Source: Candidatus Latescibacterota bacterium (GTDB lineage: Bacteria > Latescibacterota > UBA2968). Taken from it: DNA of 64,000 nt. Below are positions 1-64,000 of the stretch, one piece after another. Where the stretch lies: NCBI GenBank assembly GCA_965207885.1, contig OZ242311.1, positions 5,248,001 to 5,312,000 of the forward strand. The letters run 5' to 3'. The translations under genes and the position numbers were made by a program. The notes below the pieces were generated by a model. The model was not told where the DNA came from and ran no database searches. It was given only the letters and a program-made list of their open reading frames with translations. Every line of letters starts with the position of its first letter. The first letter of the stretch is position 1.

Positions 1-1221
1 AATGCGTACTTTTGTAAAGGCGCGTATGACCGTGCCATTGAGGACTTCAACAAAGCCATAAAACTAAATTTAGAGCTTGCCGAAGCCTATGATAACCGTG
101 GCAATGCTTACCGCGACAAAGGCGAGGTTGACCGTGCTATCGCTGACCATAGCAAGGCTATAAAATTAAATCCAAATTATGCTCCAGCCTATTACAATCG
201 TGGCATTGCACACGATAGAAAAGGTGAGATTGACCGCACCATCGCAGACTATAGCGAGGCGATACGACTGAATCCAGAGTTTGTCGCAGCCTATAACAAT
301 CGAGGCGATGCTTATCTCAGAAAAGGTGAGATTGACCGTGCCATCGCAGACTGCAACAAGGCCATAAGACTGAATCCGGATTACGTCCAAGCCTATTATA
401 ATCGTGGTAGTGCTTACAACAGTAAAGGCATGTATGACCAAGCCATCGCAGACTATAACAAGGCGAGAAAATTAAAACCGGATTCCCCTGAAATCTATCA
501 CGATCGCGGTAGTGCTTACGGCAGTAAAGGCATGTATGATCAGGCCATCGCAGATTATAATAAGGCCGTAGAATTGAAACCTGATTATGCCGAAGCCTAT
601 TACAATCGCAGTAGTGCTTACGGCAGTAAAGGCATGTATGACCAAGCTATCGCAGACTGCAATAAGATCTTAGAACTGAATCCAGAACTTGCTATAGCCT
701 ATAATAAACGAGGCAATGCTTACTTTGATAAAGGCGATTATGACCAAGCTATCGCAGACTACAGCAAGGCCATAGAATTGAAACCGGATTATGACCAATA
801 CTATTATAATCGTGGCAATGCTTACGGCAGAAAACGCACGTATAACCGAGCCTTGGCAGACTATAAAAAGGCGATAAGATTAAATCCGGATTCCGCTGAA
901 GTCTATCACGAGCGCGGCAATATGTATTTTATCAAAGGCGCGGTTGACCGTGCTATCGCAGACTACAACAAAGCCATCAAAGATTATAACAAAGCCATAG
1001 AACTAAAACCGGATTCCGCCATTACCTATTACAATCGCGGTATGTGTTGGCTGCACTTGCAAAATTGGCAAGGAGCCAGATCGGACCTGGCAAATGCCAA
1101 AAATAGGGGCATGAATATTATCGCGGCATTTCGTAACGGTTACAAAAATGTTGGGACATTTGAGCAGCAATATAGTATAAAGTTGCCGGAAGACATCGCG
1201 GCAATGCTGACGCAAGGGTGA
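1..1221 (+). CDS. TPR-repeat protein (5' end outside window)
   Basis: Frame 1 is open from base 1 (NAYFCKGAYDRAIEDFNKAIKLN...) through the 430..1221 ORF; many 34-aa repeats of the type AYYNRGNAY..KG.YDQAIADY.KAIEL.P. Confidence 0.92.
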   Translation, partial: NAYFCKGAYDRAIEDFNKAIKLNLELAEAYDNRGNAYRDKGEVDRAIADHSKAIKLNPNYAPAYYNRGIAHDRKGEIDRTIADYSEAIRLNPEFVAAYNNRGDAYLRKGEIDRAIADCNKAIRLNPDYVQAYYNRGSAYNSKGMYDQAIADYNKARKLKPDSPEIYHDRGSAYGSKGMYDQAIADYNKAVELKPDYAEAYYNRSSAYGSKGMYDQAIADCNKILELNPELAIAYNKRGNAYFDKGDYDQAIADYSKAIELKPDYDQYYYNRGNAYGRKRTYNRALADYKKAIRLNPDSAEVYHERGNMYFIKGAVDRAIADYNKAIKDYNKAIELKPDSAITYYNRGMCWLHLQNWQGARSDLANAKNRGMNIIAAFRNGYKNVGTFEQQYSIKLPEDIAAMLTQG

Positions 1222-1289
1222 CAGACGCCACGAGCAGAAAATTGATATTATAAAAGCGGTTTTGTATTGTTCCAAATTTTAATCAGGTC

Positions 1290-1317
1290 TTGACGCTAAA
1301 CAGATGTACAGTATAAT
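1290..1317 (+). promoter_or_regulatory. sigma-70-type promoter
   Basis: TTGACG-16nt-TATAAT upstream of RBS GAGGAG (1367) and ATG 1383. Confidence 0.6.
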
Positions 1318-1382
1318 TTAGCAAGTAATCGCCATAGTGAAGGCGGATCAAATTTTAGAATGTATTGAGGAGATCTAATAAC

Positions 1383-1604
1383 ATGGCAACCAGCAGAACC
1401 ATTTACAAATACCACTTTAAGTTGGGCAATCGAATTGTCCACACGGGCATCACAAGAGATATTGATCGCCGCGAGGCCGAGCATCAGCAAAAACCCGGCT
1501 GGGGCAGAGGCCACATTGTACAGGTTGGTTTTCGCACCACTCAGGAAGCCGCACTACAATGGGAAGCGGAACAACGGCGACTTGGCAAGCCGACAGGGCC
1601 GTAA
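1383..1604 (+). CDS. small GIY-YIG-like protein
   Basis: IYKYHFKLGNRIVHTGITRDIDRREAEHQ resembles the GIY..Y(H)xG.T...RR..EH core, with a later 'ALQWE' Glu; good RBS. Confidence 0.55.
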   Translation: MATSRTIYKYHFKLGNRIVHTGITRDIDRREAEHQQKPGWGRGHIVQVGFRTTQEAALQWEAEQRRLGKPTGP

Positions 1605-1714
1605 TGACCGATGTCGTTGCGTGATGTCCGCGACAAAGCGTACAGCATTAAGTAGTCTATCCTAAAATCAGTCGGGTAAAACATCCGCAACCAGCTATCA
1701 CAGGGAATACCGCG

Positions 1715-2038
1715 ATGACAACCAAAACACAGACAGATGCAGTTGCAAATATCGTTAGGGAAACATTGGCCCAACGCTTCAAAGACGAATTTGTATTCGA
1801 TCCGATTATTGTAGAGCCTAAAATAGATCACGATGAAGACAAGTATCTGAATATTACTATCGTATTCGATGGAGATCAGAAACGTCTGGACGCGGGATGG
1901 ACTCTTGGCCTGACCAGACGCATCCGTCCAAAGCTGATGGAAAAGGGAATAGACGACTTTCTATTCCTGAGTAAGTCATTTGTCGAGAAGTCTGAATGGG
2001 AAGCAGTCCAGGAAGGTCGATACTTTGAACCAGCATGA
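1715..2038 (+). CDS. hypothetical protein, possibly the antitoxin-like partner of a HEPN gene
   Basis: 107-aa ORF with DHDEDKYLNITIVFDG and SFVEKSEW; partner assignment is from recalled gene-pair patterns, not verified. Confidence 0.6.
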   Translation: MTTKTQTDAVANIVRETLAQRFKDEFVFDPIIVEPKIDHDEDKYLNITIVFDGDQKRLDAGWTLGLTRRIRPKLMEKGIDDFLFLSKSFVEKSEWEAVQEGRYFEPA

Positions 2039-2102
2039 TTGCCAGACAACTGGCACAAGGAACGAATAGAGACCGCCTCCACCAAAGAAGAGGTAAATAG
2101 TC

Positions 2103-3296
2103 ATGTCTGAAGAGAAAACATTTTTAGAGAAAGTTCATATCAAAAACTTTCTTAGCTTGCGCGATGTTGAACTTCCACTAAAGCCTTTAACAGTTCTCGT
2201 CGGACCAAATGCAAGTGGAAAATCGAATATCTTGAATGCATTGCAACTTCTCAAGGTAATGATGGTTAGTGAAAATCTTCCTCCTGTTGAATTTATCCAA
2301 AGTCGCTTTTGGGCAGGAGAAGCAAACCACATCACGTTTCGATTACAAACTAACGCGGAAGAAACCGAAACTGAATACAAACTGAGGCTGAAAGCTGAAG
2401 CCCGCCATCCTTTTGATGTGGAAGAATTATTAGTCAACTCTGTAAAAGCTATATCAATTCAGAATGGACAGGGCATTGTTCAGGATGAAGATGGCGAGAA
2501 CGAGACACAATACAGGTCCAATAAACTCGCTTTGAAGTCGGCTGGAGATTATGGAAATAAGCCTATTACAAGAGCTTTAACGGAGTTTATTAAGGGTTGG
2601 GAATTTTATGATTTTCAACCAGAGCTAATACGAAGACATTTAGAGGGATTTCCATTTATAATAGAGAATATCCCATCGGGAGAGTTGAGTGAGTCTCCAA
2701 AGCTCGATGATGACGGTTCGACATTATCGGAGTTACTCTCGTATTGGCATGAAAACACGCCTGACCGTTTCCACAGTGTGAGCAAATCCCTCGCAGCTTC
2801 TACAAATATCAGAATAGCTCAAAGCGAAATTGACGGAGATAACCAGCTCTGCCTTTTAGAAGGATACAAGCAACCGATACCTTTGAAGAGAGCATCTGAC
2901 GGCACATTGCGTCTCGTTGCATATTACATCTTGCTTAACGAACCAGAATTACCGCCACTTATTGCTATCGAAGAACCAGAGCGGAATCTACACCCTGGCG
3001 CTTTGACGGACATAACAAATGTACTGGAGCAAATTTCTGAACACGCCCAGGTAATTATCACAACCCATAGCTCTCAACTTCTTGATGCTTTTAGTCCTGA
3101 GAACTTATCGGATTCGCTCGGCGTTTTACTCTTACGCAACATTCCCGGACACGGCACAGAAGTTATCAACCTTGAGGATATCCGCGGTGATCGAGTAGCA
3201 CTGGACGGTTGGATTCAGGATTTCGGCATTGGCAGTGCTATTTTCGATAGTGGATTGCTACAAGATCTGATGGAGGAGCCAGCGTGCCAAACATAA
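2103..3296 (+). CDS. AAA_21/ABC-type ATPase (RloA/AbiL/OLD-like)
   Basis: IKNFLSL, Walker A GPNASGKS, signature ASDGTLR, Walker B IAIEEPERNLHP, H-loop ITTHS. Confidence 0.9.
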   Translation: MSEEKTFLEKVHIKNFLSLRDVELPLKPLTVLVGPNASGKSNILNALQLLKVMMVSENLPPVEFIQSRFWAGEANHITFRLQTNAEETETEYKLRLKAEARHPFDVEELLVNSVKAISIQNGQGIVQDEDGENETQYRSNKLALKSAGDYGNKPITRALTEFIKGWEFYDFQPELIRRHLEGFPFIIENIPSGELSESPKLDDDGSTLSELLSYWHENTPDRFHSVSKSLAASTNIRIAQSEIDGDNQLCLLEGYKQPIPLKRASDGTLRLVAYYILLNEPELPPLIAIEEPERNLHPGALTDITNVLEQISEHAQVIITTHSSQLLDAFSPENLSDSLGVLLLRNIPGHGTEVINLEDIRGDRVALDGWIQDFGIGSAIFDSGLLQDLMEEPACQT

Positions 3297-4024
3297 GAAA
3301 TTGGACTTTGGAATCAGACATTGATGCCAAAGCGGTTGAATGTTTGGCAAATAAGCTGGTGAGACATCTGGAACTTGAGAATCTATCTATCCAAACTGTA
3401 GGTCCACAGGCAGTCCCAAAGCGAAATCAAAGAGGTGCATCTCCAAGCGATATACTGGGGATGGCAGTTCAGAATTATCTTAAACAAGATGATTGTGTTA
3501 TTTTCGTTATCGACAGCGATGGGCCGATGTCAGCACATCAACGACGACAAGAATCCAATTCCCTTATCAATCAAATCACGCGGGTTGTTGAGAACAGCCG
3601 TTTTAATGGCAAAGTATTTCTCGTACAGGCTGTTCAGGAACTCGAAGCGTGGTTGTTGATTGATTGTCTTGGAATTTTCTGTTATTTCGCCAGCAAAGTC
3701 GCACAGTACAGGGAAAATTGCCGTGATCGTGTTTCCGCAAACCAATCTTTCAGGCGATTGGTCGGTAGTTACCAAAAAGGCAATACAGAAAAGATAGTCG
3801 AAGCGGAAATAGGAGGCAAAGGTGCCAAAGAATACTTGATTGAATTCTCTAAAAAAATTCTGCCTGCACTCAATCCAAACAAGACTCTCAGGAACATCAC
3901 CCGTGAGCAGTATCGTGAAAACATGTCACCCGAAATAGCTGAATATGTGCTCATTGACCAACAAACATTAAAATGCAACAATTCTCTCCGCAAACTGGGA
4001 ACCGTACTCGCTAAATTCCAGTGA
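3284..4024 (+). CDS. DUF4276/RloB-like TOPRIM-fold protein
   Basis: Overlaps the ATPase stop; motifs LESDID, FVIDSD and VQELEAWLL. Confidence 0.7.
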   Translation: MPNIRNWTLESDIDAKAVECLANKLVRHLELENLSIQTVGPQAVPKRNQRGASPSDILGMAVQNYLKQDDCVIFVIDSDGPMSAHQRRQESNSLINQITRVVENSRFNGKVFLVQAVQELEAWLLIDCLGIFCYFASKVAQYRENCRDRVSANQSFRRLVGSYQKGNTEKIVEAEIGGKGAKEYLIEFSKKILPALNPNKTLRNITREQYRENMSPEIAEYVLIDQQTLKCNNSLRKLGTVLAKFQ

Positions 4025-4083
4025 GTGGAGTAGTCATTGGTCTTAAAAAAATTCGCTAATATTTGTTATTCTTATTTGACAGA

Positions 4084-4179
4084 CTGGATTGCGGCTAAAA
4101 CCATGCCGCAATGACAGGCAAAACTCTGGATCGCGGTTCAAGCATGTCCCTGTATGCTTTAAGCAGGGACCGCGATGAC
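4084..4179. repeat. two REP-like palindromic elements (CTGGA...TGAC family)
   Basis: CTGGATTGCGGCTAAAACCATGCCGCAATGAC (4084-4115) and CTGGATCGCGG-[insert]-CCGCGATGAC (4126-4179); near-identical copies at 26944, 49921, 61919, 63860. Confidence 0.85.
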
Positions 4180-4203
4180 GGTTCTGTTGAGAGGAAATGC
4201 GCC

Positions 4204-5594
4204 ATGGCTGAAAAGCTCTGGGGAGGGCGATTTGCGGGGTCGACTGAAAAACTAATGGAAAAGTTCAATGCATCCATTGGTTTTGATCGGCGTCTGTACA
4301 AAATGGATATTGAAGGCAGCCGAGCGCACGCCCGCGCATTGACCCGAATGGGTGTCTTAACAAAACAGGAACTGGAACAGGTCCTCAAAGGTCTAAATCG
4401 CGTGGAGCATGAACTCGACGCGGGCACCTTGCCATTGACGGATGATCTGGAAGACATACACACCGCAGTGGAAAAGCGCTTGACGGAACTGGTCGGCGAT
4501 GCCGGCGCGAAAATTCACACGGGACGCAGCCGCAACGATCAAGTCGCCCTGGATGAGCGTCTATACTTGCGCGAAACAGTCGCCAACACCCTCGCGCAGA
4601 TCGAGCAGTTAATGGGCGTAGTATTAGACGTTGCCGAAGAACACCTCGATATCCTGATGCCGGGATATACGCACGTCCAACAGGCACAACCGATCCGATT
4701 TTCGCATTATGCCATGGCCCTGTTCTGGATGTTGGCACGCGACCACTCGCGCTTTGAAGACTGCTGGAAACGCGCCAATGCCATGCCCCTGGGATCGGGC
4801 GCATTAGCGGGAAGTGCGTATCCGGTTGACCGAGAATTTTTGCGCGAGGAACTGGGGTTTGATCGCATCACTGAAAACAGCATCGATGCAGTCAGTGATC
4901 GCGATTATTTCCTCGAGTATTTATCGGCATCATCCATCTTGATGGCACACTTGAGCCGCTTTTGCGAAGATCTGATCATCTGGTCGTCTTCTGAATTTGG
5001 ATTTGTCGAACTGGACGACGCCTTCAGCACCGGATCGAGCATGATGCCGCAAAAAAAGAATCCCGATTCACTGGAATTGGTACGCGGCAAAACCGGACGC
5101 GTGTACGGCAATTTGATGTCTCTGCTCACCGCGATGAAAGGCGTATCGCTGGCTTATGCCAAAGACATGCAAGAAGACAAAGAACCCGTCTTTGACACGC
5201 AGAAACCGTGCAGATGTCCCTATCGGTCTTTGCGGGTGTATGGCAGACCATGAAAATCAAAGGCGAGCGGATGGCCGATGCCATAGACGGCACCATTTTA
5301 GCTACCGACCTGGCCGATTATCTGGTGCGAAAGGGTGTACCTTTTCGCCAATGTCACCGCATCGTTGGAGAACTGGTAAAAACCGCTCTGGCGCGCGGAC
5401 AAAAATTAGAAGAATTGGACCTGCCGACATTGCGCGCGGCATCTGAGGTATTTGACACCGATGTGCAAGCCGTATTGTCCGCAGAAGCCAGTACAGCACA
5501 GCGCAATCTGGATGGCGGAACAGGACGCGACTCTGTTTTGAGGCAGATCGAAGTAGGACGGCGTTTGCTGACCGATGGAGAGGCGTCTGGATGA
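4204..5594 (+). pseudogene. argH: argininosuccinate lyase with a 1-bp frameshift near 5197-5199 (pseudogene or sequencing error)
   Basis: KLWGGRF, HTGRSRNDQ, PGYTH.Q.AQP and GSSMMPQKKNPD in frame A; C-terminal ATDLADYLVRKGVPFRQCH in frame B (5208..5594). Confidence 0.9.
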
Positions 5595-6229
5595 AGCGTT
5601 TTCACGAGCGGGATGTGCGGCGTTTTTACGATTTGCTTCAGCACAAGTCAGATTTGGGACTCACGCAACTCAATGTACTGGATGGCGAAAATCTGATCGG
5701 CGTGGGACTATTTGACAATGAAGACGATTTTGTCTCTGAGTGTTCGCGCTACAATACGTTGGGCCTTCTTCAAGCTGGCGTGAACCCCCGGTCATCACAT
5801 CTTTTAGACAGCTACGGCGGGCTGCAAAATCGCATTCGCACGCTATTTAGCGATGTGGTATCCAAAGAGGATATTGCTTGTGTAACAGGTGTTGTCATAT
5901 CGGAACCCGGCCAAATAACCGAAGCCGCACTGGCATATCAAAAAGATATATCCATATTGGGAGATGGTGCGCTATTTTTTCCTATGGATAGGGAAATTCC
6001 CATCGAAAATAGTCGGCCAAATCGCACGGCCAGACAAATTGCAGAATGGTTTTTGGGAGAGGCGACATTGTCCAGAATTGATCTGACCAGCATGGTTTCC
6101 GTGCCCGGTACATCAGACCCTGAAGGCACCTGGTTTCACCCCCGCCTGCAATTTCGCAAGTATCGCCCATATATTTTAGATGGCATTTCCGAGTCAATTA
6201 GTGGTGAAAGAGGAGAATTTCATGATTAA
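5591..6229 (+). CDS. hypothetical protein
   Basis: 212-aa ORF, ATGA-coupled to the argH stop. Confidence 0.7.
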   Translation: MKRFHERDVRRFYDLLQHKSDLGLTQLNVLDGENLIGVGLFDNEDDFVSECSRYNTLGLLQAGVNPRSSHLLDSYGGLQNRIRTLFSDVVSKEDIACVTGVVISEPGQITEAALAYQKDISILGDGALFFPMDREIPIENSRPNRTARQIAEWFLGEATLSRIDLTSMVSVPGTSDPEGTWFHPRLQFRKYRPYILDGISESISGERGEFHD

Positions 6230-7184
6230 AAAATCGGTTTCATTGATTACTGCGATGTGCTTTTTGCTTTTTTCGATTTGCCCTATTCCGGCAGCCGAAA
6301 GCAAAAAAGAAACGCAATACGAACGCGGGATTTACGAATTGGGAAATGATGGATGGGAGATTGTCGATGTGGGGCATGTATCGGGCACGCGCATTGTGTT
6401 AAGCTCCCGGGTGGGGTCTCAAATAGATTTAGAAGAAAGCAATCGCTACGCTTTATTTCAGGGGGCAACCGTTTATACTCAAAAAATAGATCTTCCGATC
6501 TTGCATCTGGGCGTAGCGGGATTTCAATTTGCCGAGTTTATGAAGCAAGACAATGGCAAACTCGCCATTAAAATTCAATATCGATCAGGCCCTCGCATTG
6601 AAACGCGGCTGGTGAATGTGCAAAGTGAAAATGATCTGCGCCGCTTGAGAGAATACATCGAACATTTCGATGAAATCGTAAAAGGCGAATACACACTGAC
6701 AGACTCGTCCAAAATAGACGAGACCTATCCGCAATATACCGAGGATGCCATTTCTTTTGAAGAACGCAGAGTGCGTTTTCGATTACAAACGCGCTTTCCC
6801 GGAATGGTCACCCTGAAGGATAAAAAACAAATCAAAGGCGAATTTTTGCCCGCCTATGAAGATGATAATATTTTGATCGAGACGGAATTGAACGTTCAAA
6901 AGGTCCCTGTAGATGAAATTCACAAAGTGCAATTCTTTGGGGAACGCGGCTCCGTGGCGATGGAACGGGCAATTGTACAGGGAATTGGTGGTGCTGCAAT
7001 GGGTGCATTAACCGGAGCACTTGCCGCCTGGCAGACCAATGCCGACGTCAAAGAGACGACAATCTGGGCCGCAGCAATTTTTGGCATCTTTGGTTTTGTA
7101 AGCGGACTGGTAACAGGTGCCAGAGCCACGCAAAGTGGCAAGACCTTCACACTGGGACCTGTTGAGGGCGACAAGCGGAGATAA
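6222..7184 (+). CDS. exported/membrane hypothetical protein
   Basis: RBS GAGGAG, signal peptide MIKKSVSLITAMCFLLF, two C-terminal Gly-rich hydrophobic helices. Confidence 0.75.
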   Translation: MIKKSVSLITAMCFLLFSICPIPAAESKKETQYERGIYELGNDGWEIVDVGHVSGTRIVLSSRVGSQIDLEESNRYALFQGATVYTQKIDLPILHLGVAGFQFAEFMKQDNGKLAIKIQYRSGPRIETRLVNVQSENDLRRLREYIEHFDEIVKGEYTLTDSSKIDETYPQYTEDAISFEERRVRFRLQTRFPGMVTLKDKKQIKGEFLPAYEDDNILIETELNVQKVPVDEIHKVQFFGERGSVAMERAIVQGIGGAAMGALTGALAAWQTNADVKETTIWAAAIFGIFGFVSGLVTGARATQSGKTFTLGPVEGDKRR

Positions 7185-7188
7185 CTCA

Positions 7189-7710
7189 ATGACAATTTTG
7201 CCCTATAAGGACAAAACGCCTCAAATCGACCCGTCTGCTTATATCGCACCCGGTGCCGTAGTGATTGGCGATGTGGTAATCAGTGCCCGCGCGAGTATCT
7301 GGTTCAATGCCGTGATTCGAGGCGATGTTGAACCCATTGTAATCGGTGAAGGCACAAATATCCAGGATGGCACTGTCGTGCATACCGACCCGGGCTACCC
7401 CTGTAATGTCGGCAAAAATGTGACCGTGGGGCACAATGCGATCTTGCACGGTTGTCGAATAGAACAGGGCGTAACCATCGGAATGGGAGCAACCGTATTG
7501 ACTGGCTCAGCAGTAGGTGAATCCGCGCTGGTGGCTGCCCACGCGCTGATATTGGAAGGGGCAGAAGTCGAGCCGCGCACACTCGTCGCCGGTGTGCCCG
7601 CCAAACCGCGCCGCACATTATCAGAAGACGAGATCGCGCGCTTGTTGAACAATACCAGAAGATACCAGAAACGGCGTCTGCTTTATATGGGTGACTACTC
7701 CCAACGATAG
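7189..7710 (+). CDS. gamma carbonic anhydrase family protein (YrdA-like); last codons supplied by the IS end
   Basis: Hexapeptide repeats; WFNAVIRGD, NIQDGTVVH, VGHNAILHGC. Confidence 0.92.
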   Translation: MTILPYKDKTPQIDPSAYIAPGAVVIGDVVISARASIWFNAVIRGDVEPIVIGEGTNIQDGTVVHTDPGYPCNVGKNVTVGHNAILHGCRIEQGVTIGMGATVLTGSAVGESALVAAHALILEGAEVEPRTLVAGVPAKPRRTLSEDEIARLLNNTRRYQKRRLLYMGDYSQR

Positions 7711-7731
7711 AGCAGTTGGGCTTCTTGGCGG

Positions 7732-8859
7732 TCAATCCGCCTGACGTTGTAGCCCCAACGTCAATATGTTTATCGCAGCATTGTGGTCTCTGTCCGTCTT
7801 ATAGCCACACGCCTTGCAATGATGCACACGCTGAGAAAGTGGTTTTTTCTCTCTATGTCCGCATGCCGAGCAATCTTGTGACGTGTGCTTAGGATCAACG
7901 GCCTTGAATCCAATACCAGCCTCTTCCGCTTTGTATTCGAGACAATGCCGAAACAGGGACCACGCTACGTCGGCTATTGATTTAGCCAATCGTCTGTTCT
8001 TTTGCATCTCTTGAACGTCCAATTTCTCGACAGCTATGAAATTGTGACGATTGACCATTTTTCTTGATTCTTGATGTGCAAAGTTGTGACGCTTATTACG
8101 GATACGCTCATGCACTCTACCAATGACTTTACGACGTTTTTCTTTTGTGGCGTCGGTCTTGGGTCTTTTTTTCACCGCGTCCCATTTGCGCTGTGCTTTG
8201 GCAAGCGTTTTTTCCTCTTTGCGAAAGAATCTTTGATTCTCTATTTTCTGTCCGTCACTGGTCACAGCAAAGGACGTAAGACCCACGTCAATACCAACAG
8301 GCAGGCGATCTTCCGTGCAAGGTATTGGCGGCTCGCCAATATCACAAGAGATAGACGCGAACCACTTACCCGTCGCCGTGCGCGTGATTGTGCAAGACTT
8401 AGGGACACCTTCAAGTGGCCTATGCTGGACAACACGAATGCAACCAATACTGCCCAATCGCAAGCCCTTGTCGTCCAATCGGCATCCATTGGCAAACTGA
8501 GGATAGGTGATAGAATCATAACGATTCTCATTCTTGTATCTGGGAAAGCCAGCTTTCTCGCCTGTCTTTGACTTCTCTTTGAGACGCCGAAAGAATCCTT
8601 TGAATGCAAGATCAACCCGTACCGAGACCTGTTGCAACACCTGACTATACACTGGCTTGAAAGCAACGTGCTGCTGTTTCAGCATTGGCAATGTCGCCTG
8701 TTGCTCATAGCACGACAGACTTTCTTTATTCTTTGCCCATGCTTGTATTCTGGCACAGAGTAGTTGATTATAGAGAATACGACATTCGTCAATATGCGCC
8801 AGCAAGATTTGTTCTTGCTTTTTGGTCGGACGCAATCTGTATTTAAATGACTTAAACAT
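7732..8859 (-). CDS. tnpB: RNA-guided endonuclease TnpB
   Basis: N-terminal FKYRLRPT; RuvC-I GIDVG, RuvC-II AVEKL, zinc finger CSACG..CKACG, RuvC-III DRDHNAA. Confidence 0.95.
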   Translation of the reverse strand: MFKSFKYRLRPTKKQEQILLAHIDECRILYNQLLCARIQAWAKNKESLSCYEQQATLPMLKQQHVAFKPVYSQVLQQVSVRVDLAFKGFFRRLKEKSKTGEKAGFPRYKNENRYDSITYPQFANGCRLDDKGLRLGSIGCIRVVQHRPLEGVPKSCTITRTATGKWFASISCDIGEPPIPCTEDRLPVGIDVGLTSFAVTSDGQKIENQRFFRKEEKTLAKAQRKWDAVKKRPKTDATKEKRRKVIGRVHERIRNKRHNFAHQESRKMVNRHNFIAVEKLDVQEMQKNRRLAKSIADVAWSLFRHCLEYKAEEAGIGFKAVDPKHTSQDCSACGHREKKPLSQRVHHCKACGYKTDRDHNAAINILTLGLQRQAD

Positions 8860-8865
8860 AATAAA

Positions 8866-8894
8866 AATATATAGTTATGTGCCGTTTATGTCAA
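8866..8894 (-). promoter_or_regulatory. tnpB promoter, probably leaderless
   Basis: TTGACA-17nt-TATATT ending 6 nt before the ATG; no RBS. Confidence 0.6.
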
Positions 8895-9161
8895 GTGTAA
8901 TATGGAATAAACCTTGTTGATGAAGTGCTGGCGCACTTGTACACCGCTCCACCGCCCATATTGCCTTGTGCAATGTGCCACCGTGCTAAAGCACCACACC
9001 ATAAGCATGTCCCTGCGAAAGCAGGGATTCGTAAGCCCTTCGCCATGCGACCCAACGCTAAAGCTCTCTGCGAGTGGGCCTTACGGGCTATTAGATAAGA
9101 GGTAAGACGCGAGATACCCCAGCCCCTGTCCCCAGCTTTAAGGCGCCTCAGGAGACCTGTT

Positions 9162-9719
9162 ATGAAACGATGGCTTTTGTGTTTTGCACTGTTTGCGTTG
9201 TACACGGGATGTGGTACGTCCAACCCCGTGACACCTGAACCAGAACCACCTGCTGAAAATACGTACGACCACGTCACCGCGGATGAAGCCGATGCCTATA
9301 TCGCCGACATCGACCGGGTGTTTACATCTATTGAAGTCTTTTTTGTGGAATACGGCGGCGTAACCGCCGAAGTCACGAATGACCTGGTCACAGTCTATTG
9401 GTCGCGGCAATTTATAAGCAACATGATCGCGCGGATTCACGCCATTCAATCTACCTTGCACGGCATACGTCCTGAAAATCCGTACCTGCTCAAATTGCAC
9501 ATCGAGGAATTTGAAGCTGCTTTTGCAGACTATCTCGATGGAGCCACTTTTCTTCAGCAAAATCTCGATTTTATGACGCCAGAAGTTCTTGATGGTCTGA
9601 ACAGGCGCATGGGAGCTGGCAATGTACACATCATTCGCCTGCAGATCTTCCTGCGCGACCTGATCGGCCTACCAGTGACTTTCGGCGGCGATTTCCCTAG
9701 AGATGGGCAGACTTTTTAG
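9162..9719 (+). CDS. putative lipoprotein
   Basis: RBS AGGAG, MKRWLLCFALFALYTGC lipobox-like signal, Pro/Glu linker, helical body. Confidence 0.75.
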   Translation: MKRWLLCFALFALYTGCGTSNPVTPEPEPPAENTYDHVTADEADAYIADIDRVFTSIEVFFVEYGGVTAEVTNDLVTVYWSRQFISNMIARIHAIQSTLHGIRPENPYLLKLHIEEFEAAFADYLDGATFLQQNLDFMTPEVLDGLNRRMGAGNVHIIRLQIFLRDLIGLPVTFGGDFPRDGQTF

Positions 9720-9743
9720 ACTTTGAAATCCGAGGATTGAAGT

Positions 9744-10886
9744 GTGACCTATACAAAGCATTTTCGATTATTGGGACTATTAATCCTGCTGTGTTCTGTG
9801 GGACAGGCGGATGCCCTCTCGCAATTTGCATTATTGACGGCCAATCGATGTGTGAACTGTCACATCACCGCGCAGGGCGGGGCACAGCGAGACGAGTTGG
9901 GGCAGTATTCAATGGACGGCGTGGGATTGCTCGCGCCCAATTACGTCTTACCGGGCAAAACCGCTTATGCCGATGGCCTGGTACTCATGGGTGCGGATCT
10001 CCGAGGACAAATGGCGCGATCACATACATCGCCAGAAGCCGAGCGCAAAGTATTTCCGATGCAAGTCGCGCTATACAGTGTTGTCCGCCCCTCAAATGCC
10101 CTGAAAATCGAAGGCTCTTATAATTTTGGACCCGAAAAATACGCGGGACAGCGTGCGTGGACAGCATCGGCAATATATCAACCCAATTACAACTGGCCCG
10201 CATTGCGCATCGGGCATTTTCAGCCAACTATCGGCATGCGGTATGACGACCACACCATGCTCGTGCGACAAACGCCCGATGTTGTCGGAGCTACATCGCT
10301 AATTGCACCAAATTACGCAGAATATGGCGCAGAAGTACACTATTACAAAAAATTGTGGCTATCGCTAACCGCAGGCATTTATTCTGCCCGCGCACTCTCT
10401 GAAAACACCGTACAAGACGCCTCCTTGATCGAAGACCGCGACAAACCCTCATACCTGGGGCGCATCGTATTGTGGCCCAGATTGATCGAGCAAAGAATGA
10501 ATTTTTATCTGGGAGGATCGTGGCTCAAAAACGGCGACTTTTTGATGACAAATCTCTTTGCGGGCGTCGGATTGCAGGACAAGATCGCCCTCATGGCCGA
10601 ATATGTCCTATCCGATAAGGAAGGTGTGCGAGAAGCAAAAACCGCCTCGGTCGATATCACCCTTCAAGCAATACCTGGACTGCTTTTGTTCGCGCGGGGG
10701 GAAACCGGCGAAGTAACGCATATCCGCACATCAGCGCGCTCTGTTGATCTGATAACACGACAGGCCGTATTGGGCCTGCAAATATTTTTAACACCGCAAA
10801 TTGAATTGCGCCCCGAGTATCGCATCCTCGACACAGAAACCTTCCGCTCATCGCGCTACGCATTACAACTGCATGTGTTTTATTAG
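9744..10886 (+). CDS. outer-membrane beta-barrel with N-terminal c-type heme motif
   Basis: Signal peptide, CVNCH followed by GGAQRDELG, amphipathic strands, C-terminal LQLHVFY. Confidence 0.7.
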   Translation: MTYTKHFRLLGLLILLCSVGQADALSQFALLTANRCVNCHITAQGGAQRDELGQYSMDGVGLLAPNYVLPGKTAYADGLVLMGADLRGQMARSHTSPEAERKVFPMQVALYSVVRPSNALKIEGSYNFGPEKYAGQRAWTASAIYQPNYNWPALRIGHFQPTIGMRYDDHTMLVRQTPDVVGATSLIAPNYAEYGAEVHYYKKLWLSLTAGIYSARALSENTVQDASLIEDRDKPSYLGRIVLWPRLIEQRMNFYLGGSWLKNGDFLMTNLFAGVGLQDKIALMAEYVLSDKEGVREAKTASVDITLQAIPGLLLFARGETGEVTHIRTSARSVDLITRQAVLGLQIFLTPQIELRPEYRILDTETFRSSRYALQLHVFY

Positions 10887-10954
10887 AGCAGTCAGCGGTG
10901 GGAGATATGAAAAGTGAGGGGTGAGAGACAAAGACAGGAAACTGGAATTACTGA

Positions 10955-11368
10955 TCACGGATTTCTATATCCTATACCCCATATTCGGAACAAATCGCGA
11001 AATCCATTATCAGAACTTTTCGAGAAATCTATCATTTGAAAGATGGACAATGTCCAGGACAGTTTTTCATAATCACAATCTCGATATAATACAGGAATAA
11101 TTTTTTCTGCAAAATGAGATTGGTCAAGGGCGAAAAGCAGTTCTCTTTTTACCCAACGAGATTCCACAGAGTTAGGTGAGAGTATAATCACAAACCAATC
11201 ACATCTGTTCAGTGCCATACCAATTTCGTCATGCCATTGCTGGGCACCTAAAATATCAGTGCGACTATACCAGGCAGGAACACCGTGATCACGTATTACA
11301 TTCGCTAAATGTGATACAAACTCTCGATCATTGTCCGAATGGGAAAGGAAGACTTCTTCAGGTAGCAT
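10955..11368 (-). CDS. stand-alone TIR-domain protein
   Basis: VFLSHS..D, ILSPNSVESRWVKREL (catalytic-position Glu), IIPVL. Confidence 0.9.
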   Translation of the reverse strand: MLPEEVFLSHSDNDREFVSHLANVIRDHGVPAWYSRTDILGAQQWHDEIGMALNRCDWFVIILSPNSVESRWVKRELLFALDQSHFAEKIIPVLYRDCDYEKLSWTLSIFQMIDFSKSSDNGFRDLFRIWGIGYRNP

Positions 11369-11394
11369 GGAAGGGTAGTACTTTGGGAGAGAAA

Positions 11395-11805
11395 TTAGGA
11401 AGATGCCTGAAGGGTATCGGCAATTCTGCGAATCCCGTCTTCTTCTGTTTCATGTTCAGTTAAGTCAATGATATTTAAACGCTTTAGAATCCAGGGTATA
11501 TCGTCTTCTGCAATCGTTTTATCCGGATCAATAAGGACAGGGATAAGACGTTTGCGATATTCTTTGGAACCCAGAGCGTATTCTACTTCGCGTTGTACCA
11601 AGACAGATTTTAAGGATTCAGGTGTCAGCAATACAACCATCGCATTAGATTCTTGTAATCCTTGAGAGACTTTAGCTGCCCAATTGTCTCCGGGAAAAAT
11701 CTCATTACTTGCTTCCCAAACATCCAGACCCTGATTTTCAAGAAAAGATGCAACTTTCCTGGCAAACATTTCATCATTATGCGAATGGCTAATAAATATC
11801 TGCAT
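11395..11805 (-). CDS. stand-alone TIR-domain protein
   Basis: MQIFISHSHND, FPGDNW, LLTPESLKS.LVQREVEYAL, LIPVL. Confidence 0.9.
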   Translation of the reverse strand: MQIFISHSHNDEMFARKVASFLENQGLDVWEASNEIFPGDNWAAKVSQGLQESNAMVVLLTPESLKSVLVQREVEYALGSKEYRKRLIPVLIDPDKTIAEDDIPWILKRLNIIDLTEHETEEDGIRRIADTLQASS

Positions 11806-11904
11806 GACAGGTCTCCATTTGAGATATTTTCTAAAATCTCTATGATTCAATTTATCATATAAAGTATAAATAGGCAAGGGCAGTCTCAAAATACGGAGTA
11901 CGCC

Positions 11905-12147
11905 ATGTGGAAAACCGTCAGCGTAATCACATTTATACTCGCGATAGGTATAGGCGCAAAGTGGATAATGGATGGAACACAGATCTTTACGAAGAACAAG
12001 CAGCAAGTGGTGGTAGTAGATGAAATGTTTGGCACTGAGAGCATCGAGTGGAAAGAAGGATTCTGGTTGGGGCTGGACATAGCGGGACCAACAGCGGGCG
12101 TGTTAATCGCAGTGGGTATTTTGGGCTTGTACAAAAGCAGAACATGA
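11905..12147 (+). CDS. small two-TM membrane protein
   Basis: RBS GGAG; two hydrophobic helices flanking DEMFGTESIEWKEGFWLGLD. Confidence 0.7.
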   Translation: MWKTVSVITFILAIGIGAKWIMDGTQIFTKNKQQVVVVDEMFGTESIEWKEGFWLGLDIAGPTAGVLIAVGILGLYKSRT

Positions 12148-12239
12148 AACTATAATAACTGAACCGCTTAAAGGATCATCTGCCGCTTGTCCCTGTAGCC
12201 GGGCTGAGGCCTCAGTGCAATATCAAAAGGAGATTTTCC

Positions 12240-13544
12240 ATGAACCGTCCCCGATCAGTTACCCAATGCGCCAGTGTTGATCAGTCTGACCGGTGCGTGC
12301 CCATTAATCTCCGCCAGTCCGGCGCGACCCCGGTAGAAATGCTCATTTCCACCCGCGTCCGCAAATCGCCGTATTGGCATCTATCAATGGAGGCTGGGTG
12401 CTGGCGTGCCACCGTGTACAACCGCATATACCACCCGCGCGGCTATGTGCGCCCGCAAGATGGCGGGGCTATGGCCGAATACGACGCGCTGGTCAATCAC
12501 GTCTCGCTGTGGAACGTGGCTGTCGAGCGCCAGATCCAGGTGAAGGGACCAGACGCCGACGCCTTTGTCAACTACGTCATCACTCGCGACGCCACCCTCA
12601 TCAAACCAATGCACGGAAAGTACGTCATCCTCTGCAATGAAGACGGCGGCATACTCAACGACCCGGTGCTGTTGCGCCTCGCCGAGGACGAGTACTGGTT
12701 TTCGCTGGCAGACAGCGACCTGGAGCTGTGGTTGCGCGGTGTCAAAGTAGGACTGGGCTACGATGTGTCCATCGGCGAAATCGATGTGGCACCAGTGCAG
12801 ATTCAAGGGCCGAAGTCCGAGGCATTGATGGTCGATCTGTTTGGCGAGCGCGTGCGCGATATTCCGTTTTATGGCTTGATGGAAGGGGAAGTGGCCGGAC
12901 ATCCAGTCGTGGTTTCGCAAACCGGCTTTAGCGGCGAGAAAGGCTACGAAATTTACCTCAGAGACGCCACTCTGTACGCCGAAGACCTGTGGCACACACT
13001 GCTCGAAATCGGCGAGCGGCACCAACTGATGGTAATTGCCCCGGCCCATCACCGACGCATCGCTGCAGGCATCCTCTCCTGGGGTCAGGACATGGACCAG
13101 GAAACCCTGCCGTTCCAGTGCAATCTCGGCTACCAGGTGCCGCGCAAAAAGCAGACCGCCTACATCGGCAAGCAAAAGCTCAACGAGGTGCGGGCGGCCA
13201 TCGAGGCCGGGAAACCTCCATTTCGCAATGTACTGGTCGGGATCACCTTCGGAGGAATGCCGGTGACGGACTATGCCCACGACTTCTGGCTAATCAGTGC
13301 CGCCGACGATCCGCTCGGCTACGTCACCTCGCCGTGGTTTTCGCCCGAGTTGGAAACCAACATCGCGCTGGCTTATGTGCCCTGGGAAATGCGGGCCATC
13401 GGAACAGCCCTGCGCGTCCACCTCCCCCCCGAATACGGCGACTGCGCGGTACCCGCCGAGATCGTCGAGGTGCCCTTTCGCCCATCGGTAAACCCCAACG
13501 TCCGCGAAGTGGCGCAGCGCAAAGGCCGCGATCACGTCAACTAA
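12240..13544 (+). CDS. GcvT-family aminomethyltransferase/demethylase (DmdA-like)
   Basis: RVRKSPY, WNVAVERQIQVKGPDA, GGILNDPVLL, QTGFSGEKGYEI, RRIAAGILSWGQD. Confidence 0.85.
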   Translation: MNRPRSVTQCASVDQSDRCVPINLRQSGATPVEMLISTRVRKSPYWHLSMEAGCWRATVYNRIYHPRGYVRPQDGGAMAEYDALVNHVSLWNVAVERQIQVKGPDADAFVNYVITRDATLIKPMHGKYVILCNEDGGILNDPVLLRLAEDEYWFSLADSDLELWLRGVKVGLGYDVSIGEIDVAPVQIQGPKSEALMVDLFGERVRDIPFYGLMEGEVAGHPVVVSQTGFSGEKGYEIYLRDATLYAEDLWHTLLEIGERHQLMVIAPAHHRRIAAGILSWGQDMDQETLPFQCNLGYQVPRKKQTAYIGKQKLNEVRAAIEAGKPPFRNVLVGITFGGMPVTDYAHDFWLISAADDPLGYVTSPWFSPELETNIALAYVPWEMRAIGTALRVHLPPEYGDCAVPAEIVEVPFRPSVNPNVREVAQRKGRDHVN

Positions 13545-13568
13545 CAGGGTGCGCCAGCCGCCGGATAC

Positions 13569-13607
13569 AATAATACGCCCCCCGAAAGGAGGGCGTATTA
13601 TTTTTTT
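13569..13607. terminator. hairpin terminator between convergent genes
   Basis: AATAATACGCCC...GAAA...GGGCGTATTATT followed by a T-run. Confidence 0.8.
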
Positions 13608-13621
13608 AGCATGCCAGGTTC

Positions 13622-16072
13622 TCAGCACTTGAGGCGGGTCATCTGCGGGTCCCATAAGGGTTCGGAGGCGACCGTAGCTGGGAGAGACTCGCCAAAGTAT
13701 TCGATCTCCACATGGGTTCCCACGCGGGCGTGTTGCACCGGCAGATAGCCGTAGGCGATCCCGCGGTCAATGGAGTAGCCATAGTTGGCACTGGTGACAT
13801 AACCGCCTATGCGACCGTTAATCCAAATCGGCTCATTCCCCATGACCACCGAGTTTGGTGCGTCAAGAGTCAGGCAGCAGAGTTTTCGCGTCGAGCCTTG
13901 CACACGAGCCCTGACGAGAGCCGCCCGACCAATGAAGTCCCCCTTCTCCATCCGCACCGCAAAAGCAAGTCCGGCCTCCAGCGGATTGTACTCGGTGTGG
14001 AGTTCGTTGCCCCAAAGTCGATAGCCCTTTTCAAGCCTCAGAGAGTCAAAAGCCCCTAATCCAGCGGCAATCGCGCCGTGGGGCTGGCCAGCTCGCCAAA
14101 GTTCATCCCACAGGGCTTGCCCAAACTCGAACGGCGCGTAAAGTTCCCAGCCGAGTTCGCCGACATAGGAAATCCGCAAAGCAAGAACCGGAATCGCGCC
14201 GATGTCGAGATGCTGCGCGGTCAGGTAGGGAAATGCGCGGTCAGACACGTCGGCATCGGTAGTACGACGCAGTAGTTTCCGCGCCCTGGGACCCCAAACG
14301 CCTATACAACACCAGCGGCTGCTTTCGTCGGACAGAACAACTGAGCCATCTGTGGGCATGTACCGGCGAATCCACGCCTTGTCGCGCTCGGCGGTACTAC
14401 CCCCTGTGATGATGATGAATTGATCGTCGGCAAGGCGTGTTACAGTCAAATCGCACTGGATGCCCCCCTGTGGCGTAAGCATTGAGGTATAGGTAATACG
14501 GCCCTGAGGTTGGTCCACGCGATTGGCGGCCAAATAGTCCAAAAACGCCAGGGCCCCCGGCCCAGATACGCGAAATTTGGCAAATGGAGTCAAGTCAAAA
14601 AGCCCCACGCGCTCGCGGACAGCGCGGTGCTCTGTGCCGATGATCGGCGACCAAAAACGCGCCGCCCAGCCGCTGCGGGTGTGGCTGTGGTCGGTGGAGA
14701 CCGCGTTGGTCTCAAACCACCTGGGCCGTTCCCACCCCGCGCTTTCGACGAAGGCGGCTCCCAGTTCCCGATAGCGTTGGTGGTATGGGAGAAGGCGCAG
14801 GCCGCGCGGGGCGTCTATCGGCTGAGCCGGGTGAATGATGTCATAGACCTCGCGGTATTGCTGCGTACTGCGCTGGACGACGTAGGACGCGGTGCGCTGG
14901 TAGGGAAGAAAGCGGACGAGGTCGGCGTGGCGCAAATCCATGGTTGGCTGACCATTTGCCATCCATTCGGCAACCGCCTTGCCGACACCGCCAGCGTGCG
15001 TGATCCACACCGCCTCAGCCGACCAAAACCCCTTGACGTTAGGGGCTTCGCCGAGCACGGGCATTCCGTCTGGCGTAAACAGCAACAGGCCGTTGACCTT
15101 GCGGGTCAGCGCGGCTCGCCCAAGTGCCGGCAGCAATTCACCAGCCGAGATCATCCCCTCGCGGAAGGCCGCAGGCGACCAGGTACGCATGGAAGGCATC
15201 TCGGGTGCTTGCTCATGCGACTCGATATTCTCCGGCTCGACGCGCACAGGCTCGTGATCGTAAGAACCGATGATGTAGGCCTGGCCCTCCTGCCGACAGT
15301 AGATTGCCCGGTCCTGATGGCGGAGGATGGGATGCCGATGCTGCATGGTTTCCCCAGCGAGTTCGGGCAGAGGAGCTGTTTCGGCGTACAGGTGACAAAA
15401 AGGCACCAGCGGCAGGGAGACGCCGGCCATCTGACCGATCAGGCGCCCCCATATCCCAGCGGCGCAGACAATGGCCTCAGTGCGGATATGCCCGCAATCA
15501 GTGCGGACTCCAGACACGCGACCTCCAACCACGTCAATGCCAGTTACTGTGGTATTTCCATAAAACCTCGCGGCCCCACCAGCCTGGGCGTGATCGGCCA
15601 TAGCCTCGGCCAGTTGCCATGCCCGTGCAATGCCATCGCTGGGCGTGTACAGAGCACCGTAGATCGAGTCGGTCAACAGCGGGATTTTTTCGCGAACCTC
15701 GTCCGGCCCGAGCAAGCCGGTATCAATGCCCCAGGCCCGGCCAGCCCCGACCTTGCGCTTGAGGTCGTCGAACCGCTCGGGCGTCGTCGCGACTTCCAAT
15801 CCCCCGACCTCAAACCAAAATGGCTCGTCGCTGGATGAACTGAGGCGTCGATAGAGCTGGGTCGTCTCGCGTGCAAAAACAGACATCATGCGCGAGACAT
15901 TGACCTGGAAAACGAGGCCGGGGGCGTGGGAGGTCGAACCGCCGGTTTTGAACAGGGGACCCTTTTCCAGGACCACAATGTCCTTCCATCCCAGTTGCCC
16001 CAGATGATAGGCCACGCTGGTACCGGCGATACCGGCACCGATAATAACGACCCGTGCGTGATTTTGTATCAT
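13622..16072 (-). CDS. dimethylglycine/sarcosine dehydrogenase-like FAD oxidoreductase with GcvT domains
   Basis: GAGIAG Rossmann motif, GGSTSHAPG, FTPDGMP, SYVGELGWEL, SLRLEKGY. Confidence 0.92.
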   Translation of the reverse strand: MIQNHARVVIIGAGIAGTSVAYHLGQLGWKDIVVLEKGPLFKTGGSTSHAPGLVFQVNVSRMMSVFARETTQLYRRLSSSSDEPFWFEVGGLEVATTPERFDDLKRKVGAGRAWGIDTGLLGPDEVREKIPLLTDSIYGALYTPSDGIARAWQLAEAMADHAQAGGAARFYGNTTVTGIDVVGGRVSGVRTDCGHIRTEAIVCAAGIWGRLIGQMAGVSLPLVPFCHLYAETAPLPELAGETMQHRHPILRHQDRAIYCRQEGQAYIIGSYDHEPVRVEPENIESHEQAPEMPSMRTWSPAAFREGMISAGELLPALGRAALTRKVNGLLLFTPDGMPVLGEAPNVKGFWSAEAVWITHAGGVGKAVAEWMANGQPTMDLRHADLVRFLPYQRTASYVVQRSTQQYREVYDIIHPAQPIDAPRGLRLLPYHQRYRELGAAFVESAGWERPRWFETNAVSTDHSHTRSGWAARFWSPIIGTEHRAVRERVGLFDLTPFAKFRVSGPGALAFLDYLAANRVDQPQGRITYTSMLTPQGGIQCDLTVTRLADDQFIIITGGSTAERDKAWIRRYMPTDGSVVLSDESSRWCCIGVWGPRARKLLRRTTDADVSDRAFPYLTAQHLDIGAIPVLALRISYVGELGWELYAPFEFGQALWDELWRAGQPHGAIAAGLGAFDSLRLEKGYRLWGNELHTEYNPLEAGLAFAVRMEKGDFIGRAALVRARVQGSTRKLCCLTLDAPNSVVMGNEPIWINGRIGGYVTSANYGYSIDRGIAYGYLPVQHARVGTHVEIEYFGESLPATVASEPLWDPQMTRLKC

Positions 16073-16107
16073 AGCCCTTTCTTTCGTTGTACACCGAGCC
16101 GCTGATT

Positions 16108-19100
16108 TTATGACGCACTTGTTTTCTCGACGAGAAACCGCACGGCCTGGCCCTCTATATCAACCGCATCGCCATCCACCGCATCTGCGCGAACCAATGT
16201 CGTACAGAGCGTCTCACCCATGATATAATCCCGAAACTGATCGAAAGCAAGAGCCAGAGAATTGCCATTATCCATATATGTCACTGCAATCCGATCTGAC
16301 ACATCCAGCCCCTTCTCCTTGCGGATATTTTGAATCACATGGACGATTTCGCGCGCCAGACCTTCGCGTACTAAATTTTCATCTCTGTGCAAATCCAGCG
16401 CCACCGTAATATCGCCTTCATTTGCCACAGCCATATCTTCTTTCTCTTCGCGCTGGATCAAAATATCATCCACCGTGAGATCTAAAGACTCCGCACCATC
16501 CAAATCCAATGACAGCGCGTGACCTTCGCGCAAAGATTGGATTTCCTCAAAGCCGAGACCCGCAATCTTCCCCGCGGCCACCTTCATATCTTTTCCCAAA
16601 CGCGGCCCCAGCACTCTGAAATTAGCTTTTGCAGAAAGCGTCACCACTGCCTCTTCATCGTCGCGAATATCCACGCGCTTCACATTTAACTCATCCGCGA
16701 CAATATCCTGTAACGCCCTGAGATCTTCGCGCACATCCTCCTGCATAGACACGAGAATCACCGCACGCAAAGGATGTCGGGTCCTGACATTGGCCTGACT
16801 GCGCAAGAACCTGCCCAACCCGACCGCTGTCCGCGTGTGCGCCATCTGCTGTTCCAGTCTCTCATCCAGATCGGCTTCGATCACATCGGGATAATCGCAC
16901 AAATGCACGGACTCCGGCATATCGCTCGCGCGCAAATTCCGGTAGATAGTCTCCGTGATAAACGGCGCGAAAGGCGCCAGTGCTTTAACCAGCGTCAAAA
17001 GCACGTGGTAGAGCGTCGCATAAGCAGACAATTTATCGCTATCATTATCGCTCTTCCAGAAACGCCGTCGGCTGCGCCGGATATACCAATTGGTCATATC
17101 GTCGATAAATGTTGCAAATCGCGTGGCCGCCGTCTGCAAATGACAGCGATCCAGCCCCTGTCGAATATCGCGCACCAGATGATTTAAACGCGCGCGAATC
17201 CAGCGGTCGAGCGGATGATCTGACCGATCCGACGTGGGCTGCCAGTTATCAACACGCGCATAAGTAACGAGAAAACTATACGCATTCCACAAAGGCAGCA
17301 GCACACTGCGCATCGTCTTTTGAACCCCCTGTTCTGAAAACGCGAGATCTTCGCCGCGCACCACAGGAGAAGACAACATATTGAGACGCAGCGCATCTGC
17401 ACCATACGTATTCATAATATGCATCGGATCGGGATAATTCTTCAAACGCTTGGACATTTTGCGCCCATCTTCCGCCAGGATCATACCATTGACCACCACA
17501 TTCTCGAACGGCGGACGGTCAAAAAGGGCAGCGCCGAGCACCACAAGCGTATAAAACCAGCCCCGCGTCTGATCCAATCCCTCAGCGATAAAATCCGCCG
17601 GGAAATGCGCGTCCAGCCACTCCTTGTTTTCAAACGGATAATGGCGTTGTGCATAGGGCATAGAACCGCTCTCAAACCAGCAATCGAGCACTTCGGGCAC
17701 GCGGGTCAATGGCCCCGTTTCACCCTCAATAATAACCGGATCCATAAAATGCTTGTGGATATCGTCAAACTTGCCACCCGTGCGTTCCTCCAGCTCGCCG
17801 ATAGAGCCAACACACACAGTCTCACCCGTCTCTTCATTTCGCCACAGGGGAAGCGGACAACCCCAATAGCGATTGCGGGAAATCGCCCAATCCCGCGCAT
17901 TTTCCAGCCAATTGCCAAAACGCCCCGCTTTGATGTGTTCGGGCACCCAGTGGATTTGCGCGTTTGCACGGAGCATATTGTCTTTAATCTTCTCAATATT
18001 GACAAACCAGGTCGAAATCGCCCTGTAAATAAGGGGCGACTCACACCGCCAGCAGTGGGGATAACTGTGATGATGTGTAGAGCGGTGAACGAGTTTGCCC
18101 TCTTCCTTTAAGCGATTCACAATATCGCTATCACAGTCCTTGACAAAACGCCCTTCGTAGTCATGTACCTCAGACGTAAAACGACATTCGGCATCAATCG
18201 GACAAACAGACGGAACGCCGTGAACACGACCGGCTTCGGCATCGTCTTCACCAAATCCAGGTGCCGTGTGGACAACACCTGTCCCTTCTTCAGTAGTCAC
18301 AAACTCGGCTGTAATAATGCGGAACGCCCCCTCCGCGCGCAGATCTTCAAAATAGGGAAAAAGCGGTTCGTATTGCAGACCGAGAAGTTCCTTCCCCTTT
18401 ACGGTCCTGACAATCTCGGGTCTTCCCGAGGGATAATAGGTACCCACACGCGCCTCAGCGAGAACGTACGTCACATCCTCATCTTTGACATACACATAAT
18501 CTATATCTTCATGCACAGTCATTGCCAGATTTGACGGCAGTGTCCAGGGCGTTGTCGTCCACGCCAGCAGATATGTATCCGATTCTTCTTTGAGTTTAAA
18601 CGCAACGGTAATAGCCGGGTCCTGCACCATCTCATAACCCTGATTGGCTTCAAAATTGGACAAAGGTGTTGCATCCCGGGGACAGTAAGGCAAAATTTTG
18701 TGTCCCTCGTAGATCAAGCCCTTGTCCCAAAGCTGTTTGAACACCCACCAGATAGACTCCATATAGTCGCGGTCCATCGTGCGATATCCATTTTCAAAAT
18801 CGACCCAGCGCCCGATTCGCTTGACGAATTGTCGCCACTCGGCAGTATAGCGCAAAACAATACCCCGACAGGCCTCATTGTATTCCGCAATCCCGTACTC
18901 TTCAATCTCACTTTTGCTATTCAAGCCCAGTTCCTGACTGAGCTCGTATTCTACGGGCAAACCGTGGCAGTCCCATCCAAAAACGCGATCTACGTATTTG
19001 CCATTCATCGTTTGATAGCGCGGGATCACATCTTTAATCGTCCCGGCCAGCAAGTGTCCGTAATGCGGCAAACCCGTCGCAAAAGGCGGCCCATCGTAAA

Positions 19101-19227
19101 AAACGTATTCGTCGTTATTCTTTCGGATCTCGAGCGATTTTTCAAATGCCCTGATCTCATCCCAAAAAGCGAGCACCTTTTCTTCCTCTTTGGGAAAATT
19201 CACATTTGTATCTACTTTCTCAAACAT
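16108..19227 (-). CDS. ileS: isoleucine--tRNA ligase, type 2
   Basis: DGPPFATGLPHYGH, GWDCHGLP, WTTTPWT, DWAISRNRYWG, EGLDQTRGWFY, KMSKR; lacks the type-1 C-terminal zinc finger. Confidence 0.97.
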   Translation of the reverse strand: MFEKVDTNVNFPKEEEKVLAFWDEIRAFEKSLEIRKNNDEYVFYDGPPFATGLPHYGHLLAGTIKDVIPRYQTMNGKYVDRVFGWDCHGLPVEYELSQELGLNSKSEIEEYGIAEYNEACRGIVLRYTAEWRQFVKRIGRWVDFENGYRTMDRDYMESIWWVFKQLWDKGLIYEGHKILPYCPRDATPLSNFEANQGYEMVQDPAITVAFKLKEESDTYLLAWTTTPWTLPSNLAMTVHEDIDYVYVKDEDVTYVLAEARVGTYYPSGRPEIVRTVKGKELLGLQYEPLFPYFEDLRAEGAFRIITAEFVTTEEGTGVVHTAPGFGEDDAEAGRVHGVPSVCPIDAECRFTSEVHDYEGRFVKDCDSDIVNRLKEEGKLVHRSTHHHSYPHCWRCESPLIYRAISTWFVNIEKIKDNMLRANAQIHWVPEHIKAGRFGNWLENARDWAISRNRYWGCPLPLWRNEETGETVCVGSIGELEERTGGKFDDIHKHFMDPVIIEGETGPLTRVPEVLDCWFESGSMPYAQRHYPFENKEWLDAHFPADFIAEGLDQTRGWFYTLVVLGAALFDRPPFENVVVNGMILAEDGRKMSKRLKNYPDPMHIMNTYGADALRLNMLSSPVVRGEDLAFSEQGVQKTMRSVLLPLWNAYSFLVTYARVDNWQPTSDRSDHPLDRWIRARLNHLVRDIRQGLDRCHLQTAATRFATFIDDMTNWYIRRSRRRFWKSDNDSDKLSAYATLYHVLLTLVKALAPFAPFITETIYRNLRASDMPESVHLCDYPDVIEADLDERLEQQMAHTRTAVGLGRFLRSQANVRTRHPLRAVILVSMQEDVREDLRALQDIVADELNVKRVDIRDDEEAVVTLSAKANFRVLGPRLGKDMKVAAGKIAGLGFEEIQSLREGHALSLDLDGAESLDLTVDDILIQREEKEDMAVANEGDITVALDLHRDENLVREGLAREIVHVIQNIRKEKGLDVSDRIAVTYMDNGNSLALAFDQFRDYIMGETLCTTLVRADAVDGDAVDIEGQAVRFLVEKTSAS

Positions 19228-19240
19228 TAAAAACTCCTAT

Positions 19241-19306
19241 CAGGATCAGAATGGGCAGAGCCTGCACTGGAATGCCTCTATCCAGTGATGGAAGGATGAA
19301 CAGGAT
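19241..19306. repeat. ~60-bp dispersed repeat (second copy 51366-51426)
   Basis: GCAGAGCCTGCACTGGAA.GCCTCTATCCAGTGATG.AAGG.TGAACAGGAT in both copies; internal CACTGGA/TCCAGTG hairpin. Confidence 0.85.
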
Positions 19307-19354
19307 ACCCCCAACCCCACCCATCTGGTTAAATGCCGCCCCAAATTGCTGCAC

Positions 19355-19387
19355 AAAAAAACCGCCACGGCAAACGCCCCTGGCGGT
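19355..19387 (-). terminator. intrinsic terminator in the ileS leader (attenuator)
   Basis: Minus strand ACCGCCA-GGGGCGTTTGCCG-TGGCGGT followed by TTTTTT. Confidence 0.75.
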
Positions 19388-19410
19388 GTGTCATACAAAA
19401 AGTATATAGC

Positions 19411-19548
19411 TTAAGACAAACAACACCCCACAAGCGTCTCCGCGGCATATATACGTATAACCCCAATGGCACTGCCCGGTGTCAGATAACCTGTCACCTG
19501 GGCAGGACCCTTTCTCAGTTGTGGGGATGTTTGACGGGTTGTATTCAT
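19411..19548 (-). CDS. putative ileS leader peptide (45 aa)
   Basis: MNTTRQTSPQLRKGPAQVTGYLTPGSAIGVIRIYAAETLVGCCLS with RBS AAGGA; Ile codons ATT, ATA, ATA clustered just before an antiterminator-complementary segment. Confidence 0.6.
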   Translation of the reverse strand: MNTTRQTSPQLRKGPAQVTGYLTPGSAIGVIRIYAAETLVGCCLS

Positions 19549-19578
19549 ATTTTCATCCTTTTCCTATCAGTGCGGTTA

Positions 19579-19607
19579 AAAATAGAAGTTTTGGTATTTT
19601 ATGTCAA
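19579..19607 (-). promoter_or_regulatory. sigma-70 promoter of the ileS leader
   Basis: TTGACA-17nt-TATTTT. Confidence 0.55.
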
Positions 19608-19615
19608 GCACTCAT

Positions 19616-20878
19616 CTACAAATCAGCAACTTCCTCTGAAACCCGTAGTCGCCGCCCCCTATCATCCTCCGATCTTGTAATTGCCCACGCGATCCAGCTC
19701 CATACACCCAACGCGCCCAATGCGACAAGCGGATATACTGATCCCGGTAACCGCCCAATATTGAAAACCCTGTAAGAAATGGTCCCCGCCAGTGCAATCA
19801 ATCCCGAAGTCATCCCCTTTGATGCGCGATAACCAAACGCATCGATCACTTCTTTTGCCCGGTACCTCGCATCAAACGAAAGCGGAATATAGAGCAACTC
19901 TTTTGCCGCACGAAACACCGAATAATCCAGCGTCTTAAACACCAGATAAGCCAACGCACCAGTAGTCAGAGTTGGATATACCAACAACACCCCACACGTT
20001 ATCAGATGAACCACCGGAATACCGAGATGGGCGGTTCGCAACGACACAAAATGCAGCAACAGGGGTGCAACACCAAACTGAAACACAAATGCACAGGCAT
20101 TCAACAACGCATAAAAATACCCCAAATAAGCGGTGCGTTCATCCTGTATCGGCAAAGCCGTCTCCACCAGCCCACTGAACCTCAAATCCAGCACCGCCGA
20201 CACCATCTGCGTCACAAAAATCAAGCCTGCGAGATAGCGCAAAGTTGGAATATCCCGAAACAAACCCAATGCCAGCTTGCCCCGCTTTTCTGGCTCCTGA
20301 ACTGGCACACCCCCCAGACCATAAGCCCACCACGCCAGAACGGCTGCTGGCAAAAGCGATAACCCTGCAAAAATCAACAGGTGTTCACTGCCTATCACCT
20401 TCGCCGTTTGCCCGACAATCAACCCCCCACAAATCGCACCCACCGACGCAATACCACAGATCGGACCATTGTACTTTCGCCCCTGATCATCTCGCAAGAC
20501 GCTATTGATAAACGACCAGTACTGTTCAATAATCAGCACAATATACGCTTCGCGCAGCACATATAACACCCCGACCGCCGGATGAAAACCAGATAAAATC
20601 CCCCCATAACACGCCAGAATACCCCCACCCGAAAGCACCGACGTCAAAAACAAAGTCTGCCGCGACCCAAACCGCGACAACAACACCCCATATCCCCAAA
20701 CCATACCGAACGTACCCAGAGGCGCCAGCGTCATAACAAAAGGCAAATTGTGCGCCCCATACGCCCCAATAAACAACGACGTGGATACACTCCGCACAAA
20801 CTCATATCCACACAACAAAAAGCCCGCTGCAAATCCGACCATCAACGCACCGGCAACAGGTCGCCTATCTATCGCCAT
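19616..20878 (-). CDS. NTT/TLC-like (Npt1/Npt2) nucleotide transporter family MFS protein
   Basis: ~12 TM helices; YEFVRSVSTSLF, EQYWSFIN, FKTLDYSVFRAAKELLYIPL..RYRAKEVID.FGYRASKG. Confidence 0.8.
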   Translation of the reverse strand: MAIDRRPVAGALMVGFAAGFLLCGYEFVRSVSTSLFIGAYGAHNLPFVMTLAPLGTFGMVWGYGVLLSRFGSRQTLFLTSVLSGGGILACYGGILSGFHPAVGVLYVLREAYIVLIIEQYWSFINSVLRDDQGRKYNGPICGIASVGAICGGLIVGQTAKVIGSEHLLIFAGLSLLPAAVLAWWAYGLGGVPVQEPEKRGKLALGLFRDIPTLRYLAGLIFVTQMVSAVLDLRFSGLVETALPIQDERTAYLGYFYALLNACAFVFQFGVAPLLLHFVSLRTAHLGIPVVHLITCGVLLVYPTLTTGALAYLVFKTLDYSVFRAAKELLYIPLSFDARYRAKEVIDAFGYRASKGMTSGLIALAGTISYRVFNIGRLPGSVYPLVALGALGVWSWIAWAITRSEDDRGRRLRVSEEVADL

Positions 20879-20901
20879 TATTTTTCTCCGCACACTTTAT
20901 C

Positions 20902-23085
20902 TCAATACCACTTCCACCCTAAATCATAAACCAGACCGAGTGTCAGATTCCACCGATTGGCAATACCATCAACAGGCGTATTGCGAATTTTATTGACACG
21001 ATACAAAAAATTGTTCTGCTGTACAGACAAACTCAACTCGCCAACCAATGGAAAAGCGAGCGAATTATAATTCTCTAAAGACACCACATGCCGATCTGTA
21101 AACCCCGTAAAACTGCGCACCCGCGAGCGAAACTTTCCGCTGCCCAATGATCGCCGATAGTCCAAATACACTTCCGCTCCTATGTCATTTGCGTCAACCG
21201 CCAGATCGCGCTGTGCGCGGGCACCCAACCTGACGGTCAAGGTCCGCCCAAAACGCCGTTGAAAACCAGCACTACCGCGCAGAAGCCTGGGCCGCTGTCC
21301 CTCGACTTCGCGCAATGCGGTGCTATATCCCGCCAAAACAAAAGGATCAGCCACAGATTGCGTGCGATAGCGATATATCAAATCCGTTTCCAATTGATCT
21401 TCTGAACGCGTTAAATTGTCAAACGCCGTTCCAACTTGCCCAATCACCAGACTCTGATCAAGAGTAAGTAATTGTTTTCCCATATCTCTTACAACCATCA
21501 AATTCATCGCCGTATTCCAGGCCAGACTGGTCTTACCACTGAGAAATGACACGCGTTCTTTCTGCGCGCGATATGCAAGTGTTGTACCATCGATATAGTT
21601 GCGATTAAACGCGCCCTTGACAGTCCAATTCATGTGCCAAATTCCATTTGATCTCAGAGTGGCAAACTCGCGGGGAGCCAGCACAACCTGCGTATCTCGC
21701 AGTGCATAAACGACCATTTGGCGGAGCGGCATACCCGTAAACACAACATCTTTCCCTTTGCGAAACTCGCCATATCCATCGCCGCCATTCGCCAAAAATT
21801 CGACGACTACAACGCGATACAATTCGTTCTTTTGAATGGGACGTCCATTAATTGTATTTTTTCCCAAACCAGAAAAAATCAACCGCATTTCTTCTCGTGG
21901 CGCATTTTGGCTGCGTCGGAAAATGCTCAAAAGTTGCGCACCCGTCAGTCTCATCTTCACCAGACGGTCATCAAAAGGAATCAAATGATCGATATGGCCC
22001 ACTTTGAGCACGCGATTTGAAGGCACAAGCCCCAATCCTCCCCGATTGATAATACCCACCTCGCTATCCAAATATCGGCGCATCAGCCCCGTGACAGTAC
22101 GCCCTTGATCCCGATATGTCTTACCCGCAATCCGACCTATCCTCTGATTCGCGACCAGTTCGTATCTTTGCCTGAGATCGTTGACCAGCCGCTCTATCTC
22201 TGGGTCACGCTCCACAGAGCGACTCACTGGAATCTGCTCTGCCGAAACATCCACCACCTTCATATTGCCCTGAGTATCCGGCGAAAGGTGTAGCTCAACG
22301 CGACCAACAGACATCCCATTGCTCGGCGTGACGACCAGTGCCAGACCATTCACCAGACGGATCAGACTCGGCACCTGTAAACCGCGATCCAGATCGCTAA
22401 ATCCACCAGCGACAATCAGATCAACGCCCTCAACCTCGCGGGCAAAATTCAATGCACTCGTTTCATCCATATGCGCCAATACAATAACGCACTGCGCCTT
22501 TTTCTCGCGCAACACAACTGCCAATGAATCCACAACTTTGACGGGATCGCCAACCCTCAGACCCGACAGATGCCCCGGGTCAATTTTTTGTGCGACTTCT
22601 GGACCCAACACGCCGATAATCCCCACCTGAACACCGCCAGCCTTTACCATGGTATAACCCGGCAAAGGAGGCATTCCGCCATCTCTTCGCACGAGATTCG
22701 CCGCCAGCATTGGAAAATCAATTTCTTTTTGTCGCGCCTCCAAAATACCCCACCCCAAAGACAAATCGTGATTTCCCACCACCATAGCGGCATAATTCGC
22801 GCGATTCATCGCCGCACACATCGTTGCGCCCGCATCAAACCGCGACATCGCATTGGGTCCCAGAGCATCCCCCGCATCCAGAACAATCGCTGGCTCAGAA
22901 GTCTGCAATTTGCGAATCAACCCCACGCGCGCAGCCATCCCCCCGCGATCTCCTCGCCGCGTCAGTTGCCCAGACACATCGTTGCTGTGAATCACCGTAA
23001 GCCGTATATCTTCTGCACCCAAAGAAGAAGCGAACAAAAAACAAGCGAGGACGCAATAGATTCCCCACTGCTGCACCACGCTCAT
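20902..23085 (-). CDS. 5'-nucleotidase/metallophosphoesterase-like protein with C-terminal beta-barrel-like domain
   Basis: Signal peptide; HSND, LDAGD, GNHD, LAANL, LAH; 5'-NT C-domain NRGG and FLANGGDGY; ends YDLGWKWY. Confidence 0.8.
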   Translation of the reverse strand: MSVVQQWGIYCVLACFLFASSLGAEDIRLTVIHSNDVSGQLTRRGDRGGMAARVGLIRKLQTSEPAIVLDAGDALGPNAMSRFDAGATMCAAMNRANYAAMVVGNHDLSLGWGILEARQKEIDFPMLAANLVRRDGGMPPLPGYTMVKAGGVQVGIIGVLGPEVAQKIDPGHLSGLRVGDPVKVVDSLAVVLREKKAQCVIVLAHMDETSALNFAREVEGVDLIVAGGFSDLDRGLQVPSLIRLVNGLALVVTPSNGMSVGRVELHLSPDTQGNMKVVDVSAEQIPVSRSVERDPEIERLVNDLRQRYELVANQRIGRIAGKTYRDQGRTVTGLMRRYLDSEVGIINRGGLGLVPSNRVLKVGHIDHLIPFDDRLVKMRLTGAQLLSIFRRSQNAPREEMRLIFSGLGKNTINGRPIQKNELYRVVVVEFLANGGDGYGEFRKGKDVVFTGMPLRQMVVYALRDTQVVLAPREFATLRSNGIWHMNWTVKGAFNRNYIDGTTLAYRAQKERVSFLSGKTSLAWNTAMNLMVVRDMGKQLLTLDQSLVIGQVGTAFDNLTRSEDQLETDLIYRYRTQSVADPFVLAGYSTALREVEGQRPRLLRGSAGFQRRFGRTLTVRLGARAQRDLAVDANDIGAEVYLDYRRSLGSGKFRSRVRSFTGFTDRHVVSLENYNSLAFPLVGELSLSVQQNNFLYRVNKIRNTPVDGIANRWNLTLGLVYDLGWKWY

Positions 23086-23198
23086 GCGTCCTCCTTTGCC
23101 AGGGACTTCAGTGCCAACTCATCCAACGCGATGTCTTTAACCCAGCCGGTATTGATATCGTAAGCCATCGAAAGTGGAATGCGAATTACGTGATCATG

Positions 23199-23231
23199 CG
23201 ACATAATGTCTCATAGCGACATTATGCCGTG
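23199..23231. promoter_or_regulatory. tandem imperfect palindromes, putative enhancer sites
   Basis: GCGACATAATGTCTC and GCGACATTATGCCGT, resembling the sites at 24787-24851. Confidence 0.4.
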
Positions 23232-23273
23232 AATAACGAATAAGACGATGTGCAAACGGACAATAATGATGGT

Positions 23274-24686
23274 TCAGATTTTCTGAGGAGTAACGCCGTA
23301 CTCTGTGATTTTCCGCTGTAGCGTTCGCACACTGATACCCAAAATTTCGGCACTCTGAGTGCGGTTGCCGCCGGTATGCCTGAGCGTATCCAAAATCATC
23401 TTCCTTTCTGCTTCGTCCAGCCTTCTCGGCACGAAATCCGATTTCTGAGATTCTGCATCTTCGGGGGAAGCGATTCTATCATCAATTGGCAAAATGGACT
23501 CGATATCTTTCTCTCCAATTGCCCTGTTTCCGTCTGCGGCATAGATCACCAGACGCTCCACCATGTTTTTTAGTTCCCTGACATTTCCCGGCCAGTCGTA
23601 TTCAGCCATACGGTCGAGACACCGATCCGCTATTTCGACGGGAGCGATCCCGTTCTGATCTGCAAAACGCTCGGCAAAAACCCGCACCAGCAGAGGGATA
23701 TCCGACTTCCGGGCTCTAAGGGGAGGAACGGGAATATGAATGACGTTGAGGCGGTAGTACAGGTCTTCCCTGAATCGTCCCATTTTGACAGCCGTCGTCA
23801 GATTCATATTCGAGGCCGCGACGACGCGCACGTTGATATCGATCAATTGGCTCGCTCCTACATGTCGGACTTTCTGTTCCTCAAGCACGCGCAATAATTT
23901 CGTCTGCACCTGCATATCTAAGTCCCCTATTTCGTCGAGGAAGAGGGTCCCCCCCTGAGCTGCTTCAAAAAGCCCCTGTCGGTCCTGTGTCGCCCCGGTA
24001 AAAGAACCTTTCTCATGTCCAAATAACTCACTATCAGCCAATCCCACCGGCAGAGCCGAGCAGTTGATGGCAACAAACGGCCCATTGCTCACGGCACTGA
24101 GTGAGTGAATAGCACTTGCTACCAACTCTTTTCCAGTACCGCTTTCGCCCGTAATCAAAACCGTCGATTTGAACGGTGCCGCACGGCGGATCTGATTAAA
24201 CACCACCTCCATCGCATTAGAGGTCCCCAGCAATTCGCCGAATTCCGTCCTCGCCTCCACCCGTTTATCTGAAACGTGGTCAAATACCCGCTTGCGTTCA
24301 AGCGCACGATGTACGGCAGTCAGCAGATCGTTGGCATCAACCGGTTTGACCACATAATCAACGGCACCCAGCCGCATGGCCTGTACCGCTTGTTTTACAG
24401 TCGCATAAGAGGTGAAGATAACTACCGGCAGCGGTGGCGTCAGTGTGATAGCGATGTTCAGCAACTGCATACCACCCGACATGTTGATATCTATGATCGC
24501 CACATCCAGAGACTGCGTTTTGAGCAACTGCTCCGCGATGGTGCCATCAGTTGCTCCGACAACTTCATCACAACCGTTCTCTCGCAGGATTTTGGTCACA
24601 TTTGCCAGATTTTTCGGGTTGCTATCGGCAACAAACACGCTGCCAGGAAAAGGCGTATAAGCGATTGGACTGGAAGATGCCTGCAT
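23274..24686 (-). CDS. NtrC-family sigma-54 response regulator
   Basis: Receiver domain, GESGTGKE, ELFGHEKGSFTGA, LFLDEIG, FREDLYYRLNV, WPGNVREL, Fis-type HTH. Confidence 0.95.
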   Translation of the reverse strand: MQASSSPIAYTPFPGSVFVADSNPKNLANVTKILRENGCDEVVGATDGTIAEQLLKTQSLDVAIIDINMSGGMQLLNIAITLTPPLPVVIFTSYATVKQAVQAMRLGAVDYVVKPVDANDLLTAVHRALERKRVFDHVSDKRVEARTEFGELLGTSNAMEVVFNQIRRAAPFKSTVLITGESGTGKELVASAIHSLSAVSNGPFVAINCSALPVGLADSELFGHEKGSFTGATQDRQGLFEAAQGGTLFLDEIGDLDMQVQTKLLRVLEEQKVRHVGASQLIDINVRVVAASNMNLTTAVKMGRFREDLYYRLNVIHIPVPPLRARKSDIPLLVRVFAERFADQNGIAPVEIADRCLDRMAEYDWPGNVRELKNMVERLVIYAADGNRAIGEKDIESILPIDDRIASPEDAESQKSDFVPRRLDEAERKMILDTLRHTGGNRTQSAEILGISVRTLQRKITEYGVTPQKI

Positions 24687-24786
24687 CGGTGGTATAAACC
24701 TCTATCAAAATTGAAATTATTTAAGCGAAATCAAATAAAGTTACATCATTACTATGTGGAATACAACCTGTTCATGTTATGCACTA

Positions 24787-24851
24787 CGTCAAAATGACTG
24801 GTAACGACAAAATGTCGTAGTCACAATGTCGTAGTCACGACTCCGATTGTC
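24787..24851. promoter_or_regulatory. putative enhancer (UAS) array
   Basis: CGTCAAAATGAC, palindrome CGACAAAATGTCG, direct repeat AATGTCGTAGTCAC x2, about 65-130 bp upstream of a -24/-12 promoter. Confidence 0.5.
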
Positions 24852-24914
24852 AAGCTCCGGTCCCGATATCGTACAACACGATGTAATAATCACCAAATTG
24901 GACGACTCTAAGAG

Positions 24915-24930
24915 TGGCACGGGATTTGCT
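24915..24930 (+). promoter_or_regulatory. sigma-54 promoter
   Basis: TGGCACGGGATTTGCT, an exact GG-N10-GC match. Confidence 0.85.
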
Positions 24931-24967
24931 CTTATTTTGCCTGACAGCAAAAAAAGTATCATTCAAT

Positions 24968-26605
24968 ATGGAGAAAGGAATTGCCATGGAAATAGCAAAT
25001 ATGTTTGCAGGTTGGGAATGGTGGGAGCAATACTTCTCACCCTTTGCACATATCATCTTACCTTTTACTATCCTCGTGTTCGGGTGGATAGTGGCTCATC
25101 TGGTGTCCTGGGTCGTCCGTCGAGTTCTGCTCAAAACGCAAGTAGATGACAGATTGCTCGAACTGGTCATGGGCCGCGACGCCGCCGCGAACATCCACGT
25201 TGAACGCTGGATCAGCAAGGCAGTGTTCTATCTGGTGATGATCTTCGTGCTCGTTGCCTTCTTTCAGATACTCGACCTGACGACAGTGACCGTCCCCCTC
25301 AACGCGATGCTGAGCCAAATTTTGATCTACTTACCCAAGCTGTTGGGCGCTGCCGCGCTGCTTTTGATTGCCTGGCTCGTGGGTAGCCTGTTGCGAAGAA
25401 TCGTAACGGCCGTGCTATCACGAGCAAATATCGAGCAACGTTTGGCTGAACCAGCCGGGCTTGAGACCGCAACAGAGAGCGGACTGCCGCAGACAATCGG
25501 CAACGTTGTGTACTGGCTCACCTTTCTCGTGCTACTCCCGGCCATCCTGGATGTCCTGGGCTTGCAGGGATTGCTACAACCAGTACAGCAGATGATGGCC
25601 AAAATTATCGGCTTTCTGCCCAACCTGTTTGCCGCCGCCCTCATCATGCTAATCGGCTGGCTCGGTGCGCGCATCGTCCAGCAGATAATCACCAACGTCC
25701 TCGACGCCACCGGGATAAACAATTTTGGTCGTCGCGTGGGACTGGCAACTGGACTGGGTATCGAAAGCCTTTCGGGGCTTGCCGGTACATTATCTTATGC
25801 GATCATCTTGATATTCGCAGCGATCACCGCCCTCGAATCGCTAAACTTCGAGGCTATTTCTAATCCCGCCAGTTCCATGCTGGAGGGAGTATTGACCGCA
25901 GTGCCGTCTATCCTGGTCGCTGGAGGCATCCTCCTCATCGGGTATCTGGTGGCTCGATTAGTATCCCGCATAGTTGATGATGTGCTCAGGCAAATGGGCT
26001 TCAACACGCTGCTACAACGCCTCGGAATAGCGGAAGTGACCGTTGCTGAGGAACAATCGCCTTCCATCGCGGAGGCAACCTCTGAGGGGGACCGCCCGTC
26101 TTCAACAATGGAGACAACCTTTGCGTTGGATCGTCCACCTTCGCAACTGGCGGGATATGTCGCCATGGTGGCGGTCCTCCTCTTCTCGGCCATTGAGGCA
26201 ACCGCGCAACTCGGATTTCAAGAACTGGCAAGCATGTTAGTGATGCTGACGCTGCTATTTGGCAAGGTTATCCTGGGCGTGGTGATCTTCGGTTTCGGGC
26301 TTTACCTCGCGTCCGTGTTCGGGCGCATCGCGTCCAGAAAAGGAGGTGCCTATGGCAGCATACTCAGTGCAATCGTCCGGATTGCAATCGTGGCACTGTC
26401 TCTCTTTATGGCGCTCGGGCAAATGGGCATCGCAAACGAGATTATTACCCTCGCCTTTGGACTCATCCTCGGTTCAGCAGCAATCGCCGCAGCGATCGCG
26501 TTCGGCATGGGAGGGCGTGACCTGGCGAAAAAACAGATGGAGCAATGGACACAGAGTCTCGAAGAAATAAATAACAATAGCCCTTCGGACTCAAAGGAAG
26601 AGTAA
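24968..26605 (+). CDS. TM_helix-repeat mechanosensitive-channel-associated membrane protein (CmpX-like)
   Basis: Repeated 'YLPKL/FLPNL/AVPSI..A..I..GW...R' units; C-terminal AIAFGMGGRDLA; start may be 24986. Confidence 0.8.
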   Translation: MEKGIAMEIANMFAGWEWWEQYFSPFAHIILPFTILVFGWIVAHLVSWVVRRVLLKTQVDDRLLELVMGRDAAANIHVERWISKAVFYLVMIFVLVAFFQILDLTTVTVPLNAMLSQILIYLPKLLGAAALLLIAWLVGSLLRRIVTAVLSRANIEQRLAEPAGLETATESGLPQTIGNVVYWLTFLVLLPAILDVLGLQGLLQPVQQMMAKIIGFLPNLFAAALIMLIGWLGARIVQQIITNVLDATGINNFGRRVGLATGLGIESLSGLAGTLSYAIILIFAAITALESLNFEAISNPASSMLEGVLTAVPSILVAGGILLIGYLVARLVSRIVDDVLRQMGFNTLLQRLGIAEVTVAEEQSPSIAEATSEGDRPSSTMETTFALDRPPSQLAGYVAMVAVLLFSAIEATAQLGFQELASMLVMLTLLFGKVILGVVIFGFGLYLASVFGRIASRKGGAYGSILSAIVRIAIVALSLFMALGQMGIANEIITLAFGLILGSAAIAAAIAFGMGGRDLAKKQMEQWTQSLEEINNNSPSDSKEE

Positions 26606-26670
26606 CACTATTCTCGATATTTGGATTGGTGTTTGGAATATCTGTATAACACTGTGATCGCTAAGGAATA

Positions 26671-26704
26671 GAAGCCCTGGGCGTTGAATAATGTCTGGGG
26701 CTTC
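26671..26704 (+). terminator. hairpin downstream of the TM_helix gene
   Basis: GAAGCCCTGGGCGTT/AATGTCTGGGGCTTC; weak U-tract. Confidence 0.45.
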
Positions 26705-26751
26705 TGTGTACAAATGCTTGACAGATAGACTCATAGCAGATTATTTAGGAT

Positions 26752-26901
26752 TTGACAGCTATAGTAAAACCGGAAATTTTTGGCAGCACTCTGACTTTGA
26801 CAGCACCGCGAGATGGCCTGGTGATCGGACGGATCATATCGCCCCTGGTGCATCGCGGCGATGCGGTTTTGCATCTGGCGACGGAGATCGCTACACACTA
26901 A
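26752..26901 (+). pseudogene. 3' remnant of an AstE/AspA (succinylglutamate desuccinylase/aspartoacylase) family gene
   Basis: Frame reads IFGSTLTLTAPRDGLVIGRIISPLVHRGDAVLHLA*, matching the family C-terminal pattern AP.DG.VIG....PLV..GDA..H.A. Confidence 0.55.
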
Positions 26902-26943
26902 GTGGTCTGTCAAAAAAATTCGCTGATATATTTTTTTGATAGG

Positions 26944-27018
26944 CTGGATTGCGGCTTACACCATGCCGCAATGACAACCGTCGCTCGTCACGCCTGCATG
27001 TTTTAAGCAGGCGTCCAG
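26944..27018. repeat. inverted pair of REP-like elements
   Basis: CTGGATTGCGGC..GCCGCAATGAC (26944-26975) and GTCACGCCTGC..GCAGGCGTCCAG (26987-27018). Confidence 0.85.
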
Positions 27019-27029
27019 TGGATTAATTT

Positions 27030-29600
27030 ATGATTGATTATTTAAAAAAAATAAAAAATCGAACATACGAAATTCTCGAAGTCGCTGGTCCTTGCGACTT
27101 GTTCAGCCGGCGAATCAACTGGGCAATACTCGTTCTTGTGCTCTTTAATACGGGTGTTCAATGCCTCGATATCTGGTGGCCGAAAACCCTTGTAGAGTAT
27201 CTGCAGCGGTTCGAGTGGTGGCCGGGTAACGACATTCTACATTTTTATTTTCTCTATTATTCTTACTGGTTCGAATGGCTTTTTATTGGTTTGCTAATTG
27301 TCGAATATCTGGCGCGTATGTGGTGCGTCCATGCGGCTGGGGGAACACACCTTGCCACGCGGTTGCGTTTTGGACTTCATCTACTACAGATCGCCGATCT
27401 CATCGTCATTCTGAATTTTTTCTTTTCCATCGTATTATTCGATCTGCGGTTTCTGCGCCTGTTGCGCTGCCCGCGATTGATCGATCTCATTCGTTTCACC
27501 TATAACTACGCCGATCCTCCAGAGGGGGTTACAGGCTACAGGGCAGCCATTGGAAACATCCGACGCCAACTATCTGAGGTGCGCCAGGCAGTGCGTGTAG
27601 AGCAGGAGAAAGACATACAATCCGTCCGCCAGCACACGGAATCTACAGTTAGACAGTTGCGAAGGATACAACAAGATGTATCGATTCAACTGCGCCGTCG
27701 TCCTCAGGATCTGAAAGAGTCACTTCCTCAGACACGCGAAACCGTGCAAGACATTTTCGACTCGCTTCGTGCGGATTTGAGTAATCCCAATAATCTGTCC
27801 GAGGTGGAGGTATTAAATCAGGTCGCATTCCAAAATTCCTCCTCTGTTTTTGACAATCTGCCGGAAAAGGTCAGTTATGTACACGATCTGAATTGGAAAA
27901 ATCGAATAAGCTACCGGGTCGTCCCCCTGCGTCAGATTGGCTCTGCCCATTTCAGCGGTCTGGAAAACAAGGCCGATACTGCGTATCAGCAATTTGAAAA
28001 AATCCGCATTGAAGGATCGCTCGAAGGCGTGGACAGCGTGTTCGGTACGTTCAGGTACGCGATCAACACAGTTGAGAATGGCCTGTCGCAGGGAGATGAT
28101 GTACTGTCGCCCGATGTTCAGATGGGGTTCAATCGCGCGATCAATCGATTGCGGGACCTCAACGACTATACCCGAATGGCATGGGAGTCGCTGCTTTGGG
28201 AACTCGAATGCGAGCACCAGGAACGGTTGGAACTGATCGGTCAGGACGCTGACCGTTATGGTCGGATTGCGTTCTATCTTGCAAAACTCGGACGATTCGG
28301 GCGTCAGATTACTTCGACCGCCTTGAGAGCGTGCAGACAGGGATTGCTGCGCCTGTTGTCATTTCTCCGGGCACAGGCAGTCGTGCTATTCAATGCCGCT
28401 TCTGGCATTATCAAACCCGTGTTGCGCCGCCTGGATTTGATAGCACCGGTCGAACGCGAAGTCCGTCTGGCACTCGACAAAGCCAATCTGGAGTCGATCA
28501 AACATCTCGGGCTGCCGGAAGATTACATGGCTCATTTCGCTTTCGATTCTTTGAATGACGAGGCATTATTTATCGGATTTGACGAAGAGTTGGCTACTAT
28601 TGAACAGGCGATTCAGCGCTGGGAAGATGGTCTTACGTCTTCCTTCATCTTATTCGGACAACGGGGTGCGGGCAAAACGACATTGTTGAATATTGCTGTC
28701 TCGCGATTATTCGACGACGCTTCGGTCGTAACCCTGTCCGCAATTGAGTGCAAGATGACGACCGCGCCTGAACTGGTGTCCTATCTGGCAAATGTTCTTG
28801 AGATAGAAGGTGCGGCGAGCTTTGACGACCTATCTATAAAATTGTTGCAAGGACCACGACGCGCTGTGATACTCGAAGGGTGCCACAACCTTTTTTTCAA
28901 ATGTATCGGTGGTCTGGATGCAATCCAGCACCTGCTCTGGCTCATCGCGCGTACCAACCACCACATACTCTGGGGCATTTGTCTCGACCAGCATGCACGC
29001 GGCTATCTCGGTCTATGGCTCTCCCTGAATCGCCTATTTCACTTTGAGATCGGGATTCAGAGTTGGCTACCAGCAGAGTTGCAAATGCTTCTGATGCAGC
29101 GTCACAATCAGAGTGGCTATCGCCTGCGTTACGCGATAGATAAGGAATTGGAAAAAACCGTGCGTCGGCGCGTGCATCGCTGGCGCCGGCCAGAAGAGCC
29201 GGCTGTTCAGGATGTGCTGTCTCAGATCTATTTCAAGCGTCTGGCAGAGATTAGCCAGGAAAACATATTTGTCGCCCTTCTGTATTGGTTGCGGTCGCTT
29301 GAGCTTTCGGAAAGCGACCTCCTTATGGTTAATCCCGTCAGTGAGATTGACCTTGGAATTGTGCGCAATTTCTCGCTTGATCAGGCATTTATTCTGATCG
29401 CGGTATTGCAGCACGACAATCTTACCGCCGCCGAACTATCATCAATACTCGATAAAGACCTCATCCAGACCAGACTGGAACTCGAGATTCTGTGGAACGA
29501 CAATATTCTCGAATTCGATCAGGAATCGACGCGTTTCCGCATTAATCCCATTGGTTTGAAAGCCGTAGAAGAAATGCTGGAAGGGCGCGGTCTCTTGTAA
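27030..29600 (+). CDS. Ion_trans (S1-S4)-like membrane domain fused to a coiled-coil region and a P-loop NTPase
   Basis: N-terminal TMs with VEYLARMW, IADL and Arg-periodic DLRFLRLLRCPRLIDLIRF; Walker A GQRGAGKTT, Walker B-like AVILEGCH; C-terminal wHTH-like region. Confidence 0.75.
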   Translation: MIDYLKKIKNRTYEILEVAGPCDLFSRRINWAILVLVLFNTGVQCLDIWWPKTLVEYLQRFEWWPGNDILHFYFLYYSYWFEWLFIGLLIVEYLARMWCVHAAGGTHLATRLRFGLHLLQIADLIVILNFFFSIVLFDLRFLRLLRCPRLIDLIRFTYNYADPPEGVTGYRAAIGNIRRQLSEVRQAVRVEQEKDIQSVRQHTESTVRQLRRIQQDVSIQLRRRPQDLKESLPQTRETVQDIFDSLRADLSNPNNLSEVEVLNQVAFQNSSSVFDNLPEKVSYVHDLNWKNRISYRVVPLRQIGSAHFSGLENKADTAYQQFEKIRIEGSLEGVDSVFGTFRYAINTVENGLSQGDDVLSPDVQMGFNRAINRLRDLNDYTRMAWESLLWELECEHQERLELIGQDADRYGRIAFYLAKLGRFGRQITSTALRACRQGLLRLLSFLRAQAVVLFNAASGIIKPVLRRLDLIAPVEREVRLALDKANLESIKHLGLPEDYMAHFAFDSLNDEALFIGFDEELATIEQAIQRWEDGLTSSFILFGQRGAGKTTLLNIAVSRLFDDASVVTLSAIECKMTTAPELVSYLANVLEIEGAASFDDLSIKLLQGPRRAVILEGCHNLFFKCIGGLDAIQHLLWLIARTNHHILWGICLDQHARGYLGLWLSLNRLFHFEIGIQSWLPAELQMLLMQRHNQSGYRLRYAIDKELEKTVRRRVHRWRRPEEPAVQDVLSQIYFKRLAEISQENIFVALLYWLRSLELSESDLLMVNPVSEIDLGIVRNFSLDQAFILIAVLQHDNLTAAELSSILDKDLIQTRLELEILWNDNILEFDQESTRFRINPIGLKAVEEMLEGRGLL

Positions 29601-29623
29601 TCTAAAACAGGAATCAGAGCATA

Positions 29624-30460
29624 ATGGATACTTCACCTCTCGAACAACTCACGGGAAGCGGTGGCTTACACATTAACGCCGCCAAAATATTGTCTGTCCT
29701 CCTGGTGATTGCGATAGCTTATGCGGTGACAACAATTATTCGTCTCGCGTTGGATTTCGGAGCCAACCGATTTCCTTCACATCGCTTGCTATTCAAGCGC
29801 GTTCAGCCACTGTTGCGTATCGGTATTTACGGGGTTGCGATTTATTATTCTATCGTTATTATTGCACCCGAACAAAATACCCTGCTCGCCCTGCTGGGAT
29901 CAATCGCTCTGGCACTTGGACTTGCCGCGAAAGATCTACTCAATGATCTTATTGGCGGTATTGTCGTGCTGTTTGACCGATCTTTTCAAATCGGCGATCG
30001 CGTGACAGTAGGCTCTTATTACGGCGAAGTCGTGTCGATTGGTCTGCGTAGCACAAAGCTACAGACGATCGATGATTCACTCGTCACCGTGCCGAATTCC
30101 ACATTGCTGACCTCTGGCGTATCGAATACCAATGCCGGGAACCTCGACTGCCAGGTTGTTGTAGATATATACCTGCCAGCACGGGCTGATTTGAAGGAGA
30201 TTGAAGATGTGGCTCACGAGGCTGTGTTGACATCCATGCTCGCATATCTTAAAAAACCAGTGGTGGTCAATGTTAAGGACAAATTTGAAGAGACGCACCT
30301 GACACATCTCGTGGTGAAAGCGTACGTATTTGACACGCGCTATGAGAACAGTTTCGCCACTGATCTTACCAGTCGTATTAAAAAGGAATTGTCCAGACGC
30401 AAGCTCATACCGTCTGATGTGCGTTTTACGGATGTTGTTGATGAGCCAGCGCATGATTGA
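29624..30460 (+). CDS. MscS-family mechanosensitive channel
   Basis: ALGLAAKDLLNDLIGG, FQIGDRV, IGLRST, VTVPNS. Confidence 0.92.
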   Translation: MDTSPLEQLTGSGGLHINAAKILSVLLVIAIAYAVTTIIRLALDFGANRFPSHRLLFKRVQPLLRIGIYGVAIYYSIVIIAPEQNTLLALLGSIALALGLAAKDLLNDLIGGIVVLFDRSFQIGDRVTVGSYYGEVVSIGLRSTKLQTIDDSLVTVPNSTLLTSGVSNTNAGNLDCQVVVDIYLPARADLKEIEDVAHEAVLTSMLAYLKKPVVVNVKDKFEETHLTHLVVKAYVFDTRYENSFATDLTSRIKKELSRRKLIPSDVRFTDVVDEPAHD

Positions 30461-32451
30461 AAAGGTGGCCTGCATTGGAAAATCTTTTTTTTAAATTGCG
30501 ATCGCGAACTACTGACCCATTTGCGCGAATAAAAAATTATCTAAAATTTCGCGTTGAGCGATTGTTGTTGCTGGGCGTCCACTTTCACCTGCTGGTTATT
30601 GCTTCGGTAATCGGGCTGGTCGCCATTGGAGGTGGTTTGCTGGTGCAGGAAACGGACGCGCCTTTTGATGATCACGAAACAGCCATCTGGTGGGCATTTT
30701 TGCGGTTGACTGATCCGGGTTATTTGGGAGATGACGAAGGGCTTGCCCGCCGCGTGATTTCAACGGTGGTAACGGTGCTTGGGTACGTGCTTTTTATGGG
30801 GTCGTTGATCGCGATCATGACGCAGTGGCTCAATCAGACGATTCGCAATTTTGAGCGCGGGCTTACGCCCATTGTGCGTCGCAATCACATTTTGATTTTG
30901 GGATGGACCAATCGCACTTCTGAAATTGTCAGCGAGTTGATGCGCGCCGAAGGTCGTGTGCGCCGGTTTTTACAACTGCTCGGTGTGCGGCGCGGATTAC
31001 ACGTGGTAATTCTTTCCGAAGACGTGAGCCTGGAGCGCACGATGGAATTGCGGAGGGCACTGGGTTCTCTGTGGAATCCCAAGAAGATTACTTTTCGGTC
31101 GGGGATACCTCTGCGGATAGAACATCTGGAGCGCGTGGATTTCAAAAATGCGAGTGCCATTATTTTGCCCGGTGCAGATTTTGCTTATGGCAGTGCGGAT
31201 GAATCGGATATGCGCATTATAAAAACACTGATGTCGATATCGAATCAGGGCAAAAGAGGAGGTGGGACAGGAGATCTACCTTTGCTGGTGACAGAAATTT
31301 TCGATTCCGACAAAGTGTTTATGGCACAAAGAGCCTATAGAGGTATTTTAGAAATTTTGGCGAGCGATGTTTTTATTACGCGATGTATGGCGCAAAATGT
31401 GCGTCATCCGGGATTGTCACATGTGTTCCACGAGATTTTGTCGCACGGGCTTGGCAATGAGGTCTATATTCACACCTCCAAACAGTTTACGGGGTCTCGT
31501 TTTGGCGATCTATCAGGTGCGTATCCCAAAGCGATTTTGCTGGGCATAGTGCGTCCCCAGGGTGAGTCATTTTGCCCCCTGCTCAATCCACCCGAGGATC
31601 TGATTTTGGAATCAGAAGACCGGCTGGTCTTTTTGGCAGAAAATTACCGGGACTGTGAACCACTGAGAAATTATCAGTTAGAACGCGTATCGCGTAAATT
31701 TCAAGAGGTGTCTTATGCGAGGGAAAAAAGCAAACGACGCATCTTAATTTTGGGATGGAATCACAAAGCAGTAGATTTGCTCAAAGAGTTCGGCAGGCAG
31801 ATTGATGAACAGTTTGAGGTCGCGGTTTTGGCTCTTGTACCTACGGCGCAAAGAGAAGCAGAGATAAAACAAAAAGACATTGATCTGCGCCGCGTGGTTG
31901 TCACCCATCGCGAAGGTGAGACCACTTCGCTATCAAATTTAAGAGAAATGGAGCCAGATAGGTATGACAATGTGGTGATTTTAGGCAGTGATTGGGTAAA
32001 TACACAGGAAGAGTCGGATGCGCGGACGATTGTGGTACATCTGGTGCTGAGAAATGTGCTGGATGAGGGTACGCATAAACCAGAAATTCTGGTCGATTTG
32101 CTGGATTCCGACAATGTGGCGATGTTTGAAGATTACGATAGCGAGGTATTGATTACGCCCCTGATTGCAAGCCATGTGCTGGCACAGGTTGCGTTGCGTC
32201 GAGAGATCAATGTCGTTTATGAAGAGTTGTTTGCCGCTGGCGGTGCAGAGATTTGCTTTCGCCGGGTTTCAGATTACGGCATAGCAGGTCAAAATGTGAA
32301 TTTTGGAGAACTCCAGGAGATGTCGGCATGTCGGGACGAAATCGCGCTGGGTATTCGTCAAAACGGCGGGGTTGTGCTCAATCCGACGCCTGATGAGCCA
32401 TATATACTGAGTGAATTGGATGATCTTATTGTATTGATTCGGGAGAATTAA
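30457..32451 (+). CDS. CASTOR/POLLUX (DMI1)-like ion channel with two RCK domains
   Basis: Pore WWAFLRLTDPGYLGDD; two NHILILGW/RRILILGW RCK starts; SDART; ELFAAGGAEI; LNP motifs. Confidence 0.85.
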   Translation: MKRWPALENLFFKLRSRTTDPFARIKNYLKFRVERLLLLGVHFHLLVIASVIGLVAIGGGLLVQETDAPFDDHETAIWWAFLRLTDPGYLGDDEGLARRVISTVVTVLGYVLFMGSLIAIMTQWLNQTIRNFERGLTPIVRRNHILILGWTNRTSEIVSELMRAEGRVRRFLQLLGVRRGLHVVILSEDVSLERTMELRRALGSLWNPKKITFRSGIPLRIEHLERVDFKNASAIILPGADFAYGSADESDMRIIKTLMSISNQGKRGGGTGDLPLLVTEIFDSDKVFMAQRAYRGILEILASDVFITRCMAQNVRHPGLSHVFHEILSHGLGNEVYIHTSKQFTGSRFGDLSGAYPKAILLGIVRPQGESFCPLLNPPEDLILESEDRLVFLAENYRDCEPLRNYQLERVSRKFQEVSYAREKSKRRILILGWNHKAVDLLKEFGRQIDEQFEVAVLALVPTAQREAEIKQKDIDLRRVVVTHREGETTSLSNLREMEPDRYDNVVILGSDWVNTQEESDARTIVVHLVLRNVLDEGTHKPEILVDLLDSDNVAMFEDYDSEVLITPLIASHVLAQVALRREINVVYEELFAAGGAEICFRRVSDYGIAGQNVNFGELQEMSACRDEIALGIRQNGGVVLNPTPDEPYILSELDDLIVLIREN

Positions 32452-32453
32452 GT

Positions 32454-33344
32454 ATGAATCCCTGGGATAATTTACGCACGGTAATTGAGGAACCACTCGT
32501 CTCTTTCGGCGAAATAGAAATAACACCAGCTACTTTGCTGATTGCTACGCTGATCATCCTCATTGCGTATGCGATATCGCGGTTGTTGCAGCGGATGTTG
32601 CGGCGCAATGTGTTTGAACAGATACACCTGCATAAAGGTTCGCAGTCGGCTATTTGTCGTCTATTGCACATTATTATCATGTGCATCGGCGTATTTATCG
32701 CCATAGAATATACCGGGATTAATCTGACGACATTGGCGGCGGTTAGTGCGGTATTGTTGGTGGGGATTGGTCTGGGGTTGCAAACTATTACCCACAATTT
32801 TATCAGCGGACTCATTATGTTATTTGAGCGCCCCGTGCAGGAGGGAGATTTTGTCGAGGTGGGCGGCGTGCAAGGTAGTGTGCAGGCGGTCAATGCATAT
32901 AGCACGAAAGTCGAGACCCTGGATAATGTGACGATTATTGTGCCCAATTCAAAATTTCTATCTGAAAATGTCACAAACTGGAGTTTTCAAGAGTCAAAAG
33001 TGCGTATTCACGTGTTGGTGAGGGTGTCTTACGGTGCCGATGTGGAACTGGTCGCAGAGACACTACTGGAAGTGGGGCGGGCGCATCCAGAGGTTTTGTC
33101 CGATCCCGAGCCGCAGATGCAGTTTCTGGGGTTTGGCGATAGTTCGCTGACCTTTGATTTGCTGGTTTGGATGGAGGATCCTACCCGCCAGTATTTTGTG
33201 ATAAGCGATTTGAATTTTGCAATCGTCCGGGCATTTCGAGAGCGGAATATTACGATTCCATTCCCACAGCGAGATTTGCATGTGCGAAGTGCCGTGCCAA
33301 TGAGTGTGGCTGCACACTCGGATGGTAATGCGGAAAAAGAATAG
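32454..33344 (+). CDS. MscS-family mechanosensitive channel
   Basis: GIGLGLQ...NFISGLIMLFERPV..GD, IIVPNSK, VTNWS, GFGDSSL.F, IPFPQRD. Confidence 0.95.
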   Translation: MNPWDNLRTVIEEPLVSFGEIEITPATLLIATLIILIAYAISRLLQRMLRRNVFEQIHLHKGSQSAICRLLHIIIMCIGVFIAIEYTGINLTTLAAVSAVLLVGIGLGLQTITHNFISGLIMLFERPVQEGDFVEVGGVQGSVQAVNAYSTKVETLDNVTIIVPNSKFLSENVTNWSFQESKVRIHVLVRVSYGADVELVAETLLEVGRAHPEVLSDPEPQMQFLGFGDSSLTFDLLVWMEDPTRQYFVISDLNFAIVRAFRERNITIPFPQRDLHVRSAVPMSVAAHSDGNAEKE

Positions 33345-33345
33345 G

Positions 33346-33534
33346 TCAATACGTAACCTGATGTCTATCTCTCGTAATCAATCGATACCCCAGATACACC
33401 AGCATCACGGGGATTGCGACCTTCAATGCAAAAATCAAAATACTAAAAATCGTTCCAATGAGAGCCATCAGCAAGCAAAATGCAACAAACCCACCGACGA
33501 CCAGCAAGGCGATGCCGAATAATTTTGCCAACAT
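33346..33534 (-). CDS. small membrane protein co-transcribed with pspA
   Basis: 62 aa, two TMs, starts 2 nt after the pspA stop, RBS GGAGG. Confidence 0.75.
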   Translation of the reverse strand: MLAKLFGIALLVVGGFVAFCLLMALIGTIFSILIFALKVAIPVMLVYLGYRLITRDRHQVTY

Positions 33535-33536
33535 AA

Positions 33537-34208
33537 TTACTTCCCCTCCTCAGATTCACTATTCTGTTCTGCACTTTGTTTTATCTTCTCCTTCAACACC
33601 TGCATCTCCGCCTCGACGCGCTGCTTTCGCTCCAGTTGATCAAACTCCTCTTCCAACTGAGCATCGCCCGCCATCTCGGCATAGATCTCAGCAGTCGCTT
33701 CCTCGCGCGCCACATCCCGAACGAACCGATCATAAGCCTCTACACGCGCATCTTGTCGCATCTCCTGCACCACCACCTGTCTGCGAATCGCCAGCGTGCT
33801 TTGTCGCGCGCGGGCAGACGCCAACTTCGCCTTCAGTTCAGCGAGTCGCTGCTTCAGCGTCGCTGTCACCTCTTCTGCTTCCCCCCGCGCTTTTTGCAGT
33901 GTATCGACCGCTTCATCAACTGCCACCTTCTGAAACAGCGCTTTCCGCGCCAGTTCCTCCTCACCGGCATCCACAGCATCCTCTGCCTTGCGCGCCCACA
34001 AAGCCGACTCTTCCCGCTTCTGTGCAATCCGACGCGCCAGCAACTTCTCACTGGCCATCGCCTGTGCCACAGCAACCACCGCATCATCCAGCGCGTCCTC
34101 CATATCCCGAACCATTTGCCGCACCATCTTCTTTGGATCCTCTATCTTATTCAGAACATCGTCAACCTCAGCGCGGACCACATTGCTTATTCTTGAAAAA
34201 GTACCCAT
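33537..34208 (-). CDS. pspA: PspA/IM30 family protein
   Basis: MGTFSRISNVVRA..DDVLNKIEDPKKM; W..KA..A...GEEELARKAL; coiled coil. Confidence 0.92.
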   Translation of the reverse strand: MGTFSRISNVVRAEVDDVLNKIEDPKKMVRQMVRDMEDALDDAVVAVAQAMASEKLLARRIAQKREESALWARKAEDAVDAGEEELARKALFQKVAVDEAVDTLQKARGEAEEVTATLKQRLAELKAKLASARARQSTLAIRRQVVVQEMRQDARVEAYDRFVRDVAREEATAEIYAEMAGDAQLEEEFDQLERKQRVEAEMQVLKEKIKQSAEQNSESEEGK

Positions 34209-34260
34209 GCTATATCTCCTTTTAGTTTTTGGTTATCGATCATATGCACATCTACCTATC

Positions 34261-34276
34261 TGCAATATCTGTGCCA
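34261..34276 (-). promoter_or_regulatory. sigma-54 promoter of pspA
   Basis: Minus strand TGGCACAGATATTGCA; pspA is sigma-54 dependent in enterobacteria. Confidence 0.85.
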
Positions 34277-34408
34277 AAACATCTTTCAGATTCTATCTTG
34301 TTGTTTTTTATATAAATAAAGATTTTAAGACACAAAAAAATCGCCTGATATTGGTGATAAAGACCAATGCAGGCGGTTAAATACACCGATAAAGGCGGTA
34401 ATCAAAAT

Positions 34409-34443
34409 AAAAAAGGCTGCGATCTTTCGACCGCAGCCTTTTG
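34409..34443 (-). terminator. intrinsic terminator after the PorV-like gene
   Basis: AAAAAAGGCTGCG..CGCAGCCTTTT, with A/T runs on both sides. Confidence 0.8.
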
Positions 34444-34466
34444 TGTATCTGGTGGGAGAGCTTCAC

Positions 34467-35483
34467 TTAGAAGCCGACGCCAACAGAGACGCGAATGGGA
34501 TATTCATCAAGTGCCTCAGCCCTTGAATACGAAACATCCACACCCACACTCTGGTCGCCCAACTTCTGGCGCAAGCCTGCACCCACTGTCCACGATTCGG
34601 AATCATAACCGATCTTGTAACCACCACGCAACGCCAGCATGTTCTGAACCCATGCTTCCGCGCCAAAGTGATAACGGTTGATCGAATCCGTGAAGAACAT
34701 CTGTTCAACTGCTATCGTGAGCGACAGCGGATCGCCCAGATTCCCATAGACTTCAGCAGCACCCGACAGATTGAACACCATCGGGAAACGCGCTTTCTGA
34801 CCAATCACGTCCTGGTCGCCGCCCAGGTTGCGCATCGACATACCCAGACGCGTGGAATAGAAACCTGTGTAAAAGAGCGTACCAAAATCTATGTCATAAG
34901 ACGAATACGACTGCAAATCCAGATCTTCCTGGACCCAGCGCAGATTACCACCCACACTCAACTTATCCGTCACCTGCTTGGCAATGGTCAACCCAACAGC
35001 CATATCGCCCGCTGTGGCCATACGTCCCGTGCCACCAGGTTGAGAAGAGGTGGTCTCTTCAAACTCATCTGTGGTAAAATACGCAAAGTTGACTGCAAAG
35101 GTCGCCACATTCGTCTTGGCACCAATGGCAAACGTGCCCATTGAGGACCCCACAATCCACTTGAGATAAGAAGCTGTCAGCGCATAACGCTCGATCTGTG
35201 TTGCACCAGCGGGATTGTAAAAGACCGCCGACAGATCATTGCCAACAGACGTATACGCATCGCCCATACCTGCTGAGCGCGCATTGCCCGTCAGCTTCAA
35301 GAAACCATAAGACGTCGTCGTCACACGCGCATACTTAATCAGATCCGTTTCAGGGGGGACGCGCGTCCTATCTACTGGAAAAGGTCCTAATGAAGCCTGG
35401 GTCGGCCGCTCTTCCTGAGCCTGTGCATACATCGGCAGGGCAAGGACAACAGCCAGACCGAAAAGCAGAGCTTTCTTCAACAT
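34467..35483 (-). CDS. PorV/PorQ-family outer-membrane barrel
   Basis: FLKLTGNARSAGMGDAY, AVFYNPAG, LALRGGY, terminal VSVGVGF. Confidence 0.85.
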   Translation of the reverse strand: MLKKALLFGLAVVLALPMYAQAQEERPTQASLGPFPVDRTRVPPETDLIKYARVTTTSYGFLKLTGNARSAGMGDAYTSVGNDLSAVFYNPAGATQIERYALTASYLKWIVGSSMGTFAIGAKTNVATFAVNFAYFTTDEFEETTSSQPGGTGRMATAGDMAVGLTIAKQVTDKLSVGGNLRWVQEDLDLQSYSSYDIDFGTLFYTGFYSTRLGMSMRNLGGDQDVIGQKARFPMVFNLSGAAEVYGNLGDPLSLTIAVEQMFFTDSINRYHFGAEAWVQNMLALRGGYKIGYDSESWTVGAGLRQKLGDQSVGVDVSYSRAEALDEYPIRVSVGVGF

Positions 35484-35513
35484 TGTCTTTCTCCTTTCTA
35501 TTGGCCTTGCGCC

Positions 35514-38171
35514 TTACTTGATGATCACAAAAGTGCCAGTTTGCGTTTTGCCTTCTGAACCCGGCATCAGAGACGTAACCTTCCAGAAGTAAATACCCGG
35601 GAACATCGCCTCACCAAAGTTAGACGGACGATTCTCCGCAAGCTGGATATACGTCACTTCGCCCCTCAGAGGATCATGATTGTAGAAGGTCCAGACTCTC
35701 TGACCCGTCACATCGTAAAGGTCGATCTGGCAGCGACCCGGCAGATTCGTAAACCGCATATTCTGCTGACGGTTATACGTATGCAAATCGCTATCCACCT
35801 TAAACGGATTGGGAACCACGCGAACCTGCTCTTCGAGGCGATCAAACACCGCTGCACCCGGAACCACGGGAACAATACCCGAGCGAGAACCATACACAGC
35901 ACCCAAAGAGGTGTTCTGCGCGGCTTCAAGGGCATCGACGCTGCTCACGCCATTCCAATCACCGTGACCAGAGTCATACAGACGCACACTGTACCAGTTG
36001 GGGAAGCCAGCGTTCGTGCCCTGATCGTCAAACAGGTACGTGCCGGGAATTTCGGGACCAGCAGCGGGATTGAGAGCACCATGCTCACCAACATCAGCGT
36101 ACTGGTTGGTTGTAAGTGGAATACCCGTTGGCCAGGAACCGCTCTTAACCGTTGTCCACGTACGAGAAGGTTCATACGAGACACCCGTGGGCAAATTGCC
36201 TGCACGCGCATCCTCGAATGAAAACTCCGTCACATACTCCCACTCGCCCTGATATTCCACATTGGAGCGATAGATGCGATATCCGCGCAAATCCTGTGCC
36301 TCGGCGCCAGAATAATCTGGATCCATGGCTTCTTCGCCAAAGACACTCCACCGAATCTGCGTCTTACCCTGAAGGTTGGAATCCCACGCCACCTTGGTAT
36401 TGGGCGGCTGGTTGGGTAGATCATAACCCCAATTATACCACTTAATGGCATTCTCAAAGTGATCGAACATTACATCTTCACCGAGGGGAATCTCCGGCTG
36501 GCGATCCGCCAACTTCGTAGCCTCAGACCCCCTGCCACCGTAGTGGTTCATCCAGCCCATATTAAAGGGCTGAGCATACTTCTTGTAATCGGCATACTTG
36601 GCGTGATCTGCTGCTAATCCCACCACATAGGCGACCACCACTTTGGCCTTCTCACCTGGTGCCAGCGTGTAAGGACCATAAGACACCAGCGTGGTATAAT
36701 GCCCGGGGGTTCCATTTTCAGCGGTATAACCGCCATTGGCTACTGCGTCGTAAATCTGACCATCGCCCGCACGGTCTGGCGAGGGATAGTCAAAGTCACT
36801 CCGCGAGCGATAGCCGTGGAAGAGCACGGAAGCGGGCTGCTGCATGCTCTCATCGTGCCCTGTGGCCGGATTGTCGTGTGGTGCCACATACATCGCATCA
36901 TCCACGCCGCCATAGCGCATAAACGGCGGGAAGGCATCCACTGTACCCAGGCCAAAATACTGACCGTGCTGAATCATCCCTTCGCGCACCCAGGTCTGCT
37001 CGCGGGTATAGCGCTCACGGGCGATAGAATAGCGATAGGGATCGCCAATGTCATTGATCAGATTGGAAATATGATCGGAGTCCCCATCGTGGTAATAGGT
37101 CATAAAATGACCATCATTGGCAAGATCAACACCCCGCTGCAAACCAGCAGACCTGCCAAGCGCAGAGGTGTAATCCCCACGGCTGACGCCGTTGAGATAA
37201 TTGGCTGCCAATGTGTTGCGATAATAATCGTCGCGCGTGTAATCGCGCGGGTGATTCCACGAAGTCTGCCGCCAGCCAGAAGCCTGACCCGCGTGGAAGC
37301 GGTTGGCAAAGGTAATATAAACACCCTCGGCCGTCGAACCCGAATTATTTACCACTTCGTTGTCAACGACAAAATACTCATCGTGATCCGGATGCGCCGT
37401 TGAAAACCACTTGCGCGTCCATTCCAGACCCGTGGCAGAAGAACCGCCTTCTTGAATACCGATCATCTCGGGAAAATCATCGTCGGACAGCGACTCTACC
37501 CACGAAGGCGCGCTGTATTGCGGCAATTCCCCAGAACCAATGCGGTTAGCAAAAGGCTCATTGCTGTTGTAGCGACCAAAACGGAAGTTCCAGACCACAA
37601 CTGCCCTATTCGTTCCAGGCGTTACCGGAGCAACGCCGTGGGCTTCGGGCCACCAGTTGGTTATGCGGTCGGCAACCGTAGATCCCGCGATATAGGGTGC
37701 ATCGCGACCACTATCTCTGCGAATCGCCATTGCCCAGGACCCATCTTCTACAACGCCTACATAGGCTTCGGGCATCTGCGTCATATCGTGGGGACGACCA
37801 ATCAGGTCTGAAGACGTAATACGCGGACCAGCATACGTACCGTGTGGGCTGCCACCCGTATTGGAAAGCACCCAGAAACCTTCACCACCTGTATTTGACT
37901 TGGCATTCCAGCCTTCGCGCTCAGAACCGCCCGAATACACCTTGATATTGCGGCCTTGAGGATACGAAAACGAAGACTGTGCCAGCTTTGTCTCGTTGTC
38001 TTTCTTTCCCGTCATGCCCGGGTTGTGGAGCGTGTGACCGATCTGACCCCGGGACATCGAGATTCTGGCATTGCCGGGCCATTGAGCCTGAGCCTGTGTG
38101 ACCAGACCCGCCAGGCACATGCCAACTCCGGCGAAAAATCCGGAAGCGTAAAACCAGAGCTTTTTGGACAT
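35514..38171 (-). CDS. large secreted protein with T9SS type-A-like C-terminal sorting domain
   Basis: Signal peptide; GPYTLAPGE, GYRIYRS; tail VRVVPNPF..FTNLP..IDLYDVTG..GIYFWKV..GTFVIIK. Confidence 0.8.
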   Translation of the reverse strand: MSKKLWFYASGFFAGVGMCLAGLVTQAQAQWPGNARISMSRGQIGHTLHNPGMTGKKDNETKLAQSSFSYPQGRNIKVYSGGSEREGWNAKSNTGGEGFWVLSNTGGSPHGTYAGPRITSSDLIGRPHDMTQMPEAYVGVVEDGSWAMAIRRDSGRDAPYIAGSTVADRITNWWPEAHGVAPVTPGTNRAVVVWNFRFGRYNSNEPFANRIGSGELPQYSAPSWVESLSDDDFPEMIGIQEGGSSATGLEWTRKWFSTAHPDHDEYFVVDNEVVNNSGSTAEGVYITFANRFHAGQASGWRQTSWNHPRDYTRDDYYRNTLAANYLNGVSRGDYTSALGRSAGLQRGVDLANDGHFMTYYHDGDSDHISNLINDIGDPYRYSIARERYTREQTWVREGMIQHGQYFGLGTVDAFPPFMRYGGVDDAMYVAPHDNPATGHDESMQQPASVLFHGYRSRSDFDYPSPDRAGDGQIYDAVANGGYTAENGTPGHYTTLVSYGPYTLAPGEKAKVVVAYVVGLAADHAKYADYKKYAQPFNMGWMNHYGGRGSEATKLADRQPEIPLGEDVMFDHFENAIKWYNWGYDLPNQPPNTKVAWDSNLQGKTQIRWSVFGEEAMDPDYSGAEAQDLRGYRIYRSNVEYQGEWEYVTEFSFEDARAGNLPTGVSYEPSRTWTTVKSGSWPTGIPLTTNQYADVGEHGALNPAAGPEIPGTYLFDDQGTNAGFPNWYSVRLYDSGHGDWNGVSSVDALEAAQNTSLGAVYGSRSGIVPVVPGAAVFDRLEEQVRVVPNPFKVDSDLHTYNRQQNMRFTNLPGRCQIDLYDVTGQRVWTFYNHDPLRGEVTYIQLAENRPSNFGEAMFPGIYFWKVTSLMPGSEGKTQTGTFVIIK

Positions 38172-38412
38172 GGATACTGCTCCTCTATGGAGTGATTGAT
38201 GACATCTTTACTACTTGCGATCTACTGCGTTTCCCCGGCGACTTCAAGCGAAAATATGTATCATCCCTCCTCTCTGCGTGAAGCCGGCGGTGTGCAGGCG
38301 CCCCTGCACACCACTCAAATTCTCAGTTTTATAGTACAATATAAACCAATAATTGGGATTAAAAGTTCCCGGTTTTTTTAGAAGGGCGCAAAATACCGCG
38401 CCCTTCCGCGAT

Positions 38413-41400
38413 CTACCACTTAATGCGCAAGCTGAAATTCATCTCGCGCGGAGAATCCCAATAGTTGCCGATATCGTTGATTTCCGGTGCTTGCAGACCC
38501 AGCGCAACAATATCGACATTGGTAGGCTCTAAGCCCATGATACCATACTTCTGATAGCGGTCGGAATCCCAATCTTCTGGAACCCCGCCAAGGCTATTCT
38601 GGCGCCAGTCCTTCTGATTGAACAAATTGTAGATCTCCACAGCCACGGTTATGTTCACGCCCGACATATTGCCAAATACCTTCTCGGCATTGAAGTCCGC
38701 ACGCGTATGGAGGGGACCCTGACGGAATCCCTGAATACCACCCGTGCTATACGTAAACCTGTTACCCGCGTAGAGATAATACACCAGATTGGAGCGAATA
38801 TTGCCCAGTGCTTTGCCCCCAAAAGGACCGTAGTTCGCCGGCGTGGCAAACAAGAACGTAATCGAACCGAAACTGCGGCGGTCAGCGGTCAGCGGAGCGC
38901 GCTCGCCCGATTCCTGGTTGTGCGCCACCGACAGGGTGCCTTCGCCACTTCCCGGATTGCCGGGATGGTTGCCAGCGCGTTCCCAAAATTCTCTGTCTCC
39001 ATCGTCGTAATGGCCCAGACTCGTACGGGCTTCATTGGCGACAAACTGCGCGCCCTCTGCCGAATAGTGCGAATACCACGGAATCCACGACCACGCACCA
39101 CCTCTGCCGTCGAAATTCAATATTCGGGTATGTTGAGACCGCAAATAAATATTCGCCTGTCTTCCATACGCCTCAATGTAGTGATCCTCGGGTAACCCTT
39201 CGCGACGGGCTTTTTCCCGCAGTGATACGGGCGTCTCTACGCCCGTCGTAGGATCGACATCCCAGGTGTTAAAGTAGTACCCACTGGCTACGAACTGAGA
39301 GTCTGGCCATACATCGCGGCGGTGCGCGCTATTGCGACCTCCGTCTGCCCACTGCAGGTTGTAGCCCACATTGAACGAGAACATGTTCGAGAATTTCTTC
39401 CGCAAATTGATCTCGAAACCGCGAACATCGCGCCAATTGCCCGGCCCATGGCCTTGAACACCCGTCACATACTGATGGCCTCCTGGATCAATCCACTGCT
39501 GTGAGGCGCTTCTGATCTCATTGCCCGACGCCTTGTAATAAGTCGTCAGCCCGAGCACGTAATCACCCACAAAGTTCCAGTCCAGACCCACCTCAAAAGA
39601 AGTGGTTTCTTCGGGAGGCAAATACGGAGTGCCGTGCCGTGAGCCAGAGTCATTGAACTCGTTGAACTGTTCGCCGGGATCGATCGAACCATTGCCATTC
39701 AGATCCCTATCCACGGCCTCATTGGACGTGAACTCGTTCATGAACATTTCGTGGAATTGCGGGCGCTGCACAAACCGACCGTAGAAAAAGCGCACGAGGC
39801 TCTTTTCCGTAATCGGGTGCGACACGCCAATGCGAGGCTGAACTGCTTTGATCGTGGGTCCCTTGGTTGTGGGAATATAGGCGGAACGCGTCATGCCATT
39901 CCAGGGCGCCTTAGCACCGTACCAGGCATCGGAGTCTTTGATATAGGTGTTCGGGAAGAAAATCTCGCCCCTCATGCCCGCATTCACAATCATCCCCTCA
40001 AACTCGATCTTGTCCTGAATATAGACACCAAAGTCAAGGGGATTGAGGCCCACATTGTTTCCACTGGGCCAGAATGCCGTATCTGTATAGTTCTGGGAGA
40101 ACCAGCGCAAACGACGGTGCGTGGGACCATTTGACCACCGCTGCTGATACCAGTTGTTGTAGCGAATCACTTCCACGCCGGCTTTCACAAAGTTCTGCTT
40201 GTTCACCTGGCTGGAAAGATCTGCCTTAAAGCTCACCCGGTTGTAGCTATACATGCTCCAGTTGTGCGTTTCGCGGTAAATCGTGTAGTGCCCTGCCGCA
40301 TCCTTCACACTCGAAGACGTCAGTTTATCATCTACGATAAAGTGGCGATGAAAGCCCGTGGTGTCGCGGTCCGTCGTCGAATAGCCCAGATTTACTTCGT
40401 AAAAAGTCTTGGGAGACAGGGAATGCGTCACAGCACCGTAAAACAACGCATCTGTGGTAACGAGGTTACCCGTTGGATTTACGACGTGTAAAAAGATATT
40501 TTTTCCACTGTTGCGCAAATCCAATCTGCCGCCATCGCTCGGGCCACCAAAGGTCCCTTCACTGCTATTGTAAATCCCCCCTGCTCGCAACTTCAAGCTG
40601 GGAGACGCAGAAAATGTCAACTTCGCCGTATTGCGCGTATTCCGGGGCGTGGTCAAATTGGCATTCAACAATGCCGCAGGCTCTTTGCGCCAGACCGTAC
40701 TGGCAAAAAATGTCATGTCCTGACTCAGAGGACCCGCGATATTGCCATCGATGCGATGCCCCATTTTGCCCGTGTAGTCCAGACGCTTGTGCGCCTGCAC
40801 GATATCGTTGGAACCATCGCCATCGAGGTCAGCGGGGATCTCGATCTGCTCTGCAACCCAGTCGGCATTATCCCACCTGTTATTGCCCCGGTGCATGGGC
40901 GAATCGTACACATTTGCACCCCAGTGCTTCTGTCCCGAAGGTGTGAATCGATAGTCCAGCATACCGCTGTATGACGAACCACCATCGCGCGTCACCATCG
41001 AAACCACACCACCCTGGGCATTGCCATACTCGGCGTTGTAACCGCCCGTAATCACCTGGAGTTCCTGAACCGCACTCTTGTTCAGGCTTCGTCCAATACC
41101 CGTGCGAGAACCATAGGAGTCAGTCGTTGAAATGCGAACGCCATCCACGATGTATGCCACATGGTCGCGGTCGCCGCCGCGAATCATAATCTCATCGCCT
41201 TCGGCATCGACGGAAACACCAGCCTGAAGCTCGATGAAATCACCCATATCGCGCACGATGGGTACGGCTTCGAGATCCTCGGCACTCATAATATACTTAC
41301 TCGTCGTCTTATCCGGCTCAACGGGCGGGCGCTCTGCAATCACCGTGATTTCGCCCAATTCCAGAGCTGCCTCTCGAATCTGGAAATCAACCGTCGTCGT

Positions 41401-41685
41401 CAAGTCAGTTTGAACCCTGATGTCGGTCTGACGCTGTGCATCATAACCCACTAACGAGGCCGTCATCGCATACGTGCCGGGATCGACGAGCAAAATGACA
41501 AAAAAGCCATCGGGATCGGTGACTGCACCGCGCTGTGTGCCTTCAATCACCACATTGGCACCCGGCAATACCTCACCCGTCTGCGCGTCGCGCACTGTCC
41601 CCTGCACTTTTCCCGTTGTCGCGGCATGTGAAACACCCGCGCTAACAAGCAAGGACAGCACAACTATTGAAAGTATCTTTCGCAT
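38413..41685 (-). CDS. TonB-dependent receptor
   Basis: TTGKVQG.V.DA.TGEVLPGANV (carboxypeptidase-regulatory-like), plug IRGG..YIVDG, TGGYNAEYG, QPRIGVSHPI, terminal SLRIKW. Confidence 0.92.
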   Translation of the reverse strand: MRKILSIVVLSLLVSAGVSHAATTGKVQGTVRDAQTGEVLPGANVVIEGTQRGAVTDPDGFFVILLVDPGTYAMTASLVGYDAQRQTDIRVQTDLTTTVDFQIREAALELGEITVIAERPPVEPDKTTSKYIMSAEDLEAVPIVRDMGDFIELQAGVSVDAEGDEIMIRGGDRDHVAYIVDGVRISTTDSYGSRTGIGRSLNKSAVQELQVITGGYNAEYGNAQGGVVSMVTRDGGSSYSGMLDYRFTPSGQKHWGANVYDSPMHRGNNRWDNADWVAEQIEIPADLDGDGSNDIVQAHKRLDYTGKMGHRIDGNIAGPLSQDMTFFASTVWRKEPAALLNANLTTPRNTRNTAKLTFSASPSLKLRAGGIYNSSEGTFGGPSDGGRLDLRNSGKNIFLHVVNPTGNLVTTDALFYGAVTHSLSPKTFYEVNLGYSTTDRDTTGFHRHFIVDDKLTSSSVKDAAGHYTIYRETHNWSMYSYNRVSFKADLSSQVNKQNFVKAGVEVIRYNNWYQQRWSNGPTHRRLRWFSQNYTDTAFWPSGNNVGLNPLDFGVYIQDKIEFEGMIVNAGMRGEIFFPNTYIKDSDAWYGAKAPWNGMTRSAYIPTTKGPTIKAVQPRIGVSHPITEKSLVRFFYGRFVQRPQFHEMFMNEFTSNEAVDRDLNGNGSIDPGEQFNEFNDSGSRHGTPYLPPEETTSFEVGLDWNFVGDYVLGLTTYYKASGNEIRSASQQWIDPGGHQYVTGVQGHGPGNWRDVRGFEINLRKKFSNMFSFNVGYNLQWADGGRNSAHRRDVWPDSQFVASGYYFNTWDVDPTTGVETPVSLREKARREGLPEDHYIEAYGRQANIYLRSQHTRILNFDGRGGAWSWIPWYSHYSAEGAQFVANEARTSLGHYDDGDREFWERAGNHPGNPGSGEGTLSVAHNQESGERAPLTADRRSFGSITFLFATPANYGPFGGKALGNIRSNLVYYLYAGNRFTYSTGGIQGFRQGPLHTRADFNAEKVFGNMSGVNITVAVEIYNLFNQKDWRQNSLGGVPEDWDSDRYQKYGIMGLEPTNVDIVALGLQAPEINDIGNYWDSPREMNFSLRIKW

Positions 41686-41700
41686 CAATTTTTACCTCCT

Positions 41701-42474
41701 TTAATCCCAGAAATAGAATTTGAACCCGGCACTCAGATCAAACATCTGAAGCGGAAATGCCTTGTCCAAGCCCCATGCATCTCGAGGGCGGAGTTCGCCG
41801 AGAATAAAATGATACCGCGCACGCACATCCAGCGCGATCGTCTGCGTCACATGCGCTTCCAGCCCCAACCCCAACACCGCGGTCACGGCCGTGCGCGTAT
41901 CTTCCTGGCGGTCCATCACCACCTGGGGCAAAATATCGCCCTGGGCATCCACATTCGTCGCATCTACACCGCTGGCATCGGTCGGACTCTGACCGGGCCA
42001 AACGATATTTTCTGCTATGGTCTTGTGATCGTACACACCGCCACCCGCAACGATATAAGGCGAAAAACTCCCCTCATCCATTGAACGGTCCGCATTAAAA
42101 AACCACAACCCGGACAATAGCACACTATTAAAGCGATTCGTGTGCGAACTATTCGGGTTGATATCTTTGCTGCTATATTGCTTGGCTGTCAAAGCCTTGG
42201 GGGACCAGGTAAACTCACCGGATTCCAGAGCGCCACCATCCATCTGAGTGTGGTGAAACTCGGCTTCAACGGTCAGGCGAGAGCTACTCACGCGACTGGC
42301 TGTAAGCCCCCATTTATCCACACCACTCCCAAACCGCTCACCAAAGGTGAACAGGGGATTGGTATAGCTGACAAACCCGCCCAGGCCCCACTTACCGGCA
42401 ACCTGAGCCGAAGACATGCTTGCCGAAGCTAGTACACCTGCAACGACAAAACCTAAAACTTTAAACCATCTCAA
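41701..42474 (-). CDS. outer-membrane beta-barrel protein
   Basis: TTG start with RBS GGAGG, signal peptide, SPYIVAGGG, terminal AGFKFYFWD. Confidence 0.8.
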   Translation of the reverse strand: MRWFKVLGFVVAGVLASASMSSAQVAGKWGLGGFVSYTNPLFTFGERFGSGVDKWGLTASRVSSSRLTVEAEFHHTQMDGGALESGEFTWSPKALTAKQYSSKDINPNSSHTNRFNSVLLSGLWFFNADRSMDEGSFSPYIVAGGGVYDHKTIAENIVWPGQSPTDASGVDATNVDAQGDILPQVVMDRQEDTRTAVTAVLGLGLEAHVTQTIALDVRARYHFILGELRPRDAWGLDKAFPLQMFDLSAGFKFYFWD

Positions 42475-42695
42475 AGTGCTACCTCCTTTCGCAAACTGCG
42501 AAAAATGAACGACTTAACAACTTTAACTATGCAACGCAAAAAAATCTATCTCTATTCATCACCTCCTTTTGTTTGTTATCACATCTGAAACATACAGCAC
42601 AAAAACAGCCATCAAGACATAATAGATTGAAAATTTGTTTCAAAAATGTTTCTAAAAATTCAATTTAATGTAAAAAAAAATTACGCGCTATGCAA

Positions 42696-43895
42696 TCATT
42701 TTTTTGCCTCTAACCGCAACCGCCTTGCCTCCGTGCGGATCTTATCCATCTCCATCTTCATCCGCACGATACCCTCCCAATGCGTATAATCTGGCGAATG
42801 GTGATACGCCGCCTTAAATGTAGTCGCGTGATAAAACTTGAACAACCTGAAAAACGCCTGCTCAATCTCCGATGTATTTTCGTACAACTGCTGCCCGCCC
42901 AGTTCAAAAGCGTGTCCAACCACCGGATTGGCCGGACGGTCTTCGGGCATGGGATCCAGCGCTCCTTCATCGTACAGCGCCTTAATCACCGCATAAGACT
43001 CTGCAACCAGCGCGTCGGCCTCGCGCTTAATCGCATCTGCACGCTCCAGGCTCTCTCGGGAAAACCGATTGGAATGACAGGGCGCACACACCTGCAACAT
43101 CGCATTCCGATTCGCTTCAAACTCCTCTTTTGTCAAACGTTTCATCGCCAGATGCGGCAAAAAATCCTCCTCGAGCACTGCCCCCGTAAACACCGCACCC
43201 AACCCGATATTTGCCACATGCCCGTGATCGCCATTGGGCATGTGGCACGTCACGCAACTCGGCGACTTCTCGGCATCTCTATCCGCATAATACAAAACCC
43301 CGTGAATACTCGTCTTATACGCCTCCATCACCGGATGGTCCGGACCGCCGTGACAAACGGCACATGCCTCTGGCTCTCGCGCAAGCGCCGCGCTAAATTC
43401 ATGACTCGGATGACAGGTGTTGCACCCTCCCACGCTGCCATCGGCAAACCGCGCGCCAATGCTGTGGCACCCCATACACCCCTCTTCTTGCATCGCGCGC
43501 GACTGTGCCAAAAAACGCGCATCTGACAACGCAGCCAATTCCGCATCGGCATGCCCGCTCTCTGCAAATGCCTCGACCTCTTCTGCGTGACATTTGCCAC
43601 ACATCCCCGCCGACACCTGCCCCCGAACAGCAAAAACCGTCTCGTGGTTCTCACCGTGGCAATCCGCACACCCCACATTGGCTCGAAAATGGGCACTCTC
43701 GCGCCACTGTTTATCCATACCCGGATCGATATTCCGATGGCACCCCTCGCACGACTGGTCACTCTGGATGCGCCACAAAAAACCCGGGCGAGCGGCAAAC
43801 CGAACCGCCTCTTCCGGCTGCAACACATAAAACACACCAAAAGCGCAACCCAATACCAGCACGCCAATGCCAACAATTTTCATCCAGCGCTTCAC
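42696..43895 (-). CDS. octaheme cytochrome c, HAO-like
   Basis: 8 CxxCH (CEGCH, CADCH, CGKCH, CMGCH, CNTCH, CAVCH, CVTCH, CAPCH), CH.GPDHP, and C-terminal AYHHSPDYTHWEG. Confidence 0.88.
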   Translation of the reverse strand: MKRWMKIVGIGVLVLGCAFGVFYVLQPEEAVRFAARPGFLWRIQSDQSCEGCHRNIDPGMDKQWRESAHFRANVGCADCHGENHETVFAVRGQVSAGMCGKCHAEEVEAFAESGHADAELAALSDARFLAQSRAMQEEGCMGCHSIGARFADGSVGGCNTCHPSHEFSAALAREPEACAVCHGGPDHPVMEAYKTSIHGVLYYADRDAEKSPSCVTCHMPNGDHGHVANIGLGAVFTGAVLEEDFLPHLAMKRLTKEEFEANRNAMLQVCAPCHSNRFSRESLERADAIKREADALVAESYAVIKALYDEGALDPMPEDRPANPVVGHAFELGGQQLYENTSEIEQAFFRLFKFYHATTFKAAYHHSPDYTHWEGIVRMKMEMDKIRTEARRLRLEAKK

Positions 43896-46657
43896 AATTC
43901 ACGCCCTTCCAATTCGCGCAACAAATCGCGCACCTGCACATTGCCCGGCTCTCGCGCAATCACGCGCCTCAAAATCGCAACCGCACTATCTCGCTGCCCG
44001 CCTATGGCATAAGCCTGTCCCATAAACAACTCCAACCCCTGCGCTTCTGGCTCCAGCACCCACGCCTGTCGATATACAGACAGCGCACCTCCTATATCGC
44101 CGCGCTCCTGTAAAACCGTACCCAGCACAGTAAGCGCAGGCACATAAAAAGGATCGACAATCAACGCATCCACCAAAAGAGATTCCGCAACCTCTAACTC
44201 GCCCAAATCAGCCCGAATAAGCCCCTGCATCGCATACACATCAGCGCGGTTGGCATGGTATTTCACCGCAACTTCAAAATGCGGCAACGCATCTGCGAGC
44301 GCACCCTGCACATAGACGCGGTGCCCGGCGGCAAAAACCGAATCCGATTTTGCGATCCCCACATCTCGCGCCTGCCTGCCCAAACCAAATAAACCCGTAC
44401 CCGCATCCTCCATTTCCAGCGCCCTGCCATAAGCCGCGCGCGCCAACGCCCAATCGCCCGACAGCGCATGTGCCGTCCCCCTTTCCACCCAATCGCCTAT
44501 CGGCATCTCGTCCCACTCATAATCATCGCGCACCTCGCCATCGCCAGCCGAAAACGCCAATAACGCGAGTTGTCGAATCGCCGGAACATATCCCGACGCA
44601 ATTGCAAGTGCGCGGCGATAGGCTTCGATAGCATCTGCGCGATCCCCACTACCCCACAGCGCATTACCCACAGCGGTATGCAAAACGGGCGAACCCTCGC
44701 GCACATCATCAAAAGTTGTCGCAGCATCTGCATAGCGTCCATGGTGCAACAGCAATGCACCTGCGCGCAACCGGGAAGTCAAATCGCTCTTCTCCCTGAG
44801 CAACGCCCTCATCTGCTCAAAACGCTTCTGTTTTTGCGCCAATCGCGCCAGATCTGCCGCGGTCTCCGGATGCCGGGGGTCTAACTTTGCAACAATCTCA
44901 AACTCCCGCCTCGCATCTTCAAAAAGCCCCTGCGCTTCATAGACCTGCCCCAAACCCTCGTGAAAGCCCGGATCGTCGCCCTGCACGCCATACACCACAT
45001 CGCGATGCTCCTCAAGTGCCCGGCGGAACGCATCGCCCACAGCGGAACCATCCGGCAAATAGCCAATATCCATCAACGCAAACGGCGCTTGCACCCGCAC
45101 AATGCGCGCCGAATCGGACAACGCATCCAAAAGCGCTGGCAAACCGCGCACATCGCCCAAACGCCCCAGCGAAATCGCCGCCTTCATCCGCACCATCGCA
45201 TGCGAATCACCCATCGCCTCAACCAGTGCCGGCACCGCACGCGCATCCTCCACCCCCCCCAGCAAAGACGCAGCCGTTGCACGCCAAACTGCACTCTCAC
45301 GCCCATCGTTTACCAACTTCATCAACGGCGCCACATCACCGCCCTTTTGCCCATTCGCAATCGCCGTTGTACGCGCCACAATTTCGCGCTGATAATCGCC
45401 GTACCACTGCTTTGCCCAGGCAGAAGCCCATTGAGCGGACTTATCTTCGTGACACTGATTGCACGCATTGGGCACCCCATTGACCACCGTATTTTCCGGC
45501 GCAGGGGATGCAATGCGGTGATCCGTCAAATTTTCTCCCGTCACATAGTGATATGGCATGTGACACTGCACGCATTGATTGCCCACACTGCCCGCGCGGT
45601 GATGCCCATGCGCGACCGGATCGGCTGCGACATCACCATGACACGTTTCGCACAACTCCACGCCATTTCGGTCCGCCAACAGATCTACATCGCGCGCTGT
45701 TCCGTGCGCGTCGTGGCACGTCGTACACGTCAATTCACCCTGAATATAACACGCACTCATCAAATGCAATGCCGCCGGATATAAATAAACCCGGGGCTGT
45801 CCATCGGGATAAAAAATCGCCTCGTCATCTGGCAACACAAGAGAATAATAATCGTAAAAATTCTCACCCGGCAAATACCCGGTCGCCACAATTTCCTTGG
45901 CGGAATGACACTGTGCACACACCTCAACAGACCGTTCCTTATCCAGCGACCGCAACAACAGCAAATGCAGCGGGGCATCGACCTGTCCGCGCGTCTCATC
46001 GTGTTTGCCCGACGGCCCGTGGCACGCCTCGCAATCAATACTCAGACTGCCCACAGTCGTGCGATAAGTCTGAGTAGGCACATCGTAATGCTTTTGCACC
46101 CGGCTGGCATGGCAATCAAAACAGTGAAAATTCCACGTGCGCCCCGCATTCGTCCAATAATAATAATCTTCTCCCGCAAGGGGCCGCGACTGAGCCACCA
46201 CCCCTCCTTCTTGTGCATCAACCCAATCATTTGTCGCGCCATCGTGATACAGCGGCAACACCTGCCACCGCCCATTGGGAAAAGCCGTCAAATAAGCCTG
46301 ATGCTGCCGCTTGCCAATCGCGTAATCCACGCGATGTGCTCTAACGCGCCCATCCTCATCCTCAGTCTGCATATAATACGCATCGCCTCTGCGAAACATG
46401 CGCGAACGCACACCGCCATACACATGGGACACATTGCCAAAATCGCCCACAATCGTCGAATCACTCGGCACAGTCATAGCGACGCTGTGCAAACTCTGCC
46501 GCCACTCGGCATACTTGTCGGTATGGCAGGCAGCGCACCGTTCCAGCCCCGTAAACCCCGGCTCAGAAGCGCGCACCAAATTGGGCACCTCGCGCTCCCG
46601 GCTGCACGACGCAAACACCAGAATCACCCATAAAATGTGAAATATCCCAAACCGCAT
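43892..46657 (-). CDS. octaheme cytochrome c lipoprotein with HEAT and TPR repeats
   Basis: FASC lipobox; 8 CxxCH (CAACH...CNQCH); HEAT repeats (DARAVPALVEAMGD); TPR C-terminus. Confidence 0.88.
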   Translation of the reverse strand: MRFGIFHILWVILVFASCSREREVPNLVRASEPGFTGLERCAACHTDKYAEWRQSLHSVAMTVPSDSTIVGDFGNVSHVYGGVRSRMFRRGDAYYMQTEDEDGRVRAHRVDYAIGKRQHQAYLTAFPNGRWQVLPLYHDGATNDWVDAQEGGVVAQSRPLAGEDYYYWTNAGRTWNFHCFDCHASRVQKHYDVPTQTYRTTVGSLSIDCEACHGPSGKHDETRGQVDAPLHLLLLRSLDKERSVEVCAQCHSAKEIVATGYLPGENFYDYYSLVLPDDEAIFYPDGQPRVYLYPAALHLMSACYIQGELTCTTCHDAHGTARDVDLLADRNGVELCETCHGDVAADPVAHGHHRAGSVGNQCVQCHMPYHYVTGENLTDHRIASPAPENTVVNGVPNACNQCHEDKSAQWASAWAKQWYGDYQREIVARTTAIANGQKGGDVAPLMKLVNDGRESAVWRATAASLLGGVEDARAVPALVEAMGDSHAMVRMKAAISLGRLGDVRGLPALLDALSDSARIVRVQAPFALMDIGYLPDGSAVGDAFRRALEEHRDVVYGVQGDDPGFHEGLGQVYEAQGLFEDARREFEIVAKLDPRHPETAADLARLAQKQKRFEQMRALLREKSDLTSRLRAGALLLHHGRYADAATTFDDVREGSPVLHTAVGNALWGSGDRADAIEAYRRALAIASGYVPAIRQLALLAFSAGDGEVRDDYEWDEMPIGDWVERGTAHALSGDWALARAAYGRALEMEDAGTGLFGLGRQARDVGIAKSDSVFAAGHRVYVQGALADALPHFEVAVKYHANRADVYAMQGLIRADLGELEVAESLLVDALIVDPFYVPALTVLGTVLQERGDIGGALSVYRQAWVLEPEAQGLELFMGQAYAIGGQRDSAVAILRRVIAREPGNVQVRDLLRELEGREL

Positions 46658-46749
46658 AACACGTCCTGTTGATGCGCCAATAAAAAATGTAAACCGTCAC
46701 CCCCACAAGAGCAACGGCCACCAATGCGATGACAATAGCAGTGTCGCAC

Positions 46750-47595
46750 TTAAGGCTCTCCCCGCGCACACCGAAACCCAATATGGGCAAATATTTCATA
46801 AGTATCAAAATCGTCGCGCGACAGAGCTTGCTCTTCCATAATCAAAACCGTACTCCGCACAAACACGCGGATACTGGGTTGTGGTGAAAACCAACTCCCA
46901 CCGCGCAACGTGCGATCTGGCCCATCTTTCATACCTGAATTTTCTAAATTAACCGGATTGTGCCTGGGGCTATTTGCGTAATACGTATGCTGGTATTCAT
47001 CCAGCGTCCACTCCCACACATTGCCCGCCATATCCATCGCGCCATAAGGACTTGCACCATTCGGATAGCTGCCCACGGGCATGGGACCCGAACTGAAATT
47101 AAAATTGCACAGCGATTCACTCGCAGGCTCATTGCCCCAGGGAAACACGCGCCCATCTATACCCGCAGCGGTCAATTCCCACTGCGCCTCGCTCGGCAAT
47201 TGCAAACCCGCCCACTGGCAATAATCTCGCGCTTGAGACCACAAAACCCCCACCGCTGGCTGATCGGGTCGATCAAACCCCTCTATTCGAAAGTACTGCG
47301 GTTCTTCATTTCCCGTAGCCTCCACAAAAGCCAAATACTGCGCGTTGGTGACCTCGTATTTATCAATATAAAAAGCGTCGAGCATCACCTCGTGCGGCGG
47401 GCGCTCATTCGAAGGCCCATCGCTCGACCCCATCGTAAAGGTGCTGGCCGGAACAAAAACCTGCACATGCTCCGTACCCGCAGGCGTGGTCACAACAGAT
47501 TCTTCAATCACATATTCTGGATCGACCGCCTTGCTACAAGCCATGGCCAATGCAATACCCAAAACGCCGAATCGATAAACCGTTTTTGGTATCAT
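46750..47595 (-). CDS. FGE-sulfatase (SUMF1) domain lipoprotein
   Basis: FTMGS, FYIDKYEVTN, LPSEAQWE, DMAGNVWEW, RGGSW, IGFRCA; catalytic FGE cysteine pair absent; alternative start 47616. Confidence 0.9.
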   Translation of the reverse strand: MIPKTVYRFGVLGIALAMACSKAVDPEYVIEESVVTTPAGTEHVQVFVPASTFTMGSSDGPSNERPPHEVMLDAFYIDKYEVTNAQYLAFVEATGNEEPQYFRIEGFDRPDQPAVGVLWSQARDYCQWAGLQLPSEAQWELTAAGIDGRVFPWGNEPASESLCNFNFSSGPMPVGSYPNGASPYGAMDMAGNVWEWTLDEYQHTYYANSPRHNPVNLENSGMKDGPDRTLRGGSWFSPQPSIRVFVRSTVLIMEEQALSRDDFDTYEIFAHIGFRCARGEP

Positions 47596-47606
47596 GACGC
47601 ACTCCA

Positions 47607-48644
47607 TCACGTCCAAACAATATAATTGCCCGAATCCACCATAATGCGATGCACATACGTCTCGATCATGGCGTGATCCCGCTCGTGTTCTGCGGTCTTT
47701 AAACTAAATGGCCGCAACACTGGAATTTGCATCTCTGGATCTGTCCAATCTTGCACATAAACCGAATTTTTCATACCGCTCAACACAACCTGAATATCGG
47801 TTATCAAATCATCCGTAAAATGATTGGGCAAATCCCAAAGCGCTATCTCAGTATCAAAAGACTGCAAATCAGATACAAACCGCGTTTTGTGACTCTGAAC
47901 AGTCTCATTAAACGCCCTCTGCAACGCCATGCGCCCATCCAAATGCGTGCATGTACGCACCAGAGGTCCCAAATCTTTGGGACACACCACCGCGTGAACC
48001 GTCGTCACCTTCTCATTTTCTCCCGGCACAGCCACAGCCAGCATCTTCTCTGTAACGCGAGGGGAAAAACCCGTCAAATTCGGATCGATAAATTGCCGGT
48101 GTTCCAACCCGGGCCAGTAAAAATGCCTCCCCACATCCAGGTGCTCGTGCATCTCCAGCAAACCGTGAAACACGCACTCCAGCACAGTATTGCCCGCCGA
48201 GACCCCATTTGCCGAATCATTCAAATGCGGCACATCCGACACCTTCATATTGGACGGCACAAGCTCTACATCGGAAGTCAACTCATAAATGGGAGTCTCC
48301 CTCCCGCTCGCCAGCGCATCAAAAAACGAAATGCGCTCGACCGCCTCTGCCATCGCCCCGGCCAGCACTTGCTGTTTGGAAAGCCCCTTGCCCATCGTTC
48401 GAAGCGCGATACCCTCCATCAGAGGCCCTTCGTATTTGCGAAACAGTGCCGACTGCACGTAATCCGTATAACAATCGGCGATCCACACCGTATCGTAAAA
48501 CCGCCGCGCGCGCGTTTGAAACCGACACTTTTTGGACAGCGCCTCCCCAAACCGCGCAATGGTCTCTTCAAACGGAACCGTGCGATCGGCAACAACAATG
48601 CTTGTGCCGTAATGATTGAATACGGTATGATGCGACTCGCTCAT
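47607..48644 (-). CDS. short YcaO-family protein
   Basis: GKGLSKQQVLAGAMAEAVER, SANGVSAGNT...GLLEMHE, RAFNETVQS, D.T.P...IPV. Confidence 0.75.
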   Translation of the reverse strand: MSESHHTVFNHYGTSIVVADRTVPFEETIARFGEALSKKCRFQTRARRFYDTVWIADCYTDYVQSALFRKYEGPLMEGIALRTMGKGLSKQQVLAGAMAEAVERISFFDALASGRETPIYELTSDVELVPSNMKVSDVPHLNDSANGVSAGNTVLECVFHGLLEMHEHLDVGRHFYWPGLEHRQFIDPNLTGFSPRVTEKMLAVAVPGENEKVTTVHAVVCPKDLGPLVRTCTHLDGRMALQRAFNETVQSHKTRFVSDLQSFDTEIALWDLPNHFTDDLITDIQVVLSGMKNSVYVQDWTDPEMQIPVLRPFSLKTAEHERDHAMIETYVHRIMVDSGNYIVWT

Positions 48645-49774
48645 TGCGCCCGTGCCCGATTCATATCTTCAACCGCCTCGGCAAATCGCCCCATTTGACG
48701 AAACGTCTCCGCGCGGAGTTCTCGTGCCCATCCATTTTCGGGATCAATATCCAACGCCCGTGTAAAATCTGAAACCGCTGACTCATACTGCCCCAGCATT
48801 CGTCGAGACTCCCCGCGATTTGCCCAAATCCACGCATCCCTGTTCTCCAGCATCACCGCCCGATCAAAATCGATCAGCGACGCCTCGGGATCATTTTCCA
48901 TCCGCAATGCAACGCCTCGCCCCATAAGTGCCCAAAGATGATCGGGAAAAATCTCCAGCGCCCGTGTAAAATCGCGTATTGCTTCGGCACTTCTCCCCAA
49001 TTGCCGCAACATATCACCCCGCGCGGCCAACAAATCCGGGTCGTCAGATGCGATAATGAGTGCGCGATCAAAATCCAAAAGCGCGTCCTCCACTTGACCG
49101 ATCTCTCGCAGCACCTCGCCCCGCCCGATCAATGCACCCAGATGATCGGGCATCACCTTCAAAGCCTGCCCAAACATCTCCATCGCGGCCTCAGCCTCAC
49201 CAGCCTGACGGTAGATCTCCGCCCGCCCGGCAAACGCATCCGGATGCCCATTGCCCACTGCAATCGCCCGGTCAAAATCGACCGCAGCCGCGTTAAACTG
49301 CCCCAACTGCATCAACACATGCCCGCGACTGATCAGCGCGCCAAAATAATCCGCATCCAACGCCAAAACCCGATTGAGATCCCCCAAAGCCTCCTCAAAC
49401 CTCCCTACCTCGCGCAAGGTCTCTCCCCGACTCGCAAGAGCCTGCGTATTTTCCGGATCGAGCGCAACAGCTTTTCCAAAACTATCTATCGCCGCATCAA
49501 ACTGCCCCATCAACCCGCAGGCAATCGCGCGATTGCTCCACACATAGGGATCATCTGGTGCCAGAGCAATTGCGCGGTCAAAATCCGCAATCGCCGCATC
49601 AAATCTCCCCAATTGCCCATAAGTAATCCCGCGCTGAACAAACACAGCGGGATCGCCATCGCGGATTGCAACAGCCGCATCAAAACCCGCAACAGCCGCT
49701 TCCAGATCGCCGCCATCGCGGAGCGCGATAGCGCGCTGAACCACAGATTCAAAGTCATTTATAGATAGAGACAT
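48641..49774 (-). CDS. TPR-repeat protein
   Basis: About ten 34-aa repeats RG....LG.F..A..DFDRA. Confidence 0.9.
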   Translation of the reverse strand: MSLSINDFESVVQRAIALRDGGDLEAAVAGFDAAVAIRDGDPAVFVQRGITYGQLGRFDAAIADFDRAIALAPDDPYVWSNRAIACGLMGQFDAAIDSFGKAVALDPENTQALASRGETLREVGRFEEALGDLNRVLALDADYFGALISRGHVLMQLGQFNAAAVDFDRAIAVGNGHPDAFAGRAEIYRQAGEAEAAMEMFGQALKVMPDHLGALIGRGEVLREIGQVEDALLDFDRALIIASDDPDLLAARGDMLRQLGRSAEAIRDFTRALEIFPDHLWALMGRGVALRMENDPEASLIDFDRAVMLENRDAWIWANRGESRRMLGQYESAVSDFTRALDIDPENGWARELRAETFRQMGRFAEAVEDMNRARAQ

Positions 49775-49920
49775 AGAAAAAAAAGTGGGAACCCCGAAAC
49801 AGCCCAAACGTGAACACAATGTAGATAAACAAAACCCCAAAATCAAGCGCAAACCCCGTGACATTTTGCGCGCGATTTAGTATATTAGCAATCAGCTATC
49901 AGCAGTCAGCTAAAAACCTT

Positions 49921-50023
49921 CTGGATCGCGGCTCAAGCATGCCCCGTAGTGCTTCTATACGGGGACCATGCCGCGATGACGATTGCTACTTGTCACACCT
50001 GCATGCTTTGAGCAGGTGTCCAG
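49921..50023. repeat. inverted pair of REP-like elements, one carrying a nested insert
   Basis: CTGGATCGCGGC-[AAGCATGCCCCGTA..TACGGGG]-ACCATGCCGCGATGAC and GTCACACCTGC..GCAGGTGTCCAG. Confidence 0.85.
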
Positions 50024-50053
50024 GATGAAGCTCTCACCTTATGGAGGAACACC

Positions 50054-51364
50054 ATGAAACACCTGCGAATGCGTATTTTCTCTATCGCCCTATTTTTGGG
50101 CTTATGCACAACAGCTTTTGCCCAGTCCGGAGTGGGTGAAAAAGTAAACGAATTTCAACTTCAAGCCACCGATGGCAGATCTTATGGCGTCAGCCATTCG
50201 ACCAACACGGTCTCCGTCCTCTTTTTTGTAGGTTACAACTGAGGGACTTGCATAGGGGCGGGTCCCGCCTTTGAAAAAGATGTTCACCAACGCAACAAAG
50301 ACAAAACCGGCATACAGATCCTCACACTCGACAGATACGACGGCAACCGCACACAGGCAACATCCTATCTGACGCGATCCAGTGTCACGACGCCCATGCT
50401 CACAAGTGCCTCTGGCGTCTCCGCAACTCTCGGCACTCGCAACGAGGACATCCTCGTCATCGACCAAGGCGGCATCCTGCGCCTCAGAACCACAGCAATC
50501 GCCACTGGCTCTGCTGACCTGGTCAACGCGCAAGTCGATGCACTACTCAACAAAACGCCTGTTATTTCCCTCTTCCCATCAGAGATCTACTTTGGCAGAA
50601 CCCTTGAAGTAGGGCAATCCAAAACCGTAGAATTTAAAATCGAAAACACCGGTGCAGGACCCCTCGAAATCACCGGATACTCGGCTCCCGAAGGCATCAC
50701 AATGGAGCCATCCACACTGACCATAGCTCCTGGCGAAAGCAAAACCGTACAAATCACCCTGACGCCAATGCAAGCCGGCACATTTTCGGGTAAAATCACC
50801 CTCCAACACGGCGAACAAAGTGTTGGCACCCTGGAAATACCCGTTCTCGACCTCACCATCGAAGCGTCCCCGCTCCCGATCATTTCACTAATTCAGGAAA
50901 ATTTGAGTTTGGGTGAAATCGAAATGGGCAGAGGCATCACAACAACATTTACCATCACAAATACTGGTACAGGCCCACTCAACATCACAGACATCCAATC
51001 CGACATCGCGGGCATTGCGCTTTCAGAAACCCAATTAACAGTGCCACCCGGTCAATCTCAGGACATCACCGTGACTTTCAATCCGCCAGCTCCAGGTCCA
51101 ATTACCGGCACCATCGACATAATCTCAAACGACCCGGAAAAAGCCTCAATCAGCCTGACCATCACCGGTTCGGCCATCTTCATCCCCGCTGATCCACGCA
51201 CCGACTTCAATGGTTCGCTCACCGTTGACTTTTATGACTTCCTCCTATTCTCAGAAGCCTTTGGCACGGCCAATGCAAACTTTGATCTCGACGGGTCCGG
51301 CACTGTTGACTTTCCCGACTTTCTCATATTTGTCGCAAGCTTTGGAAAAGCAGTCAACGGATGA
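50054..51364 (+). CDS. probable selenoprotein: secreted redoxin (UxxC) + two Ig-like (ASH/choice-of-anchor-D-like) domains + EF-hand/dockerin-like tail
   Basis: ORFs 50054..50242 and 50396..51364 are in frame and separated only by TGA 50240-50242, reading VLFFVGYN-U-GTC; downstream hairpin. Confidence 0.82.
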
Positions 51365-51365
51365 T

Positions 51366-51426
51366 CAGGATGTGCAGAGCCTGCACTGGAACGCCTCTAT
51401 CCAGTGATGAAAGGGTGAACAGGATG
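51366..51426. repeat. second copy of the ~60-bp repeat at 19241
   Basis: Near-identical sequence. Confidence 0.85.
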
Positions 51427-51529
51427 AGCCCCCGTCTCAGCCCCCCAGTTCCCAGACCCCTTCTTTTCATCCTGCACTACTTCTTTAATTCACAACTATG
51501 TCCATCTGTGTTAATCCGTGTTCCTTTCC

Positions 51530-52231
51530 ATGTCCCACCGTCAAACGCTCACCAACGCATTCAAACGCATCCTCGAAATAGCGGATCACAACCATCTCTA
51601 TTTGCCCTTTCAACGCGACAGCAAACTGCGGGCAAAACACTTTCCCGGTGCAGGGGCTAAAATCGGGCGGAAAAAACTCATCGACGCATATCTCCAGGAA
51701 TTTGGCGACACAAACCCCGATGAAAAATTACTCCAACACGTCACCTATCCCTGGATTCACGGGTACGACGCCAGCCTCACACATATTCTCGACGACCTTC
51801 GAAAACACCAAAAAAAAGCACCCGCCGAACTTTCTCTTGAGCGCAAACGCGCACTCGAAAAGAAATTTACCCGCACGGGTGCCGAAGAAATCTCCGCCTT
51901 TTGGAGCGTATATGCCGCTGCTGACAACAGCTATCGCAAAAGCGTCATAAAAATGCTCGCCCGCGTCAAACCTCCCGAAACGGCCCCTCCAACCATTCAG
52001 CCGACACAAAAGCCCACAATCCACGATTATCCTCAGCCCGAATCCGCCACACAATCGATATATGCATTGTTGGGCACGCTCATCTTCTTTGTCCCCGCCC
52101 TTATATTTGTTATAATACAATACTGGCGACTCCCGAACGAAAGCCACTACATCGCCCTATCAATCGCCGGATTTTTTGGGCTAATCACACTCATTTTTCT
52201 CATCGACTACCTGCGAAAACGCAACATTTGA
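51530..52231 (+). CDS. hypothetical membrane protein
   Basis: 233-aa ORF with two C-terminal TMs. Confidence 0.65.
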   Translation: MSHRQTLTNAFKRILEIADHNHLYLPFQRDSKLRAKHFPGAGAKIGRKKLIDAYLQEFGDTNPDEKLLQHVTYPWIHGYDASLTHILDDLRKHQKKAPAELSLERKRALEKKFTRTGAEEISAFWSVYAAADNSYRKSVIKMLARVKPPETAPPTIQPTQKPTIHDYPQPESATQSIYALLGTLIFFVPALIFVIIQYWRLPNESHYIALSIAGFFGLITLIFLIDYLRKRNI

Positions 52232-54024
52232 TCACAATGAAACGCCCTCTCGTCATCGCACTCTTTCTCGCCTTCCCGATTTGCCCCTGGGCCGCTCCCC
52301 TCCAAATCGGCGATACCCTCAATGACTTTATCCTTGCCGACCTCAACGGCTCGCCCGTTACCCTCAGTGATTTATCCCAGGACCGCGCACTCGTCATCAT
52401 CTTCGGTTCCGTCGTCTGCCCTGCCTCGCTAAAATACGACATACATCGAACACAAATACACGATCGGTATGCTCCCAAAGGCGTACACCTGATATCTGTA
52501 AATGCCAATTTTAACGAAACCGACAAAGACATCAAAGAACACTACGCCCAAAACCCCGTACCCTTCACCATCCTGCGCGACCCGCACAACAAACTCGCCG
52601 ATCACCTCGGCGCGACCCACACCCCCCACGCCTTTCTCTTTGACGCCCAGCGCCGCCTGCGCTACAAGGGAGAAATCGACAACGGCTGGGGCATCCCCGA
52701 AGATACGACCTCGCGCGGATTGTGGGACGCCCTCAATGCACTGCTCGCCAACCGCAAAATCGCCAACACCAGCCTCCCCAGTTTTGGCTGTGAAATCAGA
52801 CGCACGCCCCGGCAAACAACTGTCGCGAACACCTCCACCCCAACATTTTATCGCGACATCCTGCCCCTGCTCCAAAATCGCTGCCAGAACTGTCATCGCC
52901 CCGGCGGCATTGGTCGCGTACCCTTTTTCGACTACACAGAAGTACTCGCATGGGCCTATCAGATGCGCGACTCCATCGAAGCCCGCATCATGCCACCCTG
53001 GAAAGCGCGCCCCGAATACGGCGACTTCAAAAATTCCCGCAGACTCACAGACGCCGAAATCCTCACCTTCGCGCAATGGGTCAACAGCGGCATGCCAGAG
53101 GGCAATCCCGCCGACCAGCCCGAACCCATTGCATTTTCCAAAAGCTGGACCCTGGGCACGCCCGACCTGATCCTCGAACCCAAAGCACCCTATCCACTCG
53201 AAGCTGTGGGCCGCGACGAATACCGCTGCTTTGTCTTGCCCACAAAACAGGACACGGGCAACTACGTATCGGCCATTGAAGTCCTGCCCGGAGCGCGCGA
53301 AGTTGTCCACCACGTCAGCGTGTACATCGACATCTCTGGCAAAGCACGCCTGCAACAGGAAAACGCGTCCGCGCCGGGCTACCCTTGCTTTGGCGGCATT
53401 GGCGTACCCATCTACGAATCCCTGGGCGGCTGGGCACCCGGCAACACCCCCTTTGTTCTTCCAGATGGCATAGGTCGCGATTTACCGCCCAACAGCGACA
53501 TCATCCTCCAGATCCACTATCACAAAATTGGCCGCGCCGTAAAAGATCATTCTCGATTGGGCATCTACTTTGCCCAAAAACCCGTACAAAAACAGCTCCG
53601 CGAAGAAGTCATCAACAGCCGCTTGCTCTTCATTCCCCCCAACATCAAACGACACAGAGTAACCGGCGCAATCACCATCACACGCAACCAGCACCTGCTC
53701 GGTATTTTGCCTCACATGCACTTGCTCGGCACGGAAATGAAAATAACCGCAACCTATCCCAACGGCACCCAAAAACCCCTGATATGGGTCAAACCCTGGG
53801 ACTTTAACTGGCAAGAAACCTACGTGTACAAAACACCCATCGCACTCCCGCGCGGCACCCGCATCGCGCTCGAAGCCTTTTACGACAACTCTGCCGACAA
53901 CCCCCAAAACCCCAACAATCCACCCAGGCTGGTGCGATGGGGCGAAAAATCAACCGATGAAATGTGTACCGCATTTCTCTATGTCACACACGATGATGAA
54001 AACTTAGAGGCAAGTAAGAAGTGA
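52228..54024 (+). CDS. redoxin + c-type heme + copper type II (PHM/DbH-like) monooxygenase fusion
   Basis: Redoxin (VVCP, TP..F.FD..LRYKG.ID), CQNCH, MPPW, VVHH, QIHY, PHMH, WDFNWQ, DEMC. Confidence 0.85.
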   Translation: MITMKRPLVIALFLAFPICPWAAPLQIGDTLNDFILADLNGSPVTLSDLSQDRALVIIFGSVVCPASLKYDIHRTQIHDRYAPKGVHLISVNANFNETDKDIKEHYAQNPVPFTILRDPHNKLADHLGATHTPHAFLFDAQRRLRYKGEIDNGWGIPEDTTSRGLWDALNALLANRKIANTSLPSFGCEIRRTPRQTTVANTSTPTFYRDILPLLQNRCQNCHRPGGIGRVPFFDYTEVLAWAYQMRDSIEARIMPPWKARPEYGDFKNSRRLTDAEILTFAQWVNSGMPEGNPADQPEPIAFSKSWTLGTPDLILEPKAPYPLEAVGRDEYRCFVLPTKQDTGNYVSAIEVLPGAREVVHHVSVYIDISGKARLQQENASAPGYPCFGGIGVPIYESLGGWAPGNTPFVLPDGIGRDLPPNSDIILQIHYHKIGRAVKDHSRLGIYFAQKPVQKQLREEVINSRLLFIPPNIKRHRVTGAITITRNQHLLGILPHMHLLGTEMKITATYPNGTQKPLIWVKPWDFNWQETYVYKTPIALPRGTRIALEAFYDNSADNPQNPNNPPRLVRWGEKSTDEMCTAFLYVTHDDENLEASKK

Positions 54025-54091
54025 GAAGTCCACCCAACACCGCCCCAAGACAGGTGCTTCTTCAAACTTCACATATCACCGGACTTTCACC

Positions 54092-55687
54092 ATGAAAAAA
54101 CTCCTCAAACTCAGCATGCTCATCACCCTGATCCACGCGCCTGTCCACGCCCAATGGAACATCGCCGTATTGCCCCATGAAAACACATTGGGCGACCCGC
54201 AGTGGAATTGGCTCTCCGCAGCCATTGTCGAAGGATATGTCAATGCCTATTACCACGTACCGAAAATACATGCCGTTGACGAAGAATATCTGCGCCACAA
54301 ACTCGGAGACACGCCGGTAAGCTCCTCTGATCTCGCAAAAAAATTGGACATCCACCTGATTTTAAGCGGGCGTTATCACATTGTGGGATCGCGCATCCAA
54401 ATCGAAACCGATTTGATTCATACAACCACGGGCGAAGTCATCGAAACCTTTACAGGCCAGGCCTCTACCTCTGCACCGCTCGACGCCATCTTGCCCGTGC
54501 TCTACGCCATTTCAAATCAGTTGAACATAACCCTTACACCCCATGAAAAAACCCGTCTGCAAATGCCCATGTTTCACGATGCAGAAGCACTCCGCATGGC
54601 AACTGAAAGCATGATGGCACTGTATCGGGCACTGCGACAATTTCCCATTGACAACGCTCAACTTACACAAGCTGAAAGCAGTCTAAAACGTGCCGTCCAA
54701 CGCGATGCCAAAAGCGCGATGCCCCACTATTATCTCGGGCGCATCTACGAAACACGCGACAAAATAACAGAAGCGGAAAATGCCTATCGCAACGCCCTCA
54801 AAATCGACTTTGAACACGTTGTTGCGCGCTATCGCCTGGCCTTGATCCTCAAAAAGCGCGGACACACAGAAGAAGCCATGAGCGAACTCGAACAGGCCCT
54901 CCAGCAGTCGCCCATAAATCCCGATATTCAGGCAGCTTTATCCGGCATGTTCTTCAATCAATACGCCCAAACCTTTGAAACAATCACCGCCCAACTTCGC
55001 CAGGCCATTCAGGCCAATCCCGATGATCCCATAGCCTGTTATGAATTGGCCAATGCTTATAACGAACTCGACCGCATTGACGAAGCCACAAAATACTACC
55101 ATCAAGCCCTGCAACGCGATTCCACACTCGCCGATGCACATTTCAAACTCGGCATGATCGCACACCGCAAAGGGAACCACGAAAAAGCCGTTGACCACCT
55201 CCAAAAAGCCGCGGCGCACAACACCCAATTCACCCGCGTCCATTTTCGCCTCGGCACCATATTCCACCTGATCGAACGCTATGACGCGGCGATCAAAGCC
55301 TTTTCAAAAGCTATCGAAGTCGAACCCAATTACGTCATCCCGCGCTATCACCTGGGCCTGAGCTATCTCGCAACCGCGCAGACAGACAGCGCCTATGAAG
55401 CCTTTCAGAAATACGCCGAACGCACCTCAGACGACCACCGACCGCATTTTCAAATGGCCGAGATCGCCCGCCAAAAAGGAGAACAGGAACGCGCAATAGA
55501 CGGATATATGCGCGCAATCGCCATCAGCCCTGTCCACGTACCGTCACACATACGCCTGGGCTATCTCCATGCCGAGCACCAGCGCTTTGACCTCGCCATC
55601 CAGCAATTGCAAACCGCGCTGCGCTTGCAACCCGAGCACCCCGATGCCGAAAAAATCCTCACCGACATCCAGAAATGGACACCGTGA
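54092..55687 (+). CDS. exported TPR protein with N-terminal TolB/FlgO-like domain
   Basis: Signal peptide, IAVLPHEN..W L, ILSGRY..RI, multiple TPRs. Confidence 0.8.
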   Translation: MKKLLKLSMLITLIHAPVHAQWNIAVLPHENTLGDPQWNWLSAAIVEGYVNAYYHVPKIHAVDEEYLRHKLGDTPVSSSDLAKKLDIHLILSGRYHIVGSRIQIETDLIHTTTGEVIETFTGQASTSAPLDAILPVLYAISNQLNITLTPHEKTRLQMPMFHDAEALRMATESMMALYRALRQFPIDNAQLTQAESSLKRAVQRDAKSAMPHYYLGRIYETRDKITEAENAYRNALKIDFEHVVARYRLALILKKRGHTEEAMSELEQALQQSPINPDIQAALSGMFFNQYAQTFETITAQLRQAIQANPDDPIACYELANAYNELDRIDEATKYYHQALQRDSTLADAHFKLGMIAHRKGNHEKAVDHLQKAAAHNTQFTRVHFRLGTIFHLIERYDAAIKAFSKAIEVEPNYVIPRYHLGLSYLATAQTDSAYEAFQKYAERTSDDHRPHFQMAEIARQKGEQERAIDGYMRAIAISPVHVPSHIRLGYLHAEHQRFDLAIQQLQTALRLQPEHPDAEKILTDIQKWTP

Positions 55688-56397
55688 ACCTCCTCAAAAA
55701 ATGTAGTGCCGAATTCATCGGCGCATTTGCCATCGTCTTTGGCGGATGCGGAGCCGTCGCCATCAATCAGCTATCCGAAGGCGCCATCACCCACGTGGGC
55801 ATAGCAACGTCCTTTGGCCTCATCGTCATGACAATGGTTTACGCCACCGGGCACATCTCGGGCGCGCACTTCAACCCCGCCGTCACCACTGCCTTTGCCT
55901 TCACCCGCCACTTTCCCAAACGCGAAATCCTGCCCTACATCGCAGCGCAATGCCTCGGAGCCATCGCCGCCAGCGGCATTCACCTGTGGTCCCTCACACC
56001 TATCTTAAAGGCAAAACACCCACAGCAGACCCTCAACCTGGGTGTTACACAACCGATGGATAATTTGTTTGCCACAGCTTTTATCTGGGAATTTTTGCTC
56101 ACCTTCTTCTTAATGCTCGTAATCATGGCCGTTGCCACAGACTACCGCGCCACAGGTCAGGCAGCTGGCCTGGCCATTGGCGGCACCATCTGGTTTGAGG
56201 CCATGTTTGCCGGTCCGCTCTGTGGCGCCTCTATGAATCCAGCGCGCAGCCTTGGACCCGCTCTGGCCGCTGGTGATTGGACCCATTTTCCCGCTTACGT
56301 ACTCGGTCCCATTCTCGGCGCAACTGCAGGCGCGTTTTTTTACGAATTTATCCGCTGCCATTCCGACCCCGGCACAGACGCCAAAGGTTGTTGTTAA
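55675..56397 (+). CDS. MIP/aquaporin (NIP-like, probable arsenite channel)
   Basis: SGAHFNPAVT and GASMNPARS; C-terminal GCC; adjacent to arsC. Confidence 0.9.
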   Translation: MDTVNLLKKCSAEFIGAFAIVFGGCGAVAINQLSEGAITHVGIATSFGLIVMTMVYATGHISGAHFNPAVTTAFAFTRHFPKREILPYIAAQCLGAIAASGIHLWSLTPILKAKHPQQTLNLGVTQPMDNLFATAFIWEFLLTFFLMLVIMAVATDYRATGQAAGLAIGGTIWFEAMFAGPLCGASMNPARSLGPALAAGDWTHFPAYVLGPILGATAGAFFYEFIRCHSDPGTDAKGCC

Positions 56398-56414
56398 TCC
56401 ATGAAAGCCATCCC

Positions 56415-56837
56415 ATGAACCGCGTACTCATCCTCTGCACGGGCAACTCCTGCCGCAGCCAAATGGCGCAAGGGCTATTTAGCCATCTGAGCGATGGCAC
56501 CTATGAAGCCCATAGCGCTGGCGTCAGCCCCACAACCGTCAACCCACTGGCCATTCGCGCCATGCGTGAAGTCGGCATCGACATATCCCACCACACATCC
56601 GACAGCATCGACCTCTATCTCAATCGAGACTTTGATCTCGTCATCACCGTTTGCGACAACGCCAAAGAAAATTGTCCGATCTTCCCAGGCGCCAAAAACA
56701 CGCGACATTGGCCCTTCGAAGACCCCGCTGATGCCCAGGGCACAGAAGAAGAGCGCCTGCGCGTATTTCGCAAAGTACGCGACGAAATACGCGATAAAAT
56801 CGCAAACTTCCTCCAAAAAAGAAAAGCCCCGAGATAA
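56415..56837 (+). CDS. arsC: thioredoxin-type arsenate reductase
   Basis: LCTGNSCRSQMA, VCD.A.E.CPIFPG, HWPFEDP. Confidence 0.92.
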   Translation: MNRVLILCTGNSCRSQMAQGLFSHLSDGTYEAHSAGVSPTTVNPLAIRAMREVGIDISHHTSDSIDLYLNRDFDLVITVCDNAKENCPIFPGAKNTRHWPFEDPADAQGTEEERLRVFRKVRDEIRDKIANFLQKRKAPR

Positions 56838-56851
56838 CTCGAGGCTTTTTT
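56822..56851. terminator. bidirectional terminator
   Basis: AAAAGCCCCGAG-ATAA-CTCGAGGCTTTTTT between convergent genes. Confidence 0.7.
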
Positions 56852-56868
56852 ATATTCTCAAAAACTTT

Positions 56869-57957
56869 CTATTCCCATACCACGCGCGGCCCATCCACAT
56901 AATCCAAAAAGCGATTTGCAATATCGGCCTGCGCCGTATCCCCCGTATGCACAATTACGCGCCAGCGAAACATCATAGACGCGCCCTCGGGCAAATGGTG
57001 ATCGGGCTTGAACATCCAGCAATTGGGCGCGAACAACCCATAACCGCGCACATGCCATGTGGTTGGATATCGGAAATTCTGCGGATGATCAAAAATGGCA
57101 AACCCAGCCACCTCATCGCCCACAGGACCGTAGTAATCCATCCAGTGTGAAGGCAGCGACCAGCACCCCATCTCATCCGTTGCGCCATAGGCATTGCGCA
57201 TCTCCCCATCGGCACTGGCATTCATCGACGGATTCACGCGAATACACAAAAATCCGCCCTCCTTCGTATCCCCAATCGTCACCGCACCGTGCGAAGCCTT
57301 AAGAGTAAGCGCAATATCCAGAACCGCGGCATCTCGGCTCGAATCGTACAACCGATACCAACGACTATCGCTCATCAAGGCACGGTCGCCTTCATACCAC
57401 GTATTTTCAGAAGCGATCACCAGAGACAATGCATTGTGCGAAATAGAAATGTCATCCTGCGCCGTGCGCCCATATCCCGGTTGGTTGGGCCGCTCATTCC
57501 AGCAATCCACCCCATTAATCGCACCCTGCATCAGGGTCAACCCCCGCTGCCAGGGATGTTCCCCCTCCCCCCATGCCGCCATTGGCTCGCGCAACATATT
57601 GGTCCCATTCGGCGTCAAAATCGGATTGATAACCGGCTTGGGATAATCCGTCGTGTGGTGAAACGTCATAAATGGCGAACCCGACAGAGAAACACGTAGC
57701 TCGCCATCGGCATCCTGCGACGAAATCCCCGCAGCCGCATCTGCACTATCCAATTCCAACACCTCAAAACTCGCTTCCTCGCCCCCGGCCAACGCGGGCA
57801 GATTCACGTGATAAACAGGCGCAGACGGATCGCGTTCAGCAATCAGCACCTCACCTCTCCCTTTCAACTGCAACAACGGCGCTTCACATCCCTCTGGGGC
57901 GGAAAAACTCGCCAGATGCGCCGGACGAGAACGCGGAATTGAAAGCGTCAATTTCAT
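56869..57957 (-). CDS. DUF6807 / 'PmoA-family' (PF14100-like) protein
   Basis: KPVINPILTPNG, HPWQRGL, GDTKEGG, FDHPQN..PT.WHVRGYGLF; RBS GAGGAG. Confidence 0.75.
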   Translation of the reverse strand: MKLTLSIPRSRPAHLASFSAPEGCEAPLLQLKGRGEVLIAERDPSAPVYHVNLPALAGGEEASFEVLELDSADAAAGISSQDADGELRVSLSGSPFMTFHHTTDYPKPVINPILTPNGTNMLREPMAAWGEGEHPWQRGLTLMQGAINGVDCWNERPNQPGYGRTAQDDISISHNALSLVIASENTWYEGDRALMSDSRWYRLYDSSRDAAVLDIALTLKASHGAVTIGDTKEGGFLCIRVNPSMNASADGEMRNAYGATDEMGCWSLPSHWMDYYGPVGDEVAGFAIFDHPQNFRYPTTWHVRGYGLFAPNCWMFKPDHHLPEGASMMFRWRVIVHTGDTAQADIANRFLDYVDGPRVVWE

Positions 57958-58049
57958 GTGCCAAAACTCCTCCACAGTAATGAAAAAAATGATCCTGCTA
58001 TTGAAAAAAATGACCAAAAAACGACCAAAATCTGGCACAATATCTCTTT

Positions 58050-58065
58050 TGCAAAAACCGTGCCA
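58050..58065 (-). promoter_or_regulatory. sigma-54 promoter
   Basis: Minus strand TGGCACGGTTTTTGCA, about 90 bp upstream of the ATG at 57957. Confidence 0.75.
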
Positions 58066-58067
58066 GA

Positions 58068-60404
58068 CTACGGATTCAGTTCCAATCTGCTCTGTAAATT
58101 TCCCACTATATCTTCCCAATCCATCAGCAGGGGATGGTACTCATCGGCGGCCCACAACTCGGACTGCGTGCGGTAATTTGGACTGATCGGATGCCCGGAC
58201 TGTCCACCTGCCGCCGTCGCCATACTCTGCGCCGGATTGCTCATATCCACCACCATCCGATAGGTCGAAAGCGAACCAACCTCAAACAGCTTGCCAAAAT
58301 TATACCCCGTCGCGCGCACAGTACCCGTACTCCCCGACGACTCAAAAGGCCCCACATCGAACATCTTTGACAACGCCCCGCCATCACTCAGCGGATGCCG
58401 AAAAGTCACAGTGTGCAAACGCCCCCAGCGCCACTGCGATTTGCGCGGACCCACGCGGCGGCACAACCAATCAAGCGCATCGCTCAATGCCGCATGCACC
58501 TCCCCATCCAGATCCCAATCATCCGGCGTCCAATCCAGCGCCTGGCCCGTCAACACGCACCGCGCCACACTGCCACCTCGCCCCACCACCAGTTGAGCCA
58601 CATGATTGGGAAACCGAACCCGCACCACCCGCCGCACCCAGTGCTCCCAAAAAGCCGTAAACACCGTCGCCGCGACCGAATCAACCGAATACGCACCATC
58701 CCAGCCGCGCAATAACTCACCCAGATCGCGCAAGCGTTTATTACCCGCTCTCATTGCAATCTCTGCGACAACTGGCCCCAGATCTTCTCCTCGCCCATGT
58801 ACGACATCGGCATGAATAGCACCCGTACTCTCCTGCGTATGCGTCTCCAATTCCTCAATACGCGCCACAATCCGCCGAAAGCGGTACCCATCTGACCACG
58901 AACCCAGCGACAGATAAGGACCTCGACCACCCCACGGTGGATTATTTGCCGTCGCCACCCAATTCCGCTCGGGATCCACCAGATGCGGCAACGCGTCAAA
59001 AGCGTGCGGCGCGCCCCATTCGCAATCCGGATCACGGAACCCAAAATCCCCCGCCCTGCGCGTTGGCACATGCCCAACCACATGATATCCAAGCCGTCCA
59101 TCGGAATCGGCAAACACAAAATTCAAAATAGGCATCGGCCATTGGGCGAGCGCATCCAGAACCTCTGCGACATTTTTTGACCGCATCAGCCCCAGCATCG
59201 CCTCAAACCCCGTTGTCGCCTCAGACCCTATCCAGCGCATAGACAGCACAGATTGCTCCCCATCACCTACAGCAGGCACAAACTCATTGACAACCGGACC
59301 GCGACGGGACCGGCGAATCACCAGCACATCCGCTGCGGCATCGCGCACGGGAATCGCCTGCTCCTCCACCACAAACGGACGCCATGCATCGCCATCCCGG
59401 TACAAATTCTCATCCTCCTTCGACACATCTTCAACGTACAAATCGCGCACCGAAGCCGCGTGATTGGTCACGCCCCACGCCGTATCGCGCGTATGCCCCA
59501 GATAAATACCCGGCGTCCCCAAAAAAAACGCGCCCACAGCATCCATACCCGGCGCGCGAACCTGCGCCTGGTACCACTGCCGGCACATACTCACATCATT
59601 GTGCGGATCCGTTGCCAGCACGGGTTTGCCATTCGCCGTCCGCTCGCCCCCAATCACCCAGTTATTGCTGCCAATCCCCGTATCGTATCCCCCCACACCG
59701 GCCGGTTCATCAGACGGAACAATAGTTTCTTCTGAAGCCTCTGTAGTCAAAAACAAATCGAACAAATCGGGAGGCAAATAGCGTTTGGCCGCCTCATTCA
59801 CCGCAACCGCACTCAGCCGTCCCGTCAGCATCCACCACCGCCATTTCCATATCGCAATCGAATCCACCACCGTCCACGGCGCGGGATCGTAATCCAGCAA
59901 ATCGAACTCAACACAACGCCGATCACCCATCGCTTCCATCCACGCATTGATACCGCCGCCCAGCGACTGCAAAACCATCTTCACCTCATCCGACATCTCC
60001 GAAGCCGCCCCCTGTGCCGCACGCGTCAAACCAATCGTTCGATGCAAGCGATCCTCCCCCAGATAATCCGCTCCCAAAATCTCCGACAATTGCCCGTGTG
60101 CCAACCGCCGCATATAATCCATCTGCCACAGCCGATCCTGCGCCATAGCATATCCCAGCGCAGTAAAACAATCCGCCATCGAAGCCGCCTCGATATGCGC
60201 CACGCCCCACCGGTCGCGCAACACCGTCACCTGCTGATCCACTGGTGCTTTTACCCTCTCCTCCGTCCCGGGCAATTTCTGGCGCAAAAACCGCCGTTGA
60301 AAATCCCGAAACGACCGGCGCAAAATACCCAATTGATTGGCTGCCCCATCAACAGTAATGTCCCCGCGCATCGCCTGCATCAAAATAGTTTTTCTGTCTG
60401 CCAT
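58068..60404 (-). CDS. penicillin acylase family (Ntn hydrolase)
   Basis: RDRWGVAHI, GYAMAQDRLWQMD, GSNNW, DPH, TANN, GQSGHP.SP.Y. Confidence 0.92.
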   Translation of the reverse strand: MADRKTILMQAMRGDITVDGAANQLGILRRSFRDFQRRFLRQKLPGTEERVKAPVDQQVTVLRDRWGVAHIEAASMADCFTALGYAMAQDRLWQMDYMRRLAHGQLSEILGADYLGEDRLHRTIGLTRAAQGAASEMSDEVKMVLQSLGGGINAWMEAMGDRRCVEFDLLDYDPAPWTVVDSIAIWKWRWWMLTGRLSAVAVNEAAKRYLPPDLFDLFLTTEASEETIVPSDEPAGVGGYDTGIGSNNWVIGGERTANGKPVLATDPHNDVSMCRQWYQAQVRAPGMDAVGAFFLGTPGIYLGHTRDTAWGVTNHAASVRDLYVEDVSKEDENLYRDGDAWRPFVVEEQAIPVRDAAADVLVIRRSRRGPVVNEFVPAVGDGEQSVLSMRWIGSEATTGFEAMLGLMRSKNVAEVLDALAQWPMPILNFVFADSDGRLGYHVVGHVPTRRAGDFGFRDPDCEWGAPHAFDALPHLVDPERNWVATANNPPWGGRGPYLSLGSWSDGYRFRRIVARIEELETHTQESTGAIHADVVHGRGEDLGPVVAEIAMRAGNKRLRDLGELLRGWDGAYSVDSVAATVFTAFWEHWVRRVVRVRFPNHVAQLVVGRGGSVARCVLTGQALDWTPDDWDLDGEVHAALSDALDWLCRRVGPRKSQWRWGRLHTVTFRHPLSDGGALSKMFDVGPFESSGSTGTVRATGYNFGKLFEVGSLSTYRMVVDMSNPAQSMATAAGGQSGHPISPNYRTQSELWAADEYHPLLMDWEDIVGNLQSRLELNP

Positions 60405-60424
60405 AGCCCCTCCAATACCTCATC

Positions 60425-61882
60425 TCACCGTTCACAATAAGGGTTGGAATCTGGATCGTACCACGCGAACAACCGCTCCTGCAAATCCGCGCGAACAGCT
60501 GCAAAATCTCGATTATCGATCAAATTGATACACTCGCCCGGATCATTTTCCAAATCGTATAATTCATGCCGCGAACCCCCATCATTATAAACGTACTTAA
60601 ACCGTTCGCCCCGCACCATATATTGGGGCATATGAGAACGCAACCCATGCTCGGAAAACGCGGCATCGGGACCCTGGGTATTGGGATCGCCCACAACACT
60701 GGCAAAACTCTCCGCATCCATTGTCTCGCAAGCACCTTCAAAATCCATCAGCGTCGTCCGGTCTGGTGCCGACAATCCACACAACTCTGAAAGCGTGGGA
60801 TACAGACCAAAATATTCGGTCAGCGCAGAAGCCACTCGACCCTCTGGAAAACGAGACGGACAACTCACAATCAAAGGCACCTTCACCGCAGGCTCAAACA
60901 TACAAAACTTCTGATACAACCCGTGCTCACCTCCCATCTCACCGTGATCCGAAGTATAGACCACAATCGTATCTTCCACCAGCCCCAACTCCTCCAGCCC
61001 ATCCAGCACGCGCCCGATACAATAATCGACAAAAGATAGATTGCCCATATACCCCGCCTTATGCGCCCGAAGACGTTTTTCACCCATACCCTGCGTCCTA
61101 TCAATACGCTGTTGTATATGCCTCGGATATTGCGAACTATCCCCCACCTCCACCAGATCTACCGATTCCGGCGAAAACTGCTCTGCCCATTCGCGAGGCG
61201 GATAAAAAGGTGGATGGGGCTTCATAAAACTCGCCACCAGAAAAAACGGCTGATCGCGATATTCGCGCATAAACTTCACAGACTCGCGCGCCACAAACAT
61301 ATCCAGATGATCTTCTGCATCGAGCGGCGAAGCCGTACTCGAAAAATCCCACCGCGCCACATTGCCCGCCCATGGGCTTGCGCCATCCCACAGCAACGAC
61401 ACATCGGGAAACCCACTACCCGTATCAAAAACCGAATTGAAAAACCCCTCGCTTATCGCGTGATTGGCAATCTCATTCGCATAATGCCCCACCTTCGGAC
61501 CCAAATACATCAACCAATCGTTAATCGACAAATACGACGCAAACCCGTGGTTATGTGCATCGTTAAAATGCATCTTACCGATCAAACTCGTCAAATATCC
61601 GTGATCGGAAAAATGGTGCGCCACCGTGCGATAGCGCCAATCCAACCTATCGCTATTATTAATAGCCCCCGTATTATGAGCGTACAAACCCGTCAACAGC
61701 GACATACGCGAAGCCGTACACACCGGATAGGGACAATAGGCATTCTCAAACCGCACCCCACGCGCAGCCACGCGATCTATCATCGGCGTAGGCACCGTAT
61801 TATTCCCGGCACACGTCATCCAATCCGCGCGGTGTTGATCGCTCATCAAAATGAGAACATTGGGACGATTATTGTGATCCAC
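60425..61882 (-). CDS. Cys-type sulfatase (choline-sulfatase-like)
   Basis: PNVLILMSDQH, CTASR.S.LTG, GKMH, KPHPP, SDHG, ELYDL..DP.E. Confidence 0.92.
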   Translation of the reverse strand: MDHNNRPNVLILMSDQHRADWMTCAGNNTVPTPMIDRVAARGVRFENAYCPYPVCTASRMSLLTGLYAHNTGAINNSDRLDWRYRTVAHHFSDHGYLTSLIGKMHFNDAHNHGFASYLSINDWLMYLGPKVGHYANEIANHAISEGFFNSVFDTGSGFPDVSLLWDGASPWAGNVARWDFSSTASPLDAEDHLDMFVARESVKFMREYRDQPFFLVASFMKPHPPFYPPREWAEQFSPESVDLVEVGDSSQYPRHIQQRIDRTQGMGEKRLRAHKAGYMGNLSFVDYCIGRVLDGLEELGLVEDTIVVYTSDHGEMGGEHGLYQKFCMFEPAVKVPLIVSCPSRFPEGRVASALTEYFGLYPTLSELCGLSAPDRTTLMDFEGACETMDAESFASVVGDPNTQGPDAAFSEHGLRSHMPQYMVRGERFKYVYNDGGSRHELYDLENDPGECINLIDNRDFAAVRADLQERLFAWYDPDSNPYCER

Positions 61883-61918
61883 GAAATTATCTCCAAACTC
61901 ATTGGTTTTTGAAAAAGA

Positions 61919-61950
61919 CTGGATTGCGGCTAAAACCCTGCCGCAATGAC
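61919..61950. repeat. REP-like element
   Basis: CTGGATTGCGGCTAAAACCCTGCCGCAATGAC. Confidence 0.85.
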
Positions 61951-61959
61951 AACCAATAC

Positions 61960-62790
61960 CTATTCCTTCTCCTCAGGCATCTCAACCGGCAAATCCAGCC
62001 GGTCACCCCACTCTTTCCACGACCCGATATAATTTCGGACCTTTTCATAACCCAGCAACCTCAGTGCCAGGTACGTTTGGGAAGAGCGGTACCCGCCCTG
62101 TCAGTAAGGCACAATTTCCTTATCGGGCGAAATACCCACAGCCTCGTACATCGCCCGCAATTCATCCGCTGGCTTAAACGCCCCCGTCTCATCCAGATTA
62201 TTCACATACTCAACATGCACAGCACCTGGAATAGCACCACCTCGCGTAGCCCGCACATTGCGCCCGAAATACTCATCATCACCCCGCGTATCCAGAGGCA
62301 CAACATCCTCGCGCCCCAAAAGACCATTTAAGGCATCGGCGCCCATATGACGCTCCGGCACCGAGGTTATCACAAACTCCGCGGGCGCGGCCTCCTCACA
62401 ATCCGTCGTCAATTCATAACCCATGGCCGTCCAGGCATTGCATCCCCCATCCAGCACGCGCACATCGGGATGGCCCAGATATTCACAAATCCAAAAACCG
62501 CGCGACGCGCGCACCCCGGAATCATCCTCGTACCAGACCACCGTCTTATCCGTACCAATACCCCGGTTACTGAACAAATAACCGAGCATCCACATAAACG
62601 CCTCAAAAGCCTGTTCGCGGGTATCGTTCAAACTGATTGAATAAAGATCCAGATGAAGCGCACCCGGAATATGCCCGGCGTGATATGCATGCGTCGGCCG
62701 CGTATCCACAATACAGATATCGGCAGCCCTCTCATACAAATCCCGCGGCGAAATCAACAACTCGGGATTCGCATACCCTTTATCGCTCAT
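61960..62790 (-). CDS. probable selenocysteine-containing two-domain rhodanese/sulfurtransferase
   Basis: GHIPGA, LDGG..AW, GAIPGA; TGA 62103-62101 sits at the catalytic Cys position (IVPY-U-QGGYRSS) and the frame continues [16 protein letters not shown] to TAG 61960. Confidence 0.88.
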
Positions 62791-62906
62791 AATCACCTCC
62801 TTGCAATTTTCAAAACCCGAACCAAAAACCAACTCATGTGTTCTATCACTTGACAATATCCCATACCAGCATCCATATTTAACGCCTAAACCTCAGGAGA
62901 CACTAT

Positions 62907-63773
62907 ATGAAAGGCATCTTACTCGCAGGAGGGGCTGGCACCCGCCTCTATCCCATCACGCGCGTGGTCAGCAAACAACTCCAGCCAGTTTACGACAAAC
63001 CCATGATCTACTATCCCCTCTCCGTCCTCATGCTGGCTGGCATCCGGGATATATTGATCATCTCCACCCCCCACGACCTGCCCCTCTACAGGCGTTTATT
63101 CAATAACGGCTCTTATCTCGGCCTCAACATCACATACGCCGAACAACCGCGCCCCGAAGGCGTCGCCCAGTCATTTGTGATCGGAAGCGATTTTATAGGC
63201 ACCGACCCCGTCTGCCTAATTTTCGGCGACAACATCTTCTACGGCCATGGCCTCGGCGCAATATTAGATCGAGCCGGACAACTCACCGAAGGCGGACTCA
63301 TCTTTGGATATGCAGTAACCGACCCCGAGCGATATGGCGTCATCGAATTTGACGACGAAGGCCGCGTCATCAGTATAGAAGAAAAACCCGAACACCCCAA
63401 ATCGCGCTACGCCGTGCCCGGCCTCTATTTTTACGACAACCAGGTCGTTGACATCGCCCGCAACCTCACGCCCTCAGCGCGTGGAGAATACGAAATCACC
63501 GATGTAAACGAAGAATATCTCAAACGCCAACAACTCGAAGTCGAATTGCTCGGCCGCGGGTATTGCTGGCTCGACACCGGCACATTTGAATCGCTTCACC
63601 AGGCATCGGGATTTGTGCAGGCAATTCAAGAACGCCAGGGCCTCAAAATTGCGTGCATCGAAGAAATCGCCTATCGCCGGGGATACATCGACGCCGCACA
63701 ACTCGAACAACTCGCACAAACCATGGCGCAAAACAGCTACGGCCAATTCCTCTTATCTGTCCTGAACGAATAG
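62907..63773 (+). CDS. rfbA: glucose-1-phosphate thymidylyltransferase
   Basis: [51 protein letters not shown]. Confidence 0.97.
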
Positions 63774-63859
63774 ACGGAGCGGTGTACAACTGGCCACTTC
63801 TCAGGCCAGTTCATAGACGAATAGACGAATAGACGAACCCCACCCAACCACCAAAACCT

Positions 63860-63891
63860 CTGGATTGCGGCTAACACCATGCCGCAATGAC
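63860..63891. repeat. REP-like element
   Basis: CTGGATTGCGGCTAACACCATGCCGCAATGAC. Confidence 0.85.
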
Positions 63892-64000
63892 GGCTTTCAT
63901 GTACATTACCTATTTCATTGATTCGTTGATTCGCGGTTTTCATAATATCGGATGCATCGCGTGCCAATCCGTAGCCTGTTCATAAGCGCGTGCAACAGCG

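Follow-up and report, generated by a model that had tools for sequence, protein, structure and literature searches.

The question raised by this locus is whether a TGA codon that closes a short open reading frame with a signal peptide is a true stop or a selenocysteine (Sec) codon inside a longer gene. The window, a stretch of 64,000 nucleotides from a Latescibacterota genome, harbors an ORF of 62 amino acids that runs from the ATG at 50054 to this TGA. According to both the sequence and the ORF list, the same frame stays open without any further stop until a second TGA at 51362-51364, giving 436 codons plus the stop when the internal TGA is taken as U. An earlier note on this DNA had read through the TGA to a 436-aa product in the same way, and had placed it at the first position of a thioredoxin-fold UxxC motif; the local context is indeed VLFFVGYN-U-G-T-C, and Cys homologues align at this very position. 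We consider it highly probable that the gene encodes a real selenoprotein whose internal UGA specifies Sec. The joint claim of one gene, with Sec at codon 63 of a TlpA-like redox domain and with Ig-like and dockerin-like modules on the same chain, is also very likely. The features are collected in Table 1.

Table 1. Features of the predicted selenoprotein gene and its surroundings (positions in the window, except for the cohesin domains, which are located in the genome)
Feature	Coordinates	Strand	Basis
Shine-Dalgarno-like GGAGGA, 5 nt ahead of the start codon	50043..50048	+	direct sequence reading
Whole predicted selenoprotein gene	50054..51364	+	frame reading; orthologues elsewhere full-length, 429-448 aa
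Predicted signal peptide, residues 1-23, MKHLRMR / hydrophobic core / AFA, then QS	50054..50122	+	predicted, inferred by eye
TlpA/ResA-like thioredoxin-fold domain, residues 24-169	50123..50560	+	Pfam, PDB profile, AF2, Foldseek, VIA
UGA predicted to specify selenocysteine (U63), which opens the U-G-T-C redox motif	50240..50242	+	homologue codon counts; model helix 64-81 begins there
Putative resolving cysteine C66 (TGC)	50249..50251	+	invariant in 32 N-domains (C44, mature numbering)
SECIS-like hairpin, 7 bp AGGGGCG/CGCCUUU, loop GGUCC	50254..50272	+	sequence; ViennaRNA: 9 bp, loop GUC, 50253-50273
Pro114, position of the thioredoxin-fold cis-proline (VTTP)	50393..50395	+	invariant P92 (mature numbering), 32 N-domains
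Ig-like domain 1 (choice-of-anchor D / HYDIN-VesB / DUF1573 type)	50561..50863	+	profile matches; model beta strands 171-270
Ig-like domain 2, same type as domain 1	50876..51178	+	PF22544, PF07610, NF012200, 2e6j
Dockerin-like tail, two repeats of a 12-residue Ca-type loop + helix (DFNGSLTVDFYD..., DLDGSGTVDFPD...)	51185..51361	+	sub-cut-off profile matches; model; alignment
Conserved neighbour, 237 aa	51518..52231	+	syntenic in the genus and in L025, L026, L127, L129
Conserved neighbour, AhpC/TSA redoxin fused to copper type II monooxygenase-like domains	52228..54024	+	syntenic in L025 and L026
Cohesin domains in the genome	G000:C1:722600-723028, 726470-726901, 3279783-3280112 and 4183546-4183881

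Of the 47 tblastn matches, which come from 44 loci, 42 have TGA opposite U63 and 5 have TGT or TGC. After duplicate removal, 40 distinct sequences remain, 35 with TGA (the window included) and 5 with TGT or TGC, and TGA is retained at this position down to 26% identity. Homologues with a cysteine opposite the TGA, for which the earlier note had proposed a search, are present. For example, the full-length Cys forms P0066 and P0070 carry GYN-C-APC aligned with GYN-U-GTC, and Cys forms appear at four separate places in the tree of 32 N-domains. A search of the phylum gave a match in 101 of 168 genomes; exactly one in-frame TGA is present in 142 of the 150 matches listed, none in 5, and other stops in 3. 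The family is often multi-copy, with up to 5 matches in one genome among the matches listed, and natural Sec/Cys pairs occur, some of them in tandem within one genome (L032, L132 and L133). Nearly all members retain the redoxin and the tail, and the number of Ig domains is variable. The fusion of redoxin, Ig-like and dockerin-like modules, which the earlier note had regarded as unusual, is real but not a one-off, being the standard build of a family that occurs in these 101 genomes. One locus titled ‘Gemmatimonadetes’ (L034, genome G168) was rejected as an indication of spread beyond the phylum, because this genome gives the same places as G067, which belongs to the GTDB family of the window.

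The Sec machinery, for which the earlier note had proposed a check, was found entire by genome search: selA (575 bits), selB (386.3 bits), selD (368.9 bits, itself with one in-frame TGA) and a tRNA-Sec (70.1 bits, anticodon tca). Were the TGA nevertheless a true stop, the locus would be a broken gene, or two genes coding for a 62-aa secreted peptide and for a 322-aa Ig/dockerin protein that starts at the ATG 50396. Public gene calls fit such a split (matches of 321-322, 295 and 251 aa). This is where annotation divides the gene, as had been predicted: no match in the public protein collection with at least 63% identity spans the TGA, and only 3 of the 106 public matches cover at least 93% of the query, all of them Cys or degenerate forms. 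However, the 51 codons from the TGA to the ATG 50396 are stop-free in 22 orthologues, where 18, 17 and 42 sites vary at codon positions 1, 2 and 3, respectively, and are under purifying selection. Moreover, this ATG has no Shine-Dalgarno-like motif before it on direct sequence reading and falls inside the thioredoxin domain, the fold of which requires both halves, the strands and helices of a single domain spanning residues 35-166 in the model. With the conserved TGA and its replacement by Cys also against it, a true stop is very improbable. Still more remote is a UGA that codes for one of the standard amino acids (Trp, Gly or Cys), by reassignment or by read-through. UGA reassignment occurs in some uncultured lineages, but here TGA terminates the window gene itself and 17 of 40 complete family genes, the in-frame TGA occurs exactly once per match, at the redox Cys position, and the genome encodes the full Sec machinery with its tRNA of anticodon tca. 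The UGA is best read as Sec.

The hairpin that follows this codon was considered next to the bacterial SECIS feature, which is described in the available part of PMC1088965 as a stem-loop immediately downstream of the UGA whose small apical loop contains G. Such an element is present in the window. It consists of AGGGGCG (50254-50260), the loop GGTCC (50261-50265) and CGCCTTT (50266-50272), beginning 11 nt after the UGA with the loop from the 19th nt. The segment 50249-50278, which contains it, folds at -11.0 kcal/mol against a mean of -5.7 in 300 synonymous recodings, 3 of which are equally stable. In a set of 34 related Sec sequences, 16 of them from one genus, the mean hairpin energy is -10.4 kcal/mol against -5.6 in synonymous recodings. 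Each of the 34 is more stable than the mean of its own recodings, with 22 ranking within the best 5% and 12 outside it; the hairpin of the paralogue from the same genome also falls outside the best 5% (96 of 300 recodings equally stable). The family hairpins begin 10-13 nt after the UGA, and part of the hairpin follows from the protein sequence because it covers conserved Gly-Pro codons. In 33 of the 34 sequences the loop begins 16-19 nt past the UGA, and 32 have a G at loop position 1 or 2. The equivalent region gives 0.0 to -6.1 in ten TlpA-like genes of the ordinary Cys type from this genome and -7.1 to -9.5 in three other TGA-containing redoxin genes, and it still folds at -6.7 to -7.9 in four of five Cys forms of the family.

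Fixed-register pairing of the hairpin drawn in the earlier note revealed no covariation above controls over the 34 sequences: pairing fills 68.1% of the cells, a value matched or exceeded by 173 of 500 shuffles, and a slide by -1 gives 69.7%. A single SECIS conserved position by position was dropped on this ground. Conservation concerns instead the presence of a stable hairpin, its G-rich loop lying 16-19 nt past the UGA, in a register that differs between subfamilies. The position, loop and distance given in the earlier note hold; the exact register is not kept family-wide. The minimum-energy fold of 50235-50300 is a different hairpin, GGGACUUGC/GCGGGUCCC, with a z of only -1.34; it was rejected as a SECIS directly after the UGA since close relatives disrupt it (GGA ACU), while retaining the hairpin of Table 1. 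An Rfam search over 50150-50400 returned only chance-level rows (mir-329, E 0.087; ALIL, E 5). The fdhF-type SECIS of E. coli is a minimal stem-loop 11 nt after the UGA, with GU in the loop, and numeric limits exist for the bacterial consensus model. The hairpin studied here likewise starts from 11 nt after the UGA and has GGUCC or GGUC as its loop, whereas the family stems are short and GC-rich, vary in sequence and register by subfamily and have no Rfam match.

The N-terminal domain does not exceed the cut-off of any Pfam or NCBIfam model. The values are 24.3 bits for AhpC-TSA (residues 27-140, E 3.3e-5, cut-off 26), 20.1 for Redoxin (cut-off 26.6) and 14.8 for ResA (NF002854, cut-off 170). 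The TUGYCR redoxin selenoprotein model of NCBIfam scores 13.7 bits against 100, and the domain therefore does not belong to that family. The family profile finds 2ls5 in the PDB with an E of 9.7e-21 over 142 positions, the CxxC being aligned, and ResA 4nmu with 7.4e-13. The AF2 model of the domain has a pLDDT of 92.8; Foldseek places 2ls5 closest to it (TMq 0.81), with DsbE and ResA next, and the VIA structure comparison gives 2ls5 (Z 20.0, rmsd 2.5, 152 residues), DsbE 3gl3 (18.1), ResA 2f9s (17.1), CcmG 1kng (15.9) and TlpA 1jfu (13.6). U63 and C66 stand ahead of helix 64-81 (helix alpha-1) in the model, a proline lies at +5 from the second Cys of the motif, and U/C63, C66 and P114 are invariant in 32 N-domain sequences. 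The TlpA-type thioredoxin fold, the CxxC at the N-terminus of alpha-1 and the conserved Pro loop of cd02966-type proteins are all recognizable, the scores for AhpC-TSA, Redoxin and ResA staying under their curated thresholds. As judged from sequence and model, the domain is of the TlpA/ResA-like thiol-disulfide oxidoreductase type and not an AhpC-type peroxiredoxin.

The earlier note had opted for an AhpC/TSA-like identity, and a selenoprotein that acts as a peroxidase (AhpC/TSA, Prx-like) at the cell surface, instead of a protein disulfide reductase or isomerase, has some arguments on its side. AhpC-TSA is the top Pfam match of the domain, the peroxiredoxins 5enu, Bcp1 3drn and AhpE come near ResA in structure (Z 16.8-17.2 vs 17.1), and Sec favours peroxide chemistry in other enzyme families. 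However, the signature PxxxTxxC(U) is absent from the window protein, where U63 is preceded by S-V-L-F-F-V-G-Y-N with Leu at -7 and Gly at -3, and the family alignment agrees. The UxxC, the proline five residues past the second Cys and the predicted cis-Pro loop follow the TlpA/ResA pattern, and the top relatives in sequence and structure are 2ls5, DsbE and ResA. The peroxiredoxin identity was given up for these reasons; a peroxidase is unlikely, and TlpA-like thiol-disulfide exchange is the probable activity.

The tail poses a similar choice. In accordance with the earlier note, profiles and the model place Ig-like domains and an EF-hand/dockerin-like tail after the redoxin domain. The second Ig-like domain passes the curated threshold for choice-of-anchor D / HYDIN-VesB-like domains (PF22544, 94.1 bits, cut-off 25.5; PF07610, 93.6; NF012200, 105.4, cut-off 45) and resembles the HYDIN PapD-like structure 2e6j (VIA Z 13.4 over residues 270-377). 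The OS_HP2 family (seleno)protein model (NF041425) was rejected, as its 60.4 bits against 100 concern Ig domain 2 only, the likeness being in the Ig fold and not at the Sec site. The tail has two tandem loops, D-F-N-G-S-L-T-V-D-F-Y-D and D-L-D-G-S-G-T-V-D-F-P-D, with a helix after each (393-402 and 420-429 in the model) and with Asp or Asn at what we take, by EF-hand numbering, to be the calcium-ligand positions. Its profile matches all remain under cut-off (EF-hand_1 21.5, Dockerin_1 17.8 vs 22.9, dockerin_GC 21.7 bits), and it is not among the 61 Dockerin_1 matches of the genome. The tail of the paralogue reaches 28.0 bits for Dockerin_1, above the cut-off. This type of tail gives 83 domain hits in the genome and 70 ORFs at iE <= 1e-9 (C-terminal in 31, N-terminal in 30, internal in 9), and is borne by about 70 other secreted proteins, of unrelated kinds.

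A Ca-binding or stabilising EF-hand pair, or a secretion/sorting tag, could account for such a tail in place of a cohesin-binding dockerin. EF-hand_1 is its top Pfam match, half of the tail-bearing proteins have the tail N-terminally, just past the signal peptide, and there are only 4 cohesin-like domains for about 70 tail-bearing ORFs. Against this, many copies in the genome score above the Dockerin_1 cut-off, and type I dockerins have the same duplicated loop-helix layout. In addition, the genome encodes two cohesin proteins that exceed the Pfam threshold, each with a T9SS sorting domain at its C-terminus, and all 31 genomes of the family contain relatives of this cohesin. We give the non-dockerin reading a real chance, somewhat short of even, and lean towards a docking module. 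That its partner is the cohesin of the same genome is a rather doubtful proposition. A complex prediction with the cohesin domain, the tail and 2 Ca scored 0.15 against a mark of 0.32, the controls not being folded, and counts neither for nor against binding. A separate difficulty for docking is that the protein has a predicted Sec-type signal peptide alone, whereas the surface cohesin would be anchored by T9SS in a diderm cell.

The gene may be expressed and act as follows. SelB with Sec-tRNA(Sec) would bind the hairpin about 11 nt past the UGA, and U63 would be inserted. The predicted signal peptide, modelled as a helix at residues 2-16 with low pLDDT and ending in a ...TTAFAQ conserved in orthologues, would export the product, with cleavage predicted after AFA23. 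The mature protein would comprise the TlpA/ResA-like domain, with U63-G-T-C66 opening helix alpha-1 opposite Pro114, two Ig-like spacers and the two-repeat Ca-loop dockerin-like module. Sec63 would most likely act as the exposed nucleophile against disulfides (or sulfur oxidised in another way) in envelope or surface proteins, Cys66 would resolve the selenylsulfide intermediate, and a DsbD/CcdA-type membrane reductase may re-reduce the enzyme; a DsbD_TM domain is present in the genome (112.2 bits). The tail would probably tether the enzyme to a cohesin-type partner or another surface receptor. Downstream, the 237-aa conserved neighbour has no Pfam or NCBIfam match.

Among known systems, the UxxC redoxin selenoproteins share with this family, as far as their available descriptions go, Sec as the first residue of UxxC, a TlpA/Prx-like thioredoxin fold, Cys homologues and, just past the UGA, a hairpin whose small apical loop contains G. 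The family is set apart from them by an N-domain under every Pfam and NCBIfam cut-off, a distinction drawn from these descriptions. The extracytoplasmic Cys-type thiol-disulfide reductases ResA, TlpA and CcmG (DsbE) have in common with the window protein the fold, the CxxC opening alpha-1, the proline five residues past the second Cys and, by prediction, the cis-Pro loop and the export signal. Unlike them, it has Sec for the nucleophilic Cys and a putative docking tail in place of a membrane anchor, at an identity of only 12-19%. The closest solved structure to the N-domain, 2ls5, is a putative protein disulfide isomerase from Bacteroides thetaiotaomicron, but it is a single-domain Cys protein whose function is itself only putative.

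The type I dockerins of cellulosomes (PF00404; cohesin, PF00963) also consist of two tandem loop-helix repeats with Asp or Asn at the Ca-ligand positions and, as in cellulosomes, many tail copies per genome are carried by unrelated secreted enzymes, alongside cohesin domains. Here, however, the window copy stays under the Pfam cut-off, the host is diderm and the cohesin proteins have T9SS sorting domains. Among the tail-bearing proteins are redox enzymes, heme-binding proteins, sulfatases and repeat proteins, and glycoside hydrolases do not predominate. No fusion of a UxxC redoxin to Ig-like domains and a dockerin-like tail is described in the part of PMC2398784 accessible to us, and a name search for Latescibacter found nothing in the accessible parts of a recent selenoprotein review and of the BSepDB paper. 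Our literature search found no report of a Latescibacterota selenoprotein, of a Latescibacteria dockerin, cohesin or cellulosome, or of a link between selenocysteine and dockerins. Enzymes of this type are well known, in contrast to the fusion and to its distribution across a single phylum that has been little studied.

One may speculate, against the odds, that giant scaffold proteins, anchored through T9SS, carry a cohesin-dockerin complex on the surface of Latescibacterota cells, with about 70 docked components including Sec- and Cys-type redoxins, heme-binding proteins, sulfatases and polysaccharide-active enzymes. If this is true, the protein would be the first known case of a selenoenzyme docked as a subunit in an extracellular complex of this kind, and the gene would supply selenium-based disulfide or oxidant chemistry outside the cell. 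Reading the TGA as Sec corrects a systematic annotation error and enlarges the bacterial selenoproteome by a family that is found across the phylum, often in several copies per genome. The natural Sec/Cys pairs are ready material on what Sec adds to a TlpA-type active site. Finally, a selenoenzyme would thereby belong to the exported and perhaps surface-docked proteins, which is relevant to the question of why bacteria invest selenium in redox chemistry outside the cytoplasm.

The reading frame that opens at ATG 50054, with GGAGGA 5 nt upstream, meets a TGA at 50240-50242 after 62 aa and, as the earlier note had claimed, stays open in the same frame until the TGA at 51362-51364. Translation with selenocysteine at the first TGA yields a 436-residue product in which U63 stands in the context ...VSVLFFVGYN-U-G-T-C-IGAGP..., and a Pfam AhpC/TSA match (residues 27-140, E 3.3e-5) spans this position with 24.3 bits, slightly below the cut-off of 26. 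No motif like GGAGGA precedes ATG 50396, the start chosen by gene callers for the second half. From the TGA to this ATG, 51 codons run without a stop in 22 orthologues; 18, 17 and 42 sites vary at first, second and third codon positions respectively, the pattern of a translated region. A search of a large protein collection with the window protein returned 106 matches, and none of those with at least 63% identity is a gene call spanning the TGA; all begin downstream of it (251-347 aa, chiefly 321-322 or 295 aa), so standard annotation does split the gene, as had been suspected. Query coverage reaches at least 93% in only three of the 106, two of which carry Cys at the position of the TGA (P0066, GYN-C-APC, and P0070, GHN-C-APC), the third (P0080) having lost the redox motif.

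The machinery for selenocysteine was found in the genome, a single contig of 6.23 Mb: selA (575 bits) adjoins selB (386.3 bits), and a tRNA-Sec with anticodon tca (70.1 bits) adjoins selD (368.9 bits). Three more redoxin genes of this genome have a TGA at the redox cysteine (see the table). In a tblastn search of residues 1-175 against 44 loci of other genomes, residue 63 was covered by 47 matches, and the aligned codon was TGA in 42, TGT in four and TGC in one, so that homologues with Cys in place of the TGA do exist; removal of duplicates left 40 distinct sequences, 35 with TGA (window included) and five with Cys. The five Cys forms fall at four separate places in a tree of 32 N-terminal redoxin domains, and three of them adjoin Sec paralogues in the same locus. 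Across the phylum the domain was found in 101 of 168 genomes; among the 150 matches listed, with 16 further matches outside the count, exactly one in-frame TGA is present in 142, none in five and other stops in three. The window gene itself ends in TGA, as do 17 of the 40 family genes that are complete; TGA is therefore an ordinary stop in these organisms. One family copy (L038:3016-3393), in which the TGA and the hairpin described below are kept, has a frame that closes at 126 aa and probably arose by duplication of the gene at locus L033 in the same genome, followed by decay.

Coordinates of the features discussed (G000:C1, contig of the window's genome)
Feature	Location	Strand	Remarks
Family paralogue, FGYS-U-PSCRAAGP	G000:C1:5552597-5553877	-	outside window; one in-frame TGA; 463-aa open frame ending TAG
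Prx with ...STGG-U-TAE and Prx-like redoxin with YW-U-PHC	G000:C1:1178141-1178425, 3533361-3533495	both -	likely further selenoproteins of the genome
selD	locus L001		one in-frame TGA of its own; likely further selenoprotein of the genome
Redoxin/copper-monooxygenase fusion, 598 aa	window 52228-54024	+	AhpC/TSA-Redoxin plus copper type II ascorbate-dependent monooxygenase-like N and C domains
FGE-sulfatase-like gene, 345-aa YcaO-domain gene and TPR gene, in a row	window 46750-49864	-	divergent from the selenoprotein gene
Multi-haem cytochrome with HEAT and TPR repeats (921 aa); second multi-haem cytochrome (399 aa)	within window 38413-46657	-	farther upstream
Outer-membrane beta-barrel protein; TonB-dependent-receptor-like protein	within window 38413-46657	-	
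Cys-type AhpC/TSA redoxins (WATWCSPC, WGTWCGPC)	G000:C1:772191-772904, 6073152-6073868	-, +	outside window; N-terminal dockerin-like module
Two giant cohesin proteins, 3038 and 1268 aa	G000:C1:714185-727168	+	outside window
Two small cohesin-like ORFs	G000:C1 3279783-3280112, 4183546-4183881		

The SECIS-like hairpin proposed in the earlier note is present (AGGGGCG 50254-50260, loop GGTCC, CGCCTTT 50266-50272), starting 11 nt after the UGA. Every Sec gene of the family has a hairpin over the conserved Gly-Pro codons. Among 34 of the 35 distinct TGA sequences (that of locus L107 was left out), 33 have a loop that begins 16-19 nt beyond the UGA, and in 32 a G occupies one of the first two loop positions, the loop sequences being GUC (14), GGUC (9), GGC (3) and others. 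Because the hairpin overlaps conserved codons, its stability was compared with 300 synonymous recodings per sequence. The mean energy is -10.4 kcal/mol versus -5.6 for the recodings; all 34 sequences lie below their own recoding mean and 22 within the best 5%, although they are related and 16 come from one genus. The window's sequence is equalled in stability by 3 of its 300 recodings. Cys-type genes give the same picture: the corresponding region yields -1.2, -7.9, -7.3, -6.7 and -6.8 in the five Cys forms and 0.0 to -6.1 in ten ordinary TlpA-like genes with Cys from the window's genome, whereas the three other TGA redoxin genes reach -7.1 to -9.5.

A single register shared by the whole family did not hold. 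With the seven pairs of the window's hairpin fixed over the 34 sequences, 68.1% of cells are paired, which is not above controls (173 of 500 shuffles match it, and shifting by -1 raises the figure to 69.7%); subfamily stems lie in differing registers. The minimum-energy fold of the window favours a different hairpin directly after the UGA, which is broken in close relatives that keep the one at 50254-50272. An Rfam search of the hairpin region gave no match. The SECIS proposal thus stands for the position and stability of the hairpin, and its exact register is not conserved across the family.

Seven positions are invariant in the alignment of 32 N-terminal domains: G28, F34, G60, U63 (U/C), C66, G97 and P114 (precursor numbering). 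Profile comparison with solved structures retrieved 2ls5 (E 9.7e-21), 3kcm (2.3e-14) and ResA 4nmu (7.4e-13), and in the alignments with 2ls5 and 3kcm the CxxC motifs coincide. Residues 23-173 were modelled by AlphaFold with a pLDDT of 92.8; Foldseek places 2ls5 on top (TMq 0.81), followed by DsbE and ResA, and a VIA search ranks them likewise (Z 20.0, 18.1 and 17.1), 2ls5 being closest by all three approaches. The Prx motif PxxxTxxC is absent from the window protein and from the alignment of 32 domains. Sequence and predicted fold therefore identify the domain as a TlpA/ResA-like thiol-disulfide oxidoreductase, with Sec at the exposed, nucleophilic first motif position, where helix alpha-1 begins. 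The earlier UxxC redoxin assignment is kept for the position of U in a thioredoxin-fold motif, but not for an AhpC/TSA (Prx) type.

In the full-length model (pLDDT 88.0) the redoxin domain is followed by two beta-sandwiches and, in the tail, a pair of short helices; a pTM of 0.49 leaves the relative placement of the domains undefined. The Ig-like domains suggested earlier score above curated thresholds for choice-of-anchor D and HYDIN/VesB-like domains, and the VIA search relates this part to a HYDIN PapD-like domain (Z 13.4). The second one (50909-51172, residues 286-373) also scores 60.4 bits with the model "OS_HP2 family (seleno)protein" of NCBIfam, under a cut-off of 100; the same kind of Ig-like fold seems to underlie that family of marine selenoproteins. 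Almost all Sec-redoxin members of the family keep signal peptide, redoxin and tail, and the number of Ig domains varies (lengths of 234, 327-339, 429-448, 537-538, 750 and 1408 aa).

In the tail (residues 378-436) a unit made of a 12-residue loop rich in Asp and Asn plus a helix occurs twice. Its EF-hand/dockerin-like character is retained as a description, but the scores (EF-hand_1 21.5, Dockerin_1 17.8, dockerin_GC 21.7 bits) are all below cut-offs, and it is not among the 61 places of the genome matched by Pfam Dockerin_1, which include the tail of the family paralogue (28.0 bits, above cut-off). A profile of the tail gave 83 domain matches in the genome, and in 70 ORFs at iE <= 1e-9 the module is C-terminal (31), just after the N-terminus (30) or internal (9). 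Twenty of these ORFs were scanned with Pfam: they carry HmuY, sulfatase, glucose/sorbosone dehydrogenase, GH113, pectate-lyase-like/DUF4955 (two proteins), YHYH, DUF1501, Temptin_C, WD40, LRR (two proteins), LDL-B propeller and lactonase domains, while three show nothing at E <= 1e-5 and one shows Dockerin_1 alone. Two encode Cys-type AhpC/TSA redoxins that bear the module N-terminally, so that redoxin and docking module are combined four times in this genome. Moreover, two cohesin domains above the Pfam cut-off lie in giant open frames whose C-terminal sequences are of one type, scoring in the 1268-aa protein as a sorting domain of T9SS type A (38.8 bits, cut-off 23); in both, a tail-like module directly precedes the cohesin. 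Relatives of the cohesin are present in all 31 genomes of the family. The copies on many secreted-type proteins, the cohesins and the retention of the tail make a docking role likely on sequence grounds, with a putative partner.

A divergent TPR gene, a downstream 237-aa gene without family and the fusion gene (active site VVCPAS), which overlaps the end of the 237-aa gene, are syntenic in the genus and in more distant orthologues, the fusion gene also in loci L025 and L026. The YcaO and FGE-sulfatase-like genes lie upstream on the opposite strand; TPR and YcaO relatives also occur near the family member of locus L034. A DsbD-type membrane reductase domain is encoded elsewhere in the genome and could recycle the selenoenzyme.

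A 2026 review of prokaryotic selenoproteomes includes, in its account of UxxC selenoproteins, Prx-like (PF00578), TlpA-like (cd02966), Redoxin (PF08534) and thiol:disulfide interchange types, and the window protein is a member of this known thioredoxin-fold class. The GOS and Sargasso Sea papers (PMC1088965, PMC2398784) describe UxxC selenoproteins and several fusions, none of those consulted having Ig or dockerin modules. The name Latescibacterota is absent from the review and from the BSepDB paper, and the literature searched yielded no description of a selenoprotein from this phylum, of a dockerin-bearing selenoprotein or of the redoxin-Ig-dockerin-like architecture. What we say of chemistry, substrate, reductant and docking partner we infer. 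We consider it very probable that the window carries a real gene for a selenoprotein with predicted export; its family is distinct, is spread across the phylum and has a redoxin, Ig spacers and a dockerin-like tail as its standard build.
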